Virus record (IMG/VR): IMGVR_UViG_3300001528_000208
Coordinates: 32,001 to 96,000 of that record
Direction: 5' to 3' (one strand)
DNA from: a virus
Lineage: Duplodnaviria > Caudoviricetes
DNA: 64,000 nt
Of this stretch, positions 1 through 64,000 are shown one piece after another. The number at the start of each line of letters is the position of its first letter. Positions within the stretch are counted from its first letter, which is position 1. The translations under genes were made by a program, and so were the position numbers. Below the pieces are notes generated by a model. That model was not told where the DNA came from and did not search any database. It was given only the letters and a program-made list of their open reading frames with translations.

Positions 1-2
1 CA

Positions 3-3000
3 CCTGCAATTTTCAAGCTTATTCAAGCGGCGAAGGCGCTTGGTATTCCGCTAACAGAACTAATTCGATATTTGCTTAACGCTGCATCCGCTGGCGAAGA
101 ATTATCTAAGTCCGTTTCGCTTGAATCGCCTGCGGCACAGATTACCAAATTTAAAGATAAAGTAAAATCTGTCGTAGCAGCAGAAGAAGAACTTGCCGAA
201 ACAGGATATATTTCTGCTGATGCCGCTGAAGCGCTTGCAGAAGCATACACAGACGACGTTTATGACGCCATGGAATGGACAAGCAAGGGATATAAGGTAA
301 GCAAAGAAGCGCTTGAAGACCTTATTAAAGCACAGCGTATCGAATATGAACTTGCGCTTAACGATGCGCAAAATGCAGCCAATAAAATTGTAAACGCGAA
401 TATCGACGAAGCGGATTCGTATAACAAGAAAACACAGGCGATTCTTAATGCCATAAAGGCGAAGAAAGAAGATATCTACACGAGCATATTGGCTGGCGAA
501 CGCGGCTTCGAAGGTTGGGATCAGCTTGCGCTTCTTCGTATGTTACAAGATATTGAAGATGAAGTTGCGACCCTACAGTCGAATCTTGACAATTTTGATA
601 AGACTGTTGCTTATCTTCGCAAGACATCCACTTCTAAGAAGTCTAACGCCGAAACCGCCTACGAACGCGAAATCCGCCTGCTTGAACACGAACTGTATCT
701 TTCTGAACAGTTAGCCGACCTTTATAAAGGCGACAATGACGAAGCGAACTATCGCGCTGAAGTCAACAAGCAGATGGAAATTTACATCAAGCTGATGGAT
801 GCTGCCCACGCTGAAGCCGAACGACTTCGCAAACTTGGCTACGCCGAAACGTCCGAAGAAATTCAGAACTTGCAGCAGGCGTGGTGGGGCTATTACAACG
901 CCCGTCGCGACCTTGCGACCGGTCTTGCCGACTGGGAAAAGCAAACGACCGAAGACGCCCTTAACGACGTCAAGGACGCAATCAACGACCTTCTTGATGA
1001 AGCCGAAGACCGTTTGAACGACAAGCTGAAGTCACTTGAAGCCAAAATCGACAAAAATGAAGCCATCAAGAAGCTTCACGAAGTATTCTTCGGAATCCTG
1101 AATGATGTCGCTGATGGTATGCACGAAATCGACAAGGAACTTGAAGCTTCCCTGTCTTCCGCCGACTATCTTGACGAACAGCTTCGACAGGCGATGTTCA
1201 ACGAAGACGACTACAAGAAGATGTCGTCTGAACTTAACCGCATTGCTGATGAAAGCCGCACGCTGTTCAAGGACTATCTGAATCAGCTTGAAATGCTGAC
1301 GGAAGATGAAGTCTATAAGGCAGATTATATTACCAGCGAATTCGAACGTCAGTACAAGTACAAAGAACTTGAATACGACATCGCGCAGAAAGAACTGGAT
1401 TTGGCGAAGGCGCAGACCAAGCTTCAGAACACGCTGATGAACCGCAACGTCCGTATGTATAAGAACGGACAGTGGATTTGGACTGCGGATTATTCTGCCG
1501 TTCAGGAAGCGAAGAAAGAAGTTCGCGACGCCGAATACGAATATCGCGATGCTGAAATCAAGCTGAAGCAACAGGAAATCCTTGATAAGTATGCCAAGCT
1601 GATTGACGGCCTAAACTTGCAGAAGGATGCTGCGCAGGAAGAATTTGACCGCCTGAAAGACTACTGGGAAAAGGTTCAGAAGCAGTTAACCACCGAAGAA
1701 AGCGCAATGCAGCGTCTTCTAAAGGCGATTAACGGCACCGACATCCCGCAGTTCCGCGAAATTATCAATTCTGTTGGTAAGGGTCTTATCGACCTGATTA
1801 ACGGTCTTGGCACTGGTTCTGTGTATAATCCTGCTGGTGGCGCAGGCGGCTGGTCTTATGGTGCTGGTGGCACTATGGTCAGCGGAAGTGGCTATGTCTC
1901 AGGTTCTTCCGGTGGTAAAAACACCATCGGCGCAATCGGTGGTGGTGGCACTTCTGGCAGCTTAGTTCCCGCCTATTCTGGCGGTCAGCCGCACTACAGT
2001 GGTAGCTATGGTGACGATTATGTTGCGCCGCGCACTGATGGCTGGCAACCCGGCGAAACGCTTCCGGGTACAAGCGGCAATGCGCCTGCTGGTACGGAAT
2101 ACGACAAGTGGGTTCTTGCTAACGGTGAGCCGCCGAATCTTACCTATAAAGACACTGGTGTCTATGCAAAGGGCACTTCTCCGTCTATCAAGGGCGCAGA
2201 CATGAGTCGCGACAGCAAGTGGGCTGGTCAGACTGTTGAAAAGAATGGTTACGTTATCAGCTACGACGAACTTGGCTATGCCCGTAGTGCAATTAACGTT
2301 CGTGCTGGTTCGCGCAACGAAAATCTTGCGAACAAGTATCCGCGCGTTGATGCTGATGGTAACATCATGTATAGCAAGTCCGGTATGTGGTCGTCCAATA
2401 CTGGTCGTGGGTATTACTATTCCACTACTGACACGGCTGACGATACCATCTATTGGGATGAAAGCAATCCCAACTATGTTGGTGGAACGCCCAGCAGCGA
2501 CTCGAATCAGCGCCGTTACCTTGAAAACCTTGTTAAAACTGGTAACTATGGTCAACGCGAATGGGCAAAGGCGGAACTTGCCAAGATGGGCACGTCTTCT
2601 GGCGGAAGTTCGTCTTCCAGTTCTTCTGGCGGTGGTGGCGGTTCGTCTTCCAGCAGCAGTTCTTCGTCCAAGGGAAGTTCTTCCAGTTCGTCTTCCGATA
2701 GCGGGAAGTCCAATCAGCAGCGCTATCTGGAAAGTCTTGTTGAATCTGGCAACTACGGTCAGAAAGAATGGGCGAAAGACCAGCTTAACAAGGGCTTGTA
2801 CGATTCTGGTGGTATTCTGGATGGTGTTGGCGGCATCAAGGCGACTATGAAGGATGAAACCATCTTTGGCCCTGAACTGTCGTCTAAGTTGCTTTCCCCG
2901 CAGAAGTCTAAGGAATTCCTGAATTCTGCGACTGCACTTACCAAGATTCTTGATAATTCGTCTGCGCTTAGTTCGATGCTGAATCGTTTCGCTGGTCTTG

Positions 3001-3143
3001 TCAGCGGCAACAATTCTGTTGCGAACGACAGCCATGACGTCTACTTTAACGGCAATCCGCTTGGCGGAATGACGCGTGCCGATTCCGTTGCGCTGACTTC
3101 GATTCTGCGCAGATATATTCCGATTAGTGGAGGTGGAAGATAA
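3..3143 (+). CDS. Tape-measure-like tail protein, 5'-truncated by the window edge
   Basis: Frame is open from position 3. Long Ala/Glu/Lys helical region, Gly/Ser-rich C-terminal part, and a YDSGG motif near the end; lies directly upstream of tail genes. Confidence 0.7.
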   Translation, partial: PAIFKLIQAAKALGIPLTELIRYLLNAASAGEELSKSVSLESPAAQITKFKDKVKSVVAAEEELAETGYISADAAEALAEAYTDDVYDAMEWTSKGYKVSKEALEDLIKAQRIEYELALNDAQNAANKIVNANIDEADSYNKKTQAILNAIKAKKEDIYTSILAGERGFEGWDQLALLRMLQDIEDEVATLQSNLDNFDKTVAYLRKTSTSKKSNAETAYEREIRLLEHELYLSEQLADLYKGDNDEANYRAEVNKQMEIYIKLMDAAHAEAERLRKLGYAETSEEIQNLQQAWWGYYNARRDLATGLADWEKQTTEDALNDVKDAINDLLDEAEDRLNDKLKSLEAKIDKNEAIKKLHEVFFGILNDVADGMHEIDKELEASLSSADYLDEQLRQAMFNEDDYKKMSSELNRIADESRTLFKDYLNQLEMLTEDEVYKADYITSEFERQYKYKELEYDIAQKELDLAKAQTKLQNTLMNRNVRMYKNGQWIWTADYSAVQEAKKEVRDAEYEYRDAEIKLKQQEILDKYAKLIDGLNLQKDAAQEEFDRLKDYWEKVQKQLTTEESAMQRLLKAINGTDIPQFREIINSVGKGLIDLINGLGTGSVYNPAGGAGGWSYGAGGTMVSGSGYVSGSSGGKNTIGAIGGGGTSGSLVPAYSGGQPHYSGSYGDDYVAPRTDGWQPGETLPGTSGNAPAGTEYDKWVLANGEPPNLTYKDTGVYAKGTSPSIKGADMSRDSKWAGQTVEKNGYVISYDELGYARSAINVRAGSRNENLANKYPRVDADGNIMYSKSGMWSSNTGRGYYYSTTDTADDTIYWDESNPNYVGGTPSSDSNQRRYLENLVKTGNYGQREWAKAELAKMGTSSGGSSSSSSSGGGGGSSSSSSSSSKGSSSSSSSDSGKSNQQRYLESLVESGNYGQKEWAKDQLNKGLYDSGGILDGVGGIKATMKDETIFGPELSSKLLSPQKSKEFLNSATALTKILDNSSALSSMLNRFAGLVSGNNSVANDSHDVYFNGNPLGGMTRADSVALTSILRRYIPISGGGR

Positions 3144-5203
3144 TGGGACAGTATCGCCCGTCAGGGCTTATCCCTTCGACGTTGACATCGGACTATACCA
3201 TTGACGCGACTGTTGCCAATGACTTCCGCTGTAGAATCAATGGCACAAGCCCTACAACTAAATATCAGTTAAAAATCATGAAGAATGACGCCGCATCTAC
3301 CGCCGTGTATGATAGCGGCGTCGTTACTTTAGATACGCCGCTTTACCCCGTGAACTATGACGGGACGCAGAACGAATTAGTCGTAAGCGTCCCCGCCAGT
3401 TCCACGATGGAAAACGGCAACGAATACAAGTGGACTATGACTTCGTATTGGTCTGATGAAGATAAATACGAATCGTATGAAAACGTATTTAAGGCGTATG
3501 CCGCAGCGACTATTTCAATCACCAACTTTGTTGATGTTATGACCACCCGTTCGTATACGTTCACCGCGTCTGTCACACAGGCACAGGGTATTGGCGTGGA
3601 ACGTTTTGGCTGGATTATCCGCAACAAAGATACTGGCGAAGAAACCGTAAATACCATTGACGAAAACAACATCTATTCGTCTGATATTCGCGTTTCTTAT
3701 GATGGTTTCCTTAGTGGAACCACAGAAGAAATCAAGGTGAAATGTTGGTTGAACGATGGCACAAGTGTAGAAACGCCATTTAAGGAATTTTCTGTAAGTT
3801 ACCAGTTGGTAACTTTTGAAAATCTTGTTAACACTGAAATTAGAAGCGATTCTGGTGTTGATATAAAGTGGAATAAGCTTAGTTATATTGACGGCGAAGC
3901 AACTGGAACTAACTATGAATATATACAAGACGACCGCGAAGGATATAGCCATAAATATATTCATATTAAACAGGGCGAAACCGTTAAGTTTGATACGGTT
4001 AATACGGCGCAAATGGCGTTCCCGACATCTACTTCGCACGTTGTTGGTTTTTGGGTTGATGGTTCTAATAATAGCATATATAAAGCTACTGGCGTAGATT
4101 CCAATGGTAACCCGTATTATATCGAATTAAAGTCAACCGCATCTGATATTATTCTGAGTGTTAATGGAAGTGAAACTACGCTGTTTTCAAAAACCGTTAT
4201 ACAGAAATGGTTTACTGTTGTAATTGAACCGAAGCGGGTATATGGCATTGAATGGTCTGAAGATGCACCAATTTATCCAAGAAACGACCTTTATCCAAAC
4301 GATAATATGTATCCTCGCTATGTTATTAGCCCATTTGTGAAAACATATTCCAATGTCGATATTGACGATGGTGGAACATGGAGTTCTATTACTACGTCTG
4401 GCGATGTTCTTATGCGATATATTTGGGTTGAAGACCGCGCGATTGCTGATTTGGACATTGAATATCTTAGTAGCATAAACAATCTTCCTATTTGGGATAA
4501 TGAAACTCTTATGCTTGCCGTCTTTAATGAAAATTTCCGCGCTGGTAATATTGAGTCTGATGTACCTGTTACCGGTTGGATTGTTTATAGTATAGAAAGT
4601 GGGTCATCTTTCCTGAAGCCGGTTCTTTCTGTTGGTGCCACTGTCAGCGGTTTCACCGACTATACCGTTAGAAATCAAACCGGAACGATGTACTACGTTT
4701 TTCCAGTGTTCGGCGATAAGATAGGTGCGTCTGCATCTTCTGATATCGTAACACCAAATTGGTGGGATTGGTCGCTTATTGTTTGTGACAAGGTTGACAA
4801 CGATACGTATTATCAAAGCAAAACATATCAGTTTGACCTTGACGTTTCTTCTGGAAGTATGTCCAACAACACGACATTTAATGAACTACAGAATTTTACC
4901 AAGTATGCAAAGGTTCAAAATTCTCCGTCTAACTATTGGTCTGGTACACTTTCCGCGTTTATTGGAAATTGTGGATTGATCTATAAGGATACTGTTGACC
5001 AAATGAATGAACTAAAATCGTTAACGACAGATAATCGTGACAAGTTCTTAAAAGACCGAAAGGGCAATATGTGGAAAGTTCGCCTCAATTCTGCTGTAAG
5101 CGAGAAAATGACCGATGAATACGTTGAACAGGCTGTTGTTGTGACGCTTGGTTGGATGGAAATTGGTGATGCTTCGAATACTGTTATAACAAATAAGATG
5201 TAA
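3143..5203 (+). CDS. Phage tail structural protein (beta-rich, 686 aa)
   Basis: Coupled to the upstream gene (TAATG). Carries an IYPRNDLYPNDNMYP repeat motif of the kind seen in Firmicutes phage tail proteins. Confidence 0.6.
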   Translation: MGQYRPSGLIPSTLTSDYTIDATVANDFRCRINGTSPTTKYQLKIMKNDAASTAVYDSGVVTLDTPLYPVNYDGTQNELVVSVPASSTMENGNEYKWTMTSYWSDEDKYESYENVFKAYAAATISITNFVDVMTTRSYTFTASVTQAQGIGVERFGWIIRNKDTGEETVNTIDENNIYSSDIRVSYDGFLSGTTEEIKVKCWLNDGTSVETPFKEFSVSYQLVTFENLVNTEIRSDSGVDIKWNKLSYIDGEATGTNYEYIQDDREGYSHKYIHIKQGETVKFDTVNTAQMAFPTSTSHVVGFWVDGSNNSIYKATGVDSNGNPYYIELKSTASDIILSVNGSETTLFSKTVIQKWFTVVIEPKRVYGIEWSEDAPIYPRNDLYPNDNMYPRYVISPFVKTYSNVDIDDGGTWSSITTSGDVLMRYIWVEDRAIADLDIEYLSSINNLPIWDNETLMLAVFNENFRAGNIESDVPVTGWIVYSIESGSSFLKPVLSVGATVSGFTDYTVRNQTGTMYYVFPVFGDKIGASASSDIVTPNWWDWSLIVCDKVDNDTYYQSKTYQFDLDVSSGSMSNNTTFNELQNFTKYAKVQNSPSNYWSGTLSAFIGNCGLIYKDTVDQMNELKSLTTDNRDKFLKDRKGNMWKVRLNSAVSEKMTDEYVEQAVVVTLGWMEIGDASNTVITNKM

Positions 5204-5211
5204 GGTGGTGA

Positions 5212-6477
5212 ATGCCATTGGCGTTTCCTGACGATTATAGTGAATATCTTTCTCTGCTTAAGACTAACTGTAGATATGCCATCAAGCTTGAGTGGGTAAA
5301 CAACGATGGCACCGCCTATGCTGAAATCACAAGTTCGTATGTTGATATGTCGGGCACGCTTTCCGTTGGCATGGAAAATGGAACGCGTCGAACTGCCGAT
5401 ATCGAGCTTGACAATACGGATGGACAGTTCTCTGTTGACGTATATGGCATGTGGTATGGCAAAATGGTAAAGTTGTGGATGGGCGTATATCTGTCTGATG
5501 GTGAACCGTACTACTTCCCGCAGGGCGTGTTCTACGTCAATTCTGTTGAAGAAACAAATGCGCCAGCACAGCGAATCGTCACGTTGCATCTGATTGATAA
5601 GTGGTGCTTCCTTGACGGCACGATGTGGGGAAATCTTGACGGAATCTATATTGTGCCAGTCGGTTCCAACATCTACGACGCGCTGACAAAGTTGCTGAAG
5701 ACTTCGCGCTTCACTGGCGAAAACGTGGACGATAAGGGCGAACCGCAGACAAACGCCGTCGACCCGATTCAGCCCAACCTTGCGTCTTATTATATCACCA
5801 AGGAATATGAAGAAGCTGGGTCGAAATGGAAAGCAATCAACACACCGTATGAAATTCGTATGGAATACGGCAAGACGTATGCTGACGTGTTACTGGAATT
5901 CGCGACCATGCTTGGTGCATATATCTACTATGATGTTGACGGACGCCTGACGATTGAACCCACGCAGGATGATATTGTTGATAGTTCGAAGCCTATTCTG
6001 TGGACTTTCACGCCGAATGAACAGGAATTTCTATCGGAAGATTCAACGCACGACTTCGGAACATTCTATAACGACATTATCGTAATTGGGTATACCACCA
6101 ATGGCAAGCAGGCGAAGGGGCGTGCGCAAAACACGAATACTGCGTCGCCAACTGCAATTCCGATTGTTGGTATTAAGACGTATCCGCCCTACGAGGATAC
6201 CGCGTACTATACCGACGACCAGTGCAACGAACTTGCGCAATACTACTTGAAGCGCCAGACGATTAAGCAGCGTAGTGTTGTAATCACATCGGCGCCCATG
6301 TTCCATTTGCGTGAAAACCGCTTGATTGAATGTGTGCGTCCGTATACATCTAATAAAGAAGCGTTGCTGATTAGTGGTATAGACCTGCCGATTGGTTCGA
6401 CTGGAACAATGTCAATCACGGCGACTTCTGTAAATGAATTTGATTTTGGAGGTGCGGAATCCAGTGGAGAATCCTAA
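5212..6477 (+). CDS. Tail/baseplate hub-like protein
   Basis: RBS AAGGTGGTG; position in the tail module; YYDVDGRLTI-type motif. Confidence 0.55.
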   Translation: MPLAFPDDYSEYLSLLKTNCRYAIKLEWVNNDGTAYAEITSSYVDMSGTLSVGMENGTRRTADIELDNTDGQFSVDVYGMWYGKMVKLWMGVYLSDGEPYYFPQGVFYVNSVEETNAPAQRIVTLHLIDKWCFLDGTMWGNLDGIYIVPVGSNIYDALTKLLKTSRFTGENVDDKGEPQTNAVDPIQPNLASYYITKEYEEAGSKWKAINTPYEIRMEYGKTYADVLLEFATMLGAYIYYDVDGRLTIEPTQDDIVDSSKPILWTFTPNEQEFLSEDSTHDFGTFYNDIIVIGYTTNGKQAKGRAQNTNTASPTAIPIVGIKTYPPYEDTAYYTDDQCNELAQYYLKRQTIKQRSVVITSAPMFHLRENRLIECVRPYTSNKEALLISGIDLPIGSTGTMSITATSVNEFDFGGAESSGES

Positions 6478-6742
6478 TTTGCTAATTGCAGAAATCCAGA
6501 AGATTGTTCGCGCGGAACTGGATTCTGCACTTAAAAACTATTTGCGCGTCATTACTGCGAATGTCGTGTCTGTTAATAACAAGGTGGCGACGGTTCGTAT
6601 GCCATTTGCCGAAGATGCGTCAAGCGATTTTACTGCCTATATTGTCACAGGGCAAACTATTAAGGCTGGCGACGTTGTGAATGTTGCGTACTGGTGCAAC
6701 TTGTCTACGGCTATTGTTTTGTCGAATGTAAGCGAAACGTAA
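6464..6742 (+). CDS. Small tail protein (OB-fold/spike-like)
   Basis: GTG start after GGAGGTG; IKAGDVVNV motif; tail context. Confidence 0.45.
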   Translation: MENPNLLIAEIQKIVRAELDSALKNYLRVITANVVSVNNKVATVRMPFAEDASSDFTAYIVTGQTIKAGDVVNVAYWCNLSTAIVLSNVSET

Positions 6743-6765
6743 ATTTTAAGAAGGAGTTTATTTAA

Positions 6766-7782
6766 ATGCCTATCTTTAATCAAGGTACTGGTGGCGGCGG
6801 CGCAAGCCTGTCGCCTATTATTGTTGTTTCTGCGCCGACCGGAAGCACTGTTACCTGCAAGAAGGGTTCTACCGTTCTGACTGCGGAAGAATCTTCTGGT
6901 ACTTGGTCGTTTGCTATTCCGGCATATGGCACGTGGACGGTAACTGGCATAAGTGCTGGAACTACTGTCGAAAAGACGGTTGAAGTGACTGCCATTGAAG
7001 TTTATTTCGTCGCACTTGAATTTATTCCAGCCGTTCTCAATAATGCGACATGGGCGCAGGTTAAGCAGGCGTCCGATTCTGGTGTTGCGTCCAACTATTG
7101 GTCTGTTGGTGATACCAAACAGATTACGATTAACGGCAAAGTGTCCGACGGTCTTACGCTGTCGAACTATTCCACCTATGTATATATTATCGGGTTTGAC
7201 CACAACAGTTCTGTCGAAGGAACCGGCATCGCCTTTGGCGGATTCAAGACTGCTGCGTCTGGTGGAACAGATGTTGCGCTTTGCGACAGCGGATACAACA
7301 CAAATAAAACCAGTGGTCAGTGGTTCAACATGAACAATGACAATAGTACAAGCGGCGGCTGGGCTTCCTGCAATATGCGTAACAATACTTTGCCGCTGGT
7401 CAAGGCTGCGATGCCAAGCGACTTGCAGTCTGTTCTTAAGACGACCACGATTTACACGGATAATATTGGCGGTTCGTCTACCGCCGCAAGCTATGTGACT
7501 GCCACGCAGGATGAATTATACCTTCTTGCCGAATGGGAAATCTTTGGTGCGCGCACATACGCCAACACTGCTGAACAGACGAAACAGCAGCAGTATGCCT
7601 ACTATGTCGCCGGTAATTCGAAGGTTAAATACCACCAAGATGGTGGTATTGCCGCGTATTGGTGGGAGCGTTCCGTGAATGCGACGAACTCCAACGCTTT
7701 CTGCCGTGTGAACTCCAACGGTGCTGCCGGCCGTAACAACGCTAATTTTTCGTATGGGTTGGCCTTGGCTTTCAAAATTTGA
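6766..7782 (+). CDS. DGR target protein, putative receptor-binding protein with a C-type-lectin-like (DUF6273-like) C-terminal domain
   Basis: C-terminal WWERS...FC.V...GLA.AF motif; the 3' end matches the TR except at TR adenines. Confidence 0.9.
   Translation: MPIFNQGTGGGGASLSPIIVVSAPTGSTVTCKKGSTVLTAEESSGTWSFAIPAYGTWTVTGISAGTTVEKTVEVTAIEVYFVALEFIPAVLNNATWAQVKQASDSGVASNYWSVGDTKQITINGKVSDGLTLSNYSTYVYIIGFDHNSSVEGTGIAFGGFKTAASGGTDVALCDSGYNTNKTSGQWFNMNNDNSTSGGWASCNMRNNTLPLVKAAMPSDLQSVLKTTTIYTDNIGGSSTAASYVTATQDELYLLAEWEIFGARTYANTAEQTKQQQYAYYVAGNSKVKYHQDGGIAAYWWERSVNATNSNAFCRVNSNGAAGRNNANFSYGLALAFKI
7649..7771 (+). repeat. DGR variable repeat (VR)
   Basis: Ungapped 123-bp match to 8440-8562. There are 14 mismatches in the 39-codon core plus one near the 3' edge, all opposite TR adenines. 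Confidence 0.95.
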
Positions 7783-7809
7783 CGAAGTCAAATCACATTT
7801 TTAAACATA

Positions 7810-7825
7810 GCGCGCGAAAGCGCGC
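7810..7825 (+). promoter_or_regulatory. DGR target-recognition hairpin downstream of VR
   Basis: GCGCGC-GAAA-GCGCGC stem-loop about 40 nt after the VR end, the position expected for a DGR hairpin/cruciform. Confidence 0.7.
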
Positions 7826-7839
7826 GGAGGAACTATCAT

Positions 7840-8394
7840 ATGTCCGTATTAAAACCTAAAAGAAATGAAAGTACCATAGAATACGTTAAACTTGCTAACG
7901 ACTTGTTTTCGTGGACTGTTAATTTCGCATCAAGATTGTCTGCCAGATATTCTCGCCTTTTGTCAGATCGTACAATTAGTTTGGCGTCCGATGTTTTGGA
8001 GTGTTGTATTAAGGCGCACAATGCATATCCAAGTTGCTATGAATATGCCAAGATGCGCGAATTTTATTTTATAAAAGCGCTTGGTTCGCTGGAAGCTTTG
8101 GATGTTATGTTTGCGCACATCTATGAAATTTTAAGACTTAATCCACAGGGCGCGTTTTCTAAATCTAACGGAAAGTCAATTCCTGAAAATGAAGCCGTCG
8201 AAAAATTAGACAAAATGTGCGTAACAATCGGCGAAATATTCAACAAGGAAAAGGCTGTTCTTTTAAAGATAAAGAAATCTGCGCATGATAAGGTGCGGAC
8301 ATTAGAAAAAGATGAAAAGAAGCATATTGAACTTCCAGAAGAACTTGAAGGACAAATGCGCATATCTGATTTTGAATTTGAATTAAGTATTTAA
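7840..8394 (+). CDS. avd: DGR accessory variability determinant (Avd-like four-helix-bundle protein)
   Basis: Basic helical protein starting MSVLKPKR, located between the target gene and the TR. Confidence 0.8.
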   Translation: MSVLKPKRNESTIEYVKLANDLFSWTVNFASRLSARYSRLLSDRTISLASDVLECCIKAHNAYPSCYEYAKMREFYFIKALGSLEALDVMFAHIYEILRLNPQGAFSKSNGKSIPENEAVEKLDKMCVTIGEIFNKEKAVLLKIKKSAHDKVRTLEKDEKKHIELPEELEGQMRISDFEFELSI

Positions 8395-8439
8395 GACTTA
8401 CTTGGGTATGTTTCTGTATCTTTGTGCCCGTGGGCGTGT

Positions 8440-8562
8440 TTGCCGCGAATTGGTGGGAGCGTTCCGTGAATGCGACGAACTCCAACAATTTCTGCAATGT
8501 GAACACCAACGGTACTGCCAACAATAACAACGCTAATAATTCGAATGGGTTGGCCTTGGATT
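8440..8562 (+). repeat. DGR template repeat (TR)
   Basis: Non-coding copy of the VR containing 15 AAY codons, between avd and RT. Confidence 0.95.
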
Positions 8563-8786
8563 CGATAGTATTGGGTTAATCAAAAACTTCTTGAAAGTTT
8601 TACGACCCTTATTAAAGGAGAAGCATTTCCCGTGAAGGTGTATTCCTTCCAAAACAACCCCGCGATACTGTTGCACGGACGCTTCTTGCATGGTCGAAAG
8701 GCAAATTCGATTTCATGTGTAACAGTTATGCAAGTAATCTATGCGGGATTGGTTATACCAAGTCTTGTACACGGGGTATTTTATTT

Positions 8787-9956
8787 ATGAATAGTGCGCA
8801 AAGACACGAATTTCGATATTATAGGCGTAAAGAAAAGCGTCTTTCGAAAAAGATTAAACGATGCGAAGCTATCGGTGGAATAGATGGTGTATTTACATTT
8901 GGCGATTTATATAAATGCGGCAAAGCGTGCTGTAATGGCGTTCGGTGGAAGCATAGTGTGCAAAATTTCGAAATGCACTTGTTTTCAACTACGGTTAAAT
9001 CGTTGGCTGACGTAAAGAACGATAAATGGGAAAGCAACGAATATTTCAGATTTGTTTTAACGGAACGTGGTAAAACACGCGATATTGATGCGCCCAAAAT
9101 TGTTGACAGGCAAATCCATAAAGCTATTACGCGAAACATTCTTTTGCCGTTATATACACCAATGATGATTTACAATAATGGGGCAAGTCAAAAAGGAAAG
9201 GGATTCCACTTTAGCTCAAATGAACTGAAGAAAGATTTGCGTGAACATTTTAGGAAGTATGGTCGTGAAGGTTGGATACTTCTAATTGATTTCAAGAAAT
9301 TTTTTCCAAACGCAAAACACGCAAATATATACAATAATCATGAAGAATTAATTTTTGATGAAAGATTGCGTAGATTGTGTGATTATGTTGTTGGATTTAA
9401 CAATAATTCTGGATTTGGTATGCCGCTTGGCGTAGAACCAAGTCAAGCGGAAATGATTTTCTTCCCATGGAAACTTGATTGCTATTTAACGTGCCAATGT
9501 GGATTTAGTGGATGCGGTCACTATATGGATGACTATTATATTATAATACCGCCAACGATGAATCCGCATGATGTTCGTGCGAAAGTATTATCTTTTGCCG
9601 AATCGCTTGGAATAAGAGTAAATCGCGATAAATCATACTTCGTTAAACTTACAAAATCGTTCCGATATTGTAAAATACGATATCGACTTACGGATACTGG
9701 TGCCGTTAAAACACTTGGTAGTAGACCTGCTTATAGGCGAGCTGCAAGGAAAATTCGTGCATTTAAACGCATGGTGGACGAAGGCAAAATGAAATATGAG
9801 GATGTCTACTGTTCTATGAATTCTATAATATCGTATTTCGATAATTTCGACGACAATAACCGTTCTTTTAGATTGAAACGATTGTTTGTTAAAACGTTTG
9901 GATTTAAATATGACGACCTAATGACATTTAGAAGGAGGGATTTCTATAATGTATAA
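8787..9956 (+). CDS. DGR reverse transcriptase (alternative start 8715)
   Basis: DFKKFF, GVEPSQ (DGR-type SQ) and YMDD motifs; adjacent to the TR and avd. Confidence 0.95.
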   Translation: MNSAQRHEFRYYRRKEKRLSKKIKRCEAIGGIDGVFTFGDLYKCGKACCNGVRWKHSVQNFEMHLFSTTVKSLADVKNDKWESNEYFRFVLTERGKTRDIDAPKIVDRQIHKAITRNILLPLYTPMMIYNNGASQKGKGFHFSSNELKKDLREHFRKYGREGWILLIDFKKFFPNAKHANIYNNHEELIFDERLRRLCDYVVGFNNNSGFGMPLGVEPSQAEMIFFPWKLDCYLTCQCGFSGCGHYMDDYYIIIPPTMNPHDVRAKVLSFAESLGIRVNRDKSYFVKLTKSFRYCKIRYRLTDTGAVKTLGSRPAYRRAARKIRAFKRMVDEGKMKYEDVYCSMNSIISYFDNFDDNNRSFRLKRLFVKTFGFKYDDLMTFRRRDFYNV

Positions 9957-10260
9957 GCTGTTTTCTGACGGAAACTTTCTTGGTTATGCGGAAGAACTTA
10001 ATTATATCAAGCGTAGTTCTAACGGATGTTTTATCCCCGCAAAAAGCGATGATGCTCAGGGCATTGCTTTTAAGTCTATTGCCTACAGTTTTGATGCCGG
10101 CAAACTGAAGGGGTGTCCCAAGGTTGTTATTTCCGAAGTCGGTATTGATGAAATCAATGAACGCATCACTGCTGCGCGCGCAGACCTTGACTATGTTATG
10201 ATGATGACCGACACGGTTATCCCTGTTGACGAAACTTCTGTCGAGGAGGTGTCTGAATAA
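9949..10260 (+). CDS. Hypothetical tail-associated protein
   Basis: RBS AGGAGG; C-terminal ADLDYVMMM motif of the kind preceding XkdX-like genes. Confidence 0.55.
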   Translation: MYKLFSDGNFLGYAEELNYIKRSSNGCFIPAKSDDAQGIAFKSIAYSFDAGKLKGCPKVVISEVGIDEINERITAARADLDYVMMMTDTVIPVDETSVEEVSE

Positions 10261-10403
10261 TGCACAGTCCCAAATTTGAACTTGTTAAGCGTTATTACGA
10301 CGCTGGGTACTGGAACAAGGCTATGGTCATCAATGCTACCAAGTTCCCGAAGTCTAATCCGTGGATTACCACAGAAGAAGCTGCCGAAATTCTTGGCGAA
10401 TAA
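10260..10403 (+). CDS. XkdX-like small protein (47 aa, not in the ORF track)
   Basis: MHSPKFELVKRYYDAGYWNKAMV...WITTEEAAEILGE; RBS GAGGAGG. Confidence 0.75.
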   Translation: MHSPKFELVKRYYDAGYWNKAMVINATKFPKSNPWITTEEAAEILGE

Positions 10404-10420
10404 ATTTTTAAGGTGATAAT

Positions 10421-10750
10421 ATGAAAGTTTTGGATAATTTTATCTTTTTTAGTGAAGCGACTGCGGCTGGTGAAAGCAATGTTCTTTCCAACCCTAACCT
10501 TGGCTCACAGATTATTGTTCAGGCTGGTGGCACCGCGACCAACTTTGAAGTGCAGATTCTTGGTCAAGCCGACATCAATGCCGATTTTACGCCGCTTTCT
10601 TGTATCAATATGACAAGCTTCGACGCGGATAGCAAGATTGCTGTTGCTGGCATTTATGCCGTTCCCGCCGATGGAATCTGCAAAATTAAGGCTGAAATTA
10701 AGTCCGTCGCAGGTGGCAATGTGACCGTGTTTGGAAGGCTGGGTGAGTAA
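10421..10750 (+). CDS. Hypothetical virion protein
   Basis: RBS AAGGTGA; beta-rich, 109 aa. Confidence 0.55.
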   Translation: MKVLDNFIFFSEATAAGESNVLSNPNLGSQIIVQAGGTATNFEVQILGQADINADFTPLSCINMTSFDADSKIAVAGIYAVPADGICKIKAEIKSVAGGNVTVFGRLGE

Positions 10751-11938
10751 ATGGCGACTGATAATATAGCGCGCGGTTTAGCCGCGCACGCCCTGTCGGT
10801 TGCTGTTGCTGGCGGTGGCGACCACCCCGTTGAATCCGTAAACGGCAAAACCGGTAAGGTTAATCTTACCGCCGCAGATGTTGGCGCTGAACCCGTTGGT
10901 TCCGCCACTAAGTTCGTCATCAACCTGACCGAAGACGTCGAAAACGGCACTTATGCCGCCGACAAGACGTGGGCGCAGATTAAAGTCGCCTATGAAGGTG
11001 GAAAGGTTTTAGCTGTCCATATTGGAAGTAGCGAGTTGCCCATGATTAACGGACAGATTTCTGATGGCGCCGCTGGGTTCACGTTTGGTTACACCAATAT
11101 CATTGCAGATGGAACCGCTGTTCACACGCGCGCAATTCACTACCTGTACACGGATTCTGTAGAAACTTGGGAAGACGCCGACGCAGAAGGCGAATATCTT
11201 CCTGTTTCTGGCGGCACTATGGCGGGCGCACTTCTTCTTGCTGCCGACCCCGTCTCTGATACTGGTGCTGCGACAAAGAAATACGTAGATGACCGTCGCT
11301 TCAAAGTGACATTCCAGCGCGACCCCGTCGCCGGTCTGAATGCCGACCATTCCTTTGCGGACATTTCTGCCGCTGTCACGGACAACAAAAACGTTGTTGC
11401 GGTACTTGATAACAACGAATATCCGCTGACGTATGAATCTGAAAAGGTTCATGTTGATGGCGTTGCGCCGCTTTATATCGGTTCCACAATCGAAGCGTCT
11501 GGCACTAATGGTGCGCGTCTGACTGGCACGACATCTGGCGATGCAGCCTTCGTGAAGGCAGACACGCAGGCGGATTACATTCCTGTTTATGTTGGTACGC
11601 CGACTGCGCCTAATCACGCCGTTAATCTGGCGTATCTTGCACAGGAAGTCAAAGACGATTCTGCCACCAAGAATCATGTTTCTGTTGCCAAGAATGCGGC
11701 AATCACTATTGGGCTGACAGATGGCGTCTATTTTGTTTCCGCCTGTGATAGCATTCATCGCGGTCTTTCCGTGGTCTATATGTGCGGTTCCACTACTACC
11801 ATTTCCGGTCTTAGTGGTATGGCTGGCTGGGAGGTTACCAAGGGTGGTGTTGACAACAGCCTTTATATTAACAACAAATCTGACGCAGCTGCACTCGAAG
11901 TCTATATTGTTGCTATTGGCGCTGGTTCTGCGTATTAA
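10751..11938 (+). CDS. Tail fiber-like protein
   Basis: VESVNGKTGKVNLTAADVGA, YLPVSGGTMAG and AATKKYVD motifs. Confidence 0.75.
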   Translation: MATDNIARGLAAHALSVAVAGGGDHPVESVNGKTGKVNLTAADVGAEPVGSATKFVINLTEDVENGTYAADKTWAQIKVAYEGGKVLAVHIGSSELPMINGQISDGAAGFTFGYTNIIADGTAVHTRAIHYLYTDSVETWEDADAEGEYLPVSGGTMAGALLLAADPVSDTGAATKKYVDDRRFKVTFQRDPVAGLNADHSFADISAAVTDNKNVVAVLDNNEYPLTYESEKVHVDGVAPLYIGSTIEASGTNGARLTGTTSGDAAFVKADTQADYIPVYVGTPTAPNHAVNLAYLAQEVKDDSATKNHVSVAKNAAITIGLTDGVYFVSACDSIHRGLSVVYMCGSTTTISGLSGMAGWEVTKGGVDNSLYINNKSDAAALEVYIVAIGAGSAY

Positions 11939-11950
11939 GGTGGTGGTTAT

Positions 11951-12496
11951 GTGATTACATTTGATAATTGGGTAATCAAGAACGTTGGTTACCCGTTGGC
12001 AATGCAATACGACCACATGACGCGCGAACTGTATATTTCTGGCGACATCCCTGAAGGCTATACATGGGACGTTCTTTGCCGCTACAAGCGTGAATTAAAT
12101 ATCATTCGGCTTGAAGCTGTTGATGGCGGCATTTCTACGCTGCTGACGAAACACGACCTTGCGAATAATGGAACTTATATTATTCAGTTGCGTGGCACCA
12201 AGGATGGAACTGTGCGACACAGCAACGCGATTCAGGTCGAAGTGCCGAAGTCGCTTTCTGGTGATGACCAGTGGCCCCTTGTCCCAAGCGAATTTTCGCA
12301 GATGGAAGCGCGCATTAACGCGATTGCCAAAGAATCGGACGACTTGAACAACCATCCACCTAAGCCAGACCCGACTGGCTATTGGGATATTTGGAATCCC
12401 GAAAAGCAGGAATACGAACTTAGCGATATTCCCGTATCAAACGTTTCACCCATTTCCTACGACATCATTAGCGGCGGTGGCGCTGCGATTGATTAA
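11951..12496 (+). CDS. Tail/baseplate-associated protein (BppU-N-like)
   Basis: QYDHMTREL and QLRGT motifs; tail context. Confidence 0.45.
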   Translation: MITFDNWVIKNVGYPLAMQYDHMTRELYISGDIPEGYTWDVLCRYKRELNIIRLEAVDGGISTLLTKHDLANNGTYIIQLRGTKDGTVRHSNAIQVEVPKSLSGDDQWPLVPSEFSQMEARINAIAKESDDLNNHPPKPDPTGYWDIWNPEKQEYELSDIPVSNVSPISYDIISGGGAAID

Positions 12497-12515
12497 ACTA
12501 TGATGGAGGTATAAT

Positions 12516-13571
12516 ATGGCAGACAAAGTTTTGAATGTCAGAATTCAACTTCGTCACGACACAGAAGCAAATTGGACTACGGTTGACCCCGTGCTTCTGG
12601 CTGGCGAAGCTGCTGTGACCCTTGATGGCGACAACAAGGGGAGAATTAAGATTGGCGACGGCACTTCCAAGTGGAGTGCGCTTGACTATCTTGGCGGCGA
12701 GGACACCTTGCTCGCTAAGAGTGTTATGTTCGATAGCGACATGGTGTTCACCGAACAGTTTGGTAAGTATAAGCCGACTGGCGGCAAGGTCACTATCCCG
12801 TCCAACAACAAGTCCCTGTATGAAGTTCTTATTGACGCTTATTCCGAAGATAAGAACCCGACCATTACCCAGCCCAGCATGACCATCTCCAGTTCTACTG
12901 CGAAGGCATACGAAGTTGGCACGAATGTTACGCCCGCTTATTCCAGTTCCTTCAACGCTGGTAGCTACGAATATGGCCCCAATCCGACTGGCGTTACCGC
13001 CACGACCTATGCGGCGTCTAACAATAAGACGGATGAAACTGCCAGCACCGCAAGTGGTACGTTTGCCGAGTATCAGGTTGTCGATGGTTCCAACTACAAC
13101 ATCACGCTTGCTATCACCTATGGCGACGGTGCTGTTCCCAAGACTGCACTTGGCGCCAATTATGATGCAGGCAAAATTGTCGGCAAGACTATCAGCAAGA
13201 CCAGTTCCAACATCAGTGGCTATCGTAACAGCTTCTATGGCACGACCACCGATGTTGCTGCTGAAACTACCAGCGACGTTATTCGTGGTCTTTCTCAGAA
13301 GTCTAACAAGGCGCTTGCTAATGGTAACACCTTTACCGTCAACATTCCCGTTGGTGCCCAGCGTGTTATTATTGCGTATCCCGCGACCCTGCGTGCTGTG
13401 ACTTCCATTAAGGACGTTAACGGTCTGAATGCTGATATTACTTCCGCGTTTGCTTCTTCCACCGTTTCTGTTGCCGGCGCTAATGGCTATAGTCCGATTG
13501 AATATCGCGTCTATACGCAGGACTATGCAAAGCCCAACGATACGGCTAACACCTATTCGGTGACTATCTAA
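12516..13571 (+). CDS. Tail fiber protein with Mtd-N/hyaluronidase-N-like domain
   Basis: RIQLRHDTEANWTTVDPVLLAGE...KIGDG. Confidence 0.75.
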   Translation: MADKVLNVRIQLRHDTEANWTTVDPVLLAGEAAVTLDGDNKGRIKIGDGTSKWSALDYLGGEDTLLAKSVMFDSDMVFTEQFGKYKPTGGKVTIPSNNKSLYEVLIDAYSEDKNPTITQPSMTISSSTAKAYEVGTNVTPAYSSSFNAGSYEYGPNPTGVTATTYAASNNKTDETASTASGTFAEYQVVDGSNYNITLAITYGDGAVPKTALGANYDAGKIVGKTISKTSSNISGYRNSFYGTTTDVAAETTSDVIRGLSQKSNKALANGNTFTVNIPVGAQRVIIAYPATLRAVTSIKDVNGLNADITSAFASSTVSVAGANGYSPIEYRVYTQDYAKPNDTANTYSVTI

Positions 13572-13590
13572 GGAAGGGAGGACATATATA

Positions 13591-14004
13591 ATGGCTATTT
13601 CTAATCTGCCCAAGCTTAACTTTAGTGTGCCGTTTGCAATGACTGCGGCACTTCCGCTTGAGTACAATGCGTATTTCGACAGCTATGATTCCGCTGTTGC
13701 CGCCGCCGCCACTGCGGACGTCCCCGGCAGCACTACTACGGTCTACTACTACGGTCAGAAGATTGTTGTTGTTGGCGAAACTTCTGCCGACCTGTACATC
13801 ATTCAGCCCGACAAGACGCTGAAGGCCGCTGGTACTATTCCCATTGCGACCGATACGCTTCTTGGTGTTGTGAAGAGTTCCGCTGAAATCAATAAGATTG
13901 CCGTTGGCGCCGATGGCGTTATGTCCGTCAATACTATTTCCACCGATAAGCTTGAACAGGGTTCTGACACCATTGTTTGGAACGGTGGCGGCGCTTCCGT
14001 TTAA
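13591..14004 (+). CDS. Tail fiber-associated protein
   Basis: YYYGQ and PIATDTLLGVVK motifs. Confidence 0.55.
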   Translation: MAISNLPKLNFSVPFAMTAALPLEYNAYFDSYDSAVAAAATADVPGSTTTVYYYGQKIVVVGETSADLYIIQPDKTLKAAGTIPIATDTLLGVVKSSAEINKIAVGADGVMSVNTISTDKLEQGSDTIVWNGGGASV

Positions 14005-14020
14005 TTGGAGGTAAACAAAC

Positions 14021-14809
14021 ATGGCTACTAAGAATTTTAATGCACGTATTTCGCTGAAGTACGACAGTTATGCAAATTGGCTTGCTAACGACCCTGTTCT
14101 TCTGGTGGGTGAAGTTGCTATTGCGACTATCCCCACCAAAAAGGATGGCATTGAGCAGGTTCCCGCCGTCATTATGAAGGTCGGCGATGGTACCAGCAAG
14201 TATAGCGAACTGTCGTTCGTCAGCGGTCTTGCTGCTGACATCTATGACTGGGCGAAGGCTGCTACGAAGCCCAGCTACACCGCCGACGAAATCAGCGGTC
14301 TTGACACCTATATTTCCGGTCAGATTCAGGACACTAATACCCAGTATCAGATTGTTGTTGACCAGACTAACCCGCGCAAGTTCCAGCTTCAGTCCCACGA
14401 AAAGGGCGTAACTGAATGGACTAATGTTGGCGACCCGATTGAGATTCCTGCCAGCACGCTGGTGACCGGTGACGATAACGGTACTGTTAAGTTCAATGGT
14501 ACCGATGTCGCTGTCAAGGGTCTTGGTTCTGCCGCTTATGCCAATACCGGCGCGTTTGATGCTGCCGGTGCCGCCGCCGACGTTCTTGGTAGTGATGCCG
14601 ACACTGCTGGCGATGCTACCGTCTATGGTGCGAACAAGGCTGCTGCTGCTGCGCAGGCTAAGGCGGATACCAACGCTACTGAAATAGCCAAGAAGATTGA
14701 CGCGACTTCTGTCAGCGCCATTGGTAAGTCTGGCAACATCAATGATGCAATCCAGTCTACTGGCGACTACATCATCTTCAACTGCGGCACTTCTGACACT
14801 GTTATCTGA
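14021..14809 (+). CDS. Tail fiber protein with Mtd-N-like domain
   Basis: RISLKYDSYANWLANDPVLLVGE...KVGDG. Confidence 0.7.
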   Translation: MATKNFNARISLKYDSYANWLANDPVLLVGEVAIATIPTKKDGIEQVPAVIMKVGDGTSKYSELSFVSGLAADIYDWAKAATKPSYTADEISGLDTYISGQIQDTNTQYQIVVDQTNPRKFQLQSHEKGVTEWTNVGDPIEIPASTLVTGDDNGTVKFNGTDVAVKGLGSAAYANTGAFDAAGAAADVLGSDADTAGDATVYGANKAAAAAQAKADTNATEIAKKIDATSVSAIGKSGNINDAIQSTGDYIIFNCGTSDTVI

Positions 14810-14870
14810 TTTTAACGGAAAGGGCGTCGTCGCTTGATGGCGCCCTATTCCAAAGAAAGGAAGGGCTGTT

Positions 14871-15149
14871 ATGGCTACAAAAACCTATAACGCTCGCGTT
14901 CAAAATAAGCGCGACACAAGCGCAAACTGGACTAAAAATGACCCAGTTCTTTTAGATGGTGAAATCATTATTGTTGATACGTCCGCAGGTGAAGTTCGGT
15001 ATAAGGTTGGCGACGGAACAAAGAAATATTCGAAACTTCCGTTCACCGATGAAGTCATGCTGACCCTTATTTCCAGCAAGGCCGACGCCGTTCCCTATTC
15101 GCTTGTCAAGAATAGTGACAATAGTTTAAGTCTTGTTTGGGAGGAATAA
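14871..15149 (+). CDS. Stand-alone Mtd-N-like domain protein
   Basis: RVQNKRDTSANWTKNDPVLLDGE...KVGDG...LPF. Confidence 0.7.
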   Translation: MATKTYNARVQNKRDTSANWTKNDPVLLDGEIIIVDTSAGEVRYKVGDGTKKYSKLPFTDEVMLTLISSKADAVPYSLVKNSDNSLSLVWEE

Positions 15150-15152
15150 CAA

Positions 15153-15509
15153 ATGGCAACAACTACTATTGATTTGCTTAAGAATTCATCTTTCGAAGCG
15201 AAGATGGATTTGCTGATTACTGCGCTTTCTGGTGGCGGTAGCAGCGGTGTTCCGAATGGCGCTATCATTATGTGGTCTGGTTCTGTTGCGACCATTCCCG
15301 ATGGTTTTTCGCTGTGTAATGGTGAAAATGGAACGCCAGACCTTCGAAACCGATTTGTGATTGGTGCTGGCGGTTCTTACGCCGTTGGCGCAACTGGTGG
15401 CGGTTCTGCGACTACTTCGGTCGGCGATGTTGTTGCTGGCCCACAGGCGACCGTATCGACTTCCGCGCTTCCGCCGTACTACGCGCTTTGTTATATCATG
15501 AAGACTTGA
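15153..15509 (+). CDS. Tail-collar-like protein
   Basis: VPNGAIIMWSG..IPDGFSLCNGENGTPDLRNRF...PPYYALCYIMK. Confidence 0.8.
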   Translation: MATTTIDLLKNSSFEAKMDLLITALSGGGSSGVPNGAIIMWSGSVATIPDGFSLCNGENGTPDLRNRFVIGAGGSYAVGATGGGSATTSVGDVVAGPQATVSTSALPPYYALCYIMKT

Positions 15510-15534
15510 CAAATGTTCAAGTCTGTGCTATAAT
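15506..15534 (+). promoter_or_regulatory. SigA-type promoter
   Basis: TTGACA-17-TATAAT with extended TG; the -35 overlaps the upstream TGA stop. Confidence 0.8.
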
Positions 15535-15586
15535 ACAAACAATAGTGGTAGTCCACTGAAATTATATTTTGAAGGAGATTCTAAAC

Positions 15587-16069
15587 ATGGCTATTCTTAC
15601 TCGTATTGCTTCTGATGGTATGCCCATCGAAATGACTGACTGCACGATGGACAAGTCCCATACCAAGCTTGCCGTCATTGCGCCCACCTATAAGCGTTAT
15701 CCCGAGCGCGCTGGCAAGACCATCACGGTTGACCCTTGCTGGGAAATTACCTATGACGACCGTGGCTACTTCGCTTCCATGAAGAACACTGCTGGCAAGG
15801 TTGCTGCGCCCAGACATAACTTCGCGTTTGTCAACGAAGCTGCTGGCGATGTTCAGGTTCCTGGCATGGGCACCTATTACAAGGATTGCACCGCGTCTTC
15901 CGACGACGGCATCCTGTTCACCATCTATGATGGCGCGACCAACTTCGTCTGTCTGGCGAATGTCGTCACCAAGGAGGTCATTCCCAATGTTGGCGACCCC
16001 AGCGACAAGAAGCACGTCGAATATATGTCTTCCTATGGCGAGGCATTCCTGAAGGCTTATCTGCACTAA
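15587..16069 (+). CDS. Hypothetical protein in its own transcription unit (moron-like)
   Basis: RBS AAGGAG; own promoter and downstream terminator. Confidence 0.7.
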   Translation: MAILTRIASDGMPIEMTDCTMDKSHTKLAVIAPTYKRYPERAGKTITVDPCWEITYDDRGYFASMKNTAGKVAAPRHNFAFVNEAAGDVQVPGMGTYYKDCTASSDDGILFTIYDGATNFVCLANVVTKEVIPNVGDPSDKKHVEYMSSYGEAFLKAYLH

Positions 16070-16087
16070 GGGTTAGACCAAAGTTCA

Positions 16088-16118
16088 AAAGAGGGGCGGT
16101 TCTTCCGCCCCTCTTTCT
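16088..16118 (+). terminator. Intrinsic terminator
   Basis: AAAGAGGGGCGG-TTCTT-CCGCCCCTCTTT. Confidence 0.75.
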
Positions 16119-16135
16119 TATTTAGGAGGGTTCCC

Positions 16136-16423
16136 ATGAAGATTTCTACTATGAAAAAGTGGGGCATCCTGTCATGGGGTCTCACTATTATTATTTCTGC
16201 AATCACCATGTATTCCGTGTTTAGCGGGAACGGCGATGCCAACATTCTGATGCAGATTTGCGCCCTTGCATGGGCTGACACTGGTGTGTTCACTGGCGCC
16301 TATGCGTTCAAAGAACGTGCAGAAAACAAGAAAAAGATTGCCGTTGGCATGGTAAAAGACTTGTCTGCTGAATACGGCATCGAAAACGTTGCGCCGCTGG
16401 TTCAGGCGATTATTCAGGATTAA
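16136..16423 (+). CDS. Holin-like membrane protein
   Basis: Two hydrophobic segments; directly upstream of the endolysin. Confidence 0.55.
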   Translation: MKISTMKKWGILSWGLTIIISAITMYSVFSGNGDANILMQICALAWADTGVFTGAYAFKERAENKKKIAVGMVKDLSAEYGIENVAPLVQAIIQD

Positions 16424-16432
16424 GGTGATGTC

Positions 16433-17146
16433 ATGGCGACAAAAGCTGAAATCGAAAAAGTAATCGCAACCGGTATGAAATATATCGGTACCACCAGCAA
16501 GAACAACAATGTAATTTTTAATACGGAATATTACGGGCGCGAAGTTTCTGGCGCGGACTATGCGTGGTGCGTTGTGTTCCAGTGGTATATTTTTCGCGAA
16601 GCTGGGCTGGCGAAGCATTTCTTTAATGGCGCGAAAGTTGCTGGTTGTTCCGCCGCGCGTAAATATCATGAAGCTGTTGGTCAGGTGGTCTATGGCGACT
16701 ATCAGCGCGGCGACCTTCTGCTGTTTGATTTTGACGGCAAGAAGAAGCGCACGCAGCATATCGGCATCTGCCTTGAAAATAACGGCAAGACTGTGAAATC
16801 GCTTGATGGCAATACCAGCAGCAAAAGCGAAGATAACGGCGGAACGGTCAATATTCGCGAACGCGCCTTGAAGTATGTAACGTGCGCCATTCGCTGGTGG
16901 AAGGCGACGCCGTCGCGCACTTATGTTTCTACGTTTGCGCCAATCTTGAAGAACGGTGACGTAGGATACCCCGTAGACGTCCTACAGTACGCCCTGAAGG
17001 CGCGTGGCTACTATTCCGATAACTTAGACGGGTCTTTTGGAAACAACACTGTGGCGGCTGTGAAGGCGCTACAGAAGGCTTCTAAAATCGCGCAGACGGG
17101 CAAGATGGATAAGAATACGTGGGAAAAATTATTGCGGGGTGATTAA
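16433..17146 (+). CDS. Endolysin (CHAP domain plus peptidoglycan-binding domain)
   Basis: AWCVVF, HIGI and DGNT catalytic motifs; C-terminal DGSFGNNT..AVKALQ. Confidence 0.9.
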   Translation: MATKAEIEKVIATGMKYIGTTSKNNNVIFNTEYYGREVSGADYAWCVVFQWYIFREAGLAKHFFNGAKVAGCSAARKYHEAVGQVVYGDYQRGDLLLFDFDGKKKRTQHIGICLENNGKTVKSLDGNTSSKSEDNGGTVNIRERALKYVTCAIRWWKATPSRTYVSTFAPILKNGDVGYPVDVLQYALKARGYYSDNLDGSFGNNTVAAVKALQKASKIAQTGKMDKNTWEKLLRGD

Positions 17147-17536
17147 ATGCTATCTATTATTATCGAAAATTTAGAACTGGTTGGCATTGCAATGGGGTTG
17201 TTCGTCGGTTCTGTTGCTGCCAACACGCTTCTTGGCTTATATAACAACATCAAGATTCTGATGCAGCCGTTTGATAAACAGCGTCTGATTGATACGGGGC
17301 TGAAAACCGGCTGTCTTGTCGTCAGCATTATTCTGATGGTTTTGGTTGTCACGGTGATGCCCGTGTTCTGCAACAATGTTGGGTTCCCGATTCCTGACGA
17401 ATACATTGATGTTTTCAGCAATCTGACGATTATTGGCGCGGCTGTTATTCCGTCTTGTAAGTATCTGAAGGATGCTTATAACAAGCTGTGTAACATTTTC
17501 AACAATATGAATAAAGCCTTGGCAAATCAGGCGTAA
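17147..17536 (+). CDS. Holin-like membrane protein
   Basis: Three hydrophobic segments; directly after the endolysin. Confidence 0.6.
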   Translation: MLSIIIENLELVGIAMGLFVGSVAANTLLGLYNNIKILMQPFDKQRLIDTGLKTGCLVVSIILMVLVVTVMPVFCNNVGFPIPDEYIDVFSNLTIIGAAVIPSCKYLKDAYNKLCNIFNNMNKALANQA

Positions 17537-17548
17537 GGAGGTATAATC

Positions 17549-17968
17549 ATGGCATATACGAAAACTGTATGGGTGAACAATCAGGCGCCTGCAATCAATG
17601 CGGACAATCTGAACAAGATTGAACAGGGAATTTATGACACGGACGCGGGCGTTACCGCTGCGAATGGCAGAATTGACACGACCAATAGTAACGTGACGGC
17701 GCTGACCACCGAAGTCGGCAAGAAGACCGTTAGTTACGCTATTCAGGTAACACTGACGTCGGCTGGTTGGTCTGGTGGTGCGCAGACGGTTAGCGCGGCG
17801 CACGTCACGGCGACGAATTCTGTTGTTGTGTCGCCGATTCCCGCTCATCAGGACGCTTATAGCACTGCGGGTATTCTTTGCACGGAACAGGCGGCTGGAA
17901 CGTTGAAATTTACCTGCACTTCTGACCCGACTGCGAATATCACCGTCAACGTTTATATTGCTGAATAA
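17549..17968 (+). CDS. Tail-associated protein
   Basis: YTKTVWVN...INADNLNKIEQGI motif. Confidence 0.65.
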   Translation: MAYTKTVWVNNQAPAINADNLNKIEQGIYDTDAGVTAANGRIDTTNSNVTALTTEVGKKTVSYAIQVTLTSAGWSGGAQTVSAAHVTATNSVVVSPIPAHQDAYSTAGILCTEQAAGTLKFTCTSDPTANITVNVYIAE

Positions 17969-17980
17969 GGCGGTGGTCAT

Positions 17981-19012
17981 GTGATTTTTAACAGATATGC
18001 ACGTGGCGGTGGTGGCGGTGGACTTGGCGCGTTGATTTACGTGACGGTCGAAGCTGGCAGTACCGTAACGGCAACCATGGGAACAATGACACGCAACGCC
18101 GTGTATAGTCAAGGTGTTTATGTGATTGATATTCCCGCATTTGGCGATTGGGTTGTAACGGCAACAAAGGGCGCGAATACGGCAACGGCGACCGTTTCGG
18201 TGACGAAGGCGGGGATGTATGAAATCACGTTAAAGTATATTAGTGCGACGCTAAACGACAATGATTGGGCAACGATTTGCGATATTGCAGACGCAAATGA
18301 AGGCTCCAATTATTGGTCTATCGGAGACACGAAGCAAATCGTAATTAACGGTAAACTTTCCGACGGATTGACCCTATCAAACTATTCTACATGGGTTTAC
18401 ATTATAGGCTTTGACCACAATTCGTCCGTTGAAGGCACGGGCATTGCGTTTCAGGGCTTCAAGACTGCGCAAACGGGCGGCATTGATGTGGCGTTGGTTG
18501 ATAGTGGGATTGACTCTGCTAAAACCAGTGGTCAGTGGTTCAATATGAATAACGCATCCACGATAAGCACCGGTGGTTGGAAAGATAGTTTGATGAGAAC
18601 TGTAACGATTCCAGTTGTAAAGTCTGCTTTCCCGAATGACTTGATATCCGTTATTAAAAAGACTAATATTTACAGTGATAACACCGGTGGTGCAAGTGAA
18701 GCTGCATCATATGTCACTGCTACGCAAGACGACCTATATCTTCTTGCTGAGTACGAAGCGTTTGGTACAAGAACTTATGCTAATACTGCCGAACAGAATT
18801 ATCAGCAGCAATACGCCTACTACTCGTCTGGTAATAGTAGAATTAAATATCGCCACAATTCTACTGCAACTGGCGTGGTTTGGTGGGAACGTTCCGTTCG
18901 TGCAGCATATTCTGGATATTTCTGTAGTGTGGGGACTGCTGGAGATCCTTTTATTGGACAGGCGAGTACCGACCGTGGTCTTGCCCCGGCATTTAAAGTT
19001 GGGGGGGGGTAA
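17981..19012 (+). CDS. Paralog of the DGR target (lectin-like receptor-binding protein), ending in a G9 tract
   Basis: Colinear high similarity to 6766..7782 (NYWS.GDTKQI.INGK.SDGLTLSNYST..., WWERSV). Confidence 0.9.
   Translation: MIFNRYARGGGGGGLGALIYVTVEAGSTVTATMGTMTRNAVYSQGVYVIDIPAFGDWVVTATKGANTATATVSVTKAGMYEITLKYISATLNDNDWATICDIADANEGSNYWSIGDTKQIVINGKLSDGLTLSNYSTWVYIIGFDHNSSVEGTGIAFQGFKTAQTGGIDVALVDSGIDSAKTSGQWFNMNNASTISTGGWKDSLMRTVTIPVVKSAFPNDLISVIKKTNIYSDNTGGASEAASYVTATQDDLYLLAEYEAFGTRTYANTAEQNYQQQYAYYSSGNSRIKYRHNSTATGVVWWERSVRAAYSGYFCSVGTAGDPFIGQASTDRGLAPAFKVGGG
19001..19009 (+). repeat. G9 homopolymer at a frame junction
   Basis: GTT GGG GGG GGG TAA; the -1 frame is open from 18997 to 19704. 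Confidence 0.9.
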
Positions 19013-19704
19013 CAACTAACCCTATTTCTGACCTGTCTGTTGGTGATTCGGTTTATATAAAGGAAGACGGAACCGATGTTGAATATCTGATTGTCCATAG
19101 GGGTAATCCAGATTCTTCTGTGTATGATTCGTCTTGCGATGGAACGTGGTTGTTACGCAAGACAGTATTCCCGAATGTCGCTTGGAACGCTACAGCTTCG
19201 TCCAACTGGACCACGTGCGACGTTATGAAGTGGTTGCGTGACACGTATCCATCTACTACCAATGTTTCGTCTATAATGAACACAGCAAAGGTACCATATA
19301 TTGGAACACAGATGAACCAGATTATTTCTGGGGCAAATGGAAACGCTGCCAAATGTTTCCTTCTTAGTAATGCTGAAGCTGGATTCCTGACCGACACAAA
19401 CGCAACGAAATCTTTGAATGTGTGTGGCGCCAAGCTTGATTATTTTGATGAAACATCAACCACTGTGGCATCCAGTAAGCGCATTGCCTATAGTTACACT
19501 AATGCATCTACTGCTGTATCTTGGTGGTTGCGTACTCAGCCGCTGTCAAATCAAAGCAACGCAGAGTTTTGTGGCCTATATGGTGGCCATGGTCACGGCA
19601 GCGTGACGTATACGTCTGCGATGGGACAGGTATTTGGCGTTCGTCCGTGCTTCATTGTTCCGAATGATACGCTAATCGACAGTAATCACAATATCGTCGT
19701 ATAA
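19009..19704 (+). CDS. Second DUF6273-like lectin domain lacking its own start, probably reached by a frameshift or G-tract change (annotated GTG at 19120 is inside the domain)
   Basis: ISDLSVGDSVYIKEDG..EYLIVHRGNP...YDSSCDGTWLLRK...WWLR...GVRP. No ATG/GTG/TTG between TAA 18994 and 19120. Confidence 0.75.
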   Translation, partial: VTTNPISDLSVGDSVYIKEDGTDVEYLIVHRGNPDSSVYDSSCDGTWLLRKTVFPNVAWNATASSNWTTCDVMKWLRDTYPSTTNVSSIMNTAKVPYIGTQMNQIISGANGNAAKCFLLSNAEAGFLTDTNATKSLNVCGAKLDYFDETSTTVASSKRIAYSYTNASTAVSWWLRTQPLSNQSNAEFCGLYGGHGHGSVTYTSAMGQVFGVRPCFIVPNDTLIDSNHNIVV

Positions 19705-19712
19705 AGAATAAC

Positions 19713-19741
19713 TTGACAAAAATCAAACCGTGCGCTATAAT
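19713..19741 (+). promoter_or_regulatory. SigA-type promoter
   Basis: TTGACA-17-TATAAT. Confidence 0.8.
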
Positions 19742-19800
19742 TAGGATAATCAAGGGCGGACAATCTTCGCCCTTGACGATTCTAATATGCGGAGGCAATC

Positions 19801-20151
19801 ATGCTAACGGTAACACTGCGAAACACATTTACAAAATTTGACGAAACGCGAATCGTGGCATCGTTTGAAGATGCGCGCGAATTCGTGTCGGACAAACTGC
19901 GCGAAATGTTCAAGGCGACAACCGACGAACAGCAGCGCGAATATTGTCAGGACGTAATCGAACGCTTACACAAGGGCGTGCCGTCTTATGGGCGCGGCGT
20001 GGAAGATTCGATTGCGTATGACATCGTTGACTATATGGATTGGAAGGAACATCAAGACAAGCAGGTCAACGGGCTGATTGAAACTATTCAGGAACTTACG
20101 CGGGAAATCGAAGAAAAGCGTAAGGAACTTGATGCTATACGGGGAACTTAA
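19801..20151 (+). CDS. Hypothetical protein
   Basis: RBS GGAGG; C-terminal coiled coil. Confidence 0.65.
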   Translation: MLTVTLRNTFTKFDETRIVASFEDAREFVSDKLREMFKATTDEQQREYCQDVIERLHKGVPSYGRGVEDSIAYDIVDYMDWKEHQDKQVNGLIETIQELTREIEEKRKELDAIRGT

Positions 20152-20207
20152 CGGTTCCCCGTTTTTAGCGAAAACCTGTGTTTACAATTTGTTTACACTT
20201 AAACCCC

Positions 20208-20236
20208 TTGACAAAATATTGTTTGTGTGCTATAAT
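20208..20236 (+). promoter_or_regulatory. SigA-type promoter of tnpB-1
   Basis: TTGACA-17-TGCTATAAT. Confidence 0.8.
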
Positions 20237-20264
20237 GCAGATAATGTTGAAAGGAGGTGAATAA

Positions 20265-21356
20265 ATGGTAAACAGGTTTAAGACGGAGATTTTTCCAGAC
20301 GAAAATCAGCACAAGTTATTCCTTTATTTTTGTAACGAATATAGGGAAATGTGGAACTATACGGTTGAAAAATTTCGGGACAATTATCCTATTGTTTACA
20401 AGAATGGAATTAAAGGATTCAAACCGTCTGATTTATTCAAGGAATCTAAGAACAAATGTTTGCAAAGAATAGCGGTTGGTGTTATAAAGAATTATGCCTT
20501 TGCAGTCAAAATGTTCAAGCTTGGTATTTGTAATAAGCCAAGATTTCATAAATATAACCCAAACAAACAATCATTCTATCTTGCGTGTCATAAGTTTGAA
20601 ATAACAAGACTTAGTGAAGATGAAGTGATTATTGGTAAAAATGGCGTTTTTCGATGGATTCGCCTTGACGTAGAAGTTATAAACAAATACGATATCAAAG
20701 AAATACGTGAACCAGTGTTTTCTTATGAAAATGGCAGGTGGTATATCAGTGGTGCGTATAGGGTTGAAGCTGCACCGCGTCAAGGTCGCACAGAATTCAT
20801 TGGTCTTGATTGGGGAATTAAGAATTTCATGACAACATCAGATGGTCAATTTATAAATTACCCGAAGTCTATAAAAAGGGAATATCAACGTGTCAAAGTT
20901 TTGCTTAAACATCTTAACAAAAAGCAAAAAGGTTCTCGAAATTATATTAAGATGATAAGAAAGTGCCATAAAGCGATTCGAAGAATTGAACATTTGAAGC
21001 ACAATTTTATAGAACAAGAAACGACAAGATTGTGTAGGCAAAACAATATTGCTGTTGAAAAATTTCCACCAACCACTTATAAAAGATTTAAATACGTTGA
21101 ACGTGTTGCACCACGCGGAAGATTTGTTGTAAGACTTGCGCGAAAATGCGAAAAGTTTGGCACCGAGTTTATGGCTGTTCCGCCGCAATATACAAGCAGG
21201 ATTTGTAGTTGCTGTGGTTTTCAAAAGAAAAGCCTTAAATTATCTGAACGTGTTTATAAGTGTGAAAACTGCGGAGTTGAAATTGACCGTGATGTAAATG
21301 CGGCGCGAAATATCGCCGCAATGGGTGTTCGCAGCATCCACAAGCCTATAGAATAG
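20265..21356 (+). CDS. tnpB: TnpB-family RNA-guided nuclease (no tnpA nearby)
   Basis: GLDWG, IAVE and TSRICSCCG...CENCG..DRDVNAA motifs; AT-richer than its flanks. Confidence 0.9.
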   Translation: MVNRFKTEIFPDENQHKLFLYFCNEYREMWNYTVEKFRDNYPIVYKNGIKGFKPSDLFKESKNKCLQRIAVGVIKNYAFAVKMFKLGICNKPRFHKYNPNKQSFYLACHKFEITRLSEDEVIIGKNGVFRWIRLDVEVINKYDIKEIREPVFSYENGRWYISGAYRVEAAPRQGRTEFIGLDWGIKNFMTTSDGQFINYPKSIKREYQRVKVLLKHLNKKQKGSRNYIKMIRKCHKAIRRIEHLKHNFIEQETTRLCRQNNIAVEKFPPTTYKRFKYVERVAPRGRFVVRLARKCEKFGTEFMAVPPQYTSRICSCCGFQKKSLKLSERVYKCENCGVEIDRDVNAARNIAAMGVRSIHKPIE

Positions 21357-21403
21357 GCGGCGAAAGCAATGCGAATAATTTCGATCAAAACAAATTTGTT
21401 TAT

Positions 21404-21440
21404 AAGGGTGTACATTTATCGTGTACACCCTTTATTTTTT
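21404..21440 (+). terminator. Intrinsic terminator
   Basis: AAGGGTGTACA-TTTATCG-TGTACACCCTT followed by a T-run. Confidence 0.75.
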
Positions 21441-21462
21441 CACTAAAAGGAGGAAATAAAAA

Positions 21463-21696
21463 ATGTATGATGTAACTGTGTATGGGCGCGATGGGTGCCC
21501 ACGATGTTATTTCATCGCAACAAAGGTTAAACAACTAAAAAATGTGCATTTAACCGAAATCCATGACGATAACATCCTGAAAGAAATGTCTATTAAATAT
21601 GGTACAGATGAACTGCCGATGTCTGTGGTCGATGGGGAATTCTACGATTTTTTAAGGATGCGCGCATGGATTGATGATAGGAAGCGGGAGGAATAA
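21463..21696 (+). CDS. Glutaredoxin/NrdH-like protein
   Basis: VYGRDGCPRC motif; upstream of nrdD. Confidence 0.75.
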   Translation: MYDVTVYGRDGCPRCYFIATKVKQLKNVHLTEIHDDNILKEMSIKYGTDELPMSVVDGEFYDFLRMRAWIDDRKREE

Positions 21697-21698
21697 TC

Positions 21699-24026
21699 TT
21701 GAATATTAGCATCAATCTGGACAAAGATTTTAGCGAAAAATTTAATGAACTGCGTGAAAAATATGGCGATGAAATTGCAAAGCTGAATGGATTTTCCGAC
21801 GAACAGCTTAGTTATACAGACTTCATTGATAACTTTGTTGATAAAAATACGGTGGCAGACGCCAGTATTGACGGCAATGCCAATGTTGGTGCAAAAGATA
21901 TTTGTTCGCTTGATAGCGAAATGAATAAGCCACATAGCAAGTTGCTGTCCTTCAACAAGGTCTATTACGAAATGAAGAAAAAGTATGGCAAGGATATTGC
22001 TGATAGATGGTTAGAATACGAGTGGATCGGAAAATTTTACGCTCACGATTCCCCAAGTTTGTCGCAGAAAAGTTATTGTTTTGCGTATGACCTTGAAGGT
22101 TTGGTAAGTAAGGGGCTATATTTTGTTCCTAATTTCAATGGTCAGCCGCCTAAGCATCTTGTAACATACACTGATTTCGTTGGTGAATTTGTTTCTTATG
22201 CAAGCAATCGTTCTTCTGGCGCTTGTGGACTTCCCAGCTTCCTTGTATATTCGTTCTACTTCTGGAAGAAAGACGTAAAAGATGGCTACTATACTGGTAC
22301 GCCTGAAAGATATCGCGACCAAGAGTTCCAAAGAATCACCTATAAGCTGAACCAGCCGTATTTGCGTGTTAATCAAAGCGCGTTTACAAACTTTTCTATT
22401 TTTGATAGACCGTATTTCGAATCGCTTTTTGGATACAAAACATTTCCTGATGGTGAATTCATGATTGACTATATTGATGAATTTATGGAATATCAGAAGG
22501 CATTTATGGAAGTTGTGTCAAAAATTCGCGAACAGAATATGATGACTTTCCCGGTGCTTTCATTTTGTCTTCTTCGTAAGAATGGAAAGTTTGTAGACGA
22601 AGATTTTGCGCGCTGGTGCTGTAAACACAACATGAAGTGGGCGGATTCCAACTTTTTCGTAAGCGAAGATGTCACATCCCTTTCAAACTGTTGTTTTAGC
22701 GGCAACACAATGTTTATGACGACTGATGGCATCAGAAGATTTGATTCTTTTAAAGACGGCGATTCCATTGTCGTTCCGTGCATCAATGGTTCCAACAATA
22801 ATGCAGTTGTCCATACTTATGGCGAACAAAGACTATTCCGCATCAAACTTTGCCGTAATGGAAAGCATAGAGATGTATTGACCACCAGAAATCACAGGTG
22901 GATTCTTGACGGAAATACGGAAACAAACTATCTTTCTGTTGGCGATGTGTTAGTTAAATCTGCGCATGATACAGATGATGGGAATTGGTCTGTTGTTGAT
23001 ATTGAAGATACTGGAATTGTAGAAACTGTTTGGTGTCTTGATGTCGAAAATGAACACAATTTCATTCTTGCGGACAACATTCCTTGTGGGAACTGCCGTC
23101 TTGTTTCTGATGTAAAGAATTTGGGCTATTTCAATTCTATTGGCGGGACCGCGCTTGAAGTCGGTTCTGTCAAGGTAAACACCATCAATCTTGCAAGAAT
23201 CGCCTATGAAACGAAATCTAAAGAAGATTATCTAAAGCAGCTTTCTGATGAAGTTGTTCTTTGCTTGCAGATGCTTGATGTGGTGCGCCACATTATCACG
23301 CGCAATATCGAAAAAGGACTTCTGCCGAATTATTCTTATGGTCTTATGCACATGAAGTCTCAGTACAATACCATCGGCATCGTCGCCCTTTATGAAACCT
23401 TACAGGAGTTTGGTATGACGCACAAGGATAAACTTGGCTATGCGCATTACACCGACGAAGGTATCGAATTTGCAAAAGATATTCTTCATACCATTAACAA
23501 GGTAAAAGATGAATTTGTTGCCGACAAGGATTATTCTGCGAATCTGGAGCAGATTCCCGCCGAACGGGCGGCAAGCATTCTGATGCAGAAAGATATGGTT
23601 TTCTTCCCTGATGAAGCATACGACCTTCCGCTATATGGCAACCAGTGGATTCCGCTTGGTGTAAAGACCACGCTTGAAGAAAAGTGCAAGCTTAGTGCGA
23701 TTCTTGATAAGGCGTGTAACGGTGGCAGTATTGCGCACATCAACATTGATGCACCGTTCAATAACTTTGACACGGCGTGGAATATGCTGAACTATGTCGC
23801 CGACAGTGGCGTCCCTTATTTCGCGTTCTGCACCAGAATTTCTGCCTGTGAAGAAAATCACGGATTCTATGGCGACAAGTGTCCTATTTGTGGCAAGCCG
23901 AAGGTTACGACTTATCAGCGCGTGGTTGGTTTCTTAACACCTGAAAAGACATATTCTAAGGAACGCAAGGCTGAATTTAAGATGCGCGACTGGTTTGACC
24001 TGAACGCAATCTGTGATACATTATGA
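21699..24026 (+). CDS. nrdD: Anaerobic (class III) ribonucleotide reductase containing a mini-intein
   Basis: YC, TFPV, SNC/CRL, EQIPAE, C-terminal Zn site and the RVVGF glycyl-radical loop. Confidence 0.92.
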   Translation: MNISINLDKDFSEKFNELREKYGDEIAKLNGFSDEQLSYTDFIDNFVDKNTVADASIDGNANVGAKDICSLDSEMNKPHSKLLSFNKVYYEMKKKYGKDIADRWLEYEWIGKFYAHDSPSLSQKSYCFAYDLEGLVSKGLYFVPNFNGQPPKHLVTYTDFVGEFVSYASNRSSGACGLPSFLVYSFYFWKKDVKDGYYTGTPERYRDQEFQRITYKLNQPYLRVNQSAFTNFSIFDRPYFESLFGYKTFPDGEFMIDYIDEFMEYQKAFMEVVSKIREQNMMTFPVLSFCLLRKNGKFVDEDFARWCCKHNMKWADSNFFVSEDVTSLSNCCFSGNTMFMTTDGIRRFDSFKDGDSIVVPCINGSNNNAVVHTYGEQRLFRIKLCRNGKHRDVLTTRNHRWILDGNTETNYLSVGDVLVKSAHDTDDGNWSVVDIEDTGIVETVWCLDVENEHNFILADNIPCGNCRLVSDVKNLGYFNSIGGTALEVGSVKVNTINLARIAYETKSKEDYLKQLSDEVVLCLQMLDVVRHIITRNIEKGLLPNYSYGLMHMKSQYNTIGIVALYETLQEFGMTHKDKLGYAHYTDEGIEFAKDILHTINKVKDEFVADKDYSANLEQIPAERAASILMQKDMVFFPDEAYDLPLYGNQWIPLGVKTTLEEKCKLSAILDKACNGGSIAHINIDAPFNNFDTAWNMLNYVADSGVPYFAFCTRISACEENHGFYGDKCPICGKPKVTTYQRVVGFLTPEKTYSKERKAEFKMRDWFDLNAICDTL
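22692..23093 (+). mobile_element. Mini-intein (134 aa, no endonuclease)
   Basis: Starts CFSGNT, block B TRNHRW, block F VWCLDV..EHNF, ends GN before the +1 Cys. Removal restores SNCCRL. Confidence 0.9.
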
Positions 24027-24505
24027 AAGTAAAACAGGTTGTTATTGAAGATTTCGTAAATTATAAATATCCATCGTTGTTTATAGGAATTAGCACCTGC
24101 GATTTTAAGTGTTGCCGCGAAGGTGGCTTTGATAAATCTGTTTGTCAGAATAGCAAACTTGCCTTGGCGAAACCGATAGAACTAAGCAAAGATGAAATAT
24201 TTGGCGCATTCGATGGTAACGGCATCACAGAATCTATTGTTGTTGGCGGGATGGAACCGATGCTTCAATTTGATGACGTTCTATCGCTGTTGAAATATTT
24301 CCGCGAACACGATCGTGATGCTGACTTCGTAATCTACACCGGCTATTATCGCTACGAAATCGAAGATAAAATTCAGAAGCTTGCAAAATATAAAAACGTG
24401 GTTGTCAAATTTGGACGCTATATTCCAAACCAAGAAAAACACTATGATAAAGTGCTTGGCGTGTGGCTGGCGTCCGACAATCAGTACGCCGAAAGGATAA
24501 GTTGA
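24023..24505 (+). CDS. nrdG: RNR-activating radical SAM protein
   Basis: CDFKCC...CQN, GGMEP, YTGY and KFGRY motifs. Confidence 0.88.
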   Translation: MKVKQVVIEDFVNYKYPSLFIGISTCDFKCCREGGFDKSVCQNSKLALAKPIELSKDEIFGAFDGNGITESIVVGGMEPMLQFDDVLSLLKYFREHDRDADFVIYTGYYRYEIEDKIQKLAKYKNVVVKFGRYIPNQEKHYDKVLGVWLASDNQYAERIS

Positions 24506-24684
24506 TGTTAAAAGTAAGGGTGAATCCCGACAAGGAAATTGTCAAAATGGTCACGGACTATCTTCGTGAACACGATGGCGAGTGTCCTTGTCAAATCGGA
24601 CAAAAATGTCAATGTAGTAAGTTTAAGCAGATGAATAGCGTTGGGCAATGTCATTGTATGCTATTCGAAAAATATGAAGGGTGA
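24505..24684 (+). CDS. Ferredoxin-thioredoxin reductase catalytic-subunit-like small protein
   Basis: CPC...CQC...CHC.LF pattern. Confidence 0.7.
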   Translation: MLKVRVNPDKEIVKMVTDYLREHDGECPCQIGQKCQCSKFKQMNSVGQCHCMLFEKYEG

Positions 24685-24686
24685 AA

Positions 24687-24854
24687 ATGAACAAAACATA
24701 TTGCGATATCTGTGGCAAAGAAATTGTCACGTTGCCAAACGTAACAGAAATGCGGTTTAGACAGGGTTCCAGCGCTTCTTACGAGTGTTGCGATAAGTGT
24801 TTTGAACTTCTGTTTCGTATGGTTGAAACAATAAAAGACTTTAAGGAGAAATAA
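24687..24854 (+). CDS. Small Cys-rich protein (not in the ORF track)
   Basis: YCDICGK...CDKC. Confidence 0.55.
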   Translation: MNKTYCDICGKEIVTLPNVTEMRFRQGSSASYECCDKCFELLFRMVETIKDFKEK

Positions 24855-24855
24855 G

Positions 24856-25335
24856 ATGAAATTTGAACGTGTTTCTGCCGCCCAGTTTGCGGCTGATTGC
24901 GATGCTGCTGGCTTCGCTGTTGAATATGCCAACGTGGTGATGCCGCGTCGTGCAACAAAGGGTAGCGCGGGCTACGACATTTGCATCCCGTTTGATGTGG
25001 TTCTGGCGCCGCACACAAGTGCCAAGATTCCAACCGGTATCAGGTGTACCGGTATGCCAAGAAACGTCGTAATGACCATTTATATTCGTTCCAGCGTGGG
25101 TATTAAGCGCGGTGTGCGTTTTATGAACCTGCTTCCCGTTGTGGACAGTGACTACGCAGACAGTCCTAACGAAGGGCACATCTGGCTGGCGCTTTATAAC
25201 GACAGCGATAAGGACGTCGAATTCGATGCTGGCGAACGAATTGCACAGGCGGTATTCACGCAGTATATTATCTGTGACGATGATGATGCTGTTGGCAAGC
25301 GCGAAGGCGGCATTGGTTCTACTGGAAGGGCTTGA
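24856..25335 (+). CDS. dut: Trimeric dUTPase
   Basis: SAGYD, RSS, VDSDY, GERIAQ and REGGIGSTG motifs. Confidence 0.95.
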   Translation: MKFERVSAAQFAADCDAAGFAVEYANVVMPRRATKGSAGYDICIPFDVVLAPHTSAKIPTGIRCTGMPRNVVMTIYIRSSVGIKRGVRFMNLLPVVDSDYADSPNEGHIWLALYNDSDKDVEFDAGERIAQAVFTQYIICDDDDAVGKREGGIGSTGRA

Positions 25336-25360
25336 CAAGACCAAAACAATGTGTTATAAT
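25332..25360 (+). promoter_or_regulatory. SigA-type promoter
   Basis: TTGACA-17-TGTTATAAT; the -35 overlaps the dut stop. Confidence 0.8.
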
Positions 25361-25381
25361 ACAATATAGGAGGAAAGGTTA

Positions 25382-25582
25382 ATGACCGAACAGGAAATGC
25401 AAAACAACAAGGTGGCAAATCGTACAAACGAACTTGAATATACATTTATTTGTAAGGATTGCGGTAAACCTACAACGATTAAGTTAGCCGAGGTGACCTA
25501 CTGTCATGACAACGGATTGCGTGTGACTGAACGTTGCAAGGAATGTCGCGATGCGAAAAATAGGCGATTTGCACAAATCTAA
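25382..25582 (+). CDS. Zinc-ribbon protein
   Basis: CKDCG...RCKECR. Confidence 0.75.
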   Translation: MTEQEMQNNKVANRTNELEYTFICKDCGKPTTIKLAEVTYCHDNGLRVTERCKECRDAKNRRFAQI

Positions 25583-25602
25583 AAAAAAGGAAAGAAAAAT
25601 CT

Positions 25603-26175
25603 ATGGTAGTTGATAAAATTCCAGCAGAAGTAGTAAAAGACCTGATTCCACTGGTGAACAGCCTTGGCAATCTACCCAAGACTGCGACGGTAAAGTATGG
25701 CGCGACCAACTTTTCTTACGTTCCGTTGGACGACATCATGGCAAAGATTAAGGCCGATGGCAACTTCGCATTTATGCAACCGATGGGCGTTTCCGAAGAT
25801 GGGCGTACCTGTCTACAGTGCGTGCTTTATCACAAGTCTGGATTCCCGATTTCTTCTGATGCTTTTCCGCTTCCGATTAAGGACGGAATGAAGGCGCAAG
25901 ACGTCGGCGCGGTTCTGACGTATTATCGTCGTTATAGCGCGTCGGCTTTCTTTGGCATTGCATCTGACGAAGACAACGATGGGCAGGCGCCTGAAATTGC
26001 ATCGCCGAAGGAAAAGTGCGAAGACTGCGGTAAGGATATCGTCGGTTCGCATGGTTTGTCGCCCGAGAAGATTGTTGCTGGTAGTATGCGTGCTTATCAC
26101 AAAAAGCTGTGTTTCGATTGTTCGATGAAGGCTAAGGCGGCAAAGGAAGCAGAAAAGAAAGAAGAGGTAAAGTAA
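25603..26175 (+). CDS. ERF-family single-strand annealing protein
   Basis: GAVLTYYRRY...GIASDEDNDG; C-terminal Zn finger. Confidence 0.88.
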   Translation: MVVDKIPAEVVKDLIPLVNSLGNLPKTATVKYGATNFSYVPLDDIMAKIKADGNFAFMQPMGVSEDGRTCLQCVLYHKSGFPISSDAFPLPIKDGMKAQDVGAVLTYYRRYSASAFFGIASDEDNDGQAPEIASPKEKCEDCGKDIVGSHGLSPEKIVAGSMRAYHKKLCFDCSMKAKAAKEAEKKEEVK

Positions 26176-26556
26176 ATGGCAATTTTTGCAACAAGTGATA
26201 GTTTTTGGACGTACTGGCGTACCACCGACCAGCAACAGAAGTACGCGACCTGCGTTTTTTCCACAAGCCGTAAGGATAAGCAGAATGGCGAATGGAAAAA
26301 TTCGAATTGGTCGTTCGTTAGGGTGGTTGGAAACGGTTTTGCAAAGCTTGCAGACCTGAACGAAAAAGATAAGATTACTAATGTTCGCTTTAGTCTTGAA
26401 TGTGAACCTTATACGGACAAAACTGGGCAGCGTGTGTTTCCTAAGTCGCCTCGGATGGTAATTTTTGATTTCGACTTCGCAGAAGTTGGTCGAAAGCCTG
26501 TTGGCCCTGCACCCGTTGACGAATACGACCCGGATGGTTCAGAACTTCCGTTCTAA
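26176..26556 (+). CDS. ssb: Single-stranded DNA-binding protein
   Basis: OB-like sequence with an acidic tail ending ELPF. Confidence 0.75.
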   Translation: MAIFATSDSFWTYWRTTDQQQKYATCVFSTSRKDKQNGEWKNSNWSFVRVVGNGFAKLADLNEKDKITNVRFSLECEPYTDKTGQRVFPKSPRMVIFDFDFAEVGRKPVGPAPVDEYDPDGSELPF

Positions 26557-26564
26557 ATAACCTA

Positions 26565-26602
26565 ATAGGAGTACGATTTAATTAGTCGTACTCCTATTTT
26601 TT
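26565..26602 (+). terminator. Intrinsic terminator
   Basis: ATAGGAGTACGA...TCGTACTCCTAT followed by a T-run. Confidence 0.8.
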
Positions 26603-26612
26603 ACCGAAAGGG

Positions 26613-28013
26613 GTGAATATTATCAAATTTGAAGAACTTTCCGACGTAAAATCTGAATCTGGTGTAGTCGCGTCGCTTATCGCCGAACCGAACTTTCTAA
26701 ACTTCATCGAAAATCTGAAAGGCGACGACTTTACCGACCGCGCAAACGGCGTAATCTATGATGCGATTTGTCGCCTGAAAGAACAGGACATTCAGCAGAT
26801 TGACGCTTTCAATATCAACACGTCCATTTCTGGTGATGTGAAACTACAAAAGCGCGCAGAAGGTTGTCTTTCGCCCGATATCATCTCGCAGATTGTAGAC
26901 AACGCGAAGTTTCTGGCGCGTGGCACGTCCGAAGAATTTGTGTTGTGCGTCAACAATGTGTTGGCGATGGCGTATAAGCGCAAGCTGTATCGCGACTTGA
27001 ACGCGGCGCAAACCCGCGTGTTGTCGGCGAAATCTATCACAGATATTCAGCGCGATGTGTCTGATATTTTGGATAGCGCGGCGGATAACTATATCAACGG
27101 CGCAGACATTCCCAAGATTGGCGACCAGCTTGACGAAATCATGCAGAAGATTGAAGCAAAGCAGGGCGCAGGGCGCGGATATGTATTTGAATGTGTCCCA
27201 CAGTTGAACGACTATGTAACAATCGACAAGAATGAAATGTTGACGTTCTTGGCACCGATGAAAAGCGGCAAGTCAATCATGCTGATGGACACTGCGATTG
27301 ATGTGATTCGACAAGGCGGCAAGTGTATCTATCTCGACACAGAAATGACGGACGCGCTTTTTACACAGCGATTGATTGCATATTATTCGCAGGTGCCAGT
27401 CCAGCATATCAGACGCGGCAACTATAGCGACGATGAACAGCGTCGTGTGGAATTGGCGCTTGAAAAAATCAAGGGGCTTGAATTGTATCACAAGTATATC
27501 CCGATTTATACGTCTGATGAAATCTATGGTTATGTGAAAACAATGAAGCGTAAGTGTGGGTGCGACGTTCTTTTCTTCGATTATTTGAAACCGTCTGCAT
27601 CTACGGATGCGTATGGCACTTATGCGGAACTTGGCAATCTTACAAATGTATTGAAGAACCGTATTGCTGGCGACCTTGATATGGCAGTCGTTTCTGCGTG
27701 TCAGGCGTCAAGAAATGGCGGAATCGCGGATTCTGTTCGTATCGCACAGTATAGTTCTGCTGTTATCAAGATGGAACGCAAGGATTATGCGGACTTCAAG
27801 GCGAATGAAGCACAGGGCAACTATCGGTTTACAGTTCTTTATAATCGTCTTGGCGAACAGATGCAAGAAGGTGAACAGTGGATTGATGCAAACTTCTTTG
27901 GCAACTACGCAAAGTTCCAAAGCTGTGAACAGCATATGCAAGAAGATATTTATGGCGAAATTCCGCAGGAAGCGGTAAAAAATGAAATTAAAGGAGAAAA
28001 TAACAATGGATAA
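26613..28013 (+). CDS. dnaB: DnaB-like replicative helicase
   Basis: DnaB N-domain, Walker A APMKSGKS, DTEM, FFDYLK and Q.SR...IADS. Confidence 0.9.
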   Translation: MNIIKFEELSDVKSESGVVASLIAEPNFLNFIENLKGDDFTDRANGVIYDAICRLKEQDIQQIDAFNINTSISGDVKLQKRAEGCLSPDIISQIVDNAKFLARGTSEEFVLCVNNVLAMAYKRKLYRDLNAAQTRVLSAKSITDIQRDVSDILDSAADNYINGADIPKIGDQLDEIMQKIEAKQGAGRGYVFECVPQLNDYVTIDKNEMLTFLAPMKSGKSIMLMDTAIDVIRQGGKCIYLDTEMTDALFTQRLIAYYSQVPVQHIRRGNYSDDEQRRVELALEKIKGLELYHKYIPIYTSDEIYGYVKTMKRKCGCDVLFFDYLKPSASTDAYGTYAELGNLTNVLKNRIAGDLDMAVVSACQASRNGGIADSVRIAQYSSAVIKMERKDYADFKANEAQGNYRFTVLYNRLGEQMQEGEQWIDANFFGNYAKFQSCEQHMQEDIYGEIPQEAVKNEIKGENNNG

Positions 28014-28245
28014 GAAGCTCAATAAGAATATTACGAAGGTCTATACTATCATTACTGGCGGTCTTTATCCCGACCCCGACACTGATGCCAGTTGGATTCT
28101 TGACGAATTCAACGAACTTTATGGCGTTCCCGCACAGCTTGCCCGCGACCTGCGTGACAAAATGGACGAAATCTTTGACGAATGCGACAGCGTTGAAGAT
28201 TGCAAGGATGCGCTGGAAGCTTACTTTTACGATCTTTGGGCGTAA
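28006..28245 (+). CDS. Hypothetical acidic protein
   Basis: RBS AAGGAG. Confidence 0.6.
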   Translation: MDKKLNKNITKVYTIITGGLYPDPDTDASWILDEFNELYGVPAQLARDLRDKMDEIFDECDSVEDCKDALEAYFYDLWA

Positions 28246-28268
28246 CTAAATAGGAAAGGATAAATAAT

Positions 28269-28541
28269 ATGATTAAGAATCTTAAGGAAACCATTACCGG
28301 CATGACTTCCGCCAATCACGTTGACCGTCTGGTTGCTGAATTTGACCAGTTGCAGTTCCGCCTTGACAAGCTGTACGACGTGCTGAAAAAGTACGCCACG
28401 CACCAGCTTGACCATCCGCTTGATTGCGATATCAAAATTTTGCGACAGCAGGCTGACGCGATGGAAGTTTATCTTGATTGTCTTGCTGAACGTATCTGTA
28501 ACTACGAAGACTGCTGTGAGGACTGCGACCATGCAAACTGA
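28269..28541 (+). CDS. Hypothetical phage protein (crAss001_48-like)
   Basis: DRLVAEFDQL..RLDKL...QADAMEVYL..LAER. Confidence 0.6.
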   Translation: MIKNLKETITGMTSANHVDRLVAEFDQLQFRLDKLYDVLKKYATHQLDHPLDCDIKILRQQADAMEVYLDCLAERICNYEDCCEDCDHAN

Positions 28542-28830
28542 AGGCTGGATTTGTCCGCGCTGTGGTCGTGTGAACGCACCATGGTTGGCGTGGTGTGGTT
28601 GCAGCAACATGGATGTTGTCTGTAACGGGACTGGTTCCACACAAGACCCGTGTACGATTGGTTTGCATGACTGGAAGCAAGTGGGATATCGTCCGTCCAA
28701 GAACACATCGTCCGTTTGCACGGTCGAATATGAATGTTCGCGATGTGGCAAGCGTAAATTCATTGACACGCCAACTATCACGGCGACGTACAACGAAAAG
28801 GGCATTAAGGATTTTGGCTTGACAAGCTAA
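28531..28830 (+). CDS. Cys-rich hypothetical protein
   Basis: GWICPRCGRVNAP; HDW...CSRCG. Confidence 0.6.
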   Translation: MQTEGWICPRCGRVNAPWLAWCGCSNMDVVCNGTGSTQDPCTIGLHDWKQVGYRPSKNTSSVCTVEYECSRCGKRKFIDTPTITATYNEKGIKDFGLTS

Positions 28831-28847
28831 ACGGAATGTGATATAAT
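28819..28847 (+). promoter_or_regulatory. SigA-type promoter
   Basis: TTGACA-17-TGATATAAT. Confidence 0.75.
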
Positions 28848-28861
28848 AATCGAAAGGTGGT

Positions 28862-29809
28862 GTGGGCATGGACGTTAAGAAGATTCGTGACAAGTTGGAT
28901 ATTGTTGATTATATCGGGCGTTATGCGGATTTGCAGACGCGCAACGGCGTAGAATTCTTCTGTTCATGCCCTTTCCACCGCGACGACAATCCGTCATTTT
29001 TTGTAAATCGTGAAAAGCAGCTTTTTCATTGCTATAGCTGTAATTCTTCTGGTGATATTCTGTCTTTTATTCAGAAATATCACAACGTTCCGTTTCGTGA
29101 AGCGGTGCAAATTCTTGAAATGGAAACTGGCGCAGAAATTATAGAAACGCCATGTTTCATCAAGGTTGCGGACGTGTTCCGCCCGAAGGAAAAGGCATTT
29201 GAACAACGGCTTTTCCTTTTGGCAGATGCTATGGAAGCATTTCCACCGTCGCATGAAATCAAGGAATGGCTTGCAGAGGGGATTACAAAAGATGTTTTGA
29301 CGCGATATGACGTGCGTTATAATGCGGATAAAACGCGAATTATGTTTCCGATTTATGATGCGGACAACAGATTAGTTACGATTAAATATCGCAATTTGGT
29401 GGCAAAACCGAAATATTCATATGTGAACAAGCTTGGAAGAAAAGATTTTCTATATAATTTCGTTAACGCGCGCGATGCAATCGTCGGGCTAAATGAATGC
29501 ATCGTTGTGGAAAGTGAAAAATCTGTGTTGAAGCTGGAAAGCTGGGGAATCCATAATTCCGTAGCAGCCGGTTCGCATGGACTGAAAGATGAAATTCAAC
29601 TGCTGGTGAAATGTCCGTTTAATACGTTAATATTTGCGTATGATGAAGATGTGACGACGGAAGAAATCTATAAACAAAGTGAAATATTAAAACATTATAA
29701 ATCGGTTTGGCGTATCCCTATGCGCGGTGTTGCGCCTAAAAATGCACCTGTGGATATGGGGTATGACAGATGGATAGAACTATACAACAAAAGAAAGAAG
29801 GTAGAATGA
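28862..29809 (+). CDS. dnaG: DNA primase (CHC2 zinc finger plus TOPRIM)
   Basis: CPFHRDDNPSF...HCYSC; IVVESE; AYDED. Confidence 0.9.
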   Translation: MGMDVKKIRDKLDIVDYIGRYADLQTRNGVEFFCSCPFHRDDNPSFFVNREKQLFHCYSCNSSGDILSFIQKYHNVPFREAVQILEMETGAEIIETPCFIKVADVFRPKEKAFEQRLFLLADAMEAFPPSHEIKEWLAEGITKDVLTRYDVRYNADKTRIMFPIYDADNRLVTIKYRNLVAKPKYSYVNKLGRKDFLYNFVNARDAIVGLNECIVVESEKSVLKLESWGIHNSVAAGSHGLKDEIQLLVKCPFNTLIFAYDEDVTTEEIYKQSEILKHYKSVWRIPMRGVAPKNAPVDMGYDRWIELYNKRKKVE

Positions 29810-30108
29810 TGAATGAAAAAGACTTTAAGGAATTTTATCATATTCGCGAAGCTACGTTTAAGGCGATTCACGAAGAACTGATGGAAGATAATTTCTGTAA
29901 ATCATACGAAGGCACATTTGAATTGACTATCTGCTGGCCTGATTATTTTGAAGACGATACGGCAACAGCAGAACCAGAATATTACAAGTTGACTTTGCAT
30001 TGTTATGTGCTTGGCCCAGCGCGTCACTATGACTGGTGCGGCAGAACGCTTGCAGACGCGCTCAAACTGTGCAAGAGCGACCTTATAGATTGGGGTGTGA
30101 AACTATGA
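29806..30108 (+). CDS. Hypothetical protein
   Basis: ATGA-coupled to the primase. Confidence 0.6.
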   Translation: MMNEKDFKEFYHIREATFKAIHEELMEDNFCKSYEGTFELTICWPDYFEDDTATAEPEYYKLTLHCYVLGPARHYDWCGRTLADALKLCKSDLIDWGVKL

Positions 30109-30284
30109 ATTTTATCGGTGCGTTATTTGTGGTTTGTGCAATTTTCATGCTGATGGATGCGTCGTGTATCGTATACTTCATCCAACAGAAAGACTGGAAT
30201 TATCTTGGCTGGTCGCTTATTATTTTCATGATGATTCTGTTCATCGTGTCTATGCTTGATGCAATTTCAAAGGGGCTGATTTGA
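30105..30284 (+). CDS. Small two-TM membrane protein
   Basis: Two hydrophobic stretches. Confidence 0.55.
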   Translation: MNFIGALFVVCAIFMLMDASCIVYFIQQKDWNYLGWSLIIFMMILFIVSMLDAISKGLI

Positions 30285-30457
30285 TGTATAAGAACGGCGA
30301 TGTTTACCTGAATCCATGCTTCGGCGACCTTTGGTTTGTTGATGGCGATAAATTTCAGAAAATTAACTACGACTATTCGATTGACCTTGACGAACCCGAA
30401 GGATTTATTAAGGTTGGACATATCGACGGTGTAACAACCGTAGAAAGGAAATATTGA
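30284..30457 (+). CDS. Hypothetical protein (not in the ORF track)
   Basis: TGATG coupling at both ends; MYKNGDVYLNP... Confidence 0.55.
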   Translation: MYKNGDVYLNPCFGDLWFVDGDKFQKINYDYSIDLDEPEGFIKVGHIDGVTTVERKY

Positions 30458-30951
30458 TGGCATTAGAGATTGAACGCAAGTTCTTAACTTCAGGCTTTCC
30501 CAATATAAAGCCAGATTGTGAAATTTCTGTCGAAGGTAGTTATGTTGTTTCTGGAACGCCAGAAGTTCGTATCCGTCGCATGGAAATCCTGACCGGCGAT
30601 TGGGAAGGCAAAGTCGATTACATGATGACCATAAAGGGTGACGGCGGTCTTACGCGCGCAGAAGTCAACCACTATATCAGCGAAAAGACATATCATGATT
30701 TGCTGGAATCGTTTCACCTGCCGACATTCCACAAATATTATCGCATTTACCACGTTGATGGTCGCGAAATCGAAATCTGTCATTGCGACGGTGGATTAAA
30801 CGAAGATTTCTACTACGCCGAAGTCGAATTTGATAACGAAGAAGAAGCAAAGGCATATATGTGGCCTTTTGGCGAAGCGAAAGACGTGACAAATAATCCA
30901 TACTTTAAGATGAAAAATTTTTGGAGGCGAACCTATGCGGTGGACAAATAA
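30457..30951 (+). CDS. CYTH-domain protein
   Basis: EIERKF, RIR, TIK and AEVEF motifs. Confidence 0.9.
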   Translation: MALEIERKFLTSGFPNIKPDCEISVEGSYVVSGTPEVRIRRMEILTGDWEGKVDYMMTIKGDGGLTRAEVNHYISEKTYHDLLESFHLPTFHKYYRIYHVDGREIEICHCDGGLNEDFYYAEVEFDNEEEAKAYMWPFGEAKDVTNNPYFKMKNFWRRTYAVDK

Positions 30952-31807
30952 GTTCGGTCTTCCACAATCAATCTATGATGCTGTTGCAAGGGATGATTAT
31001 GACCACGGAGATGCCTATAGCAGTACGGAACTGATAAAAGATCCATGTGAAATTCTTTTGTCGCGAAGGCATTTTGACGAACTGGAAGAAGATGTAAGTG
31101 ATTCGTGGTACAGCGTTCTCGGTTCTGCCGTCCACAGCGTGATGGAACACACCAAGGAAGGCGAAAACGAAGTTCGTGAAGAACGACTGCACTATGAATT
31201 TCCAGAAGGTGCAATATCAGGAAAGTTTGACAGCCTTGATTTAACTGATGGAAATGAAGTGTTGCGCGATTATAAATGCACCAGCACATGGACGGCAATC
31301 TATGGTGATGGTGGAAAATACAAGAAGCAGCTTTCTGTATATCTCATGCTTATAGAAAAGACGCTAAACATCCGTTGTCGCCATGCGCAAATTATCCAGT
31401 TCTTCCGTGACCATTCTATGTCAAAAGCTAAATTCGACAAGTCTTATCCACAGTCACCCATTCGCGTAATCGACTACTATTTTACCGATGAAGATATCAC
31501 GCAGACCGAAGAAGATGTGCGCGCGAAACTGCGTGAAATCAACGCGCTGAAAGAAACGCCAGACGATGAACTTCCGCCATGTTCTGCTGAAAATCGCTGG
31601 GAAACGCCTACGACCTATGCCGTCAAAAAGGATGGGCGCAAGTCTGCGTTGCGTGTTTTGCCGTCAAAAGAAGAAGCCGAAACATGGATGGAACTGAACG
31701 ATGCAAAGGGTTGCTATATTGAAGAACGCAAAGGTGAAAGTAGAAAATGTATGAATTATTGTAAGGCGGCGCCATTCTGTCATTACTACTTGACAAATTG
31801 CATTTAA
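30935..31807 (+). CDS. PD-(D/E)XK (Cas4/RecB-like) nuclease
   Basis: YSSTEL..PC, GSAVH, SGKFD, DYK, QL.VY and C-terminal C..YC....FC. Confidence 0.85.
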   Translation: MRWTNKFGLPQSIYDAVARDDYDHGDAYSSTELIKDPCEILLSRRHFDELEEDVSDSWYSVLGSAVHSVMEHTKEGENEVREERLHYEFPEGAISGKFDSLDLTDGNEVLRDYKCTSTWTAIYGDGGKYKKQLSVYLMLIEKTLNIRCRHAQIIQFFRDHSMSKAKFDKSYPQSPIRVIDYYFTDEDITQTEEDVRAKLREINALKETPDDELPPCSAENRWETPTTYAVKKDGRKSALRVLPSKEEAETWMELNDAKGCYIEERKGESRKCMNYCKAAPFCHYYLTNCI

Positions 31808-31837
31808 AATGTTAATATAATGTCGAGGTGATATTTT

Positions 31838-32053
31838 ATGACAGTGGATGAATACATGATTCTTCACAAATACATCTGTGGGAAATTCGGCGGATGTCGT
31901 GACTGCCCAATTAACGATTGGGTTCCGTGTGACATGGAGACGCCAGAAAAGGCAATGGTAAAATGTGCTCTAATCGCCTATGAAAAATATGGTAACGCCG
32001 GTATGCAGACGATGGGTGTTCTGTCGCGTTATTTGAAGGCGGTGATTGTTTGA
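31838..32053 (+). CDS. Small Cys-rich protein, C-terminus AVIV
   Basis: IC....GCRDCPI; downstream of a promoter at 31790. Confidence 0.7.
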   Translation: MTVDEYMILHKYICGKFGGCRDCPINDWVPCDMETPEKAMVKCALIAYEKYGNAGMQTMGVLSRYLKAVIV

Positions 32054-32292
32054 ATGATAAAGATTATGAACTGTTAAACAGTTTTATATGTTCGCGCTAT
32101 GGTTCGTGCGATAATTGTCCGCTGAACAAATACGACGATTGTGATTTTGGGCCAACAAAACAGGAAATCGTGGAAATCGCAAGGGGATTATACGATTTGC
32201 CAAACAATGATGAAATGTTCGGACTTACACACAAGGACGAAGAAAAGGTGCGAAAAATCCTTGAAAATTATCGAAAGGTGGCGATTGTGTGA
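32050..32292 (+). CDS. Small Cys-rich protein, C-terminus VAIV
   Basis: IC....CDNCPL. Confidence 0.7.
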   Translation: MNDKDYELLNSFICSRYGSCDNCPLNKYDDCDFGPTKQEIVEIARGLYDLPNNDEMFGLTHKDEEKVRKILENYRKVAIV

Positions 32293-32513
32293 CAGCAGAA
32301 GATATGAATGTTATACAAGCCATACTTTGCGATAGGGTTGATGAATGTAAGAATTGCCCACTTTTCAGAAGAAAAGGGAACGCTTGCTGGGGAAATTTTT
32401 CAGCAGAAGACGAGGATGATTTCCTTCGCATCGTCCCACTTGTTATCAAACTGACAAACAGCCCTGCCATTAAGAAGTATCTTGCCGGATTTCTGAAGGT
32501 AGGTGTGGTCTGA
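32289..32513 (+). CDS. Small Cys-rich protein, C-terminus VGVV
   Basis: LC....CKNCPL. Confidence 0.7.
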   Translation: MTAEDMNVIQAILCDRVDECKNCPLFRRKGNACWGNFSAEDEDDFLRIVPLVIKLTNSPAIKKYLAGFLKVGVV

Positions 32514-32695
32514 TGTGCAAGTTCTGCGATTATGATTCCAACGACTGCACGATTTTTCAAGATGCTGTCGGCGACTGGTATCTTGACCATGAAACAGGCG
32601 AATGGGATATCTATGAAGACGAATTTGTCCACGATAGAATCTATATAAATTATTGTCCGTTCTGTGGGGAAAGGCTGAAGAAATGTGAAAAGTAG
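32513..32695 (+). CDS. Small Zn-finger protein
   Basis: MCKFC...INYCPFCG. Confidence 0.7.
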   Translation: MCKFCDYDSNDCTIFQDAVGDWYLDHETGEWDIYEDEFVHDRIYINYCPFCGERLKKCEK

Positions 32696-33566
32696 CAACT
32701 ATACTGATATGACGGGATGGATAATGAAAGAACATGGCGTTCCTAATAGTAAACTAACGGTTTTAAGACGTGCAGAAAATAAAGGGCATCATATAATGTG
32801 GGAATGTGTATGTGAATGTGGCAATGATATTGTTGCTGATGGCTATAACATAAAACACAACAAACTTTCTTGCGGTTGCGATAATCCATACTCATTTATT
32901 GATATGACTGGCTGGGTGATGAAAGAACATGGTGTGCCAGAAAGCAAGCTTACCGTAATACGTTTGCATGAAAAGGGCAATTATAAACCAACAACATGGG
33001 AATGTTTATGTGAATGCGGTAATATTTGTATTAAGCCCGGTAATCGTATAAGATTTGGGAATGCTATTTCTTGCGGATGCATTAGTGCTGGAAATAAAAA
33101 ACGGAAACATAAGACTGGAATTGTTGGGGAAGACTACAAAAAATTTTTAACAAGACACCTTAGAATAGTATGGTATGGCATGAAACAAAGATGTTACGAT
33201 AAAGAACATGGTAGTTATAAAAATTATGGAGGACGTGGAATATCGGTATGCAAGAACTGGTTAAACGATTCTCAAAGTTTTATAGATTGGGCTTTTAATA
33301 CAGGTTATGCGCCCGGCTTAACCTTAGATAGAATAGATTGCAATGGAAACTACGACCCAGATAATTGCAGGTGGGCTACGGCAAAAGAACAGGGCAACAA
33401 TAGAAGAACAAATTATTGTATAGAAATTGATGGCGTTATACACACTCTTCAAGAATGGTCTGACATTTCAGGGGTAAATAGAAGTACAATAAAGACCAGA
33501 ATGGGTCAAGGAATGTCTGCAAAAGATGCAATTTTTAATCCCATAAATAATGGAGGTATATCATGA
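32685..33566 (+). CDS. Putative HNH-type homing endonuclease with a duplicated N-terminal domain
   Basis: Two DMTGW.MKEHGVP...WEC.CECGN...SCGC repeats; MKQRC..YGGRGI...LDRID.NGNY.PDNCRW; AT-rich. Confidence 0.8.
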   Translation: MKSSNYTDMTGWIMKEHGVPNSKLTVLRRAENKGHHIMWECVCECGNDIVADGYNIKHNKLSCGCDNPYSFIDMTGWVMKEHGVPESKLTVIRLHEKGNYKPTTWECLCECGNICIKPGNRIRFGNAISCGCISAGNKKRKHKTGIVGEDYKKFLTRHLRIVWYGMKQRCYDKEHGSYKNYGGRGISVCKNWLNDSQSFIDWAFNTGYAPGLTLDRIDCNGNYDPDNCRWATAKEQGNNRRTNYCIEIDGVIHTLQEWSDISGVNRSTIKTRMGQGMSAKDAIFNPINNGGIS

Positions 33567-34024
33567 AGTATATTTGTTCAAAAAGAATGAATATAAAAGC
33601 TATTTCTGGAGAAGTTAATTTTCGGGTTGGGACGGTGTTTAACTGTTCCAACGGGTTGATTACGCATAACGGGAAGGCTATTTGTTATGACCACAGTCAA
33701 AACGCATACGATTATCTATCTTGTGATGATGATGGATTTGGAATTCGCCGCGGACAGCTTGTGCGTGATATTATGGGGCGCTTAAAAAAACGTGACGACA
33801 AGTATCAGGAAAAATGGGATAGAATTTGGATGGATAAATCGCTTCAAAAATATAAAAGAATTGAATTTGCAGATTATTGGCTTTGGAATTATGATTTTTT
33901 TAATGCACCGATCGGCGAACTTGAATATATTCTTGCACGCGTGAAGGGCGAAGTAGAACCGCGAGACGGCGTTACAGAAGATTTTATGGACGAAGAAACG
34001 GTGGTTGAAGATGGCGACGACTGA
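33563..34024 (+). CDS. Hypothetical protein
   Basis: RBS GGAGGT. Confidence 0.65.
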   Translation: MKYICSKRMNIKAISGEVNFRVGTVFNCSNGLITHNGKAICYDHSQNAYDYLSCDDDGFGIRRGQLVRDIMGRLKKRDDKYQEKWDRIWMDKSLQKYKRIEFADYWLWNYDFFNAPIGELEYILARVKGEVEPRDGVTEDFMDEETVVEDGDD

Positions 34025-34187
34025 TTTCTATACAACTTTAGCGGATTTTGCGTGGATTACACCCAAAGATGTCATTACAACTTGGACTTTGCCAACGTGT
34101 GAAATCTATAGCGAAACAGACTGGTGGCGGTCTGCTATGAAGGTATGGTGTAGGTCTGTAAAGCCAAGAACCGCAAAGGTGGTGTAG
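34011..34187 (+). CDS. Small hypothetical protein, C-terminus AKVV
   Basis: Short ORF carrying the shared C-terminal tag. Confidence 0.5.
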   Translation: MATTDFYTTLADFAWITPKDVITTWTLPTCEIYSETDWWRSAMKVWCRSVKPRTAKVV

Positions 34188-34189
34188 CT

Positions 34190-34414
34190 ATGTTCAAGCT
34201 TGGACAAATGGTCTGGTGTAAAGATAAGACAAATTGTGGCGGTGGTTATACAAGAACGACATATCATACGCCATGCGTTGTGTGCGATATACGGAAACAG
34301 AAAGACGGCAAAATCACCGTTGCGCCATTTGAAAACAGCGAATATTTTGAATATTGTTATACGGTAGATGCAGACTTGTTTGAACCGATTCCGTCAGGGG
34401 CGAAGGTGGTGTGA
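34190..34414 (+). CDS. Small SH3/KOW-like protein, C-terminus AKVV
   Basis: MFKLGQMVWC...TYH.PC.V family. Confidence 0.7.
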   Translation: MFKLGQMVWCKDKTNCGGGYTRTTYHTPCVVCDIRKQKDGKITVAPFENSEYFEYCYTVDADLFEPIPSGAKVV

Positions 34415-34419
34415 TATGA

Positions 34420-37400
34420 TTGTTTAACCATTTACACGTTCACACTATGCTATCCCTTCTTGATTCATGCACGTCGTATAAAGACTATGTTGACAAAGCA
34501 AAAGAATATGGACAGACGGCTATAGCGTTCACTGAACACGGAAATCTTTATAACCATCTGTCCAAAAAGCTTTATTGCGATAAAATGGGAATAAAGTTCA
34601 TTTTTGGCGTCGAAGTGTATCTTACCAGACAACTTGAACCAAAAGTGCGTGACAATTATCACACGATTCTACTGGCAAAAAATCAAGAAGGAATGAAGGA
34701 AATCAATCTTCTTGTCGCCCTGTCTACTAAAGACGACCACGTTTATTACAAGCCAAGAATCACGTTTGATGAATTTCTGAATATTTCTGACAACGTGATT
34801 ACCCTTTCTGCTTGCCTGCAATCTCCACTAAATCGTCTCGACGAAAATGATGAATACTATATTAAGTTGTTGAACCGATACGATTTTTTAGAGGTTCAGC
34901 CGCATGAAATGTCTGACGAACAGAAGGCATTTAACGAAAAGCTGGCGAAATTCTGTAAAGACTATAAGAAGAAATTGGTCGCAACAACAGACGTTCACAG
35001 CGTAAACGATTATAAAGCTAAGTGTCGTAAGGTTCTTTTGAAGGCAAAGGATTTCCATTTCAAAGGCGACGATACAAACGGACTTGAAGAAAAGTTTAAT
35101 CTTACGTTCAAAACCGAAGAAGAAATGCGTGCCGAATTCAGGCGTCAAGGCGTTCTTACAGCAGAAGAAATTGAAGAAGCCATTCATAATACTGTTGTAA
35201 TTGCGGATATGTGTGAAGATTTAGTTGTTGACAAATCTTTTAAGTATCCTAAAATTTCCGATAATGATGAAGAACTCTTCAAAAAGGCGATTAACGAAGG
35301 TTATTTGAAAAAGAAAAAAGCAGGATATATTTCTGGTGGCAAAAAATATCTTGATCAGATTCAAGAAGAATTTCGTGTTTTCAAAAAGTTAAACATGATG
35401 ACGTTTATGTTATCAATGTCTCGTATTGTCAACTGGTGTAAGGATAATGGTATTCCTATGGGGCCATCTCGTGGTTCCGTCGCTGGAAGTTTGGTCGCGT
35501 ATCTGTTAAATATTACAGAAGTTGATCCCATTCGTTGGAACACAATCTTTTCACGATTCGCAAATGAAAATCGACTCGAGTTGGGAGATATTGATGTTGA
35601 CGCACCCACGGATAGTCGTGACAGAATTTATCAACACATCTTTGAAGAATTTGGACAAGACAAATGTGCTTATGTACTTGCGCTTGGAACAATTTCTGAA
35701 AAGGCGACAATAGACGAAATTGGTCGTGCTTTCGATATTCCGCTTGACGAAGTATCTGAAATAAAGCGCCAATATGATATTGACCCTGAAAAAACAAAAG
35801 AAAAATATCCTAAAATATTCTATTATTTTGATGGTCTTGTTGGAACAACAGTATCGCAATCCATTCATCCTGCGGGTGTGGTAATTTCGCCTATTACGCT
35901 TCCTGATAATTATGGCGTTTTCTACAAGGACGGTATGCAAATTATCAACCTTGATATGGAAGATGTCCACGACAGTGGGTTGGTGAAATACGATATTCTT
36001 GCCTTGCGCAATGTGGATATTATTCGTGATACGTGCAGTCAAATTGGGATTCCATACCCGACAGTTGACACAATGGATTTTGAAGACAAAGCTGTGTGGG
36101 AAGATATGACTTCATCGCGCGTTGGCATTTTTGAATTTGAAAAACCATACGCAATGGATTTGTTGAAGAAGTACAACCCGTCCAAAATTTCTGATGTATC
36201 TATGATAAATGCAGCGCTTCGTCCTTCTGGTGCATCATATCGTGACAGATTGGTAAATCATGAAATTAACAAGAACCCGTCAAAAGAGATTGATGATTTA
36301 TTAGCTGATACGTCTGGATTTCTTCTCTACCAAGAGCAAATTATTGCGTTCCTACAGCATCTATGTGGATATTCTGGTTCAGAAGCTGACACTTGCCGTC
36401 GTATGATTGCAAGAAAACATCCCGAAGAGCTTGAAGCTGAATTACCGAAAATTCTTGATGGTTACTGTAATCATTCAACGAAACCGCGCGAAGAAGCGGA
36501 AAAAGAAGCGCAAACATTTGTTCAGATTGTAAGCGATGCTTCGTCTTATATGTTTGGTAAAAATCATAGCGATGGCTATAGCATCGTCGCATATTATTGT
36601 GCATATTATCGCTATCATTATCCCGGACAGTTTATCACAGCATACTTAAATACAGCAAACGGGCAGGAAGATATTCAAGATGGGACAGAACTTGCACGTC
36701 AGAAAAAAATCAGAATTACTGCGCCAAAATTCAGGAAGTCTATAGATAAGTATATCTACGATGCTGAAACAAACGAAATTCATAAGGGTATCAGTTCTAT
36801 TAAGCACATTTCTGCCGATTGTGCCGACCAACTTTATTCCATCCGTTTCATGGATTTTCCCACGTTCATTGACCTTCTTGTTTATCTACGCGAGAATACC
36901 ACGGTTGACGCGCGCCAAATCAAGGTGCTGACCACCATTGGCTTCTTTAGCGAATTTGGCAAAAACAAGAAGCTGTTGGCTATTGTAGACAAATTCTTTG
37001 AACGCTACAAGAAAACGTATGTCGCCAAAACCAAGGTTGCGCGCATCGCTGAACTGAAAGCGTTCGAATCTTCCTTGCCAGACGAATATCTACCGCTGGT
37101 GCAACGCATCGCAAGCGACCGCGAACTGCTTGGTTATGTGTCATTTACACAGCCAGAATTGCCTAAAAACTTCTGCTTCACATTGGCGATAGACGCCAAG
37201 TATACGCCACGCGCTACTCTTTATTGTATCGCAACTGGAAAATCTATAGAGTGCAAAATAGACAAAAAAATCTATGGCAAACGCAAATTCAAAGCGGATG
37301 ATGTGTTGTATTGCAAGAAATTCCAGAAGCGCCCGAACTGGCGGAAAACTGAAAACGGTTTTGAACAAACCGGAACGTATTGCGATTGTCTTGTAGACTA

Positions 37401-37428
37401 CGATGTGGTCACTTCAAAGTTTGCTTGA
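34420..37428 (+). CDS. dnaE: DNA polymerase III alpha subunit (family C)
   Basis: PHP HLHVHT..SLLD, TEHGN, SRGSVAGS, DIDVD, HPAGVVI, KYDIL and LYQEQ motifs. Confidence 0.96.
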   Translation: MFNHLHVHTMLSLLDSCTSYKDYVDKAKEYGQTAIAFTEHGNLYNHLSKKLYCDKMGIKFIFGVEVYLTRQLEPKVRDNYHTILLAKNQEGMKEINLLVALSTKDDHVYYKPRITFDEFLNISDNVITLSACLQSPLNRLDENDEYYIKLLNRYDFLEVQPHEMSDEQKAFNEKLAKFCKDYKKKLVATTDVHSVNDYKAKCRKVLLKAKDFHFKGDDTNGLEEKFNLTFKTEEEMRAEFRRQGVLTAEEIEEAIHNTVVIADMCEDLVVDKSFKYPKISDNDEELFKKAINEGYLKKKKAGYISGGKKYLDQIQEEFRVFKKLNMMTFMLSMSRIVNWCKDNGIPMGPSRGSVAGSLVAYLLNITEVDPIRWNTIFSRFANENRLELGDIDVDAPTDSRDRIYQHIFEEFGQDKCAYVLALGTISEKATIDEIGRAFDIPLDEVSEIKRQYDIDPEKTKEKYPKIFYYFDGLVGTTVSQSIHPAGVVISPITLPDNYGVFYKDGMQIINLDMEDVHDSGLVKYDILALRNVDIIRDTCSQIGIPYPTVDTMDFEDKAVWEDMTSSRVGIFEFEKPYAMDLLKKYNPSKISDVSMINAALRPSGASYRDRLVNHEINKNPSKEIDDLLADTSGFLLYQEQIIAFLQHLCGYSGSEADTCRRMIARKHPEELEAELPKILDGYCNHSTKPREEAEKEAQTFVQIVSDASSYMFGKNHSDGYSIVAYYCAYYRYHYPGQFITAYLNTANGQEDIQDGTELARQKKIRITAPKFRKSIDKYIYDAETNEIHKGISSIKHISADCADQLYSIRFMDFPTFIDLLVYLRENTTVDARQIKVLTTIGFFSEFGKNKKLLAIVDKFFERYKKTYVAKTKVARIAELKAFESSLPDEYLPLVQRIASDRELLGYVSFTQPELPKNFCFTLAIDAKYTPRATLYCIATGKSIECKIDKKIYGKRKFKADDVLYCKKFQKRPNWRKTENGFEQTGTYCDCLVDYDVVTSKFA

Positions 37429-37453
37429 CAAATGTTAAGGCGCATGATATAAT
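37425..37453 (+). promoter_or_regulatory. SigA-type promoter
   Basis: TTGACA-17-TGATATAAT; overlaps the dnaE stop. Confidence 0.8.
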
Positions 37454-37476
37454 ACCATTAAAGGTGGTGAAGTGTC

Positions 37477-37722
37477 ATGCGTCTTGATAATGTTGGTGGC
37501 GCAGATGTTTGTAGTTTCATTTGTGGCGGTTCAGCGTGTAATCGAAATTGTTGCATGAATCAAGTTTTGGGTCACTGTTATTCTATAGCGCCTGCTTGGA
37601 ATGAATTTCCAGAAAGGCGTGCGGAACTTTTGCGCGTCATGAAGTGGCGTATTGACCATGGCGAACGCACGCTGGCGCAAGCAAATGAAATTGGTGTTTA
37701 TTTTGGTGCAAAGGTGGTGTAA
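37477..37722 (+). CDS. Small Cys-rich protein, C-terminus AKVV
   Basis: RBS AAGGTGGTG. Confidence 0.65.
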   Translation: MRLDNVGGADVCSFICGGSACNRNCCMNQVLGHCYSIAPAWNEFPERRAELLRVMKWRIDHGERTLAQANEIGVYFGAKVV

Positions 37723-37724
37723 CT

Positions 37725-37955
37725 GTGACTTACGGAGAAATCAATATAGGCGACATTTTAATTGCCGACAGCGAAGACAGAACGTTCCGATATAAGGTTA
37801 CGCACAAGAACGACCGGGCGCGCATGGTTACAGTACAAACCATCGAAGAATACGACCGAAATCTGCAACGCCACGTCCCATATATCGGCGGTGCGTATTC
37901 TGTATTTGCGGAAGACTTCTGTGGGAAGATTCAAAAGAAGGCGGTGGTATTATGA
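37725..37955 (+). CDS. Small beta-barrel-like protein, C-terminus AVVL
   Basis: INIGDIL...YKV. Confidence 0.65.
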   Translation: MTYGEINIGDILIADSEDRTFRYKVTHKNDRARMVTVQTIEEYDRNLQRHVPYIGGAYSVFAEDFCGKIQKKAVVL

Positions 37956-38188
37956 CGATAGACGATTACAGATTGGAAGATATTCTATTTTCTACAGAAA
38001 ATTCAAACTATGCCTTCATGGTTATTGCTATCGACTACGAACACAATCGTGTTAGATTATGTCCAAGCTATCGCCGAAATGGTAATAACATCGCCGACGC
38101 AAATGACGGCATGCCATATTGGCGCGATGCGACCGCAAGTAATTTATACCTATTTAAGCGCGTAAGAAAGGTGGCGAAAATCGTATGA
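37952..38188 (+). CDS. Small hypothetical protein, C-terminus AKIV
   Basis: ATGA-coupled. Confidence 0.65.
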   Translation: MTIDDYRLEDILFSTENSNYAFMVIAIDYEHNRVRLCPSYRRNGNNIADANDGMPYWRDATASNLYLFKRVRKVAKIV

Positions 38189-38517
38189 ATTATTTGGATA
38201 AATATAAAATAACAAACAAAAATTCAAAATTCTATGGTCGCTACGCTTGGATGATTGATTTGCCTGACGAAAATAACCGCGCTCGCTTTATAGTCGATAG
38301 CAACGTCAAGCTTCGCATGAAAATGTCGTCCGTTCAGTTTGTTTCACCGCGCTTTTCGGACGGTTATCGGTTTCGTGATATGGCGCTTGGTGTAGAATAT
38401 GTTATCACGCGAATCAACTGGTCGCATGACAGATATCGGGCAAAATATAAGGGCGCGCTTTGGGAAGTGGCATTTTATCCGTGGAACGTACCAGAACAAA
38501 GGGCGAAGGTGGTATAA
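38185..38517 (+). CDS. Hypothetical protein, C-terminus AKVV
   Basis: ATGA-coupled. Confidence 0.65.
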   Translation: MNYLDKYKITNKNSKFYGRYAWMIDLPDENNRARFIVDSNVKLRMKMSSVQFVSPRFSDGYRFRDMALGVEYVITRINWSHDRYRAKYKGALWEVAFYPWNVPEQRAKVV

Positions 38518-38519
38518 CT

Positions 38520-39191
38520 ATGTGGACATATTATGGCACCAAGAAGAAAATTGCGAAATATTATCCATCGCCAATCCATGATAAAATCATAGAACCCTTT
38601 GCTGGCGCCGCACAATATTCACTTTTTGGCGAAAACTGGCAAAAGGAAGTCGTTCTTTACGACAAATATGATGTGATTGTAAAGATTTGGGAATATCTTA
38701 TCGCCGCGAATCCACATGATATATTGTCACTTCCCGACATGAATGTTGGCGATAAGGTGGACGACCACACCGAACTTTGCGATGCGGAAAAATATCTTAT
38801 CGGCTTTTGCATCAATAGCGGAAGCGCCAGTCCGAAAAAAACTGTGGCAAAATTCAACTGCTGGAATAGACAAAAGAAAGTTATCGCCGACAATATCTAT
38901 AAGGTTAAGCATTGGAAAGTTCATCAATGCGACGGATATGAAGATATTCTGAACGAAACTGCGACTTGGTTTATTGACCCGCCCTATCAGTTTGGTGGAC
39001 AATATTACCGCCATTCCAACAAGAACATCGACTATCCTGCGCTTTCTGACTGGTGTCTTTCGCGCAACGGACAGCTTATTGTATGTGAAAATACGAAGGC
39101 TGATTGGCTTGATTTCAAGCCGCTTGTTGACTTAAAAGGTCAACTTCACAAGACAACCGAAGCAATTTTCTATAAGGAAGTGAATCCATGA
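38520..39191 (+). CDS. DNA adenine methyltransferase (Dam-like, orphan)
   Basis: Y.GTK, EPFAGAA and FIDPPY motifs. Confidence 0.88.
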   Translation: MWTYYGTKKKIAKYYPSPIHDKIIEPFAGAAQYSLFGENWQKEVVLYDKYDVIVKIWEYLIAANPHDILSLPDMNVGDKVDDHTELCDAEKYLIGFCINSGSASPKKTVAKFNCWNRQKKVIADNIYKVKHWKVHQCDGYEDILNETATWFIDPPYQFGGQYYRHSNKNIDYPALSDWCLSRNGQLIVCENTKADWLDFKPLVDLKGQLHKTTEAIFYKEVNP

Positions 39192-40153
39192 AATATTATA
39201 TTTCAAACGGCATCAAAATTATCGAATGTCACCCCGACGAAGTATCAATCGTCATGGTTGACAAAGCCAAGAAGAACATCGCAGATTCCACCTATGTGAA
39301 TCTTGGTTTCTTCGCGGCTGGAACACAGAACGGTCAGAAGTACACCTATCCTGTTGGTGCCACCGTCTGTGATGTTGCTACTATTGGCGCAAAGACGCGC
39401 GAAATCTGCGGGCAGAACGGCAAGTTCACCGATGGAAAATATACCTGCGATTTCTATGACCTGTGGGGCGAACAATATAATAGGTTCTATCACAAGGCTG
39501 TTGATGTTTTTGCCATCGCCAACGGTAAACCCATCATCGAACGCATCGACCATCTGAAGCCAGAATATAGCTACTGCGCGGCTGGAATTGCTGTTATGAA
39601 GAACGGCGTTGCATCTGACTACCAGAAAGACGTGATTGGTTGTGGCTGGCAAGGCGGCGAAGTCTATAGCACCTATCACATTTTTGTGGGCTTGAAGCGC
39701 GGTTCTGACACAATCTACGTTATGGGCTTCCATACCAGTACCGGCAACATGATTACGTCCAAGGAAGCCTTCAAGAAATTCCACACCCTTGGTTTCACAG
39801 ACGTGTTGAAATTTGACGGTGGCGGAAGCGAAATCATGCGCGTAGACGGCGCGATTAAACACGCCACGCTGGAAAATCGCAGGATTTCTACGGCGCTGGT
39901 GATTAAGCCCAAGGTAGACGGAAAGAACCCTTATCCCGTTCCGAAGCGCACCCTTGTTCGCGGCTGTACTGGCGACGATGTACGCTGGCTACAGTGGCAG
40001 TTGGTTTATTGCGGTTTTGACCCCAAGGGCATTGACGGTAGTTTTGGCGGTGGTTGTCTTGAAGCCGTTAAGGCGTATCAAAAGTCGCGTGGTCTCGCAG
40101 TCGATGGTTCTGTTGGCCCTGCAACAAGGGCGAGTTTAATTGCGGAGGTGTAA
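39188..40153 (+). CDS. Phosphodiester-glycosidase (NAGPA-like) domain plus peptidoglycan-binding domain
   Basis: VNLGFF and FDGGGS motifs; C-terminal G.DVRWLQ..L...DGSFG...AVKAYQ...DG.VGPAT. Confidence 0.75.
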   Translation: MKYYISNGIKIIECHPDEVSIVMVDKAKKNIADSTYVNLGFFAAGTQNGQKYTYPVGATVCDVATIGAKTREICGQNGKFTDGKYTCDFYDLWGEQYNRFYHKAVDVFAIANGKPIIERIDHLKPEYSYCAAGIAVMKNGVASDYQKDVIGCGWQGGEVYSTYHIFVGLKRGSDTIYVMGFHTSTGNMITSKEAFKKFHTLGFTDVLKFDGGGSEIMRVDGAIKHATLENRRISTALVIKPKVDGKNPYPVPKRTLVRGCTGDDVRWLQWQLVYCGFDPKGIDGSFGGGCLEAVKAYQKSRGLAVDGSVGPATRASLIAEV

Positions 40154-40155
40154 TT

Positions 40156-40359
40156 ATGACAAGGGTTGAAAAAATTTTTAATCGTCTTACATGGATTTGC
40201 ATTGTTGCCGCCATTGTAAGCGGAATCTATGGCGCCACGCATGGCGAACAGCCGACGTGGCTTACAGTATTCCTGCTTGACGCTTTCGGCGTTATTGCCT
40301 ACGGTGCTTACACATGGGCGCGCTATCTTTTAGAAAAGGATGATAGGGATGGAATGTAA
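40156..40359 (+). CDS. Small two-TM membrane protein
   Basis: RBS GGAGGTG; two hydrophobic segments. Confidence 0.65.
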   Translation: MTRVEKIFNRLTWICIVAAIVSGIYGATHGEQPTWLTVFLLDAFGVIAYGAYTWARYLLEKDDRDGM

Positions 40360-40519
40360 TCCCGCCTGCATCTATTTTCCCACAACCGAAACCGTAGTTT
40401 CAGAAGAAATCGTTGACGGTGTGAAGCATCGCAAGGTGATTCGCCGCTGTGCATTTGATTCCTATGTTATCAGAACATGGGATAATTGCCACAGACCCGA
40501 AGGCGCACTTCTGAAATGA
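40349..40519 (+). CDS. Small hypothetical protein (not in the ORF track)
   Basis: 56-codon ORF filling the gap. Confidence 0.45.
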   Translation: MECNPACIYFPTTETVVSEEIVDGVKHRKVIRRCAFDSYVIRTWDNCHRPEGALLK

Positions 40520-40520
40520 C

Positions 40521-40549
40521 TTGACAGAAGCCTGTTTTTGTGCTATACT
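40521..40549 (+). promoter_or_regulatory. SigA-type promoter
   Basis: TTGACA-17-TGCTATACT. Confidence 0.75.
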
Positions 40550-40571
40550 ATCAGTATAACATGAAATCAAA

Positions 40572-41808
40572 GATATCCGCTATGCTTTAGCATAGTCGGC
40601 AAAAGAAAGAGAACTATATCGGAAAGGAAGTGATTGTAGATATGTTGATTGCCTACAAATATAGAATGTATCCAAATGAAGAACAGAAAACTTATTTTTC
40701 AAAATGCTTCGGTTGCGTCAGATTTATCTACAATCGTATGCTTGCTGATAAAATCGAGTTTTACAATAAGACAAAACAAAACCTGAAAAATACGCCAGCC
40801 CAATATAAAGACGAATTTCCATGGCTTCGAGAAGTCGATGCGCAAGCGTTGTCAAATGCTCAGATGAATTTACGGACAGCGTACAACAACTTCTTCAAGC
40901 GACCAGAAGTTGGGTTCCCAAAATTCAAAAGTAAGAAAACGCGATATGATTCTTATACTACAAATCAAGCCAATATCCGCGTGACAGAACGACACATTAA
41001 CCTTCCGAAAATTGGACTTGTCAGGATTAAGAAACACAGGAATTTTTTTGGAACAATCAAACACGCTACCATTACAAGAACGCCATCGGGAAAATATTAT
41101 GTTTCGGTTCTTGTTGAACAAGAAGATATTCCAAAGAAAATTCCATGTGATTCTGAACTTGGAATAGATTTGGGAATCAAGGGGTTCGCAACCACTTCTG
41201 ATGGCAAAGTGATTGAAAATCCGAAATACTTGAAAAAATCAGAAAAGAAACTGCGGAAGTTGCAGAAAGACTTGTCTCGTTGTAAAAAAGGAAGTAAAAA
41301 TCGAGATAAATGTAGAATTAAAGTTGCACGTTGTCACGAGAAAATAACGAATCAACGCAAGGACTTTCTAAACAAACTTTCAAAAAGACTGATTGATGAA
41401 AACCAAGTCATATGTCTGGAAACATTGAAAGTTAAGAATATGATGAAAAATCATAAACTCGCTAAGTCTATTGCTGATGTATCATGGTCAGAATTTGTAC
41501 GACAACTGGAATACAAAGCAAACTGGTACGGAAGAGAAATTGTGAAAATTGATTCGTGGTATCCAAGTTCGCAGTTGTGTAGTAAATGCGGATACAAAAA
41601 TACAGAAATAAAGGATTTGTCTGTTAGAGAATGGGTGTGTCCGCAATGTGGAACTGTTCACGATAGAGACATTAACGCTGCAATAAATATTCTTAATGAA
41701 GGATTGAGAATAAGAACCGTAGGAACTACGGGGATAGCCTAAGTAAACTTGTCTCGTTAGAGATATTGATTAGGAAGCACCGGTGCTTTATCATCGTGTG
41801 TAGTTCAC
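40572..41808 (+). mobile_element. IS200/IS605-family (IS1341-like, tnpB-only) element; boundaries approximate
   Basis: Subterminal hairpins share a TGCTTTA core (40580-40595, 41781-41796). The right end reads GTAGTTCAC, and an omega-RNA-like 3' region overlaps the tnpB end. Confidence 0.7.
40630..41742 (+). CDS. tnpB: TnpB RNA-guided nuclease
   Basis: [29 protein letters not shown] and [11 protein letters not shown] motifs. Confidence 0.95.
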
Positions 41809-41849
41809 CATGAGACAGGCTTCTTTTTAGCCGATTTTAGGGGTACGTT

Positions 41850-42371
41850 ATGGAATGGGTGAACATTGACGGTTATAAATACGTCTATCAAATCAACACT
41901 GAAGGTCAAGTGCGTTGGCTTGATGCATACGGCATCGCGCATATCGTGCGTCCATATACTGCTGGACAGAAGCGCACACGAATTACAATGACACGCGCAG
42001 ATGGCGTGAAAATTTCTGTGGCTGTTGTGAATTTGATGGCAGACGCTTTCATGGGTGGACGTCTGGAAGGATACAATATTATCCATAAGAACGGTTGTAA
42101 ATACGACAACCGACTGTCGAATCTACAGTTTGCCACCAAAGAAGAAACCGCGCAAATGTCTGCCAGCAACAGGCGTAAGCCCGTGCTTAAAATGTTGTAT
42201 GACCGCACGATTGTTGACATTTATCCGTCAGCGACCAAAGCGGCAAAGGCAAACTATATCAGCCTAACAGTTATGTGTGGGCTATGCAAAGGAAATTTTG
42301 AAGATTCTTGCCGTGTTGACGGCTTCTATTACCAATATGAAAATCTTGAAAGGGGCGAACATCGTGGATAA
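41850..42371 (+). CDS. NUMOD4/HNH-type endonuclease-like protein
   Basis: W..IDGY...YQINTEGQVR; HKNGCKYDNRLSNL. Confidence 0.8.
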   Translation: MEWVNIDGYKYVYQINTEGQVRWLDAYGIAHIVRPYTAGQKRTRITMTRADGVKISVAVVNLMADAFMGGRLEGYNIIHKNGCKYDNRLSNLQFATKEETAQMSASNRRKPVLKMLYDRTIVDIYPSATKAAKANYISLTVMCGLCKGNFEDSCRVDGFYYQYENLERGEHRG

Positions 42372-42588
42372 TATTTGGAACGTTGTTTATAAGCTTCGTC
42401 GCGCACATTTCAACAAGAAATTATGTCGTGAAGCTGCTGACGTAATCGAAAATCTGGCGCGTGAACGCGACTATCACATGGAATTGCACAAGGACGCAAG
42501 AGCAGAATGTGAAGCGATACTTGCCGACATTGTGCGGTTGCAGAACGAATTGGCAGATGCTACGAAATATATAAAAGACCATTTTTAA
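42364..42588 (+). CDS. Hypothetical protein
   Basis: EAADVIENL helical motif. Confidence 0.55.
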   Translation: MDNIWNVVYKLRRAHFNKKLCREAADVIENLARERDYHMELHKDARAECEAILADIVRLQNELADATKYIKDHF

Positions 42589-42599
42589 GGCGGTGCGGC

Positions 42600-43145
42600 A
42601 TGGCAATTTTCTATATTTCTGACACGCATTTTGGGCACAAGAACGTTCTGAAATATGACAATCGCCCATATTTCACCGTAACCGAAATGGACGCCGACCT
42701 TATCAAGCGCTGGAATGATGCTGTGAAGCCGACCGATACTGTTTACCATCTTGGTGATTTTTCATGGTATAAGCCAGCGGAAGAAAGCGCGATTCTTCAA
42801 CAGTTGAATGGCGAAAAGATTCTGATTCGCGGCAATCACGATTATAAGCCGACTGCCGAATGGAAAGATATTTTACCGTTTGCTGAAATTGTTGATAACG
42901 GTCGCCACGTCATTCTGTCGCATTTTCCCCTCGCGTCTTATAAAAACATGACGCACGGATATTGTCATCTGTATGGACACGTCCACAATTCATTTGAAGA
43001 TGGATTGTTTGACGCATATCGCCGTGCTTGGGAAAAGCATTATGAAAAGCAGATGCGGTCTTTTAACGTGGGTTGCATGAATCCGTTGATGGATTATATG
43101 CCGCGAACGCTGGACGAAATCTGCGACTTCTGCGGATGGACTTGA
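42600..43145 (+). CDS. Calcineurin-like metallophosphoesterase
   Basis: SDTHFGH, LGD, GNHD, HFP and GHVH motifs. Confidence 0.92.
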   Translation: MAIFYISDTHFGHKNVLKYDNRPYFTVTEMDADLIKRWNDAVKPTDTVYHLGDFSWYKPAEESAILQQLNGEKILIRGNHDYKPTAEWKDILPFAEIVDNGRHVILSHFPLASYKNMTHGYCHLYGHVHNSFEDGLFDAYRRAWEKHYEKQMRSFNVGCMNPLMDYMPRTLDEICDFCGWT

Positions 43146-43195
43146 CAATAACTTTAATTTGTGCTAATATAATAGCATAAGGATGGTGGACAAAA

Positions 43196-43483
43196 ATGAA
43201 CGACTTTGACAAGGCTCTTGATTTTATTCGGAATCACTACTTTTCAATCCTTGTGTTCAACAAGGGTACAAAAGAACTATATGAACGTATCTGTAAAAGG
43301 TATGATGCCGTGCGTGTTGAATACGACGATGCTGTCGGGCTTAGGTTTGGTCTCTATAGGTACGCTGGATATTCAATTTATCCTGCACGATGCTATGAAA
43401 TTTCCGACGGCAGAGGATATTACGACGGTCAGTGGTATTCCGTTCTGTCGTTCGATAGGCGTCCGACGGCAAAGGTGGTGTAA
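43196..43483 (+). CDS. Hypothetical protein, C-terminus AKVV
   Basis: Downstream of a promoter at 43142-43170. Confidence 0.65.
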   Translation: MNDFDKALDFIRNHYFSILVFNKGTKELYERICKRYDAVRVEYDDAVGLRFGLYRYAGYSIYPARCYEISDGRGYYDGQWYSVLSFDRRPTAKVV

Positions 43484-43485
43484 CT

Positions 43486-43689
43486 ATGTTCAAAGTCGGT
43501 CAAGTTGTTTGGTGTAAGAAAAGGTATCAATACAGCGTTACAAATTATCACGTCAAATGCAGGGTGGTTAAAACGTCTGCAACCTGCGCCATTCGCGTTC
43601 GTGTTATGGAAGGTCATTATTCTGGCAACGAATATCCCGTAGACGGAAGCTATTTTGAATTGGTGCAAAAGAAGGCGGTGGTTGTATGA
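43486..43689 (+). CDS. Small SH3/KOW-like protein, C-terminus AVVV
   Basis: MFKVGQVVWC...TNYHVKC.V. Confidence 0.7.
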   Translation: MFKVGQVVWCKKRYQYSVTNYHVKCRVVKTSATCAIRVRVMEGHYSGNEYPVDGSYFELVQKKAVVV

Positions 43690-43919
43690 AATTCTCGGAT
43701 TTTCGCAAGGGCGACCTTGTGTTTTCTGATGGGAACAAGGGGCGCGTCTGGACTGTTGTAGAAACATCCGCCGTCGGCGTAAGGCTGCTTTGCACACATT
43801 TCCGCGAAGGTGATAAGGTCGGTGAAAAGCTGGGTAAATTCAGCACCTGCGAACCGACTTGGTTCACAGGAAATCCAAAGATTCTTCATGTCGTTTCGCG
43901 TTCTGCAAGGGTAATATAA
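43686..43919 (+). CDS. Small SH3/KOW-like protein, C-terminus ARVI
   Basis: FRKGDLV. Confidence 0.65.
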   Translation: MKFSDFRKGDLVFSDGNKGRVWTVVETSAVGVRLLCTHFREGDKVGEKLGKFSTCEPTWFTGNPKILHVVSRSARVI

Positions 43920-43920
43920 T

Positions 43921-44160
43921 ATGGCAAGACTGAAAGCTGAAAAACTGATTCCCGCCTGTCCTATCTGTGGCAACAATATGCAGGTGGAATATAGCGCCAA
44001 CATGAACCAGATTGCTGGAACTGCCGATTGGCATTTGGATTTTGCACCACGCATTAAAATGTGCGCAGACTGTAACAAATCGCTGGTGGAAACTGTGAAC
44101 AAGTGGTTCAAAAAGCAGGATAAAACCGGATTTTATCGTAAGAAGTGGGTGAAAACATGA
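43921..44160 (+). CDS. Zn-ribbon protein
   Basis: CPICG...CADC. Confidence 0.65.
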   Translation: MARLKAEKLIPACPICGNNMQVEYSANMNQIAGTADWHLDFAPRIKMCADCNKSLVETVNKWFKKQDKTGFYRKKWVKT

Positions 44161-44381
44161 ACTTTAACATTGGCGATGTCGTCTGGTGCATCGACCCAAC
44201 CAATAACGGCGGACGTTATCCAATCACCCACTATCATCGTCCTTGCGAAGTTGTGCAAGTCAGAAAAGAAGAAATTCGCGTCAAAGTTCTTGGCGAATGT
44301 GATTACGGCGTCAAGAATCTTGAATTTTGGGTTGACAGAAAGCTGTTTCAGCGTGTAGAATCGAAGGCGAAGGTGATTTGA
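44157..44381 (+). CDS. Small SH3/KOW-like protein, C-terminus AKVI
   Basis: FNIGDVVWC...THYHRPC.V. Confidence 0.7.
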   Translation: MNFNIGDVVWCIDPTNNGGRYPITHYHRPCEVVQVRKEEIRVKVLGECDYGVKNLEFWVDRKLFQRVESKAKVI

Positions 44382-44692
44382 TGAATCTTCGTGAAGAAAT
44401 CGGCGGCGTCAGGCTGAACTGGCAAAAACTTGACGGCATCAATGATATAAAAACGATTCCGTTTATAAATTTTTCCGAAGTCGTTGTGCTTGTCGAATCA
44501 GACAATGATGCCGTGTCTTTTCTTAGAAAAATCGACAAAATATACTGGCATGGCAACTACCTGTGGTTTAATCAAGATGGTGAATATGCTGGATGGGATA
44601 GTGACCTTGACTGGTATCCATCCGAAGATGAAAAATGGGAAACGATTGGAACGTTCTATATTCCCGAAAGAAAGGCGGCGAAAGTTTTATGA
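44381..44692 (+). CDS. Hypothetical protein, C-terminus AKVL
   Basis: TGATG-coupled. Confidence 0.65.
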   Translation: MNLREEIGGVRLNWQKLDGINDIKTIPFINFSEVVVLVESDNDAVSFLRKIDKIYWHGNYLWFNQDGEYAGWDSDLDWYPSEDEKWETIGTFYIPERKAAKVL

Positions 44693-44946
44693 AATACTAC
44701 TGTAACGTTTATCCGCGCGATGGTCGCGACCTTACCTATGTTCACGAAATGGTTAATGGCAAGGTCGTAACCGACCTTGAAAACATCAACGTTGGCGAAC
44801 GTGGTTATATCCGTCCTGCTAATGGTGGCGGCGTTCACACGTCCACAATTCAGGAAGTGGATTATCTGTGCGATGGCGATATTCGCATTGTAACGCGCAA
44901 CAGTATCTATGAACTCACAAGGATGGGTGACGACGATGCGCCTTGA
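44689..44946 (+). CDS. Hypothetical protein
   Basis: HTS.I......I.TRNSIY motif. Confidence 0.65.
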   Translation: MKYYCNVYPRDGRDLTYVHEMVNGKVVTDLENINVGERGYIRPANGGGVHTSTIQEVDYLCDGDIRIVTRNSIYELTRMGDDDAP

Positions 44947-45160
44947 GTGGCTTGATAGGAAGGGCGACCGCACGTTCGTAGGTAATGCTGATAACGTAGA
45001 CCAAGCGTTGGACATGATTGGCGACTGGTGTAAAGAACACGATTTTCAGTCGTTCTATGTGCGGTGGTGCGAATTTTCAGACCATTATTGGTTCGATTAC
45101 GGATCGCACACCTGCTTCTTTGAACTTGCAAAAGGTCTTGACAAAGCGCAAGTTGTGTGA
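44936..45160 (+). CDS. Hypothetical protein, C-terminus AQVV
   Basis: DYGSHT.FF motif. Confidence 0.65.
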   Translation: MRLEWLDRKGDRTFVGNADNVDQALDMIGDWCKEHDFQSFYVRWCEFSDHYWFDYGSHTCFFELAKGLDKAQVV

Positions 45161-45166
45161 TATTAT
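45138..45166 (+). promoter_or_regulatory. SigA-type promoter of ncRNA-1
   Basis: TTGACA-17-TGATATTAT. Confidence 0.8.
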
Positions 45167-45180
45167 AATGTCATAGCACA

Positions 45181-45452
45181 AATCGGCGTGTGTTTGGTGG
45201 AATAGCTGGTGACACCTAAAATAACCCAGCGACCAGCCTGAAAGGGCATTGACACTGGCGCGTTCCAAGGGGCGCGTTAAGCCAAAACCGGTATTTTGTG
45301 GCAACAAACAAGGGTTTCCTCCGGTATATAAGGTGGTGCGAAATCATCCCATCTAAAATTACTATACTGATGGGCATTGTTGCGAACGGCAATAGCGGAT
45401 ACGGATGTTTGATGGGGCGTCAAGCCGTATAGCGATTAAACCCCTGCCGATT
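45181..45452 (+). ncRNA. Putative structured ncRNA-1 (~275 nt), family not recognised
   Basis: Own promoter; terminal helix AATCGGCG../..TGCCGATT; several internal hairpins; module shared with ncRNA-2. Confidence 0.7.
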
Positions 45453-45472
45453 CTATTTTTTAGGTGGTCAAT

Positions 45473-45763
45473 ATGGCTAAGAAATTTTTTGCATCATTCG
45501 AATCAGTTCCAAACGATTTCGCCGCAGCTAAACTGCGCCTTGGCGAATTTGGTGTGATTCGCGCCAATGGTAATCGCTACAACGTCCTGCCCGTTAAGGA
45601 CAAGACGCCGCTGGATGTTGGCGACAGCGTGTTTACCCGCGCTGGTGGCAATTATGGCATCTACGATATTATTGCGATTGACGACCGCTGGTTTTCTGTT
45701 GGCAAAGGCGACAAGAAAAAGGGTCGCGTTGTGCGTGCTGATATCTATGGGAAGGTGGTCTAA
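45473..45763 (+). CDS. Hypothetical protein, C-terminus GKVV
   Basis: RBS AGGTGG. Confidence 0.65.
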   Translation: MAKKFFASFESVPNDFAAAKLRLGEFGVIRANGNRYNVLPVKDKTPLDVGDSVFTRAGGNYGIYDIIAIDDRWFSVGKGDKKKGRVVRADIYGKVV

Positions 45764-45975
45764 TGAGAAACTATCCAGCTAAGGTTGGCGACCTGCTAAA
45801 ATATGGTTCGACCATATATCGCGTTGTTGGCGTGAATGAATATGGGCGTGTCGATGTGCGACGTGCGTATGTGTTTTCAGGCAAAAATCCTGTTAAAAGC
45901 GATGGTGAACTTATACCAGATATTACTGTAACTGCTTTTGACCGTCGGTTTTTCATTTCTGCGAAGGTGATATAA
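45763..45975 (+). CDS. Small SH3/KOW-like protein, C-terminus AKVI
   Basis: KVGDLL...IYRV; paralog of the next gene. Confidence 0.7.
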   Translation: MRNYPAKVGDLLKYGSTIYRVVGVNEYGRVDVRRAYVFSGKNPVKSDGELIPDITVTAFDRRFFISAKVI

Positions 45976-46199
45976 TGACAAGGGGATATAAACCTAAAGT
46001 CGGACATTTCTTGTGGTATTGTGGTCACATATACCGCATCTTAAAGGTACATGACGACAACAACCATGTTGACGTTCTGCATCATAGTTATAAGACTGTC
46101 GCTGGAAATTTCGTAAAGGTAAGCGATGATGTTCCACTGACATATATAACAGCAGATTCTTTTGAAAAGCGATTTATTCCGTCAGCAAGGGTGGTTTGA
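45975..46199 (+). CDS. Small SH3/KOW-like protein, C-terminus ARVV
   Basis: KVGHFL...IYRI. Confidence 0.7.
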   Translation: MTRGYKPKVGHFLWYCGHIYRILKVHDDNNHVDVLHHSYKTVAGNFVKVSDDVPLTYITADSFEKRFIPSARVV

Positions 46200-46201
46200 C
46201 T

Positions 46202-46408
46202 ATGAAATTCAGGGTTGGTCAGCTTGTTTGGTGCAATACCACCGGACAGTATGTTCAGACGGATTATCACGTCAAGTGTATTGTAACGAACGTTTTAAGA
46301 AACGACTACATTACCGTGCGTATTACCGAAGGAAGATACGCTGGAAACGAATGGGATGTCGAAACCATTTTCTTTGAACTGGTGCAAAACCGCGCAAAAA
46401 TTATCTAA
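46202..46408 (+). CDS. Small SH3/KOW-like protein, C-terminus AKII
   Basis: FRVGQLVWC...TDYHVKC.V; close paralog of 43486. Confidence 0.7.
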   Translation: MKFRVGQLVWCNTTGQYVQTDYHVKCIVTNVLRNDYITVRITEGRYAGNEWDVETIFFELVQNRAKII

Positions 46409-46425
46409 GCAATAAGGAGTACAAC

Positions 46426-46974
46426 ATGAAAGACATCAAGAAGCTTTTCCTTTGGATGTGCGTCTGCTGGACGTTTATTTCTACTGTCATGCCACTTTTG
46501 GCACCAGTAGAAGAAGAACCTGTTAAAGTGCTGGTGCGAACAGAATTGTTTCACCACACTGATTATGTAGAAGTCTACGTCGAACCGACGCCATATTTCT
46601 TTGTGACGTCAACCGAACGCGAAATGCTGGCACGTCTATTATGGACGGAAGCGCGTGGTGAATCCATGGAATGTCAGCGCGCCGTTGTAAGCGTAGTGTT
46701 TAATCGCGTGAAGTCCGACGATTTCCCCAACAGCATCGAAGAAGTTGTCAAGCAGAATAGTGGTGGCGTTCCACAGTTTGATTTAGGCAATAAACTTGGA
46801 AATGTGACACCGAATGAAATGCAATACGAGGCGGTGGATTATGTCATTTGTAATGGATGCACAGTGCCTGATTGGGTGTGCTATTTCCGCAGTCGCCATC
46901 ATTTTAATTGGCGAGGGTACACACCTTATGCGCAAATTGATAGGACATATTTCGGCGGTTACGAATGGGCTTGA
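46426..46974 (+). CDS. SleB-like cell wall hydrolase (Hydrolase_2) with an N-terminal signal/anchor
   Basis: LARLLWTEARGE...V.NRV.S..FPNSI..V..Q. Confidence 0.88.
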   Translation: MKDIKKLFLWMCVCWTFISTVMPLLAPVEEEPVKVLVRTELFHHTDYVEVYVEPTPYFFVTSTEREMLARLLWTEARGESMECQRAVVSVVFNRVKSDDFPNSIEEVVKQNSGGVPQFDLGNKLGNVTPNEMQYEAVDYVICNGCTVPDWVCYFRSRHHFNWRGYTPYAQIDRTYFGGYEWA

Positions 46975-47041
46975 CAAAATATAAACAGCGTGCTATTATA
47001 TATAATACAGCGGCAAACCCGCTTATTGAGGAGGACGAAAA

Positions 47042-47269
47042 ATGAAAAAGGACTGTTTCGGCTGTAACGGCATGGGCGGATGTTCCGTTCTTTCTGGCGA
47101 TCCAACTTGTGATGTGTGCCATTTCTATGCGACACGCGAACAGGTTGATGCGGCAAGGGCGGATGCAGACGCAAGGCTTGACGCCAAGGGTCTACGCAGA
47201 ACGATTGTGGTGCGCAACGATGTGCAAATCATGACCGTTGTTCCGATTAAGAAGGAGGTGCTGGCATGA
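47042..47269 (+). CDS. Small Cys-rich protein
   Basis: Downstream of a promoter at 46971; DCFG...C.VL...C..C.FY.T. Confidence 0.7.
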   Translation: MKKDCFGCNGMGGCSVLSGDPTCDVCHFYATREQVDAARADADARLDAKGLRRTIVVRNDVQIMTVVPIKKEVLA

Positions 47270-47841
47270 TTTCGTATCGCGGAACTGAACCCGATATCAA
47301 GATGTCACAGGCGGTGTACAATGAACTGCGCAAATATGCAGTTGCCAGTTCGACGAGGATGATGGCTATTTTCCTGAAGATTGACAAGGACGGTAGCACA
47401 TATCGCGTTAAGGAAATCTATATTCCCGAACAGAACTGTAACACGGCGCATTGCATTATTGCAGATGCGGAACTTCGTAAGCTGGGTGCAGAATATATCG
47501 GTCTTTGTCGCACTGGTCATGGCACAAAGCTTGACTTTTCAAAAGACGATGTTGAACTGTTTGACAAGTCTTTCCTTGGCGTGGAAGATTACGTCTGTAT
47601 GAATTTCACGCTGGGTGGCAATATGTCGGCAGACATTGTTGTTGGCGACCTGACCTTTGAAGATGTTCGCATCATGGTGATGCCGGAGTTCAAGAAGGAA
47701 GAACTGGATGCTGCGCGGGATTATGTCGATGATCGTGTCAAGGATTGGACGTATAAGGATGGCTATACTGCCCGTGAACGCGGTAATTATGTCCCGACGC
47801 CGCTATTGACCGAACGCATCGGTTGGCGGGACGTTGTTTGA
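47266..47841 (+). CDS. Hypothetical protein, possibly a degenerate JAB/MPN fold
   Basis: V.EIYIPEQ...IG....H....FS..D pattern lacking the canonical HSH. Confidence 0.4.
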   Translation: MISYRGTEPDIKMSQAVYNELRKYAVASSTRMMAIFLKIDKDGSTYRVKEIYIPEQNCNTAHCIIADAELRKLGAEYIGLCRTGHGTKLDFSKDDVELFDKSFLGVEDYVCMNFTLGGNMSADIVVGDLTFEDVRIMVMPEFKKEELDAARDYVDDRVKDWTYKDGYTARERGNYVPTPLLTERIGWRDVV

Positions 47842-47860
47842 AGGAAGGTTGTGAAATGGA

Positions 47861-48043
47861 TTGGCGTTTAAGGGTGAAAAGATTGTCCATTCGCCACGAA
47901 TGTGCGAATATTTGTTGGCGCATGGCGGAAAGCTGTTAAAAACAAAGCGCGACCTGAAAGATGTAACAAGAAAAATCTACATATTCGACGAAAAATCCAT
48001 CAATGGGATTATCGGCGGGTATAAGAAAGAAGGAGTACGATGA
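47861..48043 (+). CDS. Small hypothetical protein
   Basis: YLL..G.......D.......IF pattern. Confidence 0.5.
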   Translation: MAFKGEKIVHSPRMCEYLLAHGGKLLKTKRDLKDVTRKIYIFDEKSINGIIGGYKKEGVR

Positions 48044-49017
48044 ACAAGGAAGGTTTTAAGAAACTTTGTCTGCCGGTCAAAGAAGATTTGCTTGCGTGGC
48101 TTTATCAGCAGTTAAGCGAATATTATGGGCTGGCGAACACGGTCAACGGTGGCGACTATCTGTTTTTCAGCGGCAACTGCCCGACAATGCTTTGTGCGCA
48201 TCTTGATACGGTGCATAAGCGTCAGCCGACCAAGATTGTCGATGATGGTAACAAGGTAAGTTCGCCCATGGGAATTGGCGGTGACGACCGCTGTGGCGTC
48301 TATTCCGTTCTTGCTGTGTTGAAGGCAACGGAAGAAAGCGGCAAGCGTCCGTATCTGTTTTTCAGCACGGATGAAGAAGTCGGCGGCGCGTCTACGAAGC
48401 GTGCGGCGCAGGATATCAAGGGTCGTGTAGCTGGCGTCGGCTACATGATTCAGATTGACCGTCGTGGCAAGCAGGATTCGGTCTATTATAAGTGCGACAA
48501 CAAGCAGTTCAAGAAGTTCATTGACGAACACGGCTTTGTCGAAGCAAGCGGTTCGTTTACGGACATCTGCAATTTGTCACCCGTGTTTGACCTTGCAAGT
48601 GTCAATCTGTCGTGCGGCTATTATAGCGAACATCATCCCGAAGAGTATGTTATCTATACAGAATTGCAGGATACAATCGACAAGGTGGTGCAGATTATCG
48701 CCGACACCAAGGACGACATTATCTATCCGTATTGTGAAGCGAAGCCGAAGCCAACGCAGAATTACTATGGCAATAAAGGGTCGCACTTTTGGTCGAAATA
48801 CTATACGAAGGGTGACGAAGTTTTCACGAAGTACGGTTCCAGCGCCGTCTACAAGAAGCCGAATTACAGCAACCCAATTTCTGGCGTATATCTGCCCGCT
48901 TATCATTCGTTCATTGTGCTGGACGTCAAGGATGATTTTATCCAGATTGAATACAATGGCGAAAAAGTGTGGTCTACGTCTTGGAATTTTCAGCCTGACT
49001 ACGACAGCCTGTATTGA
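48040..49017 (+). CDS. M28/M20-type zinc peptidase with a C-terminal SH3-like extension
   Basis: AHLDTVH, GGDDRCG, DEEVGG, DRRG, GSFTD and GYY.EH motifs. Confidence 0.85.
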   Translation: MNKEGFKKLCLPVKEDLLAWLYQQLSEYYGLANTVNGGDYLFFSGNCPTMLCAHLDTVHKRQPTKIVDDGNKVSSPMGIGGDDRCGVYSVLAVLKATEESGKRPYLFFSTDEEVGGASTKRAAQDIKGRVAGVGYMIQIDRRGKQDSVYYKCDNKQFKKFIDEHGFVEASGSFTDICNLSPVFDLASVNLSCGYYSEHHPEEYVIYTELQDTIDKVVQIIADTKDDIIYPYCEAKPKPTQNYYGNKGSHFWSKYYTKGDEVFTKYGSSAVYKKPNYSNPISGVYLPAYHSFIVLDVKDDFIQIEYNGEKVWSTSWNFQPDYDSLY

Positions 49018-49042
49018 CAAAAACCAAAACGTGTGATATTAT
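49014..49042 (+). promoter_or_regulatory. SigA-type promoter of ncRNA-2
   Basis: TTGACA-17-TGATATTAT; overlaps the peptidase stop. Confidence 0.8.
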
Positions 49043-49050
49043 AATGGCAA

Positions 49051-49500
49051 CGGTTGAAACGTAGGCTTAGAAGCAGCCATCGTCTAAGGAGTTTATCGCG
49101 GGGCGAGTCTTGACGGTCTTTGTGCCGTGGGAAGTATCTGCTATTGCAATCATATAGAATGATATTTCTTGACCGCCTATGATTGCCGTGGATAATTTGG
49201 CGTAGTAGCACATCAACCGCATGGTGGAATGGCGGGTGACACCTAAAATAACCTCGCCACCATATCCCACAAGTTCCGCAATCGGGGCAGAGTGTAAAAT
49301 GCGAAAGCACACTTGGAAGGAAAGCCGTGGGATTAACAGCGCCCATTGAAATCCGTGCGAATATTATTAACATGGTAGAATCGCCTATCTGCAACGCCGC
49401 CACAACAACGTGGATGGCTATGCGTTAGGGCTACCGGCTAAACCGTCATTTCAAGACGGTAAGGATTAGCTGTTGCGAACCGCGAAAGTGGGATAGCGGG
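49051..49500 (+). ncRNA. Putative structured ncRNA-2 (~450 nt) with a 23S rRNA GTPase-centre-like domain
   Basis: GTAGGCTTAGAAGCAGCCATCGTCTAAGGAGT...GGCGTAGTAGCACA closed by CGGTTGA/TCAACCG. Lies between two promoters with no credible ORF. Confidence 0.75.
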
Positions 49501-49506
49501 AAGCAC

Positions 49507-49535
49507 TTGACAAAATGTAAAGTGTGTGTTATTAT
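49507..49535 (+). promoter_or_regulatory. SigA-type promoter of tRNA-Glu
   Basis: TTGACA-17-TGTTATTAT. Confidence 0.8.
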
Positions 49536-49552
49536 AATAACATAAAGCAAAT

Positions 49553-49628
49553 GGCCCCGTGGTCAAGTGGTCTAAGACTCCGCCCTTTCAAGGCGGCAAC
49601 GGCAGTCCGAATCTGCTCGGGGCTACCA
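49553..49628 (+). tRNA. tRNA-Glu(TTC)
   Basis: Acceptor GGCCCCG/CGGGGCT, anticodon arm CCGCC-CTTTCAA-GGCGG, T-loop TCCGAAT, encoded CCA. Confidence 0.92.
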
Positions 49629-49780
49629 GATTGTGAAATTCAAGCGGCGAAAGCCAAGCCACCGTTACAGCCGGTATTGACAAAATCCAAAATGTGTGCT
49701 ATATTATTATCATGGTGTGAACAGGTTGGTCGCCTGTGAACATAAATTCAAAATTTTGAAAGTAAGAAAGGAAAAAGACT

Positions 49781-50167
49781 ATGATTCGTAATTTCAGAGA
49801 CATCGACGCCGGTAGCATCATCATCTCCAAGAAGGGCAAGCAGTACATCGTTTTGACCGACGGTGAAAACAACAAGGGCCTGTTCGACAAGAACGGCGTT
49901 TGGAGCCGCGTCAACTACGACACGCTGACCTTCGGCAAGAACGACAGCGGCGAAGTCAAGGAAGTCAAGCAGTTCCGCACTCTTCCTGCCCTTGATCGCA
50001 TCAGTGAGGCGGTGAAGTACCAGTACACCAGCCGCACCGCCTGTGCGCCGCTGACTACGGTTTACACCGCCGAGCCCGCCGAGGTCACTGCCGCCCGCAA
50101 GGCGCTTGCTGACGCTCAGGCTGCCGCTGACCGTGCCCGTGCCGTCATGGCTGCCTACGGTTTCTAA
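49781..50167 (+). CDS. Hypothetical protein (codon bias suggests high expression)
   Basis: Own promoter at 49677-49705; strong RBS; hairpin at 50187-50210 downstream. Confidence 0.75.
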   Translation: MIRNFRDIDAGSIIISKKGKQYIVLTDGENNKGLFDKNGVWSRVNYDTLTFGKNDSGEVKEVKQFRTLPALDRISEAVKYQYTSRTACAPLTTVYTAEPAEVTAARKALADAQAAADRARAVMAAYGF

Positions 50168-50217
50168 GCCGTAGAAATTCCCCAGCGGGAAGTGGCGTAA
50201 GCCACTTCCCTATATAT

Positions 50218-50293
50218 GGCGCACTCGTCTAAAGTTAGGATGCCGCCTTCTCACGGCGGAGATAGAAGTTGCAATTCCTTCTGTGCGTCACCA
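50218..50293 (+). tRNA. tRNA-Glu(CTC), atypical T-arm
   Basis: Acceptor GGCGCAC/GTGCGTC, anticodon arm CCGCC-TTCTCAC-GGCGG, encoded CCA, terminator immediately downstream. Confidence 0.82.
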
Positions 50294-50397
50294 AGGCGTA
50301 GAAATACGCCTTTTTCTATGGGTGTTGACAAAAACAAAATATAGTGCTATTATAATAGCATAGGCAAGCAAAACATAAAACATTAAAACGGAGGTCT

Positions 50398-51948
50398 ATG
50401 AAAATGGCAGAGATTGTCAAAAAGGTTGAGTGTAAGGAAGATGCGTGGTCGAACGTTCCGCCGCATCTTCGCGGCATTCAGGATGGCGACGTTCTGGTTA
50501 TCAATCGCTTTGAAAGTGGCAAGCGGTATCCCGAGGAACTTCTTTGGTGCAAGGGTCTGTTTCTTCTTGCTGATGATTATATGCGTTGGCAGTTTGACAG
50601 TCCCGATGGCATCGCGCTGACTATCAATGACGAAATTCCCGCCGAGCGTCAGGCGCTTGTTCGTGAAAACGGTTTCGATGGTGATTTCAAGGTTGGCTTT
50701 GATGCCGTGGTTTTCCCTGAAAACCTCTCGTTCCGTGACAAGGAACCCGAAGTCGAAGCTGAAAAGCCCGCCATGAAAAACTATAGCATCCATCATGACG
50801 TGCAGGATGAAGATATCATCAAGGAAATGATGGGCAAGGTCGATAAAGAAAGGTTTCGCAAACTTTGCCAAGTCGCTGTCGGCAATGGCAAAAAGACTTC
50901 TAACGAAGCCATCGACATTCTTCTGCGCAAGTGGGCAGAAGCGAAGTACGATTACTACGTCGCTTTCGGGCATCAGTTGATTATCCGCACGCCCATCGAA
51001 TATACCATGGATGCGAACGAAATGCGTCCGATGGTCTATGACCTGTATAAGACATGGCCTCAGTATGCCGCGTCTATCGACAAGGTTGTTGAATCTGGCG
51101 GTCGTGATGGCATCGACTACTTCACGAAGAACGAAATGCCGAAGTGTGATTTCTTCAAGACCTATGCCCCCGACGTTTATAAGAAGGGCATGAAGATTTC
51201 CAAGTTCTTCAGCCAGCTTTTCAAGAACGAAAAGTTCGACATCGACTTCAGCAAGGTCATGCAGAATCGCATGATTAAGGGCTTCGTCTGCATCAGCATT
51301 GACCCGTATGACTTCATGACTTCGGGTACGAATATGCACGGCTGGTCTACCTGCCAGAAGCTGTACGGTTCTATGAACTATGGTACAGTCCAGTGGATTT
51401 GGGACCCGAACGCGCTGATTGCGTATCGCGACAACGGCAAGACATATCTGTATGACCGCATCGTGGCGAAGCAGGACGGCGAACGCGACGAATATACGTT
51501 CGGTAAGAACCAGTTCGAGGGCAATTCCAAGTCTTGGCGTCAGATTATCAACGGCGACCGCATGAACTGCACGTTCCTGTTTGGTCGTGAATATCCCCAG
51601 CACAAGGACATCGAAGTTGTGTCTGAAAAGGCGCGTGAACTGCTGGAAAACACCATCGGTTCCTATATCGGCGTGACCGATTGGGATAACTATGGCGATT
51701 TGAAGCGGATTCACAGCGAAAAGTATTTCGGTAACAAGCCCGTGTACGCTGACGTGACGAACCATCACTACAGCGACATCCACGAGTGGGAATCCTTGAA
51801 GCGTTCTTATCCCGAAATTAAGAAGGCTTTGGTTTCCCCGCACAACACGGATATGTCCAAGGTGCAGGTGACTGCCGGCGGCAAGCTGTACTGCCTTTGC
51901 TGTGGCAAGGAAATCAAGAACAACGCCGTGTTCGATAATTGTCAGTGA
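50398..51948 (+). CDS. Hypothetical protein (516 aa), paralog of the next gene
   Basis: Own promoter at 50325-50353; SIDPYD...S....W.TC motif; C-terminal CLCCG. Confidence 0.8.
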   Translation: MKMAEIVKKVECKEDAWSNVPPHLRGIQDGDVLVINRFESGKRYPEELLWCKGLFLLADDYMRWQFDSPDGIALTINDEIPAERQALVRENGFDGDFKVGFDAVVFPENLSFRDKEPEVEAEKPAMKNYSIHHDVQDEDIIKEMMGKVDKERFRKLCQVAVGNGKKTSNEAIDILLRKWAEAKYDYYVAFGHQLIIRTPIEYTMDANEMRPMVYDLYKTWPQYAASIDKVVESGGRDGIDYFTKNEMPKCDFFKTYAPDVYKKGMKISKFFSQLFKNEKFDIDFSKVMQNRMIKGFVCISIDPYDFMTSGTNMHGWSTCQKLYGSMNYGTVQWIWDPNALIAYRDNGKTYLYDRIVAKQDGERDEYTFGKNQFEGNSKSWRQIINGDRMNCTFLFGREYPQHKDIEVVSEKARELLENTIGSYIGVTDWDNYGDLKRIHSEKYFGNKPVYADVTNHHYSDIHEWESLKRSYPEIKKALVSPHNTDMSKVQVTAGGKLYCLCCGKEIKNNAVFDNCQ

Positions 51949-51965
51949 CCTCCGTTTGAAGATTG

Positions 51966-51995
51966 GGGTGGGTGTAGTCACCCACCCTTTTCTTC
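51966..51995 (+). terminator. Intrinsic terminator
   Basis: GGGTGGGTG-TAGT-CACCCACCC followed by TTTT. Confidence 0.75.
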
Positions 51996-52051
51996 TTGAC
52001 AAAATAACTTTTTAGCGCTATAATATAAGTACAATAAGGTAAAAGGAGTAC

Positions 52052-53134
52052 ATGGCAATGGCTGTTTCTTCGGAAATTAAAAAGGAAATGCTGGCGGCGG
52101 TCGATAAGAAAGCGTTCATGGAAGCCGTCAGAATCACTGCTGAAATTGACGTGAAAACAATTTCGCGCAAGCAGGTGAATGAATATCTGCGTCAATGGGT
52201 TGATGCAAAGGCGTGGATGTTTGAACTGTTCGGGCATAAGACGCGCTTGATTCGAGAAGTCGAAATTCCCGCAGACAACGAAACGATGCGGTCTAATATT
52301 GAAGAACTTTGCCGCAAGTATCCGCAGTATGCGGCGACCATTAGCGAACTGCGAACGGAAGATTTCTGCGAAGGCGTTATTAACAGAACAACAAGCAAGA
52401 CGCTGACGTGGCTGTTTCCCCGCGTCTATCGCAAGGGCGCAAAGACGTCTAAGGTTCTGTCAAAGATTCTAAACGACTACGACTTCGATGTGGAACTGTC
52501 AAAGGTTTTGCAGAACAATATGGTCAAGGGTCGCGCAATCGTCAGTATTGACCCTGTGGATATGGTCATGCTGTCCACTAACACGCACAAGTGGGGCAGT
52601 TGTATGTCCATTCTGTATGACCGCAACGACCGCACACAGAATCGTGGTGGCTTTAATAAGGTCGGCGGATTTTCTTTGATGCGCGATGATTGTACTACCG
52701 TCGCATATCTTGACCACAATAAGACAGCCGTGTTTGCGAACGATTTCGGTTCATTTGAATGGACGGATATGATTTTCCGTCAGTTGCTGACCATTGACAA
52801 GAACGACCTGACCAACGTGGTCTATGGTCATTATAACGGTACGCCCAGCGATGCAATTCGTGACGTTTGGGGCGAAATGCTTCGCGAAGTTATGGGTGGC
52901 GAAAATTGGACGATGAATGATACGGGCTATTATGGATTCCATAAGCAATGTGCAGGGTTCTATTATGACACCATGAATACACATTGGTACGGTTCGTCTA
53001 AGCCTAAAGACCGTACAATCGGTGTAAAACAGCTTTTCTGTGTCTGCTGTGGAAAGAAATTTGAACGTCTACATCAATATAAGAACTGGTTATCCTGTTC
53101 GGATGGTTGCAAGACCAAGGAGGACAAAAAATGA
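52052..53134 (+). CDS. Hypothetical protein (360 aa), paralog of 50398..51948
   Basis: Promoter at 51996-52024; PQYAA, SKV.QN.M.KG, SIDPVD...S....WGSC, RQ and CVCCG motifs. Confidence 0.8.
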   Translation: MAMAVSSEIKKEMLAAVDKKAFMEAVRITAEIDVKTISRKQVNEYLRQWVDAKAWMFELFGHKTRLIREVEIPADNETMRSNIEELCRKYPQYAATISELRTEDFCEGVINRTTSKTLTWLFPRVYRKGAKTSKVLSKILNDYDFDVELSKVLQNNMVKGRAIVSIDPVDMVMLSTNTHKWGSCMSILYDRNDRTQNRGGFNKVGGFSLMRDDCTTVAYLDHNKTAVFANDFGSFEWTDMIFRQLLTIDKNDLTNVVYGHYNGTPSDAIRDVWGEMLREVMGGENWTMNDTGYYGFHKQCAGFYYDTMNTHWYGSSKPKDRTIGVKQLFCVCCGKKFERLHQYKNWLSCSDGCKTKEDKK

Positions 53135-53778
53135 AAAATGTGATTCTTTTTTCTACGCATTGCGCCGACAAGCGCCTGAACAATCGCGTGAACGACTGGC
53201 TGAATAAGCACGGCAAGAATCGTCGCATTGCTGTTATCCCGTCCTATTGGCAGGCGACCACCCGCGAGTATCCGCCCTACTTCGCCGCCAAGATGGGCTT
53301 TGAAGAATACATCATTTGCCCTGTTGGCGAAAACTTCGACAAGAAGTGCTGGGAATATGCGTTGGAAAGCGACGCAATCCTTTTAGAAGGAGGGAACACG
53401 TTTGTCGAATGGACTATGATTCATTTCCGTGGTCTTGATAATGACTTGCGCAAGTTCGCCAATCGCGGTATCCTGATGGGCATTTCTGCCGGTTCGCACA
53501 TCATCAGCCCAACCATCGACCTTGCATCTGTTGCTGACGACAACTATCTTTGTCTTGCTGGCGACGAACTGAACAGCCTTTGTCTTACCGATTTTCTTGT
53601 AAAGCCGCACGCTGGCGGGTGGATGGAACACAAGGCGCTGTTCCGCAACTATGCGACCAAGTACAACAAGCCGGTTTTTATGATTGATGAAGGTCAGGCG
53701 GTGTGGGTTTGCGACCACGGCGTCCGCGAATATGGCGGGCATATCACAAAATTCTTACCATACAAGGACGGTGCGTGA
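53131..53778 (+). CDS. Peptidase S51 (peptidase E)/class I GATase-like protein
   Basis: LEGGNTF, GISAG and PH motifs. Confidence 0.85.
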   Translation: MKNVILFSTHCADKRLNNRVNDWLNKHGKNRRIAVIPSYWQATTREYPPYFAAKMGFEEYIICPVGENFDKKCWEYALESDAILLEGGNTFVEWTMIHFRGLDNDLRKFANRGILMGISAGSHIISPTIDLASVADDNYLCLAGDELNSLCLTDFLVKPHAGGWMEHKALFRNYATKYNKPVFMIDEGQAVWVCDHGVREYGGHITKFLPYKDGA

Positions 53779-54107
53779 TGGAAATTGCTTGTTCCTGTGA
53801 CATTGTGCGCAACAATAATCCAAAATCTAACCGCTTCGGTCAGTGTGGGATTGTCTTGACAACATCGACCGCGTGTGCTTATGTCAATTATCAAGATGGC
53901 AAAACCGTTTATTGCGCCGTCAAAAATTTTGTGCTTGTTAAGCACTTTGAACTTCGTGAAAAGATAGGCAACGAAGCTGTTTTTGCCCGTACATATTGGG
54001 GGAGTCTTGAATTTATTGATGAATACGGTCGCAGAAGACGCCTTAGCCGTGATGAAATGTGGAAGTTGGCGCAGAAATATATCCGTCGCGCCGCCGTGGT
54101 GGTTTGA
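53778..54107 (+). CDS. Hypothetical protein, C-terminus AVVV
   Basis: TGATG-coupled; KOW-like N-terminal half. Confidence 0.6.
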   Translation: MEIACSCDIVRNNNPKSNRFGQCGIVLTTSTACAYVNYQDGKTVYCAVKNFVLVKHFELREKIGNEAVFARTYWGSLEFIDEYGRRRRLSRDEMWKLAQKYIRRAAVVV

Positions 54108-54148
54108 CAAATCATCAACTTTCTGCTATTATAATATAGGTGATGAAA

Positions 54149-54355
54149 ATGAACAGAATTAAAATCGGCGACAAGGTTCTAATCAAAGGCAATTCACGAA
54201 TCCACCACAGCCTGCTTGTTCCATCTATTGCAGAAGTTATCGGTATGGATGCTGTCAGTTTCAATGTTTTTGGGCATGACATCAATGGCAGGACATATAG
54301 CCAGTGGATTTCACCCATTGATATTGAACTGGTAAGAAAGGCGGTGATTGTATGA
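54149..54355 (+). CDS. Small SH3/KOW-like protein, C-terminus AVIV
   Basis: IKIGDKV.I.GNS..HH; promoter at 54104-54132. Confidence 0.7.
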   Translation: MNRIKIGDKVLIKGNSRIHHSLLVPSIAEVIGMDAVSFNVFGHDINGRTYSQWISPIDIELVRKAVIV

Positions 54356-54762
54356 CGCGCGAAGAAAAGAATCAGCACGTTGAGTTTATGAATGACGCGC
54401 TTTGCGACCTTTGTTCCACCTATCAGGATTGCACTTGTGACGGCTGTGAATTTGCGCGCTACATTTCCGTCAACGGTCGTGCCGGCACAATCATTTCTTC
54501 CACCGACATGGGCGACTGGATTGATATGGCGGTGTATATCGAAGGCATTATTTGCCAAGTCATGATGGCTGACGGGAAGCCTGTCGCTATCTGTGATGAC
54601 GTCGGTCTTGTCCGCCTTGGTGATGCCAAAGCAAGCGACGTGGCTGATTTCGCAAGCAATTATGCTGAATTTGACGAAAACGAATGGAACGATTCTTTGC
54701 CGTGCTGGTGGAATGATTCGTTTGGATGTTGGGAAGAGGTAATCGAAAATGCCGGTAAATGA
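54352..54762 (+). CDS. Cys-rich acidic hypothetical protein
   Basis: LCDLC....C.CDGC.F. Confidence 0.65.
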   Translation: MTREEKNQHVEFMNDALCDLCSTYQDCTCDGCEFARYISVNGRAGTIISSTDMGDWIDMAVYIEGIICQVMMADGKPVAICDDVGLVRLGDAKASDVADFASNYAEFDENEWNDSLPCWWNDSFGCWEEVIENAGK

Positions 54763-55030
54763 TTACAATATAGACCGTCTAACCGGAAGAATCTGCGAAG
54801 AATTTATGTCTTGCGAAGATTGTCCGCTTTATCCCCACAAATATCCAACACAAGAACGTATCGAACAGGGCGACCCGACTTTTTGGTGCGATGATGCGTC
54901 TTGGAAAGATGCTGAAATTTCTGCCACGCTTGCATTTCAAGATTTGCTGAAAAATCATCCCGAACTTCGCAAAAAATTTACCGCAGAAGATATCCGCGAA
55001 ATTGGCGTTATGAAAGGGACAATCTTATGA
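54749..55030 (+). CDS. Small Cys-rich protein, C-terminus GTIL
   Basis: IC....CEDCPL. Confidence 0.7.
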   Translation: MPVNDYNIDRLTGRICEEFMSCEDCPLYPHKYPTQERIEQGDPTFWCDDASWKDAEISATLAFQDLLKNHPELRKKFTAEDIREIGVMKGTIL

Positions 55031-55263
55031 AATACGATGGCGAATATCTGCGCGGTTTCATTTGCCGTAATTATATGTGCGACCTTTGCCCACTGACCAA
55101 TAGCGACGATTGTTATTATCGCTGTCGCAAAAACACGCCCGCGACAAGCGAACTTTTGAAAGCTGTTGGAACCTACATGAACACAAAGACACCCGCACAG
55201 CGTAAACAATGCAGTCGTGTTAACGCCATTATGGCGAAATATATAAAGGCGGTGGTGCTGTGA
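55027..55263 (+). CDS. Small Cys-rich protein, C-terminus AVVL
   Basis: IC...MCDLCPL. Confidence 0.7.
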   Translation: MKYDGEYLRGFICRNYMCDLCPLTNSDDCYYRCRKNTPATSELLKAVGTYMNTKTPAQRKQCSRVNAIMAKYIKAVVL

Positions 55264-55730
55264 TGGAAAAGATTTTATATACCTGCCCATTAGGTTTTTT
55301 AATCGCATTATTTATCCCTGTCGCTGTCCTTTTTGTAGGCGCGGTTCGCGAAGCCTATGTTTCCACAAAGAAAGCAATACAAAAGAATCGCCTTAAAAAG
55401 TTTATTAAAGACAATGAACAAAAAGCTGTCCCCTGCCATTGTGGTGGTCATGCGTATATTGAACACCGCTTCGGTGAATTTTACCACATCGGATGCACGG
55501 GTTGTGTTACCGGCTTCACGGACGAAGATATTCCAAAACTTGTCAAGATGTGGAACGACGTCCAAAGCCTTAAAGCTGGCGATTATGTTGACGCAGGTGT
55601 TTTTAAGGGGCGCGTTCAATCAATATCTTGCGGCGAAGCCTATGTTTATGCAGATGTCTATAACACCTATGTCGAAGTTCCGCTGTCCTATTTGAAGAAA
55701 ATCAGACCGTCGTCTGCAAAGGTGGTGTAG
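55263..55730 (+). CDS. TM plus Lar-like Zn ribbon plus KOW-like protein, C-terminus AKVV
   Basis: PCHCGG...CTGC....WN; AGDYV..G.F.G.V. Confidence 0.65.
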   Translation: MEKILYTCPLGFLIALFIPVAVLFVGAVREAYVSTKKAIQKNRLKKFIKDNEQKAVPCHCGGHAYIEHRFGEFYHIGCTGCVTGFTDEDIPKLVKMWNDVQSLKAGDYVDAGVFKGRVQSISCGEAYVYADVYNTYVEVPLSYLKKIRPSSAKVV

Positions 55731-55731
55731 T

Positions 55732-55947
55732 ATGAAAACTGGAACCGCGCGTCAAGGTATGCGCGTCAGAATCATCGGCAATCACAATAACCACGGATTT
55801 AAAATTGGCAAAGTGGTAACGCTTCTGGAAAAGGCGTGGTACCCGCCTGACGACCGTGGTTATTCGTTCTATGTAAGATATAGAAAGGGTGTTTTACACA
55901 GCGTTCGTGAAATTGACATAGTGCCGGTCAACGCCACCGTGGTATAG
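55732..55947 (+). CDS. Small SH3/KOW-like protein, C-terminus ATVV
   Basis: GMRVRIIGNHNNHGFKIG.VV; paralog of 61009. Confidence 0.7.
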   Translation: MKTGTARQGMRVRIIGNHNNHGFKIGKVVTLLEKAWYPPDDRGYSFYVRYRKGVLHSVREIDIVPVNATVV

Positions 55948-56006
55948 CTTGACAAGTCAACTTTTTGATGGTACAATATAAGCATGATAAGGAAAGGGGT
56001 ACTACC

Positions 56007-56342
56007 ATGAAAAATTTTCGCACAAGAAATTCCATCATCCTGTTCTTCGGTATCGCGCTAATTGTTGTTGTAGCTATTGCGTCCACTTCATGCGTGAAAA
56101 ATGACCCGCAACCGTCAGTTGACAACCTGTATCCGCACGTTGCCGTGGTTGTCGATACCGACGAAGTTGACGACAGTGTTTATTTATGCGACTTTAACGG
56201 CGAACTTTGGAAGTTCTACGGTGTCGAGGACTGGATGGTTGGCGATATCGCCGCCATGATTATGGACGACCGTGGAACGCCTGAAATTGCTGGCGACAGA
56301 ATTGTTTCAGTTCGCTATTGTGGCAGTATTGCCGTGGGGTGA
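56007..56342 (+). CDS. Putative exported or lipoprotein-like protein
   Basis: N-terminal hydrophobic segment followed by Cys; promoter at 55949-55977. Confidence 0.65.
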   Translation: MKNFRTRNSIILFFGIALIVVVAIASTSCVKNDPQPSVDNLYPHVAVVVDTDEVDDSVYLCDFNGELWKFYGVEDWMVGDIAAMIMDDRGTPEIAGDRIVSVRYCGSIAVG

Positions 56343-56346
56343 AATT

Positions 56347-56598
56347 ATGAATAAAGAAGATATTGCATATCACTTCAAACGCGCCGGTTGCCGTGTGCCC
56401 GGATTTGGAAATGGATGCCACACTTGTCCAATTCGCAAGAAACTTGGGCGGTGTTGTTCGTATGACAAACACGACGAAACCATTAACGTCGGCAAACTTC
56501 TATATCACACGGATAAGAAATACCGCGAAAGCATAAACACCGAAATCAAAGAACATCCAGATTTTCGACCGTATGTATGCGGTTGTCGAATCGTCTAA
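56347..56598 (+). CDS. Small Cys-rich protein, C-terminus CRIV
   Basis: GCHTCPI. Confidence 0.65.
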   Translation: MNKEDIAYHFKRAGCRVPGFGNGCHTCPIRKKLGRCCSYDKHDETINVGKLLYHTDKKYRESINTEIKEHPDFRPYVCGCRIV

Positions 56599-56617
56599 AA
56601 AAGAAAGGAAGAAAACT

Positions 56618-57235
56618 ATGAATCTGAAAGAATCTTTCCGCTATGCGTCCTACCTTGAAACCCTTGCATCCAACGCTTCTGGAAATCTGCGTCTTTCCAC
56701 ACACGCCCTGACCACAACCAAAATCCATCGCAAGTCTGCTGTTGACCCCGAAGCCAAGGACATTACTGAAACCGTTGACAACGGCGATTTCGTTGCGAAT
56801 AACGACCTTATCCGCTTCTTGCAGTTCGTTATCGCCGAACGCGACAAGCTGGGCAAGGCAATCACCGCCGCGAAGAATAACTGCGGCTTTGACATTGACA
56901 ATGCGGTCGCCGTAAACAAGATGCGTCAGCGCGTTGCCGATGATATCAAGCGTATGCTGTCCTATAAGGCAAGCAAGACCAAGAATATCGCCAATGGCTA
57001 TCGTTTCAACGTGGCTGGCGACCAGACTTCCTATCGCTACGAAGTGGAAATCGTCGACGAAGAAAACTTTGACCGCAAGGCGTCTAAGGCTGTCATGACC
57101 GCCATGCTGGAAGAATCTGATGCGACTTCTGCTGAAATTGACCGTGTTCTTGTCACGACCAACGTTGACTTCATGCCGCATTTTAGTGTGAATGACAGTT
57201 TCGACGATGCTGTTGAATCGTACTTAAAAATGTAA
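56618..57235 (+). CDS. Conserved-looking helical hypothetical protein preceding ncRNA-3
   Basis: MNLKESFRY...YRFNVAGDQTSY.Y; strong RBS AAAGGA. Confidence 0.8.
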   Translation: MNLKESFRYASYLETLASNASGNLRLSTHALTTTKIHRKSAVDPEAKDITETVDNGDFVANNDLIRFLQFVIAERDKLGKAITAAKNNCGFDIDNAVAVNKMRQRVADDIKRMLSYKASKTKNIANGYRFNVAGDQTSYRYEVEIVDEENFDRKASKAVMTAMLEESDATSAEIDRVLVTTNVDFMPHFSVNDSFDDAVESYLKM

Positions 57236-57251
57236 AGCGGGTTTTGCCCGC

Positions 57252-57676
57252 TTGCTTCTGGTGGTAAATTAGCGCGAAACTACACGAAACGCCTGCAAAC
57301 GCGCAGTTTGTAGCACCATAGCGATATGGTCGCTTGTAGAAGTTTGATATGCCACTTAAAATTTTTAAGTGGCGTGGATAATATATACTAAAACAATCAA
57401 AGCCTTTCTGGCTTGCTGAAGGTCGCTTCGCATAACGACATTCACCTAACACAATTACCTGATTCCATTATCCATAAACACGAAACACCACCTGTCGGAC
57501 GGAACATTTATCGCGTAATCACGCAAAGCACCGACCGTCTTGGCATCCTCTGGGCTAATTACCCAGCTCCAATGCTTAATGGATGAAATTGGTAAGTGCA
57601 AATTACCATCTATCAATGCCGATTTATTCGGCACTATTTTCGTGTTCTTTCTGCGGCTTCTTGCCGCCAGAAGCAA
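57252..57676 (+). ncRNA. Putative structured ncRNA-3 (~425 nt)
   Basis: 16-bp terminal helix TTGCTTCTGGTGGTAA/TTGCCGCCAGAAGCAA with two G-U pairs on the + strand; internal hairpins; no credible ORF. Confidence 0.7.
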
Positions 57677-57708
57677 ACGGGTAAACGCCAACTTTAGTGA
57701 GGTGTAAT

Positions 57709-58035
57709 ATGAACATAAATGCAATCAAAGGTGTTATCAGAGAAAATCCGCGCGTCATACTATATTTCGGTTCTGATTGCGAATCGTTCATTGCTGTCAC
57801 TAAGGCAACAGGCGGATTTATCCCAGCCCACATAAAAGGTTACACTGAACTTTGCCTATTGTATGCTAATGGCAAATATGATGGTTTCAACCGTGATGGT
57901 AGCATCGAGTTTTTCAAGATGGATTTTTCTACCAAGACTGCATATTATAAACGTTGGGTCGGACTTAATCGCGACCAAGAAGATGAATGGTTGCTGGTGG
58001 ACTTGTCTCACGAAAGAAGGGCGCGAATTGTATGA
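57709..58035 (+). CDS. Hypothetical protein (IYFG..DG family), C-terminus ARIV
   Basis: Paralog of 61215 and 61532. Confidence 0.7.
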   Translation: MNINAIKGVIRENPRVILYFGSDCESFIAVTKATGGFIPAHIKGYTELCLLYANGKYDGFNRDGSIEFFKMDFSTKTAYYKRWVGLNRDQEDEWLLVDLSHERRARIV

Positions 58036-58280
58036 ATTGGATTCGAATAACAGCCAAAAGTCAAAAAGACATTCGCGTTGGTGATTTCGTCAGGACGATA
58101 TATTTCAGTAACACCCTATATAAAGTTCTTTCAATCGAATATGTCGATGATGAAATGTATCTTATGGTTGGCGTTTCTGATAAACATGGCGCAGTGGACG
58201 AAAGATGTATTTACGCCCGTCAACACATAAAATATTTTGGCACCTATTCACCACAGAACAGAAAAGCGCAGGTGATTTGA
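58032..58280 (+). CDS. Small SH3/KOW-like protein, C-terminus AQVI
   Basis: IRVGDFV...YKV. Confidence 0.65.
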   Translation: MNWIRITAKSQKDIRVGDFVRTIYFSNTLYKVLSIEYVDDEMYLMVGVSDKHGAVDERCIYARQHIKYFGTYSPQNRKAQVI

Positions 58281-58501
58281 TGGATTTTCATGTTGGTCAA
58301 AAAGTTATCATAGACAGCGACGATACCGAGTATCTTGAAGACCGTGCTGTTGATAATGGCATGGTCGGTGTAGTCATTCACATTTATGAAGGCAGACGCT
58401 TCCCAATCAAGATAAAGGTTGATAGCCACATCGCGCCTGTCGAATGTTGCTTCAAGCCGGACGAACTGAAACCCGCGCCCGACTGTGCAAAAATTATTTA
58501 G
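58280..58501 (+). CDS. Small SH3/KOW-like protein, C-terminus AKII
   Basis: FHVGQKV...GMVGVV...F..DEL. Confidence 0.7.
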   Translation: MDFHVGQKVIIDSDDTEYLEDRAVDNGMVGVVIHIYEGRRFPIKIKVDSHIAPVECCFKPDELKPAPDCAKII

Positions 58502-58534
58502 ACGCCGAAAGGCGTCTTTTCTTTTGCAAAAATA

Positions 58535-58565
58535 TTGACAAATTGTGAACAAAATGTTACAATAT
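58535..58565 (+). promoter_or_regulatory. SigA-type promoter, identical 31-bp copy at 60479
   Basis: TTGACAAATTGTGAACAAAATGTTACAATAT. Confidence 0.8.
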
Positions 58566-58592
58566 TATTACAATAAGAAAGGCGGTGTGCAA

Positions 58593-58829
58593 ATGAAACC
58601 AAAAATCTTTCGCTGGTTCGTCTACAAATACGAAAACGGCAAGTTCAGCGTCAGCACAATGCACCAGTCACAGAACGCGGCGAATATTTGCGCAGGCGAC
58701 GCGATTGATGATATTTGCGAAGCGCATGGCTATAAGCGCAGGTTCAACGACACGGGTGAAGTTCAGGCATATATCGCGTCCGATGGCGATAAAATCGTCA
58801 CAGCGCGACTGGTAAAGCGGGTGTTCTAA
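58593..58829 (+). CDS. Hypothetical protein
   Basis: RBS AAGGCGGTG. Confidence 0.65.
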   Translation: MKPKIFRWFVYKYENGKFSVSTMHQSQNAANICAGDAIDDICEAHGYKRRFNDTGEVQAYIASDGDKIVTARLVKRVF

Positions 58830-59044
58830 TGAATTATCTTTATAGGGTTAATCAGCGCGTTCGGATTGTAGACAATACTGCAATCCATCACTACGCCCCA
58901 CTTGGGCAGGTTGCAAAAATAAAAAGTCTTACATCGTGGGGCAACAGGGAAGCATATATTGTCACCTGTAAAACAACAAACGGAAAACCTGCACAGGTAA
59001 TTATCGAGCACGACCTGCGTCCAGCGGGTGCGGAGGTGGTGTAA
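58829..59044 (+). CDS. Small SH3/KOW-like protein, C-terminus AEVV
   Basis: V.IV.NT..HHYA...Q.I...DLRP; paralog of 59315. Confidence 0.7.
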   Translation: MNYLYRVNQRVRIVDNTAIHHYAPLGQVAKIKSLTSWGNREAYIVTCKTTNGKPAQVIIEHDLRPAGAEVV

Positions 59045-59045
59045 C

Positions 59046-59318
59046 ATGAATATTCCCGACAGTAATGCGCTTGATGCAATCACGGATTGCCTTTGCAGGG
59101 TATATCGCGCAGAAAAAGGCGGCGTCGGTTGTCTTGATTGTCCGTTGCATAAAATAAAAACCAGACATGGTGGCACCATTTGTTCGCTTTATGTTGGTAA
59201 TGACGAAGAAAGACTGGAACTTTTGCAAGCCTGCATTAAGCACGGCAACGCAACTATATTCAAAGATTTGTCGCCAGAATATAAACAATTTGTGACAAGG
59301 ACGGTGACAGTAGTATGA
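59046..59318 (+). CDS. Small Cys-rich protein, C-terminus VTVV
   Basis: LC.......GCLDCPL. Confidence 0.7.
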   Translation: MNIPDSNALDAITDCLCRVYRAEKGGVGCLDCPLHKIKTRHGGTICSLYVGNDEERLELLQACIKHGNATIFKDLSPEYKQFVTRTVTVV

Positions 59319-59524
59319 ATGAATTTCATGTTGGACAAAAGGTGAAAATCGTTGGGAACACACACGAAATTCATTACGCAATTATCCCGCAGATTGGCGA
59401 AATCGTCCGTGCGGGATACCGCGATTGCCGCGTAAAATGTAAAACAATAAATAGTGGTAATAACACGACCACGCAAACAATTTACACTTGCGACTTGCGC
59501 CCAATCGGTGCTGAAATAATTTAA
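59315..59524 (+). CDS. Small SH3/KOW-like protein, C-terminus AEII
   Basis: FHVGQKVKIVGNT..IHYA. Confidence 0.7.
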   Translation: MNEFHVGQKVKIVGNTHEIHYAIIPQIGEIVRAGYRDCRVKCKTINSGNNTTTQTIYTCDLRPIGAEII

Positions 59525-59539
59525 TGGAGGACTAAAAAA

Positions 59540-59935
59540 ATGACTGTATCAAATCAAATCATCGCGGTTCTTGATGCCATCTGCGAAAAATTCGGCATCG
59601 TAATCGACTGGACGGCAAGCAACATCATGCCGTATCTGCAAGACCTGTGTAAACGCATCATCACCTATGAAATTGCCACTTCTGTCGCATGGATTATTTT
59701 GCAAGTCGTCGTCGTTCTTCTTGCATTTTACATCCGCAACAAGAAAATCAAACCACTTTCGGAAGAAGAAGGCGACAACTATTTCTTAGTTATCGCCACT
59801 GTTGCCTGCGTTATCATCGCCGCAATCGCCCTTATTATTGTTTGTGTTCAGGTGGTTGATATTATCAAGGCGTTGACTATTCCCGAAATCACGATTTACA
59901 AGTTCGCCAAACCGTTTCTGAAAGGCGGGTGCTAA
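59540..59935 (+). CDS. Membrane protein
   Basis: Two TM segments; RBS GGAGG. Confidence 0.75.
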   Translation: MTVSNQIIAVLDAICEKFGIVIDWTASNIMPYLQDLCKRIITYEIATSVAWIILQVVVVLLAFYIRNKKIKPLSEEEGDNYFLVIATVACVIIAAIALIIVCVQVVDIIKALTIPEITIYKFAKPFLKGGC

Positions 59936-59936
59936 C

Positions 59937-60284
59937 ATGACCATTCTTGAAATTCTATTCATTCTTCTGCTGGTGCTTATCTTCCTGTGGTTTATGGTCA
60001 ACATCTTTGACTTCACCAAGATTTCGCTTAATGCGAAAACAGCGCGTCGCCTTGGCGATTTAAGTATCAAGCTGAACGATTGGGACGAACAGCGACAGGC
60101 GTATGGCGCGTTAAACTCAAGAATCCATGCCGATGCAAGCATGGGAATGAAATGCACCAAGACATACGTCAAGCGTGAATATGCCGACCTTTTTGAAAAG
60201 CGATTAACGCGGCGCGGTTTTCAGGTTGAACAGGATGATTACTACGCATTTTCGTCCCAAATTAGACTTATTATATCGTGGTGA
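59937..60284 (+). CDS. Membrane-anchored hypothetical protein
   Basis: N-terminal TM; ends IISW; terminator at 60284-60311. Confidence 0.7.
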   Translation: MTILEILFILLLVLIFLWFMVNIFDFTKISLNAKTARRLGDLSIKLNDWDEQRQAYGALNSRIHADASMGMKCTKTYVKREYADLFEKRLTRRGFQVEQDDYYAFSSQIRLIISW

Positions 60285-60478
60285 AGGCGGGATAAACCCG
60301 CCTTCTTTTTTGTTGTTTACAAAATAGTCACAATTTCCAAATCGCGCATAAATGCGTTCTAAGCGCGTTTAAGATAGGGTGCATACTTTTACCACCGCGC
60401 GCCTAAAAGCGCGTACAGCGCGTTCTACGGGCATTTATAGCGGTTTTATCGCGTCCGGTCGGGTAAATCGCGCAAGGC

Positions 60479-60509
60479 TTGACAAATTGTGAACAAAATG
60501 TTACAATAT
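60479..60509 (+). promoter_or_regulatory. SigA-type promoter, identical copy of 58535
   Basis: TTGACAAATTGTGAACAAAATGTTACAATAT. Confidence 0.8.
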
Positions 60510-60561
60510 GGGTACAACAGGGAAGATAGCATCTTCAATTTATCTGTTGTTGGAGTACAAT

Positions 60562-60741
60562 ATGAACACGATTGATTATGAATATAGCCAGTATCTTCTG
60601 CGCTACGGTAAATTCATCACTGATGATTTTGTAGGTAACGCGCGAATCAGAATTATCCGCGCACCATTCAGCGGACTGCGGTATCATAAGATGGTGAACG
60701 GCGAAGTGGTGAAACTGGTCAATTTAACTTCGGCAGAATAA
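60562..60741 (+). CDS. Small hypothetical protein
   Basis: RBS GGAG after a structured leader. Confidence 0.6.
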   Translation: MNTIDYEYSQYLLRYGKFITDDFVGNARIRIIRAPFSGLRYHKMVNGEVVKLVNLTSAE

Positions 60742-60750
60742 GGTGAAACT

Positions 60751-61008
60751 ATGGATAGAAATATTGTTCTGGAAATTGAGCAGGCATTCTGCGACCATTA
60801 TAATACAAACTGCGATAGGTGTCCAATTAGCAAATACAAAATAGCGGAAGATTTGGCGATGTGTCACTATGCCTTTAACAAGGAATCTACTGAAGAACAA
60901 GTGAATATATTCGTCAACCTTGCGCGTTGGCATTGGAATCACAAGTGGACGCAGGAACTTAGCAATAAGGCAAGAAGAATTATTGGAATAAGGGCGAAGG
61001 TGGTTTGA
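60751..61008 (+). CDS. Small Cys-rich protein, C-terminus AKVV
   Basis: FC.....CDRCPI. Confidence 0.7.
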   Translation: MDRNIVLEIEQAFCDHYNTNCDRCPISKYKIAEDLAMCHYAFNKESTEEQVNIFVNLARWHWNHKWTQELSNKARRIIGIRAKVV

Positions 61009-61218
61009 ATGAAGGTTAAGAAGGGCGACCGTGTGAAAATTGTTGCCAACCACAGCGGACACCAATTCAAGATTGGAACCGTTGTTGAAATTCGCAGCGG
61101 GGACAAAGGCGGTCTTTCTGCTTGGGAACCAAACCATAAACACATGAACCACGGACACGGCGGTTTCTGGTGGATTCGCGAAAATGATTTTATTCCGACA
61201 AAGGTGACGATACTATGA
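61009..61218 (+). CDS. Small SH3/KOW-like protein, C-terminus VTIL
   Basis: KKGDRVKIVANHSGHQFKIG.VV. Confidence 0.7.
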   Translation: MKVKKGDRVKIVANHSGHQFKIGTVVEIRSGDKGGLSAWEPNHKHMNHGHGGFWWIRENDFIPTKVTIL

Positions 61219-61535
61219 CGACCGAACAGATTTTACAAAAGATTAAGCGTAGAATACGAACCTTAATTTATTTTGGCGACAATATCGCACAATTTCAGGA
61301 AGTTGCCGAAGCGATTTATCCTGACTATGCCGACAGGCTTATGGAACAAATCAGCGAATATAATGATGGAACAGAATTTCAACTTGTGCTTCGCACTTTT
61401 CATGGTAGATTCGACGGCTGGAACGTTGAAGATAGCTTGGAATGTTATCGCATACATCTTGAACGGGACACATGCGCCCATAGATATGGTGCGTTTATTA
61501 ACGCGACGAAGGTAAAACGGGCGGTGATACTGTGA
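61215..61535 (+). CDS. Hypothetical protein (IYFG..DGWN family), C-terminus AVIL
   Basis: Paralog of 61532. Confidence 0.7.
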   Translation: MTTEQILQKIKRRIRTLIYFGDNIAQFQEVAEAIYPDYADRLMEQISEYNDGTEFQLVLRTFHGRFDGWNVEDSLECYRIHLERDTCAHRYGAFINATKVKRAVIL

Positions 61536-61861
61536 CAACACAACAAATTATATCTGCAACCAAGAAATGTTATTCGACTGTGATTTACTTCGGCAAGGAT
61601 ATGGAACAGTTTCGCGAAATTCTGCCACGACTTAAATACGTTCGCGGCTATACATACGATGGCATCCTAAGAAACTTAGACGCCTACATTGCTGATGGTG
61701 GCAAAATCGACCTTGTTATTCGCACGGTTGGCGGGTACTTTGATGGCTGGAATTGTTCCAAAAGCGTCGGATTCTACAATATTAACTTTGACACAGGAAC
61801 CTGTCGTCTTACAAACACCACGGTGATTGACGCCAGCAGAAGGACGGTGAAAATTCTATGA
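61532..61861 (+). CDS. Hypothetical protein (IYFG..DGWN family), C-terminus VKIL
   Basis: Paralog of 61215. Confidence 0.7.
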   Translation: MTTQQIISATKKCYSTVIYFGKDMEQFREILPRLKYVRGYTYDGILRNLDAYIADGGKIDLVIRTVGGYFDGWNCSKSVGFYNINFDTGTCRLTNTTVIDASRRTVKIL

Positions 61862-62097
61862 CTAAACGCGAAGCAGCAACCAGCATTATATGCTACTGGA
61901 ATAATTGTCGTAGGGATTGTCCGCTGTGGAACCACGCGCGCAACAGTTGTTCTTGCGAGTTTTATTCTGTCGCGGAATTGCTTAGGATTGCACGCAAGGA
62001 ATATGCGCGGAAATCAAGCGATGTAAGGTGTGGCAAAGAATATCGGCAGATGGTGGAAAATGAGTGGAAGAAGATTGGCGGTGCAATAATTCTATGA
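61858..62097 (+). CDS. Small Cys-rich protein, C-terminus AIIL
   Basis: IC....CRRDCPL. Confidence 0.7.
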   Translation: MTKREAATSIICYWNNCRRDCPLWNHARNSCSCEFYSVAELLRIARKEYARKSSDVRCGKEYRQMVENEWKKIGGAIIL

Positions 62098-62294
62098 TGT
62101 TGAAAGTCGGGGAGACCGTCAAAATCGACGTGGATATGGCAGAACGCTTCAACGTTTCGTTCATTGCTACAGTAAAACAGGTGGATGAAAACGATAAAGA
62201 TTTCACATATCTATTACGTTTGTCTGACGGAAGAGATATCTGGTTTATGAATGAAGATGTGATACCGGCAAAAGCATTATCAAAAGTCGTCTAA
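62094..62294 (+). CDS. Small SH3/KOW-like protein, C-terminus SKVV
   Basis: LKVGETVKI...WF..EDV. Confidence 0.7.
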   Translation: MMLKVGETVKIDVDMAERFNVSFIATVKQVDENDKDFTYLLRLSDGRDIWFMNEDVIPAKALSKVV

Positions 62295-62374
62295 CGCTTG
62301 ACAAAACCATTGTAATTTGCTATTATATCATTAGCGGCGGGGAAGTCCCCAATCTATGCCGCGCGGAGTACATT

Positions 62375-62647
62375 ATGAAAATTGTAACTTTTGGCGAAAT
62401 CAAGAACGGCAATTACATTTTCGATGTTGTCGAATTTGATGAAGCCGACGCAAAAATCACCAACGGATTCAGACCAACAGAAGATGGCACCGAACCATAT
62501 CCCACGCTTCGCATCACAAAATATAGGGTGGTCGGTCAGATTTCTGCCGAAGAAGTGCCTGTGGACAATCGCATGGAATGTGGCGTAACGCTGGTTCGCG
62601 GCGCGATGGAAAGCGTCACCTTTACTTGTTTTAGAATGGCGGTGTAA
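62375..62647 (+). CDS. Hypothetical protein
   Basis: Promoter at 62298-62326; structured leader. Confidence 0.65.
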   Translation: MKIVTFGEIKNGNYIFDVVEFDEADAKITNGFRPTEDGTEPYPTLRITKYRVVGQISAEEVPVDNRMECGVTLVRGAMESVTFTCFRMAV

Positions 62648-62649
62648 GG

Positions 62650-63039
62650 ATGTATTATATTAAGTTTGACTGTTCTGGCAATGCCACAATCTATGAATTT
62701 GAAAAGAAAATGCACGCCATTTGTGGAACATTTGTTCTTGTGAATCGCCTTGTTTCATCAGAGACTGGGTGCGCATCTGAACTTCTGCCGAAACGCGGAA
62801 TTGTGCCCGTATCCGACAAAACAGAAACCGTCAACTTCGCCAGCGTCGAATATAACATCGAAGGCTGGTGTGGACTTTACGGTGAAGGATTTGATGGTTC
62901 TACGTCTATCGCGAATTACAAGCTGAATGATATGACACCCGCCAAAAAGACGGATAAGATGTTTACAGTCGTACACGAGCCCATTGGTGTCTATCGCTTC
63001 ACTCCTCCAATCGCGTATTTTGCGGAAAGATTAAGGTGA
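62650..63039 (+). CDS. Hypothetical protein
   Basis: ORF within an operon. Confidence 0.6.
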   Translation: MYYIKFDCSGNATIYEFEKKMHAICGTFVLVNRLVSSETGCASELLPKRGIVPVSDKTETVNFASVEYNIEGWCGLYGEGFDGSTSIANYKLNDMTPAKKTDKMFTVVHEPIGVYRFTPPIAYFAERLR

Positions 63040-63043
63040 CATT

Positions 63044-63256
63044 ATGAGTTATGCAGAACACATGGCGGCGCTGTATCGCCAAGGCACAATTATCAACCAG
63101 AAGCATCGCATCAACGAAAACGGCGAAGCTGTTACGATGTTCACAATCCGCATGAACCACGTCTACGACAATCTGACGTCGGGCTACTGTGACGGTCTTT
63201 ACCATGTAACAACGGTCAACGGTAGGTTTGCTGGCGCCAAGCGCGTCTATGTGTAA
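63044..63256 (+). CDS. Hypothetical protein
   Basis: RBS AAGGTGA. Confidence 0.6.
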   Translation: MSYAEHMAALYRQGTIINQKHRINENGEAVTMFTIRMNHVYDNLTSGYCDGLYHVTTVNGRFAGAKRVYV

Positions 63257-63267
63257 AGGAGTATAAT

Positions 63268-63549
63268 ATGATTCAATTTATTATCGCCGTTCTGGCGCTT
63301 ATCCTTCTTTACTGCATCGTTTTATGGCTTGTCGGCATCGTTGAAAACGCCGACGAAAAAACAGTCATGTGCCTGCGGACGTTCTACCGTCTGCTGAAAA
63401 ACAACAAGGTGTTTGACATTGATATGTTGTCTGGTATTGGCTACTATAATCAAGGTGGCTACCGCGATTGGGTCATGCCGCGCTGGTCTTGGTATCCGAT
63501 TTTCGTCGCATTCCTTATTGGTAGCGCTTTTCACAAGGATGTAATTTGA
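63268..63549 (+). CDS. Membrane protein
   Basis: RBS AAGGAG; hydrophobic termini. Confidence 0.65.
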   Translation: MIQFIIAVLALILLYCIVLWLVGIVENADEKTVMCLRTFYRLLKNNKVFDIDMLSGIGYYNQGGYRDWVMPRWSWYPIFVAFLIGSAFHKDVI

Positions 63550-63665
63550 TATGCAGGCGCGGTGGAATAATTTTTCACCGCGCTTGACAATTTTATATAG
63601 GCGTGCTATACTATAATTACAGCAGGAAAGGGAAGCCTTTAATTTATCTGCTGTCGGGGTACATC

Positions 63666-63944
63666 ATGGATATTATTGCCGCTTACAATCGCGCGCCAGC
63701 ACAGACGGTGTGCGATGTCTACAAGAAACCATCTGTTGCAAAGAAAACCATCGAGCGCATGATTCTGCAAGAAATGAAAGGCTGCAATGGCTGGGGTTAC
63801 AAGGTGATTTATCATACCTGTCAGCATTTTACCGCTGGATATTTATACGCCAATGGTTATACTGGCGAAATCGTTCTGCGCGTTCATAAACCGCATTACA
63901 CGACTGACATGGAATGGCATCGTACCGATGCAACGGTGGTTTAA
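63666..63944 (+). CDS. Hypothetical protein, C-terminus ATVV
   Basis: Promoter at 63584-63612; structured leader; VYKKPS.AK motif. Confidence 0.65.
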   Translation: MDIIAAYNRAPAQTVCDVYKKPSVAKKTIERMILQEMKGCNGWGYKVIYHTCQHFTAGYLYANGYTGEIVLRVHKPHYTTDMEWHRTDATVV

Positions 63945-64000
63945 CTATGAAAGATAGAATTTTTAATAAGGCGCTGTGGGCGTGTTGCAAAATGTCCGGC

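Follow-up and report, generated by a model that had tools for sequence, protein, structure and literature searches.

A conserved, complex-folded RNA of two modules occupies a tRNA slot in a clade of uncultured phages

What does a near-consensus phage promoter transcribe when it is followed by about 310 nucleotides (nt) without a credible gene? The question arises in a 64,000-nt stretch of viral DNA, called the window below, taken from the record of an uncultured virus (104.8 kb, 98% complete), of which it comprises bases 32001 to 96000. The DnaE protein of this virus is closest to the DnaE of Bacillota phages. The ORF-free stretch runs from the stop of an 83-amino-acid (aa) open reading frame (ORF; 45160) to the ATG of a 96-aa ORF (45473), with only short ORFs inside. 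A promoter of the TTGACA/TATTAT type had been proposed for it on first reading, and such a promoter is present in the sequence and conserved in the homologues introduced below. It agrees with the consensus at 11 of 12 positions; nine aligned homologues share both hexamers (−35 and −10) and the TG without change, and differ in the spacer at two positions. From its location, transcription should start near 45173 to 45175.

45138 to 45166, plus strand: promoter, with TTGACA at 45138 to 45143, a 17-nt spacer, and TATTAT at 45161 to 45166, TG just upstream
45462 to 45475, plus strand: Shine-Dalgarno sequence AGGTGG and ATG of the next gene (96 aa), as read in the sequence

The genome holds 23 promoters of this type, and a long ORF-free stretch follows only those at 45138 and 49014. 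Among the 21 others (the 23 less the 45138 promoter and the one ahead of a second unit at 49046 to 49506), wherever the 25 printed downstream bases reach a Shine-Dalgarno sequence, the leader is mostly ~15 to 30 nt long, which makes the ~310-nt stretch exceptional for this genome. The homologues differ from one another by 1- and 2-nt indels, which argues against coding. The hexamer TGCGAA, found at 45337, 45381, 49300, 49356, and 49474, is ~12-fold enriched in the two noncoding units (5 copies in 0.75 kb versus 0.57 per kb genome-wide). No terminator was found between the stretch and the 96-aa gene, so a discrete RNA would need processing. The 96-aa protein gave no informative match in Pfam, PHROGs, or the protein atlas, nor did its small neighbors in Pfam or PHROGs.

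Homologues were sought with an 18-mer query from a hairpin that the locus has in common with 49222 to 49262 in the second unit. This led to one related 108-kb virus in IMG/VR and eight metagenome contigs carrying true homologues. Relatives of the neighboring peptidase gene then gave more distant syntenic contigs, with part of the RNA, its core, in three lineages (L043/L044, L045, and L042; relatives are cited by L numbers where they must be told apart). The homologues total eight lineages, and as all of them belong to a single uncultured phage clade, the covariation described below rests on few independent events. Other searches yielded little. A scan of viral contigs with GCGTTAAGCCAAAACCG returned, besides the known relative, eight new loci with BLAST likeness to neither unit, and a gapped pattern of the core returned the same relative only. 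The 18-mer from the loop of the hairpin had ten matches in bacterial genomes, all attributable to chance, and a hairpin-like match to the 18-mer in a Dehalococcoidia metagenome-assembled genome was rejected as it lies inside a 142-aa ORF. Neither 50,697 phage records nor E. coli genomes gave anything by blastn; the latter database is too large for short matches, and likeness to rRNA was instead assessed by local comparison with rrlB. Rfam 15, scanned at the gathering thresholds and at E values up to 10 over the region and three homologue-bearing contigs, matched no family, including GOLLD, ROOL, RNase P, ribozymes, and IMES-2.

On its own, the sequence folds hardly better than its shuffles (minimum-free-energy z-score of only −0.64), so that comparison among homologues was needed to settle whether the RNA is structured. 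A fold of several helices (P1a/P1b, P2, P3, P4/P4a, P5, P6, and P7/P7b, together 60 pairs) was evaluated on a seven-sequence alignment, A4, against controls in which the 3' partners were slid by 1 to 3 columns. In the alignment, 95% of cells are paired, versus 34 to 49% in the slid versions (30 to 51% over all slid controls), and 14 pairs have changed on both sides, versus 0 to 4. Of 500 shuffles, none equals the alignment in covariation score, in share of paired cells, or in number of doubly changed cells, and one reaches 14 pairs. When the three further lineages are included, P2, P3, P7, and P7b are 99% paired with 8 pairs doubly changed, again beyond all 500 shuffles. The promoter, the lack of a credible ORF, and the covarying fold together support a promoter-driven, noncoding, structured RNA, as the original prediction had it, with a fold other than the one it proposed. 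The elements of the supported fold are as follows.

45175 to 45194, plus strand: optional 5' leader arm, outside the conserved fold
45195 to 45235, plus strand: P1 hairpin, with P1a (45195 to 45198 with 45232 to 45235), a 5' bulge GGAAUA, P1b (45205 to 45209 with 45226 to 45230), a 16-nt loop, and an ACCA end
45236 to 45247, plus strand: P2, a 4-bp hairpin with a GAAA tetraloop; closing pair G-C, A-U, or G-U among homologues, and stem GCGC/GCGC in L043
45256 to 45279, plus strand: P3, a 10-bp hairpin with a variable tetraloop; 10 of 10 pairs in all 10 sequences
45287 to 45325, plus strand: P4 (45287 to 45291 with 45321 to 45325) around P4a (45294 to 45299 with 45308 to 45313); G-C to A-U change in P4 and U-A to C-G change in P4a
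45348 to 45374, plus strand: P5, a 6-bp hairpin with a 15-nt loop; an A-U/G-U/G-C series among homologues, and CCUGAC/GUCGGG, pairing 6 of 6, in L043
45375 to 45386, plus strand: joining segment J5/6, with GUUGC (45379 to 45383) invariant in ten aligned sequences
45387 to 45449, plus strand: 3' domain with the predicted pseudoknot, comprising P6 (45387 to 45391 with 45445 to 45449), P7 (45399 to 45404 with 45425 to 45430), and P7b (45408 to 45412 with 45420 to 45424)
45414 to 45417 with 45441 to 45444, plus strand: predicted pseudoknot, GGGG of the loop UGGGGCG (45413 to 45419) with CCCC

As judged from these alignments, the locus specifies a conserved, complex-folded RNA of ~265 to 280 nt that is built of two modules. 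The first consists of the 5' hairpins, namely P1, ending in ACCA, and the small P2 with its GAAA loop; the module also heads the unit at 49046 to 49506. The second is a core of ~200 nt made up of P3, P4/P4a, P5, and the 3' domain, in which P6 encloses P7/P7b. Fold, conservation, modularity, and position in a tRNA slot are all demonstrated by sequence comparison.

Within the first module, the second copy of P1 (49222 to 49262) is 88% identical with compensatory changes in the stem, and P1b covaries among the homologues as well. The loop is near-invariant, and the two changes that it shows in two relatives are such that wobble pairing would preserve a possible GGU/RCY mini-stem. P1a is not kept in two relatives; even so, ACCA is kept in every copy of P1. 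In the core, four G-U pairs of P3 stay G-U in 9 to 10 of the 10 sequences, and compensatory changes occur in L045 and L042. The P4a strands read ACACGC/GCGUGU in L045 and ACACGG/CCGUGU in L042, and the P4a loop GGCAAC (45300 to 45305) recurs in every lineage (L042 and L045 read by eye in both respects). The GCAAC of this loop is complementary to the GUUGC of J5/6, both sides being invariant across the RNA homologues, and the two are candidates for a long-range pairing. In the second unit of L019, both GCAAC/GUUGC motifs are changed; one keeps a wobble and the other becomes a C-A mismatch.

In the 3' domain, P6 occurs in five unrelated but always complementary versions (CGGCA/UGCCG, AUGGUUG/CAACCAU, AUUUGUG/CACAAAU, AACAGUC/GACUGUU, and GGCAAC/GUUGUC), and P7 pairs 6 of 6 in 10 sequences, in five sequence versions with 4 covarying pairs. 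The P7b apical loop and the stretch that follows a conserved AAACC in J7/6 vary together, as GGGG/CCCC, CGGGG/CCCCG, UCGGG/CCCGA, GCGGU/ACCGC, and UCGGUU/AACCGA. Cognate loops and strands form 5.6 bp on average and noncognate ones 4.1 bp. Taken singly, the complementarity is weak (shuffle fractions of 0.7, 0.25, and 0.04); taken together, complements that recur at a fixed position indicate an H-type pseudoknot. Most likely, then, the apical loop of P7b pairs with the C-rich stretch before the P6 3' strand in a pseudoknot stacked on P6. The last 82 nt of the RNA (~45375 to 45457) are 100% identical to those of L004, while the RNA upstream is ~13% different, so that the 3' domain behaves as a swappable cassette.

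This fold bears on two further pairings that had been proposed. The ends of the RNA were thought to pair, and 45181 to 45195 does match 45438 to 45452 at 13 of 15 positions (including one G-U), in a helix that the minimum-free-energy fold uses, but the helix is not conserved. Across the homologues it is 48 to 69% paired with no compensatory change and a score below all 500 shuffles; its 5' arm is deleted in three homologues, its 3' arm is replaced in four others whose 5' arm is identical, and in the supported fold that 3' arm consists of the P6 3' strand and the pseudoknot strand. Internal hairpins with GCGAA or CGAA loops fare similarly. The CGAA hairpin at 45376 to 45393 can pair, but it shows only one-sided wobble changes and competes with the covarying P6; the GCGAA motif at 45338 falls in a junction. 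The 5' leader arm itself is absent in L004, L015, and L017 and identical in L009, L010, L011, L019, and L021. In the window it can form 7 Watson-Crick bp with the 3' strand of P6 (the 45445 to 45452 side; 16 of 5,000 shuffles), and in L009 it can form 9 bp with the 5' strand (0 of 5,000), while L011 and L019 have nothing comparable. This complementarity may reflect an alternative pairing or the recombination of cassettes.

The surroundings of the two modules point to tRNA. In L045 the core stands behind a tRNA-Met gene (3058 to 3133) and in L042 behind a tRNA-Ile gene (1892 to 1965), in both cases directly before P3, and both tRNAs end in an encoded ACCA ~6 nt ahead of P3. With a real tRNA in front of the core in two relatives, the P1-ACCA hairpin of the window type can be seen to occupy the tRNA's place. 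In L043, a noncanonical tRNA-like stretch ending in ACCACCA lies ahead of P2 (read by eye), P1 and P2 stand alone in L046, and the more distant relatives have tRNA clusters in the same region. In the window itself, neither ARAGORN nor Rfam (RF00005) finds a tRNA cloverleaf within 45170 to 45470.

We think it somewhat probable, given these arrangements, that the locus encodes a processed, stand-alone folded phage RNA associated with tRNA clusters, and we favor this reading over a cis-acting leader. Under it, the strong host-type promoter would drive a primary transcript, and the enzymes that process tRNA (RNase P and those that trim 3' ends) would act at the tRNA or at its hairpin-ACCA stand-in; their action and the compact fold would together leave a stable product. 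The product would work through its folded form, offering a scaffold or a decoy to some partner, protein or RNA, probably in connection with tRNA or translation, and would not be a mimic of the ribosomal P-loop.

Phage RNAs in such a setting have precedents. The T4 stable RNAs species 1 and 2 (rnaC and rnaD; RNAC and RNAD) are encoded in a tRNA cluster, measure ~120 to 140 nt, have a tRNA-like shape, and need tRNA-processing enzymes to form their ends; we know of no function for them. They resemble the present RNA in being phage-encoded, noncoding, structured, and placed among tRNA genes, a likeness of setting and not of sequence, and they differ in that the core here extends over ~200 nt as a series of hairpins with a pseudoknot domain and is not recognized by any tRNA model. 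GOLLD and ROOL are large, ornate RNAs of phages and prophages of Bacillota-type hosts, often found next to or around tRNA genes, and they too have no function known to us. The likeness, again of setting and not of sequence, extends to complex folds, GNRA loops, pseudoknots, and the tRNA-gene context; GOLLD and ROOL are 2 to 3 times larger, however, and their Rfam models give no match below E = 10 over the searched region.

The closest competitor is a cis-acting leader of the early operon that begins at 45473. The pseudoknot domain would then be a riboswitch-like or protein-binding translational operator, or else the RNA would be a stabilizer or a put-like modifier of RNA polymerase. The RNA would be cotranscribed with the operon, given that no terminator intervenes; the 96-aa gene or a homologue comes directly after it in three lineages (the window, L019, and L042), the P6 3' strand lies 4 to 17 nt from the Shine-Dalgarno box in five lineages, and highly conserved junction nucleotides with an H-type pseudoknot are typical of aptamers. 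The preQ1-II and SAM-II riboswitches are H-type pseudoknot aptamers before a ribosome-binding site, and the 3' domain resembles them in a loop that pairs with a downstream strand beside the closing helix, in an A-rich joining strand, and in a position a few nucleotides before the Shine-Dalgarno sequence. Here, however, the pseudoknot does not include the Shine-Dalgarno sequence, the element is of much greater size, different genes follow in different lineages, and nothing implies a ligand. Several further observations make a leader rather unlikely. No conserved pairing hides the Shine-Dalgarno sequence, the candidate anti-Shine-Dalgarno motifs CCUCC (in P4) and CACCU (in the P1 loop) being unconserved, and there is no attenuator terminator. 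We also reject an anti-Shine-Dalgarno role for the P1 loop CACCUAAAA, since its 9-nt complement to 45458 to 45466, seen by eye in the window, is unconserved and P1 also stands before a tRNA. In most lineages other ORFs, including a TnpB-like one, lie between the RNA and the 96-aa gene. What follows the RNA directly may be the 96-aa gene, an ORF beginning MKRIKAF (L004, L015, L017, L009, and L010), one beginning MKFK (L043), or a TnpB-like gene, and the small downstream ORFs are of at least two unrelated kinds; this variation between lineages suggests that the RNA is independent of the next gene. A core behind tRNA genes, as in L042 and L045, would be unusual for a leader, and the sister unit at 49046 to 49506 precedes a tRNA.

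Among leaders, the T-box riboswitch deserves separate mention. Together with the RNase P S-domain and the L1 stalk, it uses interdigitated T-loops as a platform for the tRNA elbow (PMC4810234). In layout, P1 is like the distal end of T-box Stem I in being a hairpin with a conserved 5' bulge and a conserved apical loop, and the Bacillota host range suggested by DnaE is where T-boxes live. The RNA is unlike a T-box in that neither the region nor the genome as a whole has a match to RF00230 at E values up to 10, and in that specifier loop, antiterminator, terminator, and conserved Shine-Dalgarno-sequestering pairing are all absent.

TnpB-like genes (OrfB_IS605/Cas12f-like) lie at 40630 to 41742 in the window, after 1520 in L011, where the copy lies directly behind the RNA, and at 2482 to 3630 in L042.

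The second unit, at 49046 to 49506, is likewise promoter-driven and ORF-free, measures ~460 nt, and carries the P1 module at 49222 to 49262; a promoter and a tRNA-Glu gene follow it, with no ORF. Its first ~175 nt are missing from the homologues in L011 and L019, whose RNA begins at P1. We do not regard the two units as full paralogues, for outside P1 they share only a marginal local match (12 of 500 shuffles). A weak Rfam match to IMES-2 at 49146 to 49260 (17.5 bits, below the gathering score of 54.7) spans two adjacent hairpins with similar 14- to 18-nt loops, the second of which is P1; membership in IMES-2 was rejected because the score is sub-gathering, although the two-hairpin layout is alike. 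The positions 49061 to 49090 match E. coli 23S rRNA 1059 to 1088 at 26 of 30 nt (34 bits; 0 of 200 shuffles), the helix 43 (H43) hairpin of the GTPase-associated center, the uL11 and thiostrepton site. The H43-like stretch is conserved in L003 and L012, and in the four genomes in which both units can be read, the H43 copy and the heptaloop that resembles the ribosomal P-loop are present together or absent together. One might propose from this that the phage RNAs display ribosomal functional sites as variable "cargo" tips on a conserved scaffold and so act on host factors directed at the ribosome, as decoys or sponges. We consider the proposal quite improbable; if it were true, the targets could be defense nucleases, modification enzymes, or free ribosomal proteins. 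Literature searches on phage rRNA mimics and on IMES-2 found nothing relevant.

Two minor features lie near the second unit. A recurring noncoding element, GUGAAAUUCAAGCGG ... CCACCGUUAnAGCCGGU, occurs at 49633 to 49676 in the window, behind the tRNA-Glu gene, and at about 3096 to 3140 in L043 and about 2992 to 3050 in L045, in leaders ahead of the tRNA or tRNA-like element. A tRNA-like sequence lies at 50219 to 50289 in the window; its anticodon loop carries CUC (Glu), its T-loop reads UGCAAUU, and its CCA is encoded. Rfam scores it just above the cutoff for tRNA (29.8 bits), and ARAGORN misses it; L011 has a canonical tRNA-Glu(CUC) beside tRNA-Glu(UUC).

The ribosomal P-loop was also the starting point of the original prediction, which saw in the RNA a clamp for tRNA: a T-loop-like module would dock on the elbow, and the UGGGGCG loop would pair with the CCA end. 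The sequences behind this idea were correctly given. The 15-mer GTTTGATGGGGCGTC lies exactly at 45407 to 45421, where it forms a 5-bp stem with the loop UGGGGCG, and the sequence given for helix 80 (H80) of 23S rRNA is right, E. coli rrlB reading AGTTTGACTGGGGCGGTC and the 23S rRNA at H80 reading GUUUGACUGGGGCGGUC. Letter for letter, the window lineage shares with E. coli H80 the heptaloop and, in the stem, the adjacent GA/UC pairs. The RNA does sit in a tRNA slot, a GG core is kept in the loop of every lineage (GGGCG in three further ones), and P1 has candidate pentads that fit a loose T-loop consensus; one of them, UGACA, becomes UGACG in L011 and L019. The likeness to H80, however, does not exceed that of shuffled sequence: its alignment score of 11 to 13 is matched somewhere in rRNA by 150 of 150 dinucleotide shuffles, and the best BLAST match of the RNA to rRNA (16.8 bits) is equaled by 199 of 200. 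Nor is it conserved in relatives. The loop reads UGGGGCG in the window, CGGGGCG in L043 and L045, UCGGGCG in L042, GCGGUG in L011 and L019, and UCGGU in L009 and L010, so that it differs in five ways, each version matching the internal C-rich stretch of J7/6, and the L019 and L009 loops, without UGG, could not pair with NCCA. As the G-run of the loop covaries with an internal C-run, the loop Gs are probably occupied in the pseudoknot and not free for CCA. The G-run of the ribosomal P-loop, by comparison, is free to pair with C74 and C75 of tRNA. The end-to-end helix is unconserved and no T-box or tRNA model matches, and we hold the clamp to be very improbable. An eye-catching match to a ribosomal loop can thus be a by-product of an internal pseudoknot.

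A ribozyme that cuts near the 5' end of the core, and so releases the upstream tRNA or hairpin-ACCA with a free 3' end, is equally improbable. In its favor, an encoded CCA stands ~6 nt before the start of the core in L042 and L045, the architecture is pseudoknotted, and the RNA ligase encoded by relatives and the phosphoesterase encoded in the window are enzymes of a kind that can mend RNA ends. Against it, none of the known ribozyme models gives a match, the size of the core far exceeds that of the small self-cleavers known, and the spacing is not constant, since the window type has P2 and a junction separating ACCA from P3.

The reading as a processed, stand-alone RNA places the locus in an old puzzle. 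That phage tRNA clusters hold stable RNAs is long established, and to our knowledge their function has gone unexplained since the T4 era. To these, the locus adds a well-supported new fold with modular rules, in which a tRNA or a hairpin-ACCA forms the front, a conserved core follows, and a swappable pseudoknot domain forms the end. With its own consensus promoter, a cassette of ~330 nt, and defined compensatory mutants, the class is experimentally approachable. Should the core bind a component of translation or of tRNA repair, it would represent a new phage route to managing host translation or evading tRNA-directed defenses.

Elsewhere in the window, at 8571 to 9956, the gene for a 413-aa reverse transcriptase (RVT_1) shares its beginning with an overlapping RT-2 RNA (RF03077, 104.7 bits). 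The anaerobic ribonucleotide reductase gene nrdD (NrdD; 21699 to 24026) matches an intein splicing domain in mid-gene, weakly and below the threshold, which suggests an inserted intein.

Follow-up and report, generated by a model that had tools for sequence, protein, structure and literature searches.

Small-RNA island of the phage genome

The stretch of DNA analysed here (the window, 64,000 nt) belongs to a 104.8-kb viral record that is 98% complete. The DnaE-type polymerase of the phage has its nearest counterparts in Clostridioides and Bacillus phages, and the genome further encodes a diversity-generating retroelement and an anaerobic ribonucleotide reductase. The affinity of the polymerase and the presence of the reductase point to a phage of an anaerobic Firmicute, and reads from pig gut and wastewater give weak evidence of relatives there. 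Beside the tail genes, an RT-2 RNA (Rfam RF03077, 105 bits; window positions 8571-8797) overlaps the start of a reverse-transcriptase gene (8715-9956), and this locus probably constitutes the diversity-generating retroelement. The phage genome also contains a transposase-like ORF (phrog_506, E 1e-144) at window positions 40630-41742.

At 49051-49219 on the plus strand, between a peptidase-like gene and another non-coding RNA, lies a 169-nt element that is present as a single copy in the 104.8-kb record and resembles the GTPase-associated centre (GAC) of 23S rRNA. The features of this element, referred to here as the GAC mimic, and of its surroundings are as follows; position numbers other than window coordinates follow E. 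coli 23S numbering.

49014-49042 (+): promoter P1, consisting of TTGACA (49014-49019), a 17-nt spacer and TG-n-TATTAT, with 11 of 12 consensus positions (sigma-70/SigA)
49051-49219 (+): whole GAC mimic, matched by covariance model R1 with 110 bits, E 8e-30, over model positions 1-156 of 156
49051-49057 (+): 5' strand of the closing helix (equivalent to the top of H42), pairing with 49213-49219; 7/7 Watson-Crick pairs, 7/7 pairs covarying and 97% of cells paired in the family
49059-49083 (+): H43 mimic (1057-1081) with the 1067 loop; U1060 is 49062, A1061 is 49063 and A1067 is 49069
49084-49092 (+): C1082-UAA-G1086 mini-hairpin (C49084, G49088), followed by G1087, A1088, G and U; GAGU is 49089-49092
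49093-49195 (+): lineage-specific 103-nt insert that leaves the core between 1090 and 1091; covarying closing helix, predicted Y-shaped three-way junction
49196-49212 (+): UUUG linker and H44 mimic GC-GUAGUA-GC, followed by A1101, C1102 and A1103; A1095 is 49204
49213-49219 (+): 3' strand of the closing helix, complementary to 49051-49057 and covarying in the family
49220-49506 (+): second conserved non-coding RNA on the same predicted transcript as the mimic; 93% identity to the relative L052 over aligned bases (240/258), 96% in the conserved 3' part
49507-49628 (+): consensus promoter P2 and a called tRNA-Glu(UUC) gene (49553-49628)

As stated in the original prediction, the mimic directly follows a SigA promoter. 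Transcription from P1 is predicted to start at about 49049-49050, and the mimic begins 1-2 nt later. No terminator was found between the mimic and the downstream RNA (49220-49506), and the two are predicted to share one transcript. Among the contigs from public runs, one from an RNA library spans P1 and then diverges. A depth spike over 49048-49109 in public runs was considered as a sign of mimic expression and rejected, as the reads are true 23S rRNA of other organisms.

P1 is one of four near-identical consensus promoters on the plus strand within 1.3 kb (window positions 49014, 49507, 49677, and 50325), all consisting of TTGACA, a 17-nt spacer, and TG-n-TATTAT or TATATT. Each of them heads a small RNA or short gene, giving rise to a dense RNA island, and a similar leader (CATA..AGCA..AAT) comes after several of them. 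The RNA directly downstream of the mimic is a distant paralogue of a promoter-driven RNA at 45163-45462, with a 41-nt hairpin that is 88% identical (E 1e-7) and contains compensatory changes. Both RNAs are conserved and structured, measure about 285 nt, and gave no Rfam match; they have in common the first hairpin and, close to the 3' end, a GUUGCGAAC...AUAGCGG motif. The 3' end of the mimic (GUAGUAGCACA) is similar to the leader of the paralogous RNA (GUCAUAGCACA); the possibility that the latter is a remnant of a mimic was rejected, because a similar leader is also found behind the tRNA promoter P2. Furthermore, one hairpin of the 49220-49506 RNA has a 7-nt loop (AUUUCAA) similar to the CUUUCAA anticodon loop of the adjacent tRNA-Glu. 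A weak tRNA-like match at 50219-50289 scores just above threshold with the Rfam tRNA model (29.8 bits) and has no ARAGORN call; it is followed by the sole good intrinsic terminator of the island (50293-50312).

A self-closed replica of the GTPase-associated centre

The element rebuilds the top of H42, H43 and H44 of 23S rRNA around a 103-nt insert, and the original prediction, which had been made from the bare letters, agrees with the sequence to the base. This includes the perfect outer helix (CGGTTGA/TCAACCG) and the closure of the insert by a helix of its own (UUAUC/GAUAA plus GCGG/CCGU), which covaries in the family described below. The minimum-free-energy fold of 49045-49225 recovered the outer helix alone and was no better than that of shuffled sequence (z = -0.01); such a null z-score is expected where tertiary contacts hold a fold together, but it lends the structure no support.

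The helices and their order are the same as in the 23S GAC (top of H42, H43, and H44; E. coli 1051-1108), which is also known as the 58-60-nt uL11/thiostrepton domain. The element has an identical 1067 loop, and U1060-A1088, G1071, C1072, the G1091-C1100 and C1092-G1099 pairs, the GUARNA hexaloop with A1095, and G1087-C1102 are all retained. In contrast to the 23S domain, the phage element is free-standing and closed on itself by an unrelated helix, and both the uL10-binding part of H42 and the rest of the rRNA are missing. It further differs from the 23S GAC in the 103-nt helix-closed insert and UUUG between positions 1090 and 1091, in the A instead of U at position 1101, and, at the level of the phage family, in the relaxed conservation of A1067 and A1070.

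A widespread family of phage RNAs

To describe the family, covariance model R1 was built from 33 diverse members (alignment A3), including the window sequence, with the rRNA-derived structure imposed. In addition to the full-length match in the window, whose score leaves no room for a chance resemblance, R1 recovers the corresponding element of the relative L052 with 101.6 bits, although L052 was outside the training set. An exact 17-mer of the H43 loop matches at least 118 viral contigs, none of which is 23S rRNA, and a 17-mer from the family-specific 3' half adds at least 120 further contigs. In two sets of 100 viral loci, R1 yielded 102 and 100 matches, corresponding to at least about 200 copies in about 190 viral contigs. 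When the 3' signature was searched in a bacterial genome collection, full elements were present in 18 of 120 loci among the matches listed, spanning several phyla; the remaining loci are probably, for the most part, chance matches to the 17-mer.

Full-length copies also occupy unannotated gaps of five cultured phages, namely Pseudomonas phages pf16 (between tRNA-Asn and tRNA-Pro) and UNO-G1W1 (between tRNA-Trp and tRNA-Arg), Xanthomonas phage XacN1 (adjoining a 2'-5' RNA ligase gene), Cronobacter phage GAP32, and Aeromonas phage 4_4572. Pectobacterium phage CBB (L139) has a copy as well. In UNO-G1W1, the antisense "hypothetical protein" CDS0126 (L334, 1570-1677) lies wholly within the mimic RNA and is probably a spurious gene call. 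R1 used without genomic context does not separate compact mimics from real rRNA. Paenibacillus phage Pd_22F (H10), considered as a compact Gram-positive relative, was rejected, as its match proved to be real 23S rRNA from a gene located where the record ends. In this genome (L120, MZ092003.1, about 83.4-85.2 kb), a 1.7-kb unannotated gap consists of the 5' part of the 23S rRNA gene, which is host DNA that was either packaged or misassembled.

The window element shows the features of the family throughout. It has the 7-bp self-closing helix and an H43 with a UUAGAAGCA-type loop, U1060, and the covarying 1057-1059/1079-1081 stem. At 49089-49212 it contains the signature of GAGU, a helix-closed insert, UUUG, GC-GUARNA-GC, and A-C-A, which is 94%-100% conserved among members. 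Phages of Gammaproteobacteria and Firmicutes have the same combination of GAGU-insert-UUUG with A1101, in contrast to the bacterial consensus (GAGUGCGUAAUAGCUCA). As the signature is uniform across phages and unlike that of bacteria, the family spreads among phages rather than being recaptured from each host.

Some variation in architecture was observed. Two mimic copies lie close together in some phages and one bacterial contig (L045, 5126-5360 and 5443-5706; L328, 3996-4343 and 5204-5385), and a weaker second match is found beside the first in L070, L090, L102, L043, and L096. The 5' halves from L127, L150, L159, L183, L189, and L209 have a second insertion site, with extra sequence after GCAGCCA at about position 1077/1078 inside H43.

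Across the family, the mimic is closely associated with tRNA genes. A tRNA on the same strand is located within 20 nt on at least one side in 54 of 144 dereplicated elements and within 500 nt in 84 of 144, and an initial count of tRNAs or tmRNAs lying no more than 500 nt away gave 112, all of them on the strand of the element. Such tRNA-like spacing suggests that the RNA may be released by tRNA-processing nucleases. No linked protein family emerged from an all-against-all BLAST of flanking ORFs at 141 dereplicated loci, where none occurred in more than eight loci; the commonest neighbours were HNH and GIY-YIG homing endonucleases and Pnkp-RNA ligase (5 to 8 of the 141 loci). A search of the phage for a uL11 homologue found none. 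The lack of a linked protein family, together with a phage without uL11, implies a partner from the host.

Covariation and base conservation

The covariance-model search of related phages thus retrieved homologs, and covariation among them is strong. With the rRNA-derived structure, 95.5% of the cells in the 33-sequence alignment are paired, compared to 67.7% in shuffles, and the covariation score is 0.735 vs. 0.176 after shuffling and at most 0.21 in controls with slid partners. Both sides changed in 16 of 21 pairs, including the seven closing pairs, the lower H43 stem, 1082-1086, and four insert-closing pairs. This covariation and the hundreds of relatives bear out the view that the element is a selected, folded, and self-closed mimic and not rRNA debris. 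At the level of predicted structure, the alignment establishes that the 5' and 3' ends pair, that the GAC is reproduced in its secondary structure and in its tertiary-contact bases, and that a variable insert leaves the junction.

Two details of the original prediction look different in the light of the family. The C-G pair at 1082-1086, which had been read as a structure-preserving change, is indeed present, but it is merely one of two covarying states (U-A in 36 members, C-G in 23). The A at position 1061, singled out as a special stabilising variant, turned out to be nothing unusual in the family (U 33, A 19, G 6, C 2); this position is not conserved in cellular rRNA either (PMC6239185).

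Base conservation was scored separately for each half and only in members retrieved via the other half, so that no search seed contributed to its own score. Ten positions are invariant (U1060, G1063, C1072, C1075, G1087, A1088, G1089, U1090, G1093, and A1098), and GAGU is found in 60 of 60 members. Nearly invariant are G1059, G1071, A1077, C1079, A1084, A1085, U1094, A1101, and the G1091-C1100 and C1092-G1099 pairs. Within the H44 loop, G1093, U1094, A1095, and A1098 are conserved at 96%-100% (A1095 at 96%) and positions 1096 and 1097 vary. The bases at the tip of H43 are relaxed, with 82% A and 15% G at position 1067 and 70% A and 30% G at position 1070, although A1070 is invariant in cellular rRNA despite making no tertiary contact (PMC6239185). 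The uL11 C-domain contacts nucleotides 1058-1060, 1062-1065, 1075-1083, and 1088 (PMC1802607). Of these 17 interface nucleotides, 14 are at least 77% conserved in the phage family and the other three vary as covarying pairs; the insertion site at 1090/1091 lies outside the listed interface. The H42 part is a generic variable helix, and the uL10 site is therefore not reproduced. Taken together, this pattern fits better with selection acting on the fold and the uL11 surface than with selection to preserve all factor binding.

Insert length varies between about 24 and 350 nt, and little sequence is held in common across 88 non-redundant examples, with motifs recurring within sub-families. Compact members are almost without an insert and still retain the core.

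Comparison with known RNA families

The element does not belong to a named Rfam family, as had been supposed: a scan of 49018-49552 against Rfam 15 gave no match at gathering level. The archaeal LSU model aligns 49059-49104 to the H43 region, but this local match (46 nt) reaches 18 bits vs. a gathering score of 50. No 23S markers and no sarcin-ricin loop occur in the locus, setting it apart from bacterial 23S rRNA (RF02541). With E-values of up to 10, the window locus matches LSU rRNA and IMES-2 only and compact members match LSU rRNA only; the IMES-2 match (E 0.049, 17.5 bits vs. a gathering score of 54.7) was rejected as probably due to chance. A full-text literature search found no description of such an RNA. 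With no matching family in Rfam 15 beyond LSU rRNA and no description found, the phage GAC-mimic family appears to be new.

Several known RNAs share individual properties with the mimic. GOLLD (RF01998) and ROOL (RF03087) are likewise phage-encoded structured RNAs located in tRNA islands without a linked protein, and the Rfam scan found no match to either of them in sequence or structure. The stable RNAs species 1 and 2 of phage T4 (rnaC, rnaD) have the same properties. To our knowledge, none of these RNAs copies an rRNA domain. The closest functional analogy is provided by the leaders of ribosomal-protein operons (L1, L10, L20, S15, S4, and S8), which, as far as summarised in PMC7247131 from Meyer 2018, are off-ribosome RNAs that copy the rRNA site of a ribosomal protein and bind that protein. 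In that summary, the leaders are cellular, act in cis at the 5' end of their own operon, and mostly copy only a few contact bases, whereas the phage element is a near-complete domain copy among phage tRNA and ncRNA genes and precedes no ribosomal-protein gene. Downstream of the mimic are an ncRNA and tRNA-Glu, the phage has no uL11 gene, and the leader survey reports no uL11 leader (PMC7247131). The ToxI-like pseudo-antitoxin RNA of phage PhiTE is reported to be a phage RNA that imitates a host RNA to neutralise a host protein (PMC3475682). It mimics an antitoxin repeat and not the ribosome, and for the GAC mimic a comparable decoy role is hypothetical.

Selection and recent gain or loss in the window lineage

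One relative of the phage lineage was found (L052, also represented by L331 and identical to L336), which has the entire non-coding block in common with the window phage. The upstream gene is 90.1% identical between the two, and 73 of its 97 differences are at third codon positions, about 22% of which differ. The element itself is 94.7% identical, indicating that it is under purifying selection. Two of the 66 bases in the core and seven of the 103 in the insert differ. All but one of the seven insert substitutions fall in predicted pairs and preserve the pairing, including one change from A-U to G-C. The insert is therefore under selection in this lineage as well, and the core may not be the sole working part.

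Contigs of two independent public runs (X1 and X19) join position 49044 to 49222/3 via 29 other bases, and one of them continues over 49223-49397 at 95% identity. These junctions indicate a close relative that has the same promoter and downstream RNA with an ordinary 29-nt leader in place of the mimic. Thus, the mimic is a discrete accessory module that was recently gained or lost in a small-RNA slot, and it is dispensable.

Possible functions of the mimic

We tentatively propose that the element is a gene whose product, a stable non-coding RNA belonging to a phage-wide family, acts as an off-ribosome ligand mimic, most likely for uL11, a reading that we consider quite possible but short of probable. 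The RNA would be transcribed from its own consensus promoter in the window phage and elsewhere in the family would derive from tRNA polycistrons, from which tRNA-processing nucleases may free it. It would then fold alone, like the isolated 58-60-nt rRNA domain, and act away from the ribosome by binding ligands of the GAC fold, the likeliest being the C-terminal domain of host uL11. RelA activation depends on uL11. RF1-dependent termination also depends on this protein (PMC1802607). No more than the tertiary fold is needed for uL11 binding, and the domain folds autonomously (PMC6239185), which is why host uL11 is taken as the binder of the mimic. The consequences of binding are the weakest steps of this proposal: uL11 might be withheld from new ribosomes, dampening RelA activation and RF1-dependent termination, or the uL11-RNA surface might be presented as bait. 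Sequestration faces a stoichiometry problem, since most uL11 is already on ribosomes. Two other ligands named in the original prediction are less suitable, as sequestration of uL10 is unlikely given the generic H42 helix, and a role as thiopeptide decoy would fit poorly with the G at position 1067 in about 15% of the members.

Other explanations account for parts of the data. The RNA might be a counter-defence decoy that soaks up an effector of the host or a competitor, such as an ADP-ribosyltransferase or nuclease attacking the GAC, and thereby spares the ribosomes. Islands of tRNA and RNA-repair genes are where phages maintain other countermeasures against toxins that target translation, and the mimic is at home in such islands, with Pnkp-RNA ligase within 3 kb of the element in 5 loci and the 2'-5' RNA ligase in XacN1. 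The recent swap of an accessory module, with a relative that lacks the mimic next to a downstream RNA of 95% identity, is also typical of defence and counter-defence genes. The toxin Tre23 ADP-ribosylates H44 at positions 1095-1098 (PMC8661411), and G1093, U1094, A1095, and A1098 are highly conserved in the mimics. Nevertheless, variation is seen at positions 1096 and 1097, Tre23 serves as a weapon between bacteria, no anti-phage system against the GAC site is known, and a decoy would have to be more numerous than the tens of thousands of ribosomes. We consider this explanation unlikely. We regard as still less likely that the core is a folding scaffold, in which the GAC-like junction would serve as a compact clamp, stabilised by ions or protein, that ties the ends together and displays the insert as the working part. 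The purifying selection on the insert with its compensatory pair, the motifs within insert sub-families, and the relaxed bases at the factor-contact tip (A1067 and A1070) are consistent with a scaffold. It would, however, need neither the uL11 contact surface nor A1095, the inserts differ widely in length and sequence, and the core is kept in compact members that are nearly free of an insert.

It appears improbable that the RNA traps, or serves as a platform for, the tRNA elbow, RelA, or a translation GTPase, all of which normally touch H43/H44. The conservation of A1095 and A1067 and the same-strand tRNAs within 500 nt of 84 elements speak for such a role, but the generic H42 part means that the uL10/bL12 stalk could not be recruited, the sarcin-ricin loop partner is missing, and G replaces A1070, which is invariant in cellular rRNA (PMC6239185), in 30% of the members and A1067 in 15%. 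Finally, the data refute a functionless fragment of host 23S rRNA or an assembly contamination, to which we assign next to no probability. Such an origin might be suspected from the H43 loop, which is identical to that of bacterial 23S, and from the Pd_22F match, which was real rRNA. Against it stand the absence of flanking 23S sequence, of the sarcin-ricin loop, and of any other 23S marker, a closing helix that is unrelated to 23S in sequence and yet complementary, the signature common to phages of Proteobacteria and Firmicutes and unlike the bacterial consensus, the strong covariation, and the element's own promoter.

Implications for phage biology

The only rRNA mimicry known to us is that of ribosomal-protein mRNAs, where it serves feedback control. 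A free-standing, near-complete viral copy of the uL11/GTPase/thiopeptide site would add a new kind of molecule to those used in host takeover or counter-defence. It is conceivable, albeit rather doubtful, that phages of many phyla wield a trans-acting replica of a ribosomal centre as a weapon, either disarming a putative, novel class of host immunity that attacks the GAC or capturing uL11 against the RelA/ppGpp alarm. If true, stand-alone RNAs that mimic an rRNA domain would represent a new class of viral counter-measure. Members of the family are very common, and their presence in cultured Pseudomonas, Xanthomonas, Cronobacter, Aeromonas, and Pectobacterium phages makes them amenable to bench work. 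Moreover, the family constitutes a natural experiment that contrasts the bases of the GAC domain needed for folding and uL11 binding with those needed for ribosome function.

What the first reader, a model, noticed from the sequence alone, without database searches (positions are those of the whole stretch)
56618..57681. Hypothetical helical protein followed by a ~425-nt RNA closed by a 16-bp helix: candidate RNP module
Seen: after the stop and a small hairpin, 57252-57267 pairs fully with 57661-57676. The only two non-Watson-Crick positions are G-U on the + strand, which points to RNA-level rather than DNA-level symmetry. Internal hairpins include GCCACTTAAAA/TTTTAAGTGGC, CTGGG..CCCAG, TGGTAA..TTACCA and TGCCGA..TCGGCA. 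A gap this long is unusual in a genome where genes abut. No TTGACA promoter is visible, so it is probably co-transcribed with 56618. Inference: a protein plus ncRNA system of unknown function.
Basis: partly seen in the sequence, partly recalled or inferred. Interest (0 to 1): 0.75.

Follow-up and report, generated by a model that had tools for sequence, protein, structure and literature searches.

The report
New helix-closed large phage RNA family
The gene-free stretch behind this phage gene encodes a real folded RNA of about 430 bases whose two ends zip into a very long helix; the same gene-plus-RNA pair recurs in about a hundred uncultured gut and rumen phages, matches no catalogued RNA family, and has an unknown job.

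Summary
57252-57267 pairs with 57661-57676 (14 Watson-Crick pairs plus 2 U-G on the + strand). It is the core of a composite closing duplex of about 50 pairs.

The 474-nt gap (57236-57708) lies in a 104.8-kb phage genome, is single-copy, has no coding frame and matches nothing in Rfam 15.

All 99 related loci with enough downstream sequence carry the same module. A 203-215-aa acidic protein gene ("F0") is followed about 10 nt after its stop (or after an inserted 93-aa ORF) by a 346-594-nt RNA. A 34-64-pair duplex closes the RNA, and the next start codon follows a median 24 nt later.

Covariation is strong. In the closing helix plus H1, 27 of 29 pairs show compensatory changes. The GNRA-capped hairpin H2 is 98% paired with all 6 pairs covarying. 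G-U pairs outnumber C-A mismatches 123 to 21, which points to a + strand RNA.

The RNA is most likely co-transcribed with F0 and isolated or excised through its terminal duplex (inferred, RNase III-like). Binding to F0 is untested, and F0 is acidic.

Some relatives carry RtcB, Rnl, Pnkp-Rnl1 and tRNA genes beside the module; this genome does not.

Verdict: a credible new family of large phage RNA whose function is open.

The parts
56618..57235 (+). F0: 205-aa acidic alpha/beta protein gene of unknown function, always directly 5' of the RNA
   Evidence: ORF with an RBS. No Pfam hit; the only PHROG hit is weak (E 0.007, an unknown-function family). The family has 350 hits at 90% clustering and 980 clusters at 50% identity. 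The N-terminus MNLKE(S/A)FRY is invariant apart from one S/A position. AF2 pLDDT is 95. The best fold match is 3kdq_A, Z 11.9, of unknown function. pI is 5.3.
57236..57252 (+). P0: small GC-rich hairpin right after the stop (GCGGG-TTTTG-CCCGC), terminator-like; its 3' arm can also pair with the RNA's 3' end
   Evidence: RNAalifold pairs 57237-57250 with 57678-57698 as an outer extension of the closing duplex. The same three-part arrangement is seen in distant relatives.
57252..57289 (+). P1 5' strand: P1a 57252-57268, P1b 57271-57279, P1c 57282-57289
   Evidence: Covariation across 21 loci is.
57295..57311 (+). H1 hairpin with pentaloop GCGCA (family consensus RCGNA)
57312..57334 (+). H2 hairpin capped by the GNRA tetraloop GCGA (A-GCGA-U), the most conserved motif of the family
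   Evidence: At least 8 different stems with the same loop. All 6 pairs covary and 98-99% of cells are paired. The covariance model R1 hits the window only at 57279-57336.
57342..57632 (+). Variable core: H3 57349-57375, H4 57400-57414, H5 57422-57439, H6 57493-57545, H7 57550-57566, H8 57567-57584, H9 about 57592-57609, H10 57618-57632. Two invariant long-range helices are also predicted (57342-46/57475-79 and 57376-82/57467-73).
   Evidence: RNAalifold on 9 close relatives gives 133 predicted pairs, 10 of them with compensatory changes, in H2, H3, H7, H9 and H10. The two long-range helices never vary, so they are unsupported.
57638..57676 (+). P1 3' strand: P1c 57638-57645, P1b 57648-57658, P1a 57660-57676
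57678..57698 (+). Outer extension of the duplex, competing with P0; the RBS (GAGG) follows, and the ATG of the next gene is at 57709
   Evidence: The median distance from duplex end to the next RBS-preceded start is 24 nt across loci.
57709..58035 (+). Downstream 108-aa gene. It is conserved only in the close clade; other clades carry different genes or tRNAs here.

Best explanation
57236-57708 encodes, on the + strand, a structured non-coding RNA of about 430-450 nt (about 57243/57252 to 57676/57686). It belongs to an uncatalogued family that sits directly 3' of a conserved about 205-aa acidic protein gene (F0) in uncultured phages of gut, rumen and wastewater samples.

Shown here:
- The element is real, is read on the + strand and occurs once in the genome.
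- Its ends form a duplex of 34-64 pairs.
- Two 5' hairpins (H1 with an RCGNA pentaloop, H2 with a GNRA tetraloop) are conserved with abundant compensatory changes.
- The linkage to F0 holds in both directions.

Inferred:
- There are only about 10 nt between the upstream stop and the duplex, and about 24 nt between the duplex and the next start codon. There is therefore no room for a promoter or terminator, so the RNA is made as part of the F0 operon transcript.
- The terminal duplex acts as a processing and insulating stalk, like the stalks that flank rRNAs and are cut by RNase III.
- Processing would release a stable folded core. It would leave the F0 mRNA ending in hairpin P0 and free the downstream ribosome-binding site.
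- The core then acts in trans, possibly with F0 or with the RNA-repair and tRNA functions that neighbour the module in part of the relatives.

My odds: 0.9 that it is a selected + strand RNA structure, about 0.45 that it is excised as a discrete stable RNA, and about 0.2 that F0 binds it.
For: - Fold: z -7.3 on the + strand against -5.3 on the minus strand.
- Close relatives (protein 81-89% identical) keep the gap at 90% nucleotide identity. Indels are not multiples of 3, and 10 pairs show compensatory changes.
- All 99 of 99 F0 loci with at least 520 nt downstream have the long-range duplex. Median dG is -61 kcal/mol against -45.5 in control coding DNA. The longest helix with at most one mismatch has a median of 27 bp against 16 bp.
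- Closing helix plus H1: 27 of 29 pairs have changes on both sides, and 93.9% of cells are paired against 75.4% when shuffled and 40-48% when slid.
- H2: 6 of 6 pairs covary and 98% of cells are paired.
- Strand: 123 G-U pairs against 21 C-A/A-C mismatches. Model R1's significant matches (E below 1e-3) are all on the + strand, one per locus, at the expected place in 47 of 70 non-redundant loci, 31 of them outside the seed.
- Geometry: stop to duplex has a median of 10 nt, and duplex to next start a median of 24 nt. There is no + strand promoter.
- Reverse linkage: a 24-nt P1 motif hits 7 IMG/VR contigs, and all 7 carry F0.
- The downstream gene varies (GP88, others, a tRNA array 9 nt after the RNA in L006) while F0 is constant.
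- No Rfam family matches.
- Weak hint of RNA-level abundance: in a wastewater 'RNA-Seq cDNA' run, summed contig depth is 100-250 over 57260-57511 (33 over 57512-57595), against 0-15 in the flanking genes. A DNA run is flat at about 2.5 where it is covered.
Against: - There is no direct evidence of a discrete transcript, its ends or RNase III cleavage. The sequencing-run evidence comes from contigs of relatives mapped at 85% likeness, and the tool itself labels that library as probably DNA.
- The core between H2 and the 3' strand is poorly conserved between clades, with 47 primary-sequence clusters among 70 RNAs. This would also fit an element whose main selected parts are the stalk and the two 5' hairpins.
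- Two long-range helices in the window clade never vary.
- F0 is acidic and has no recognisable RNA-binding fold.
- This genome has no RtcB and no PF09414 RNA ligase. The RNA-repair neighbourhood is therefore not obligatory.
Confidence: 0.6

Rival explanations
1. Purely cis-acting intercistronic mRNA element. The giant stalk and its 5' hairpins set the stability, processing or translational coupling of the F0 cistron and the downstream cistrons. This could work through an RNase III site that leaves protective hairpins, or by bringing the F0 stop and the next ribosome-binding site together. There is no trans-acting product.
For: The placement between stop and RBS is tight. The 3' arm of P0 can pair either with its own 5' arm or with the RNA's 3' end, which is a possible switch. 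The most conserved parts are the stalk, H1 and H2, while the core drifts. There is no own promoter or terminator.
Against: A processing hairpin does not need 350-600 nt, yet the length is held in 70 divergent members. GNRA and pentaloop hairpins with conserved loops suggest tertiary or partner contacts. The downstream gene is not conserved and is a tRNA array in L006, so no gene-specific control is plausible.
Confidence: 0.25
2. Ribonucleoprotein, the first reader's idea: F0 binds the RNA (for example the conserved stalk/H1/H2 platform) and the two act as one particle.
For: Gene-RNA linkage is strict in 99 of 99 loci across 30-100% protein identity, and 7 of 7 in the reverse direction. The F0 family is large and well conserved. 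There is precedent for ncRNAs encoded beside their protein partner in RNA-repair operons (Ro60 and Y RNA, PMC4201824).
Against: F0 is acidic throughout the family (pI 4.7-5.8). The confident model shows no known RNA-binding fold, and the best match is a protein of unknown function. Linkage could simply reflect co-transcription behind a well-expressed gene. In about ten of the 69 non-redundant loci a 93-aa ORF sits between F0 and the RNA.
Confidence: 0.2
3. DNA-level element: a replication origin, or a packaging or recombination site built on a large inverted repeat.
For: There is a long inverted repeat and an AT-rich stretch (57378-57398). DnaA-box-like 9-mers are present (TTATCCATA at 57468-57476, which reads TTATCCACA in five of the eight close relatives, and the inverted GTGGATAA at 57375-57382).
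Against: Wobbles are strongly one-sided, with 123 G-U pairs against 21 C-A mismatches. GNRA loops are conserved over covarying stems. The last three positions of the 'DnaA box' vary among close relatives, and the box is absent from other clades. Cumulative GC skew runs straight through the locus, with extremes at about 2.9 and 102.8 kb of the genome. The replication genes lie 20-30 kb away.
Confidence: 0.05
4. Non-autonomous mobile element (MITE-like), with the duplex arms serving as terminal inverted repeats.
For: Long terminal inverted repeats flank a non-coding core. The 5' arm of P0 repeats the sequence of the 3' terminus, which superficially resembles a target duplication.
Against: There is one copy in the 104.8-kb genome. 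The position is fixed 10 nt after the same gene in about 100 divergent phages. The arms covary as an RNA helix.
Confidence: 0.02

Closest known systems
GOLLD (Rfam RF01998) and ROOL (RF03087), large ornate RNAs of phages and prophages
   Same: Large (over 400 nt), highly structured, phage-encoded, of unknown function and often near tRNA genes (PMC12286853). In this family 10 of 60 loci have tRNAs within 1.5-3 kb. One tRNA array starts 9 nt after the RNA, and another tRNA lies 80 nt after it.
   Different: There is no covariance-model match even at E up to 10 (window) or E up to 1 (loci). The architecture differs: a closing duplex of about 50 pairs and a small conserved 5' platform. The RNA is obligately placed behind one protein gene inside an operon. 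No multimer evidence exists.
Processing stalks of rRNA operons, and RNase III sites between phage T7 early genes (from established knowledge, not tested here)
   Same: Sequences flanking a stable RNA pair into a long duplex within a polycistronic transcript. Cutting in the duplex separates the neighbouring RNAs and leaves protective hairpins.
   Different: Cleavage is not shown here. The enclosed RNA is not an rRNA. T7 sites are simple hairpins of about 50 nt without a folded core.
Bacterial and phage Y RNAs (YrlA) encoded beside Ro60, in some species in operons with RtcB (PMC4201824, PMC7790460)
   Same: The ncRNA's 5' and 3' ends form a long stem. It is encoded next to a partner protein gene, and some relatives have RNA-repair genes nearby (RtcB, Rnl, Pnkp-Rnl1).
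   Different: [quoted passage not shown] No Y RNA family match was found, and no Ro60/TROVE hit appeared among the neighbours scanned. This genome lacks RtcB and Rnl.
Small stable RNAs of the phage T4 tRNA gene cluster (species 1/rnaC and species 2/rnaD). This lead comes from earlier finding e1-5824480 and my own knowledge, and was not tested.
   Same: Phage-encoded stable RNAs of unknown function, co-transcribed and processed together with tRNAs.
   Different: They are much smaller, with no long closing duplex and no linked protein gene.

Membership tests
Any Rfam 15 family (including GOLLD, ROOL, OLE, raiA, HEARO, RNase P, tmRNA, 6S, Y RNA, group I/II introns) | Covariance-model match at or near the family's gathering score | tested here: not met
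   There is no match in 57100-57850 apart from two chance-level hits (E 1.2 and 2.6, about 20 bits against gathering scores of 50-90). There is none in the gaps of 8 distant loci at the gathering score, and none at E up to 1 in 6 further loci. ARAGORN finds no tmRNA.
MITE / non-autonomous transposon | Multiple dispersed copies with terminal inverted repeats and target-site duplications | tested here: not met
   blastn of the element against the whole 104,805-bp genome finds only itself and its own inverted arms. The position is syntenic in about 100 phages.
Replication origin | Conserved initiator boxes or iterons, plus a strand-compositional switch or adjacency to initiator genes | tested here: inconclusive
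   The DnaA-box-like 9-mer is not conserved at its last three positions and is absent in other clades. There is no GC-skew inflection at the locus. Iteron-like short repeats occur in some relatives. Skew is a weak test in a phage transcribed in one direction.
RNase III-processed precursor stalk | About 20 or more pairs of near-continuous dsRNA formed by the flanks of a stable RNA | tested here: met
   The composite duplex has 34-64 pairs in 21 loci. The longest helix with at most one mismatch has a median of 27 bp in 99 loci.
RNase III-processed precursor stalk | Staggered cleavage in the duplex that depends on RNase III | not testable with these tools
   This needs RNA end mapping in rnc+ and rnc- cells, or in vitro cleavage.
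Y RNA / Ro60 RNP | Adjacent Ro60 (TROVE) gene and a tRNA-like domain in the RNA | tested here: not met
   Neighbours scanned with Pfam show RNA ligases, SPFH, GP88 and others, but no TROVE. There is no tRNA-like call inside the RNA by ARAGORN or Rfam. Only genes within 3-6 kb were examined.
Protein-coding gene / small ORF | An open frame conserved among relatives, with indels in multiples of three | tested here: not met
   Only ORFs of up to 89 aa lie wholly inside the gap: the two 89-aa minus-strand frames start with GTG/TTG and run into stops when read on, and the + strand ORFs are TTG-started and at most 57 aa. Close relatives differ by indels of 1, 2, 4 and 7 nt.

The most novel reading that the evidence does not exclude
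The RNA is a working part of the phage's contest with host RNA-targeting defences. After its about 50-bp terminal duplex is cut, the two ends stay held side by side in the helix. That is the geometry that nick-sealing RNA ligases use. In the relatives that encode RtcB, Rnl or Pnkp-Rnl1 next to the module, the RNA could be sealed into a circular or otherwise end-protected stable RNA. This would be comparable to archaeal rRNA processing intermediates. Alternatively it could serve as a decoy or scaffold for host ribonucleases and the phage repair enzymes, with F0 as its partner.
Probability: 0.08. Interest if true: 0.85.

Novelty: new variant of a known kind. Interest (0 to 1): 0.62.

Why it matters
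Large, intricately folded RNAs of unknown function are rare, and several of the few known classes (GOLLD, ROOL) are phage-borne and recently proved to form surprising RNA-only assemblies.

This family is well suited to follow-up:
- It is diverse. The F0 protein family has 980 clusters at 50% identity. There are 70 non-redundant RNAs in 47 sequence clusters among only about 100 loci inspected. That is enough for a full covariation-based structure.
- It has a defined protein neighbour that can be tested for binding.
- Its extreme closing duplex makes a clear, testable prediction about processing.
- It occurs in abundant gut and rumen phages. One relative's protein was seen in 860 blocks of the collection.

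Its recurrent placement beside RNA ligases and tRNAs in part of the relatives offers a route to function, in RNA repair or counter-defence.

Tried and rejected
- Cultured phages (INPHARED): no DNA match to the locus and no tblastn match to F0. No cultured host or annotated relative is therefore available.
- Sequencing runs: no RNA holder listed. Only small shares of the sampled words were held. The contigs laid give a weak depth pattern only.
- blastn and nhmmer of the window RNA against distant loci found nothing. Homology of the RNAs rests on architecture, the P1/H1/H2 motifs and model R1.
- A whole-RNA covariance model was not possible, because the limit is 400 columns. MAFFT and RNAalifold could not align the cores of different clades, so the core consensus structure remains unsolved.
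- Internal promoter idea (the GATAAT/TATACT stretch at 57377-57389): no -35 element at a usable spacing and no hit in the promoter scan. Dropped.
- DnaA-box/origin idea: see the rival explanations.
- F0 function: Pfam, PHROGs, PDB sequence profile, Foldseek against PDB and BFVD, VIA-align and the ESM Atlas all gave only uncharacterised proteins.
- The catalogue of about 10,000 candidate viral structured RNAs (PMC10690425) could not be checked, because no supplementary files are held. A fragment of this RNA may be listed there without a name.
- Resemblance of the H1 loop to the YrlA 'GNCGAA' motif was considered and rejected, because the H1 loop is GCGAA/RCGNA without the N.
- An anti-Shine-Dalgarno-like core motif (UUCCACC with a purine tract GAAGA) was noticed. 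It is present in only about a quarter of the clusters and was not pursued.
- Complex prediction was not used, because it cannot take RNA.

Full report
**Setting.** The window is bases 32001-96000 of a single 104,805-bp virus record, 98% complete by CheckV. Genes are packed almost entirely on the + strand. They include tail proteins, a reverse transcriptase, NrdD, a DnaB-like helicase, a DnaE-type polymerase and a TnpB. The polymerase's nearest annotated relatives are a human faecal phage and large Clostridioides phages, at about 40% identity. MAG bins that carry relatives are mostly Clostridia. The host is therefore probably a gut Firmicute, but this is not established.

**The observation.**
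- The gene 56618-57235 encodes 205 aa. After its TAA stop comes a small hairpin, P0 (57237-57251).
- 57252-57267 pairs with 57661-57676 through 14 Watson-Crick pairs and 2 U-G pairs, exactly as reported.
- The minus strand and all + frames are closed or hold only short TTG-started ORFs.
- The 465-nt stretch folds with z = -7.3 on the + strand and -5.3 on the minus strand.
- A 16-bp helix with wobbles is not remarkable by itself. The same scan over coding DNA gives 14-20 bp.
- In this case the helix is the core of a composite end-to-end duplex: P1a 57252-68/57660-76, P1b 57271-79/57648-58 and P1c 57282-89/57638-45. An outer extension also uses the 3' arm of P0. Together these make about 54 pairs.

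**Close relatives.**
- Eight contigs whose protein is 81-89% identical keep a gap of the same length, at 90% nucleotide identity.
- Their indels are 1, 2, 4 and 7 nt long, so the gap is non-coding.
- Their substitutions are compensatory or wobble-compatible in H2, H3, H7, H9 and H10 and in P1.
- The first about 110 nt (P0, the P1 5' strand and H1) are almost invariant.

**Distant relatives.**
- F0 homologues at 30-48% identity were fetched from IMG/VR, GTDB genomes and JGI/ENA metagenomes.
- blastn sees no similarity between their gaps and the window's, yet the architecture is the same.
- In 99 of 99 loci with enough sequence, a long-range duplex starts a median 10 nt after the stop of F0. In about ten of the 69 non-redundant loci it starts after a 93-aa coiled-coil ORF inserted behind F0.
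- The RNA spans 346-594 nt and ends a median 24 nt before the next RBS-preceded start codon.
- Duplex energy has a median of -61 kcal/mol against -45.5 in control DNA. The longest helix with at most one mismatch has a median of 27 bp against 16 bp.
- In the full-length alignment of 21 loci, 27 of 29 pairs of the closing helix plus H1 show changes on both sides. 93.9% of cells are paired, against 75.4% when shuffled and 40-48% when slid.
- About 95 nt into the RNA, a hairpin carries the conserved loop A-GCGA-U, a GNRA tetraloop with variants GCAA and GAGA. It sits on at least eight different stems.
- A 57-position covariance model of H1 plus H2 finds this hairpin pair once per locus, on the + strand at the expected place, in 47 of 70 non-redundant loci at E below 1e-3. 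In the whole 64-kb window it hits only 57279-57336.
- On that alignment H2 is 98% paired and all six pairs covary. The alignment is fitted to the model, but MAFFT alignment A4 gives the same answer.
- Wobbles are one-sided, with 123 G-U pairs against 21 C-A/A-C mismatches in the closing duplexes. The selected molecule is therefore the + strand RNA.

**What it is not.**
- It matches no Rfam family, at the gathering score or at permissive E-values, in the window or in 14 relatives.
- It is not a tmRNA.
- It is not a dispersed repeat.
- It is not protein-coding.
- The replication-origin reading rests on a DnaA-box-like 9-mer and its inverted copy. The critical positions of that 9-mer vary among close relatives, and other clades lack it. 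Cumulative GC skew shows no inflection at the locus.

**Linkage and neighbourhood.**
- F0 is the only constant neighbour. The gene after the RNA is GP88-like (PF17338) in some clades, other unknown genes elsewhere, and a nine-tRNA array starting 9 nt after the duplex in L006.
- A scan of IMG/VR with a 24-nt P1 motif returned seven contigs, all carrying F0.
- Upstream of F0, many distant relatives carry a 155-aa unknown gene. Beyond it lie an Rnl-type RNA ligase, a Pnkp-Rnl1 fusion, RtcB, an ATP-dependent DNA ligase and an SPFH protein.
- tRNA genes lie within 1.5-3 kb in 10 of 60 loci.
- The window's own genome has neither RtcB nor a PF09414 ligase. Its nearest tRNA is 7 kb away. The RNA-repair and tRNA context is therefore a tendency, not a rule.

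**The protein.**
- F0 belongs to a large family, with 980 clusters at 50% identity and 713 at E up to 1e-10.
- Its N-terminus MNLKE(S/A)FRY is invariant apart from one S/A position.
- The AlphaFold model is confident (pLDDT 95): five helices plus four beta strands, two of them forming a long beta hairpin.
- Its only whole-domain structural match is 3kdq_A, a Corynebacterium protein of unknown function (Z 11.9, 145 residues, rmsd 3.4). Next is an uncharacterised Vibrio phage protein.
- The family is acidic, with pI 4.7-5.8. Nothing here shows RNA binding.

**Mechanism.**
- Shown: a selected, single-copy, + strand RNA structure wedged between a stop codon and the next ribosome-binding site, closed by an exceptionally long duplex, with a conserved GNRA/pentaloop platform at its 5' side.
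- Inferred, step 1: co-transcription with F0. There is no room for a promoter or terminator, and no promoter-like site is found.
- Inferred, step 2: the duplex works as a processing and insulation stalk. This is the arrangement known from rRNA precursors and from RNase III sites in phage early transcripts (established knowledge). A cut there would release a folded core of about 350-450 nt with a duplex stub. It would leave the F0 mRNA ending in P0 and expose the downstream RBS.
- Inferred, step 3: the 5' arm of P0 has the same sequence as the RNA's 3' terminus. The 3' arm of P0 can therefore pair with either one. A ribosome terminating at the F0 stop, 1-2 nt before P0, would favour the long duplex. 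This is a possible coupling, not tested.
- What the released core does is unknown. The conserved loops argue for tertiary or partner contacts. The neighbourhood in relatives points loosely to RNA repair, tRNA functions or counter-defence.
- A wastewater 'RNA-Seq cDNA' library shows summed contig depth of 100-250 over 57260-57511 (33 over 57512-57595), against 0-15 in the flanking genes. A DNA library is flat where it is covered. This is only a weak hint, because these are contigs of relatives at 85% likeness and the RNA is better conserved than its flanks.

**Comparison and novelty.**
- By kind, the RNA belongs with the large phage-borne structured RNAs of unknown function (GOLLD, ROOL; PMC12286853). 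It is not a member of either family.
- It differs in three ways: its about 50-pair closing duplex, its intercistronic position and its fixed protein neighbour.
- Earlier notes of this scan describe other helix-closed large phage RNAs in other genomes. None shares sequence with this one.
- I rate it a new variant of a known kind. The structure claim is strong and the functional claims are open.

Noticed in passing
window 8571-8797 and 8715-9956: An RT-2 RNA motif (Rfam RF03077, 104.7 bits) overlaps the start of a 413-aa reverse transcriptase gene (RVT_1; PHROG 1423). Tail-protein genes lie on either side (5212-6477 and 10751-11938). This may be a diversity-generating retroelement of the phage.
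   Followed up: partly
window 40630-41742: A complete TnpB gene (HTH_OrfB_IS605 + OrfB_IS605 + Cas12f1-like TNB, 370 aa) lies inside the phage genome. Its guide (omega) RNA and element ends were not looked for.
   Followed up: partly
window 49553-49628 and 50219-50289: A tRNA-Glu(UUC) gene. About 600 nt further on there is a second tRNA-model hit exactly at the Rfam threshold (29.8 bits) that ARAGORN does not call. It may be a degenerate or atypical tRNA.
   Followed up: no
L028 1-7718 (also L029-L031); L004 4-2229; L009 1412-2494: Abundant relatives carry an RNA-repair-like gene row just upstream of the module: RtcB, an ATP-dependent DNA ligase, an SPFH/Band-7 protein and an Rnl-type RNA ligase with a PHA02142 OB domain, followed by a 155-aa unknown gene, F0 and the RNA. 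Other relatives have a 741-aa kinase-phosphatase-Rnl1 fusion instead.
   Followed up: partly
L002 3658-3939, L008 3654-3929 and about ten other loci: A 93-aa coiled-coil ORF is inserted between F0 and the RNA. The RNA's duplex then starts 10 nt after this ORF's stop instead of F0's.
   Followed up: partly
RNA cores of relatives, e.g. L013 about 3850-3880, L011, L045, L055, L078; window 57400-57425: A recurrent core motif: a short helix GGGA/UUCC followed by ACC, then a purine tract (A)AAGAAGA(U)G. It is the commonest interior 7-mer (UUCCACC, in 12 of 47 clusters). It loosely resembles an anti-Shine-Dalgarno/Shine-Dalgarno pair, and its meaning is unknown.
   Followed up: partly
window 57468-57476 and 57375-57382: DnaA-box-like TTATCCATA (TTATCCACA in five of the eight close relatives) and an inverted GTGGATAA. 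They pair with each other in the predicted fold, and the helix never varies, so the pairing is unsupported and the boxes are unexplained.
   Followed up: yes
genome 99046-99701 (outside the window, about 3 kb past its end): The largest gene-free gap of the genome, 654 nt, was not examined.
   Followed up: no
window 57260-57595: In a wastewater 'RNA-Seq cDNA' run, many short high-depth contigs of relatives pile up on the RNA (summed depth up to about 250-430), while the flanking genes have about 0-15.
   Followed up: partly
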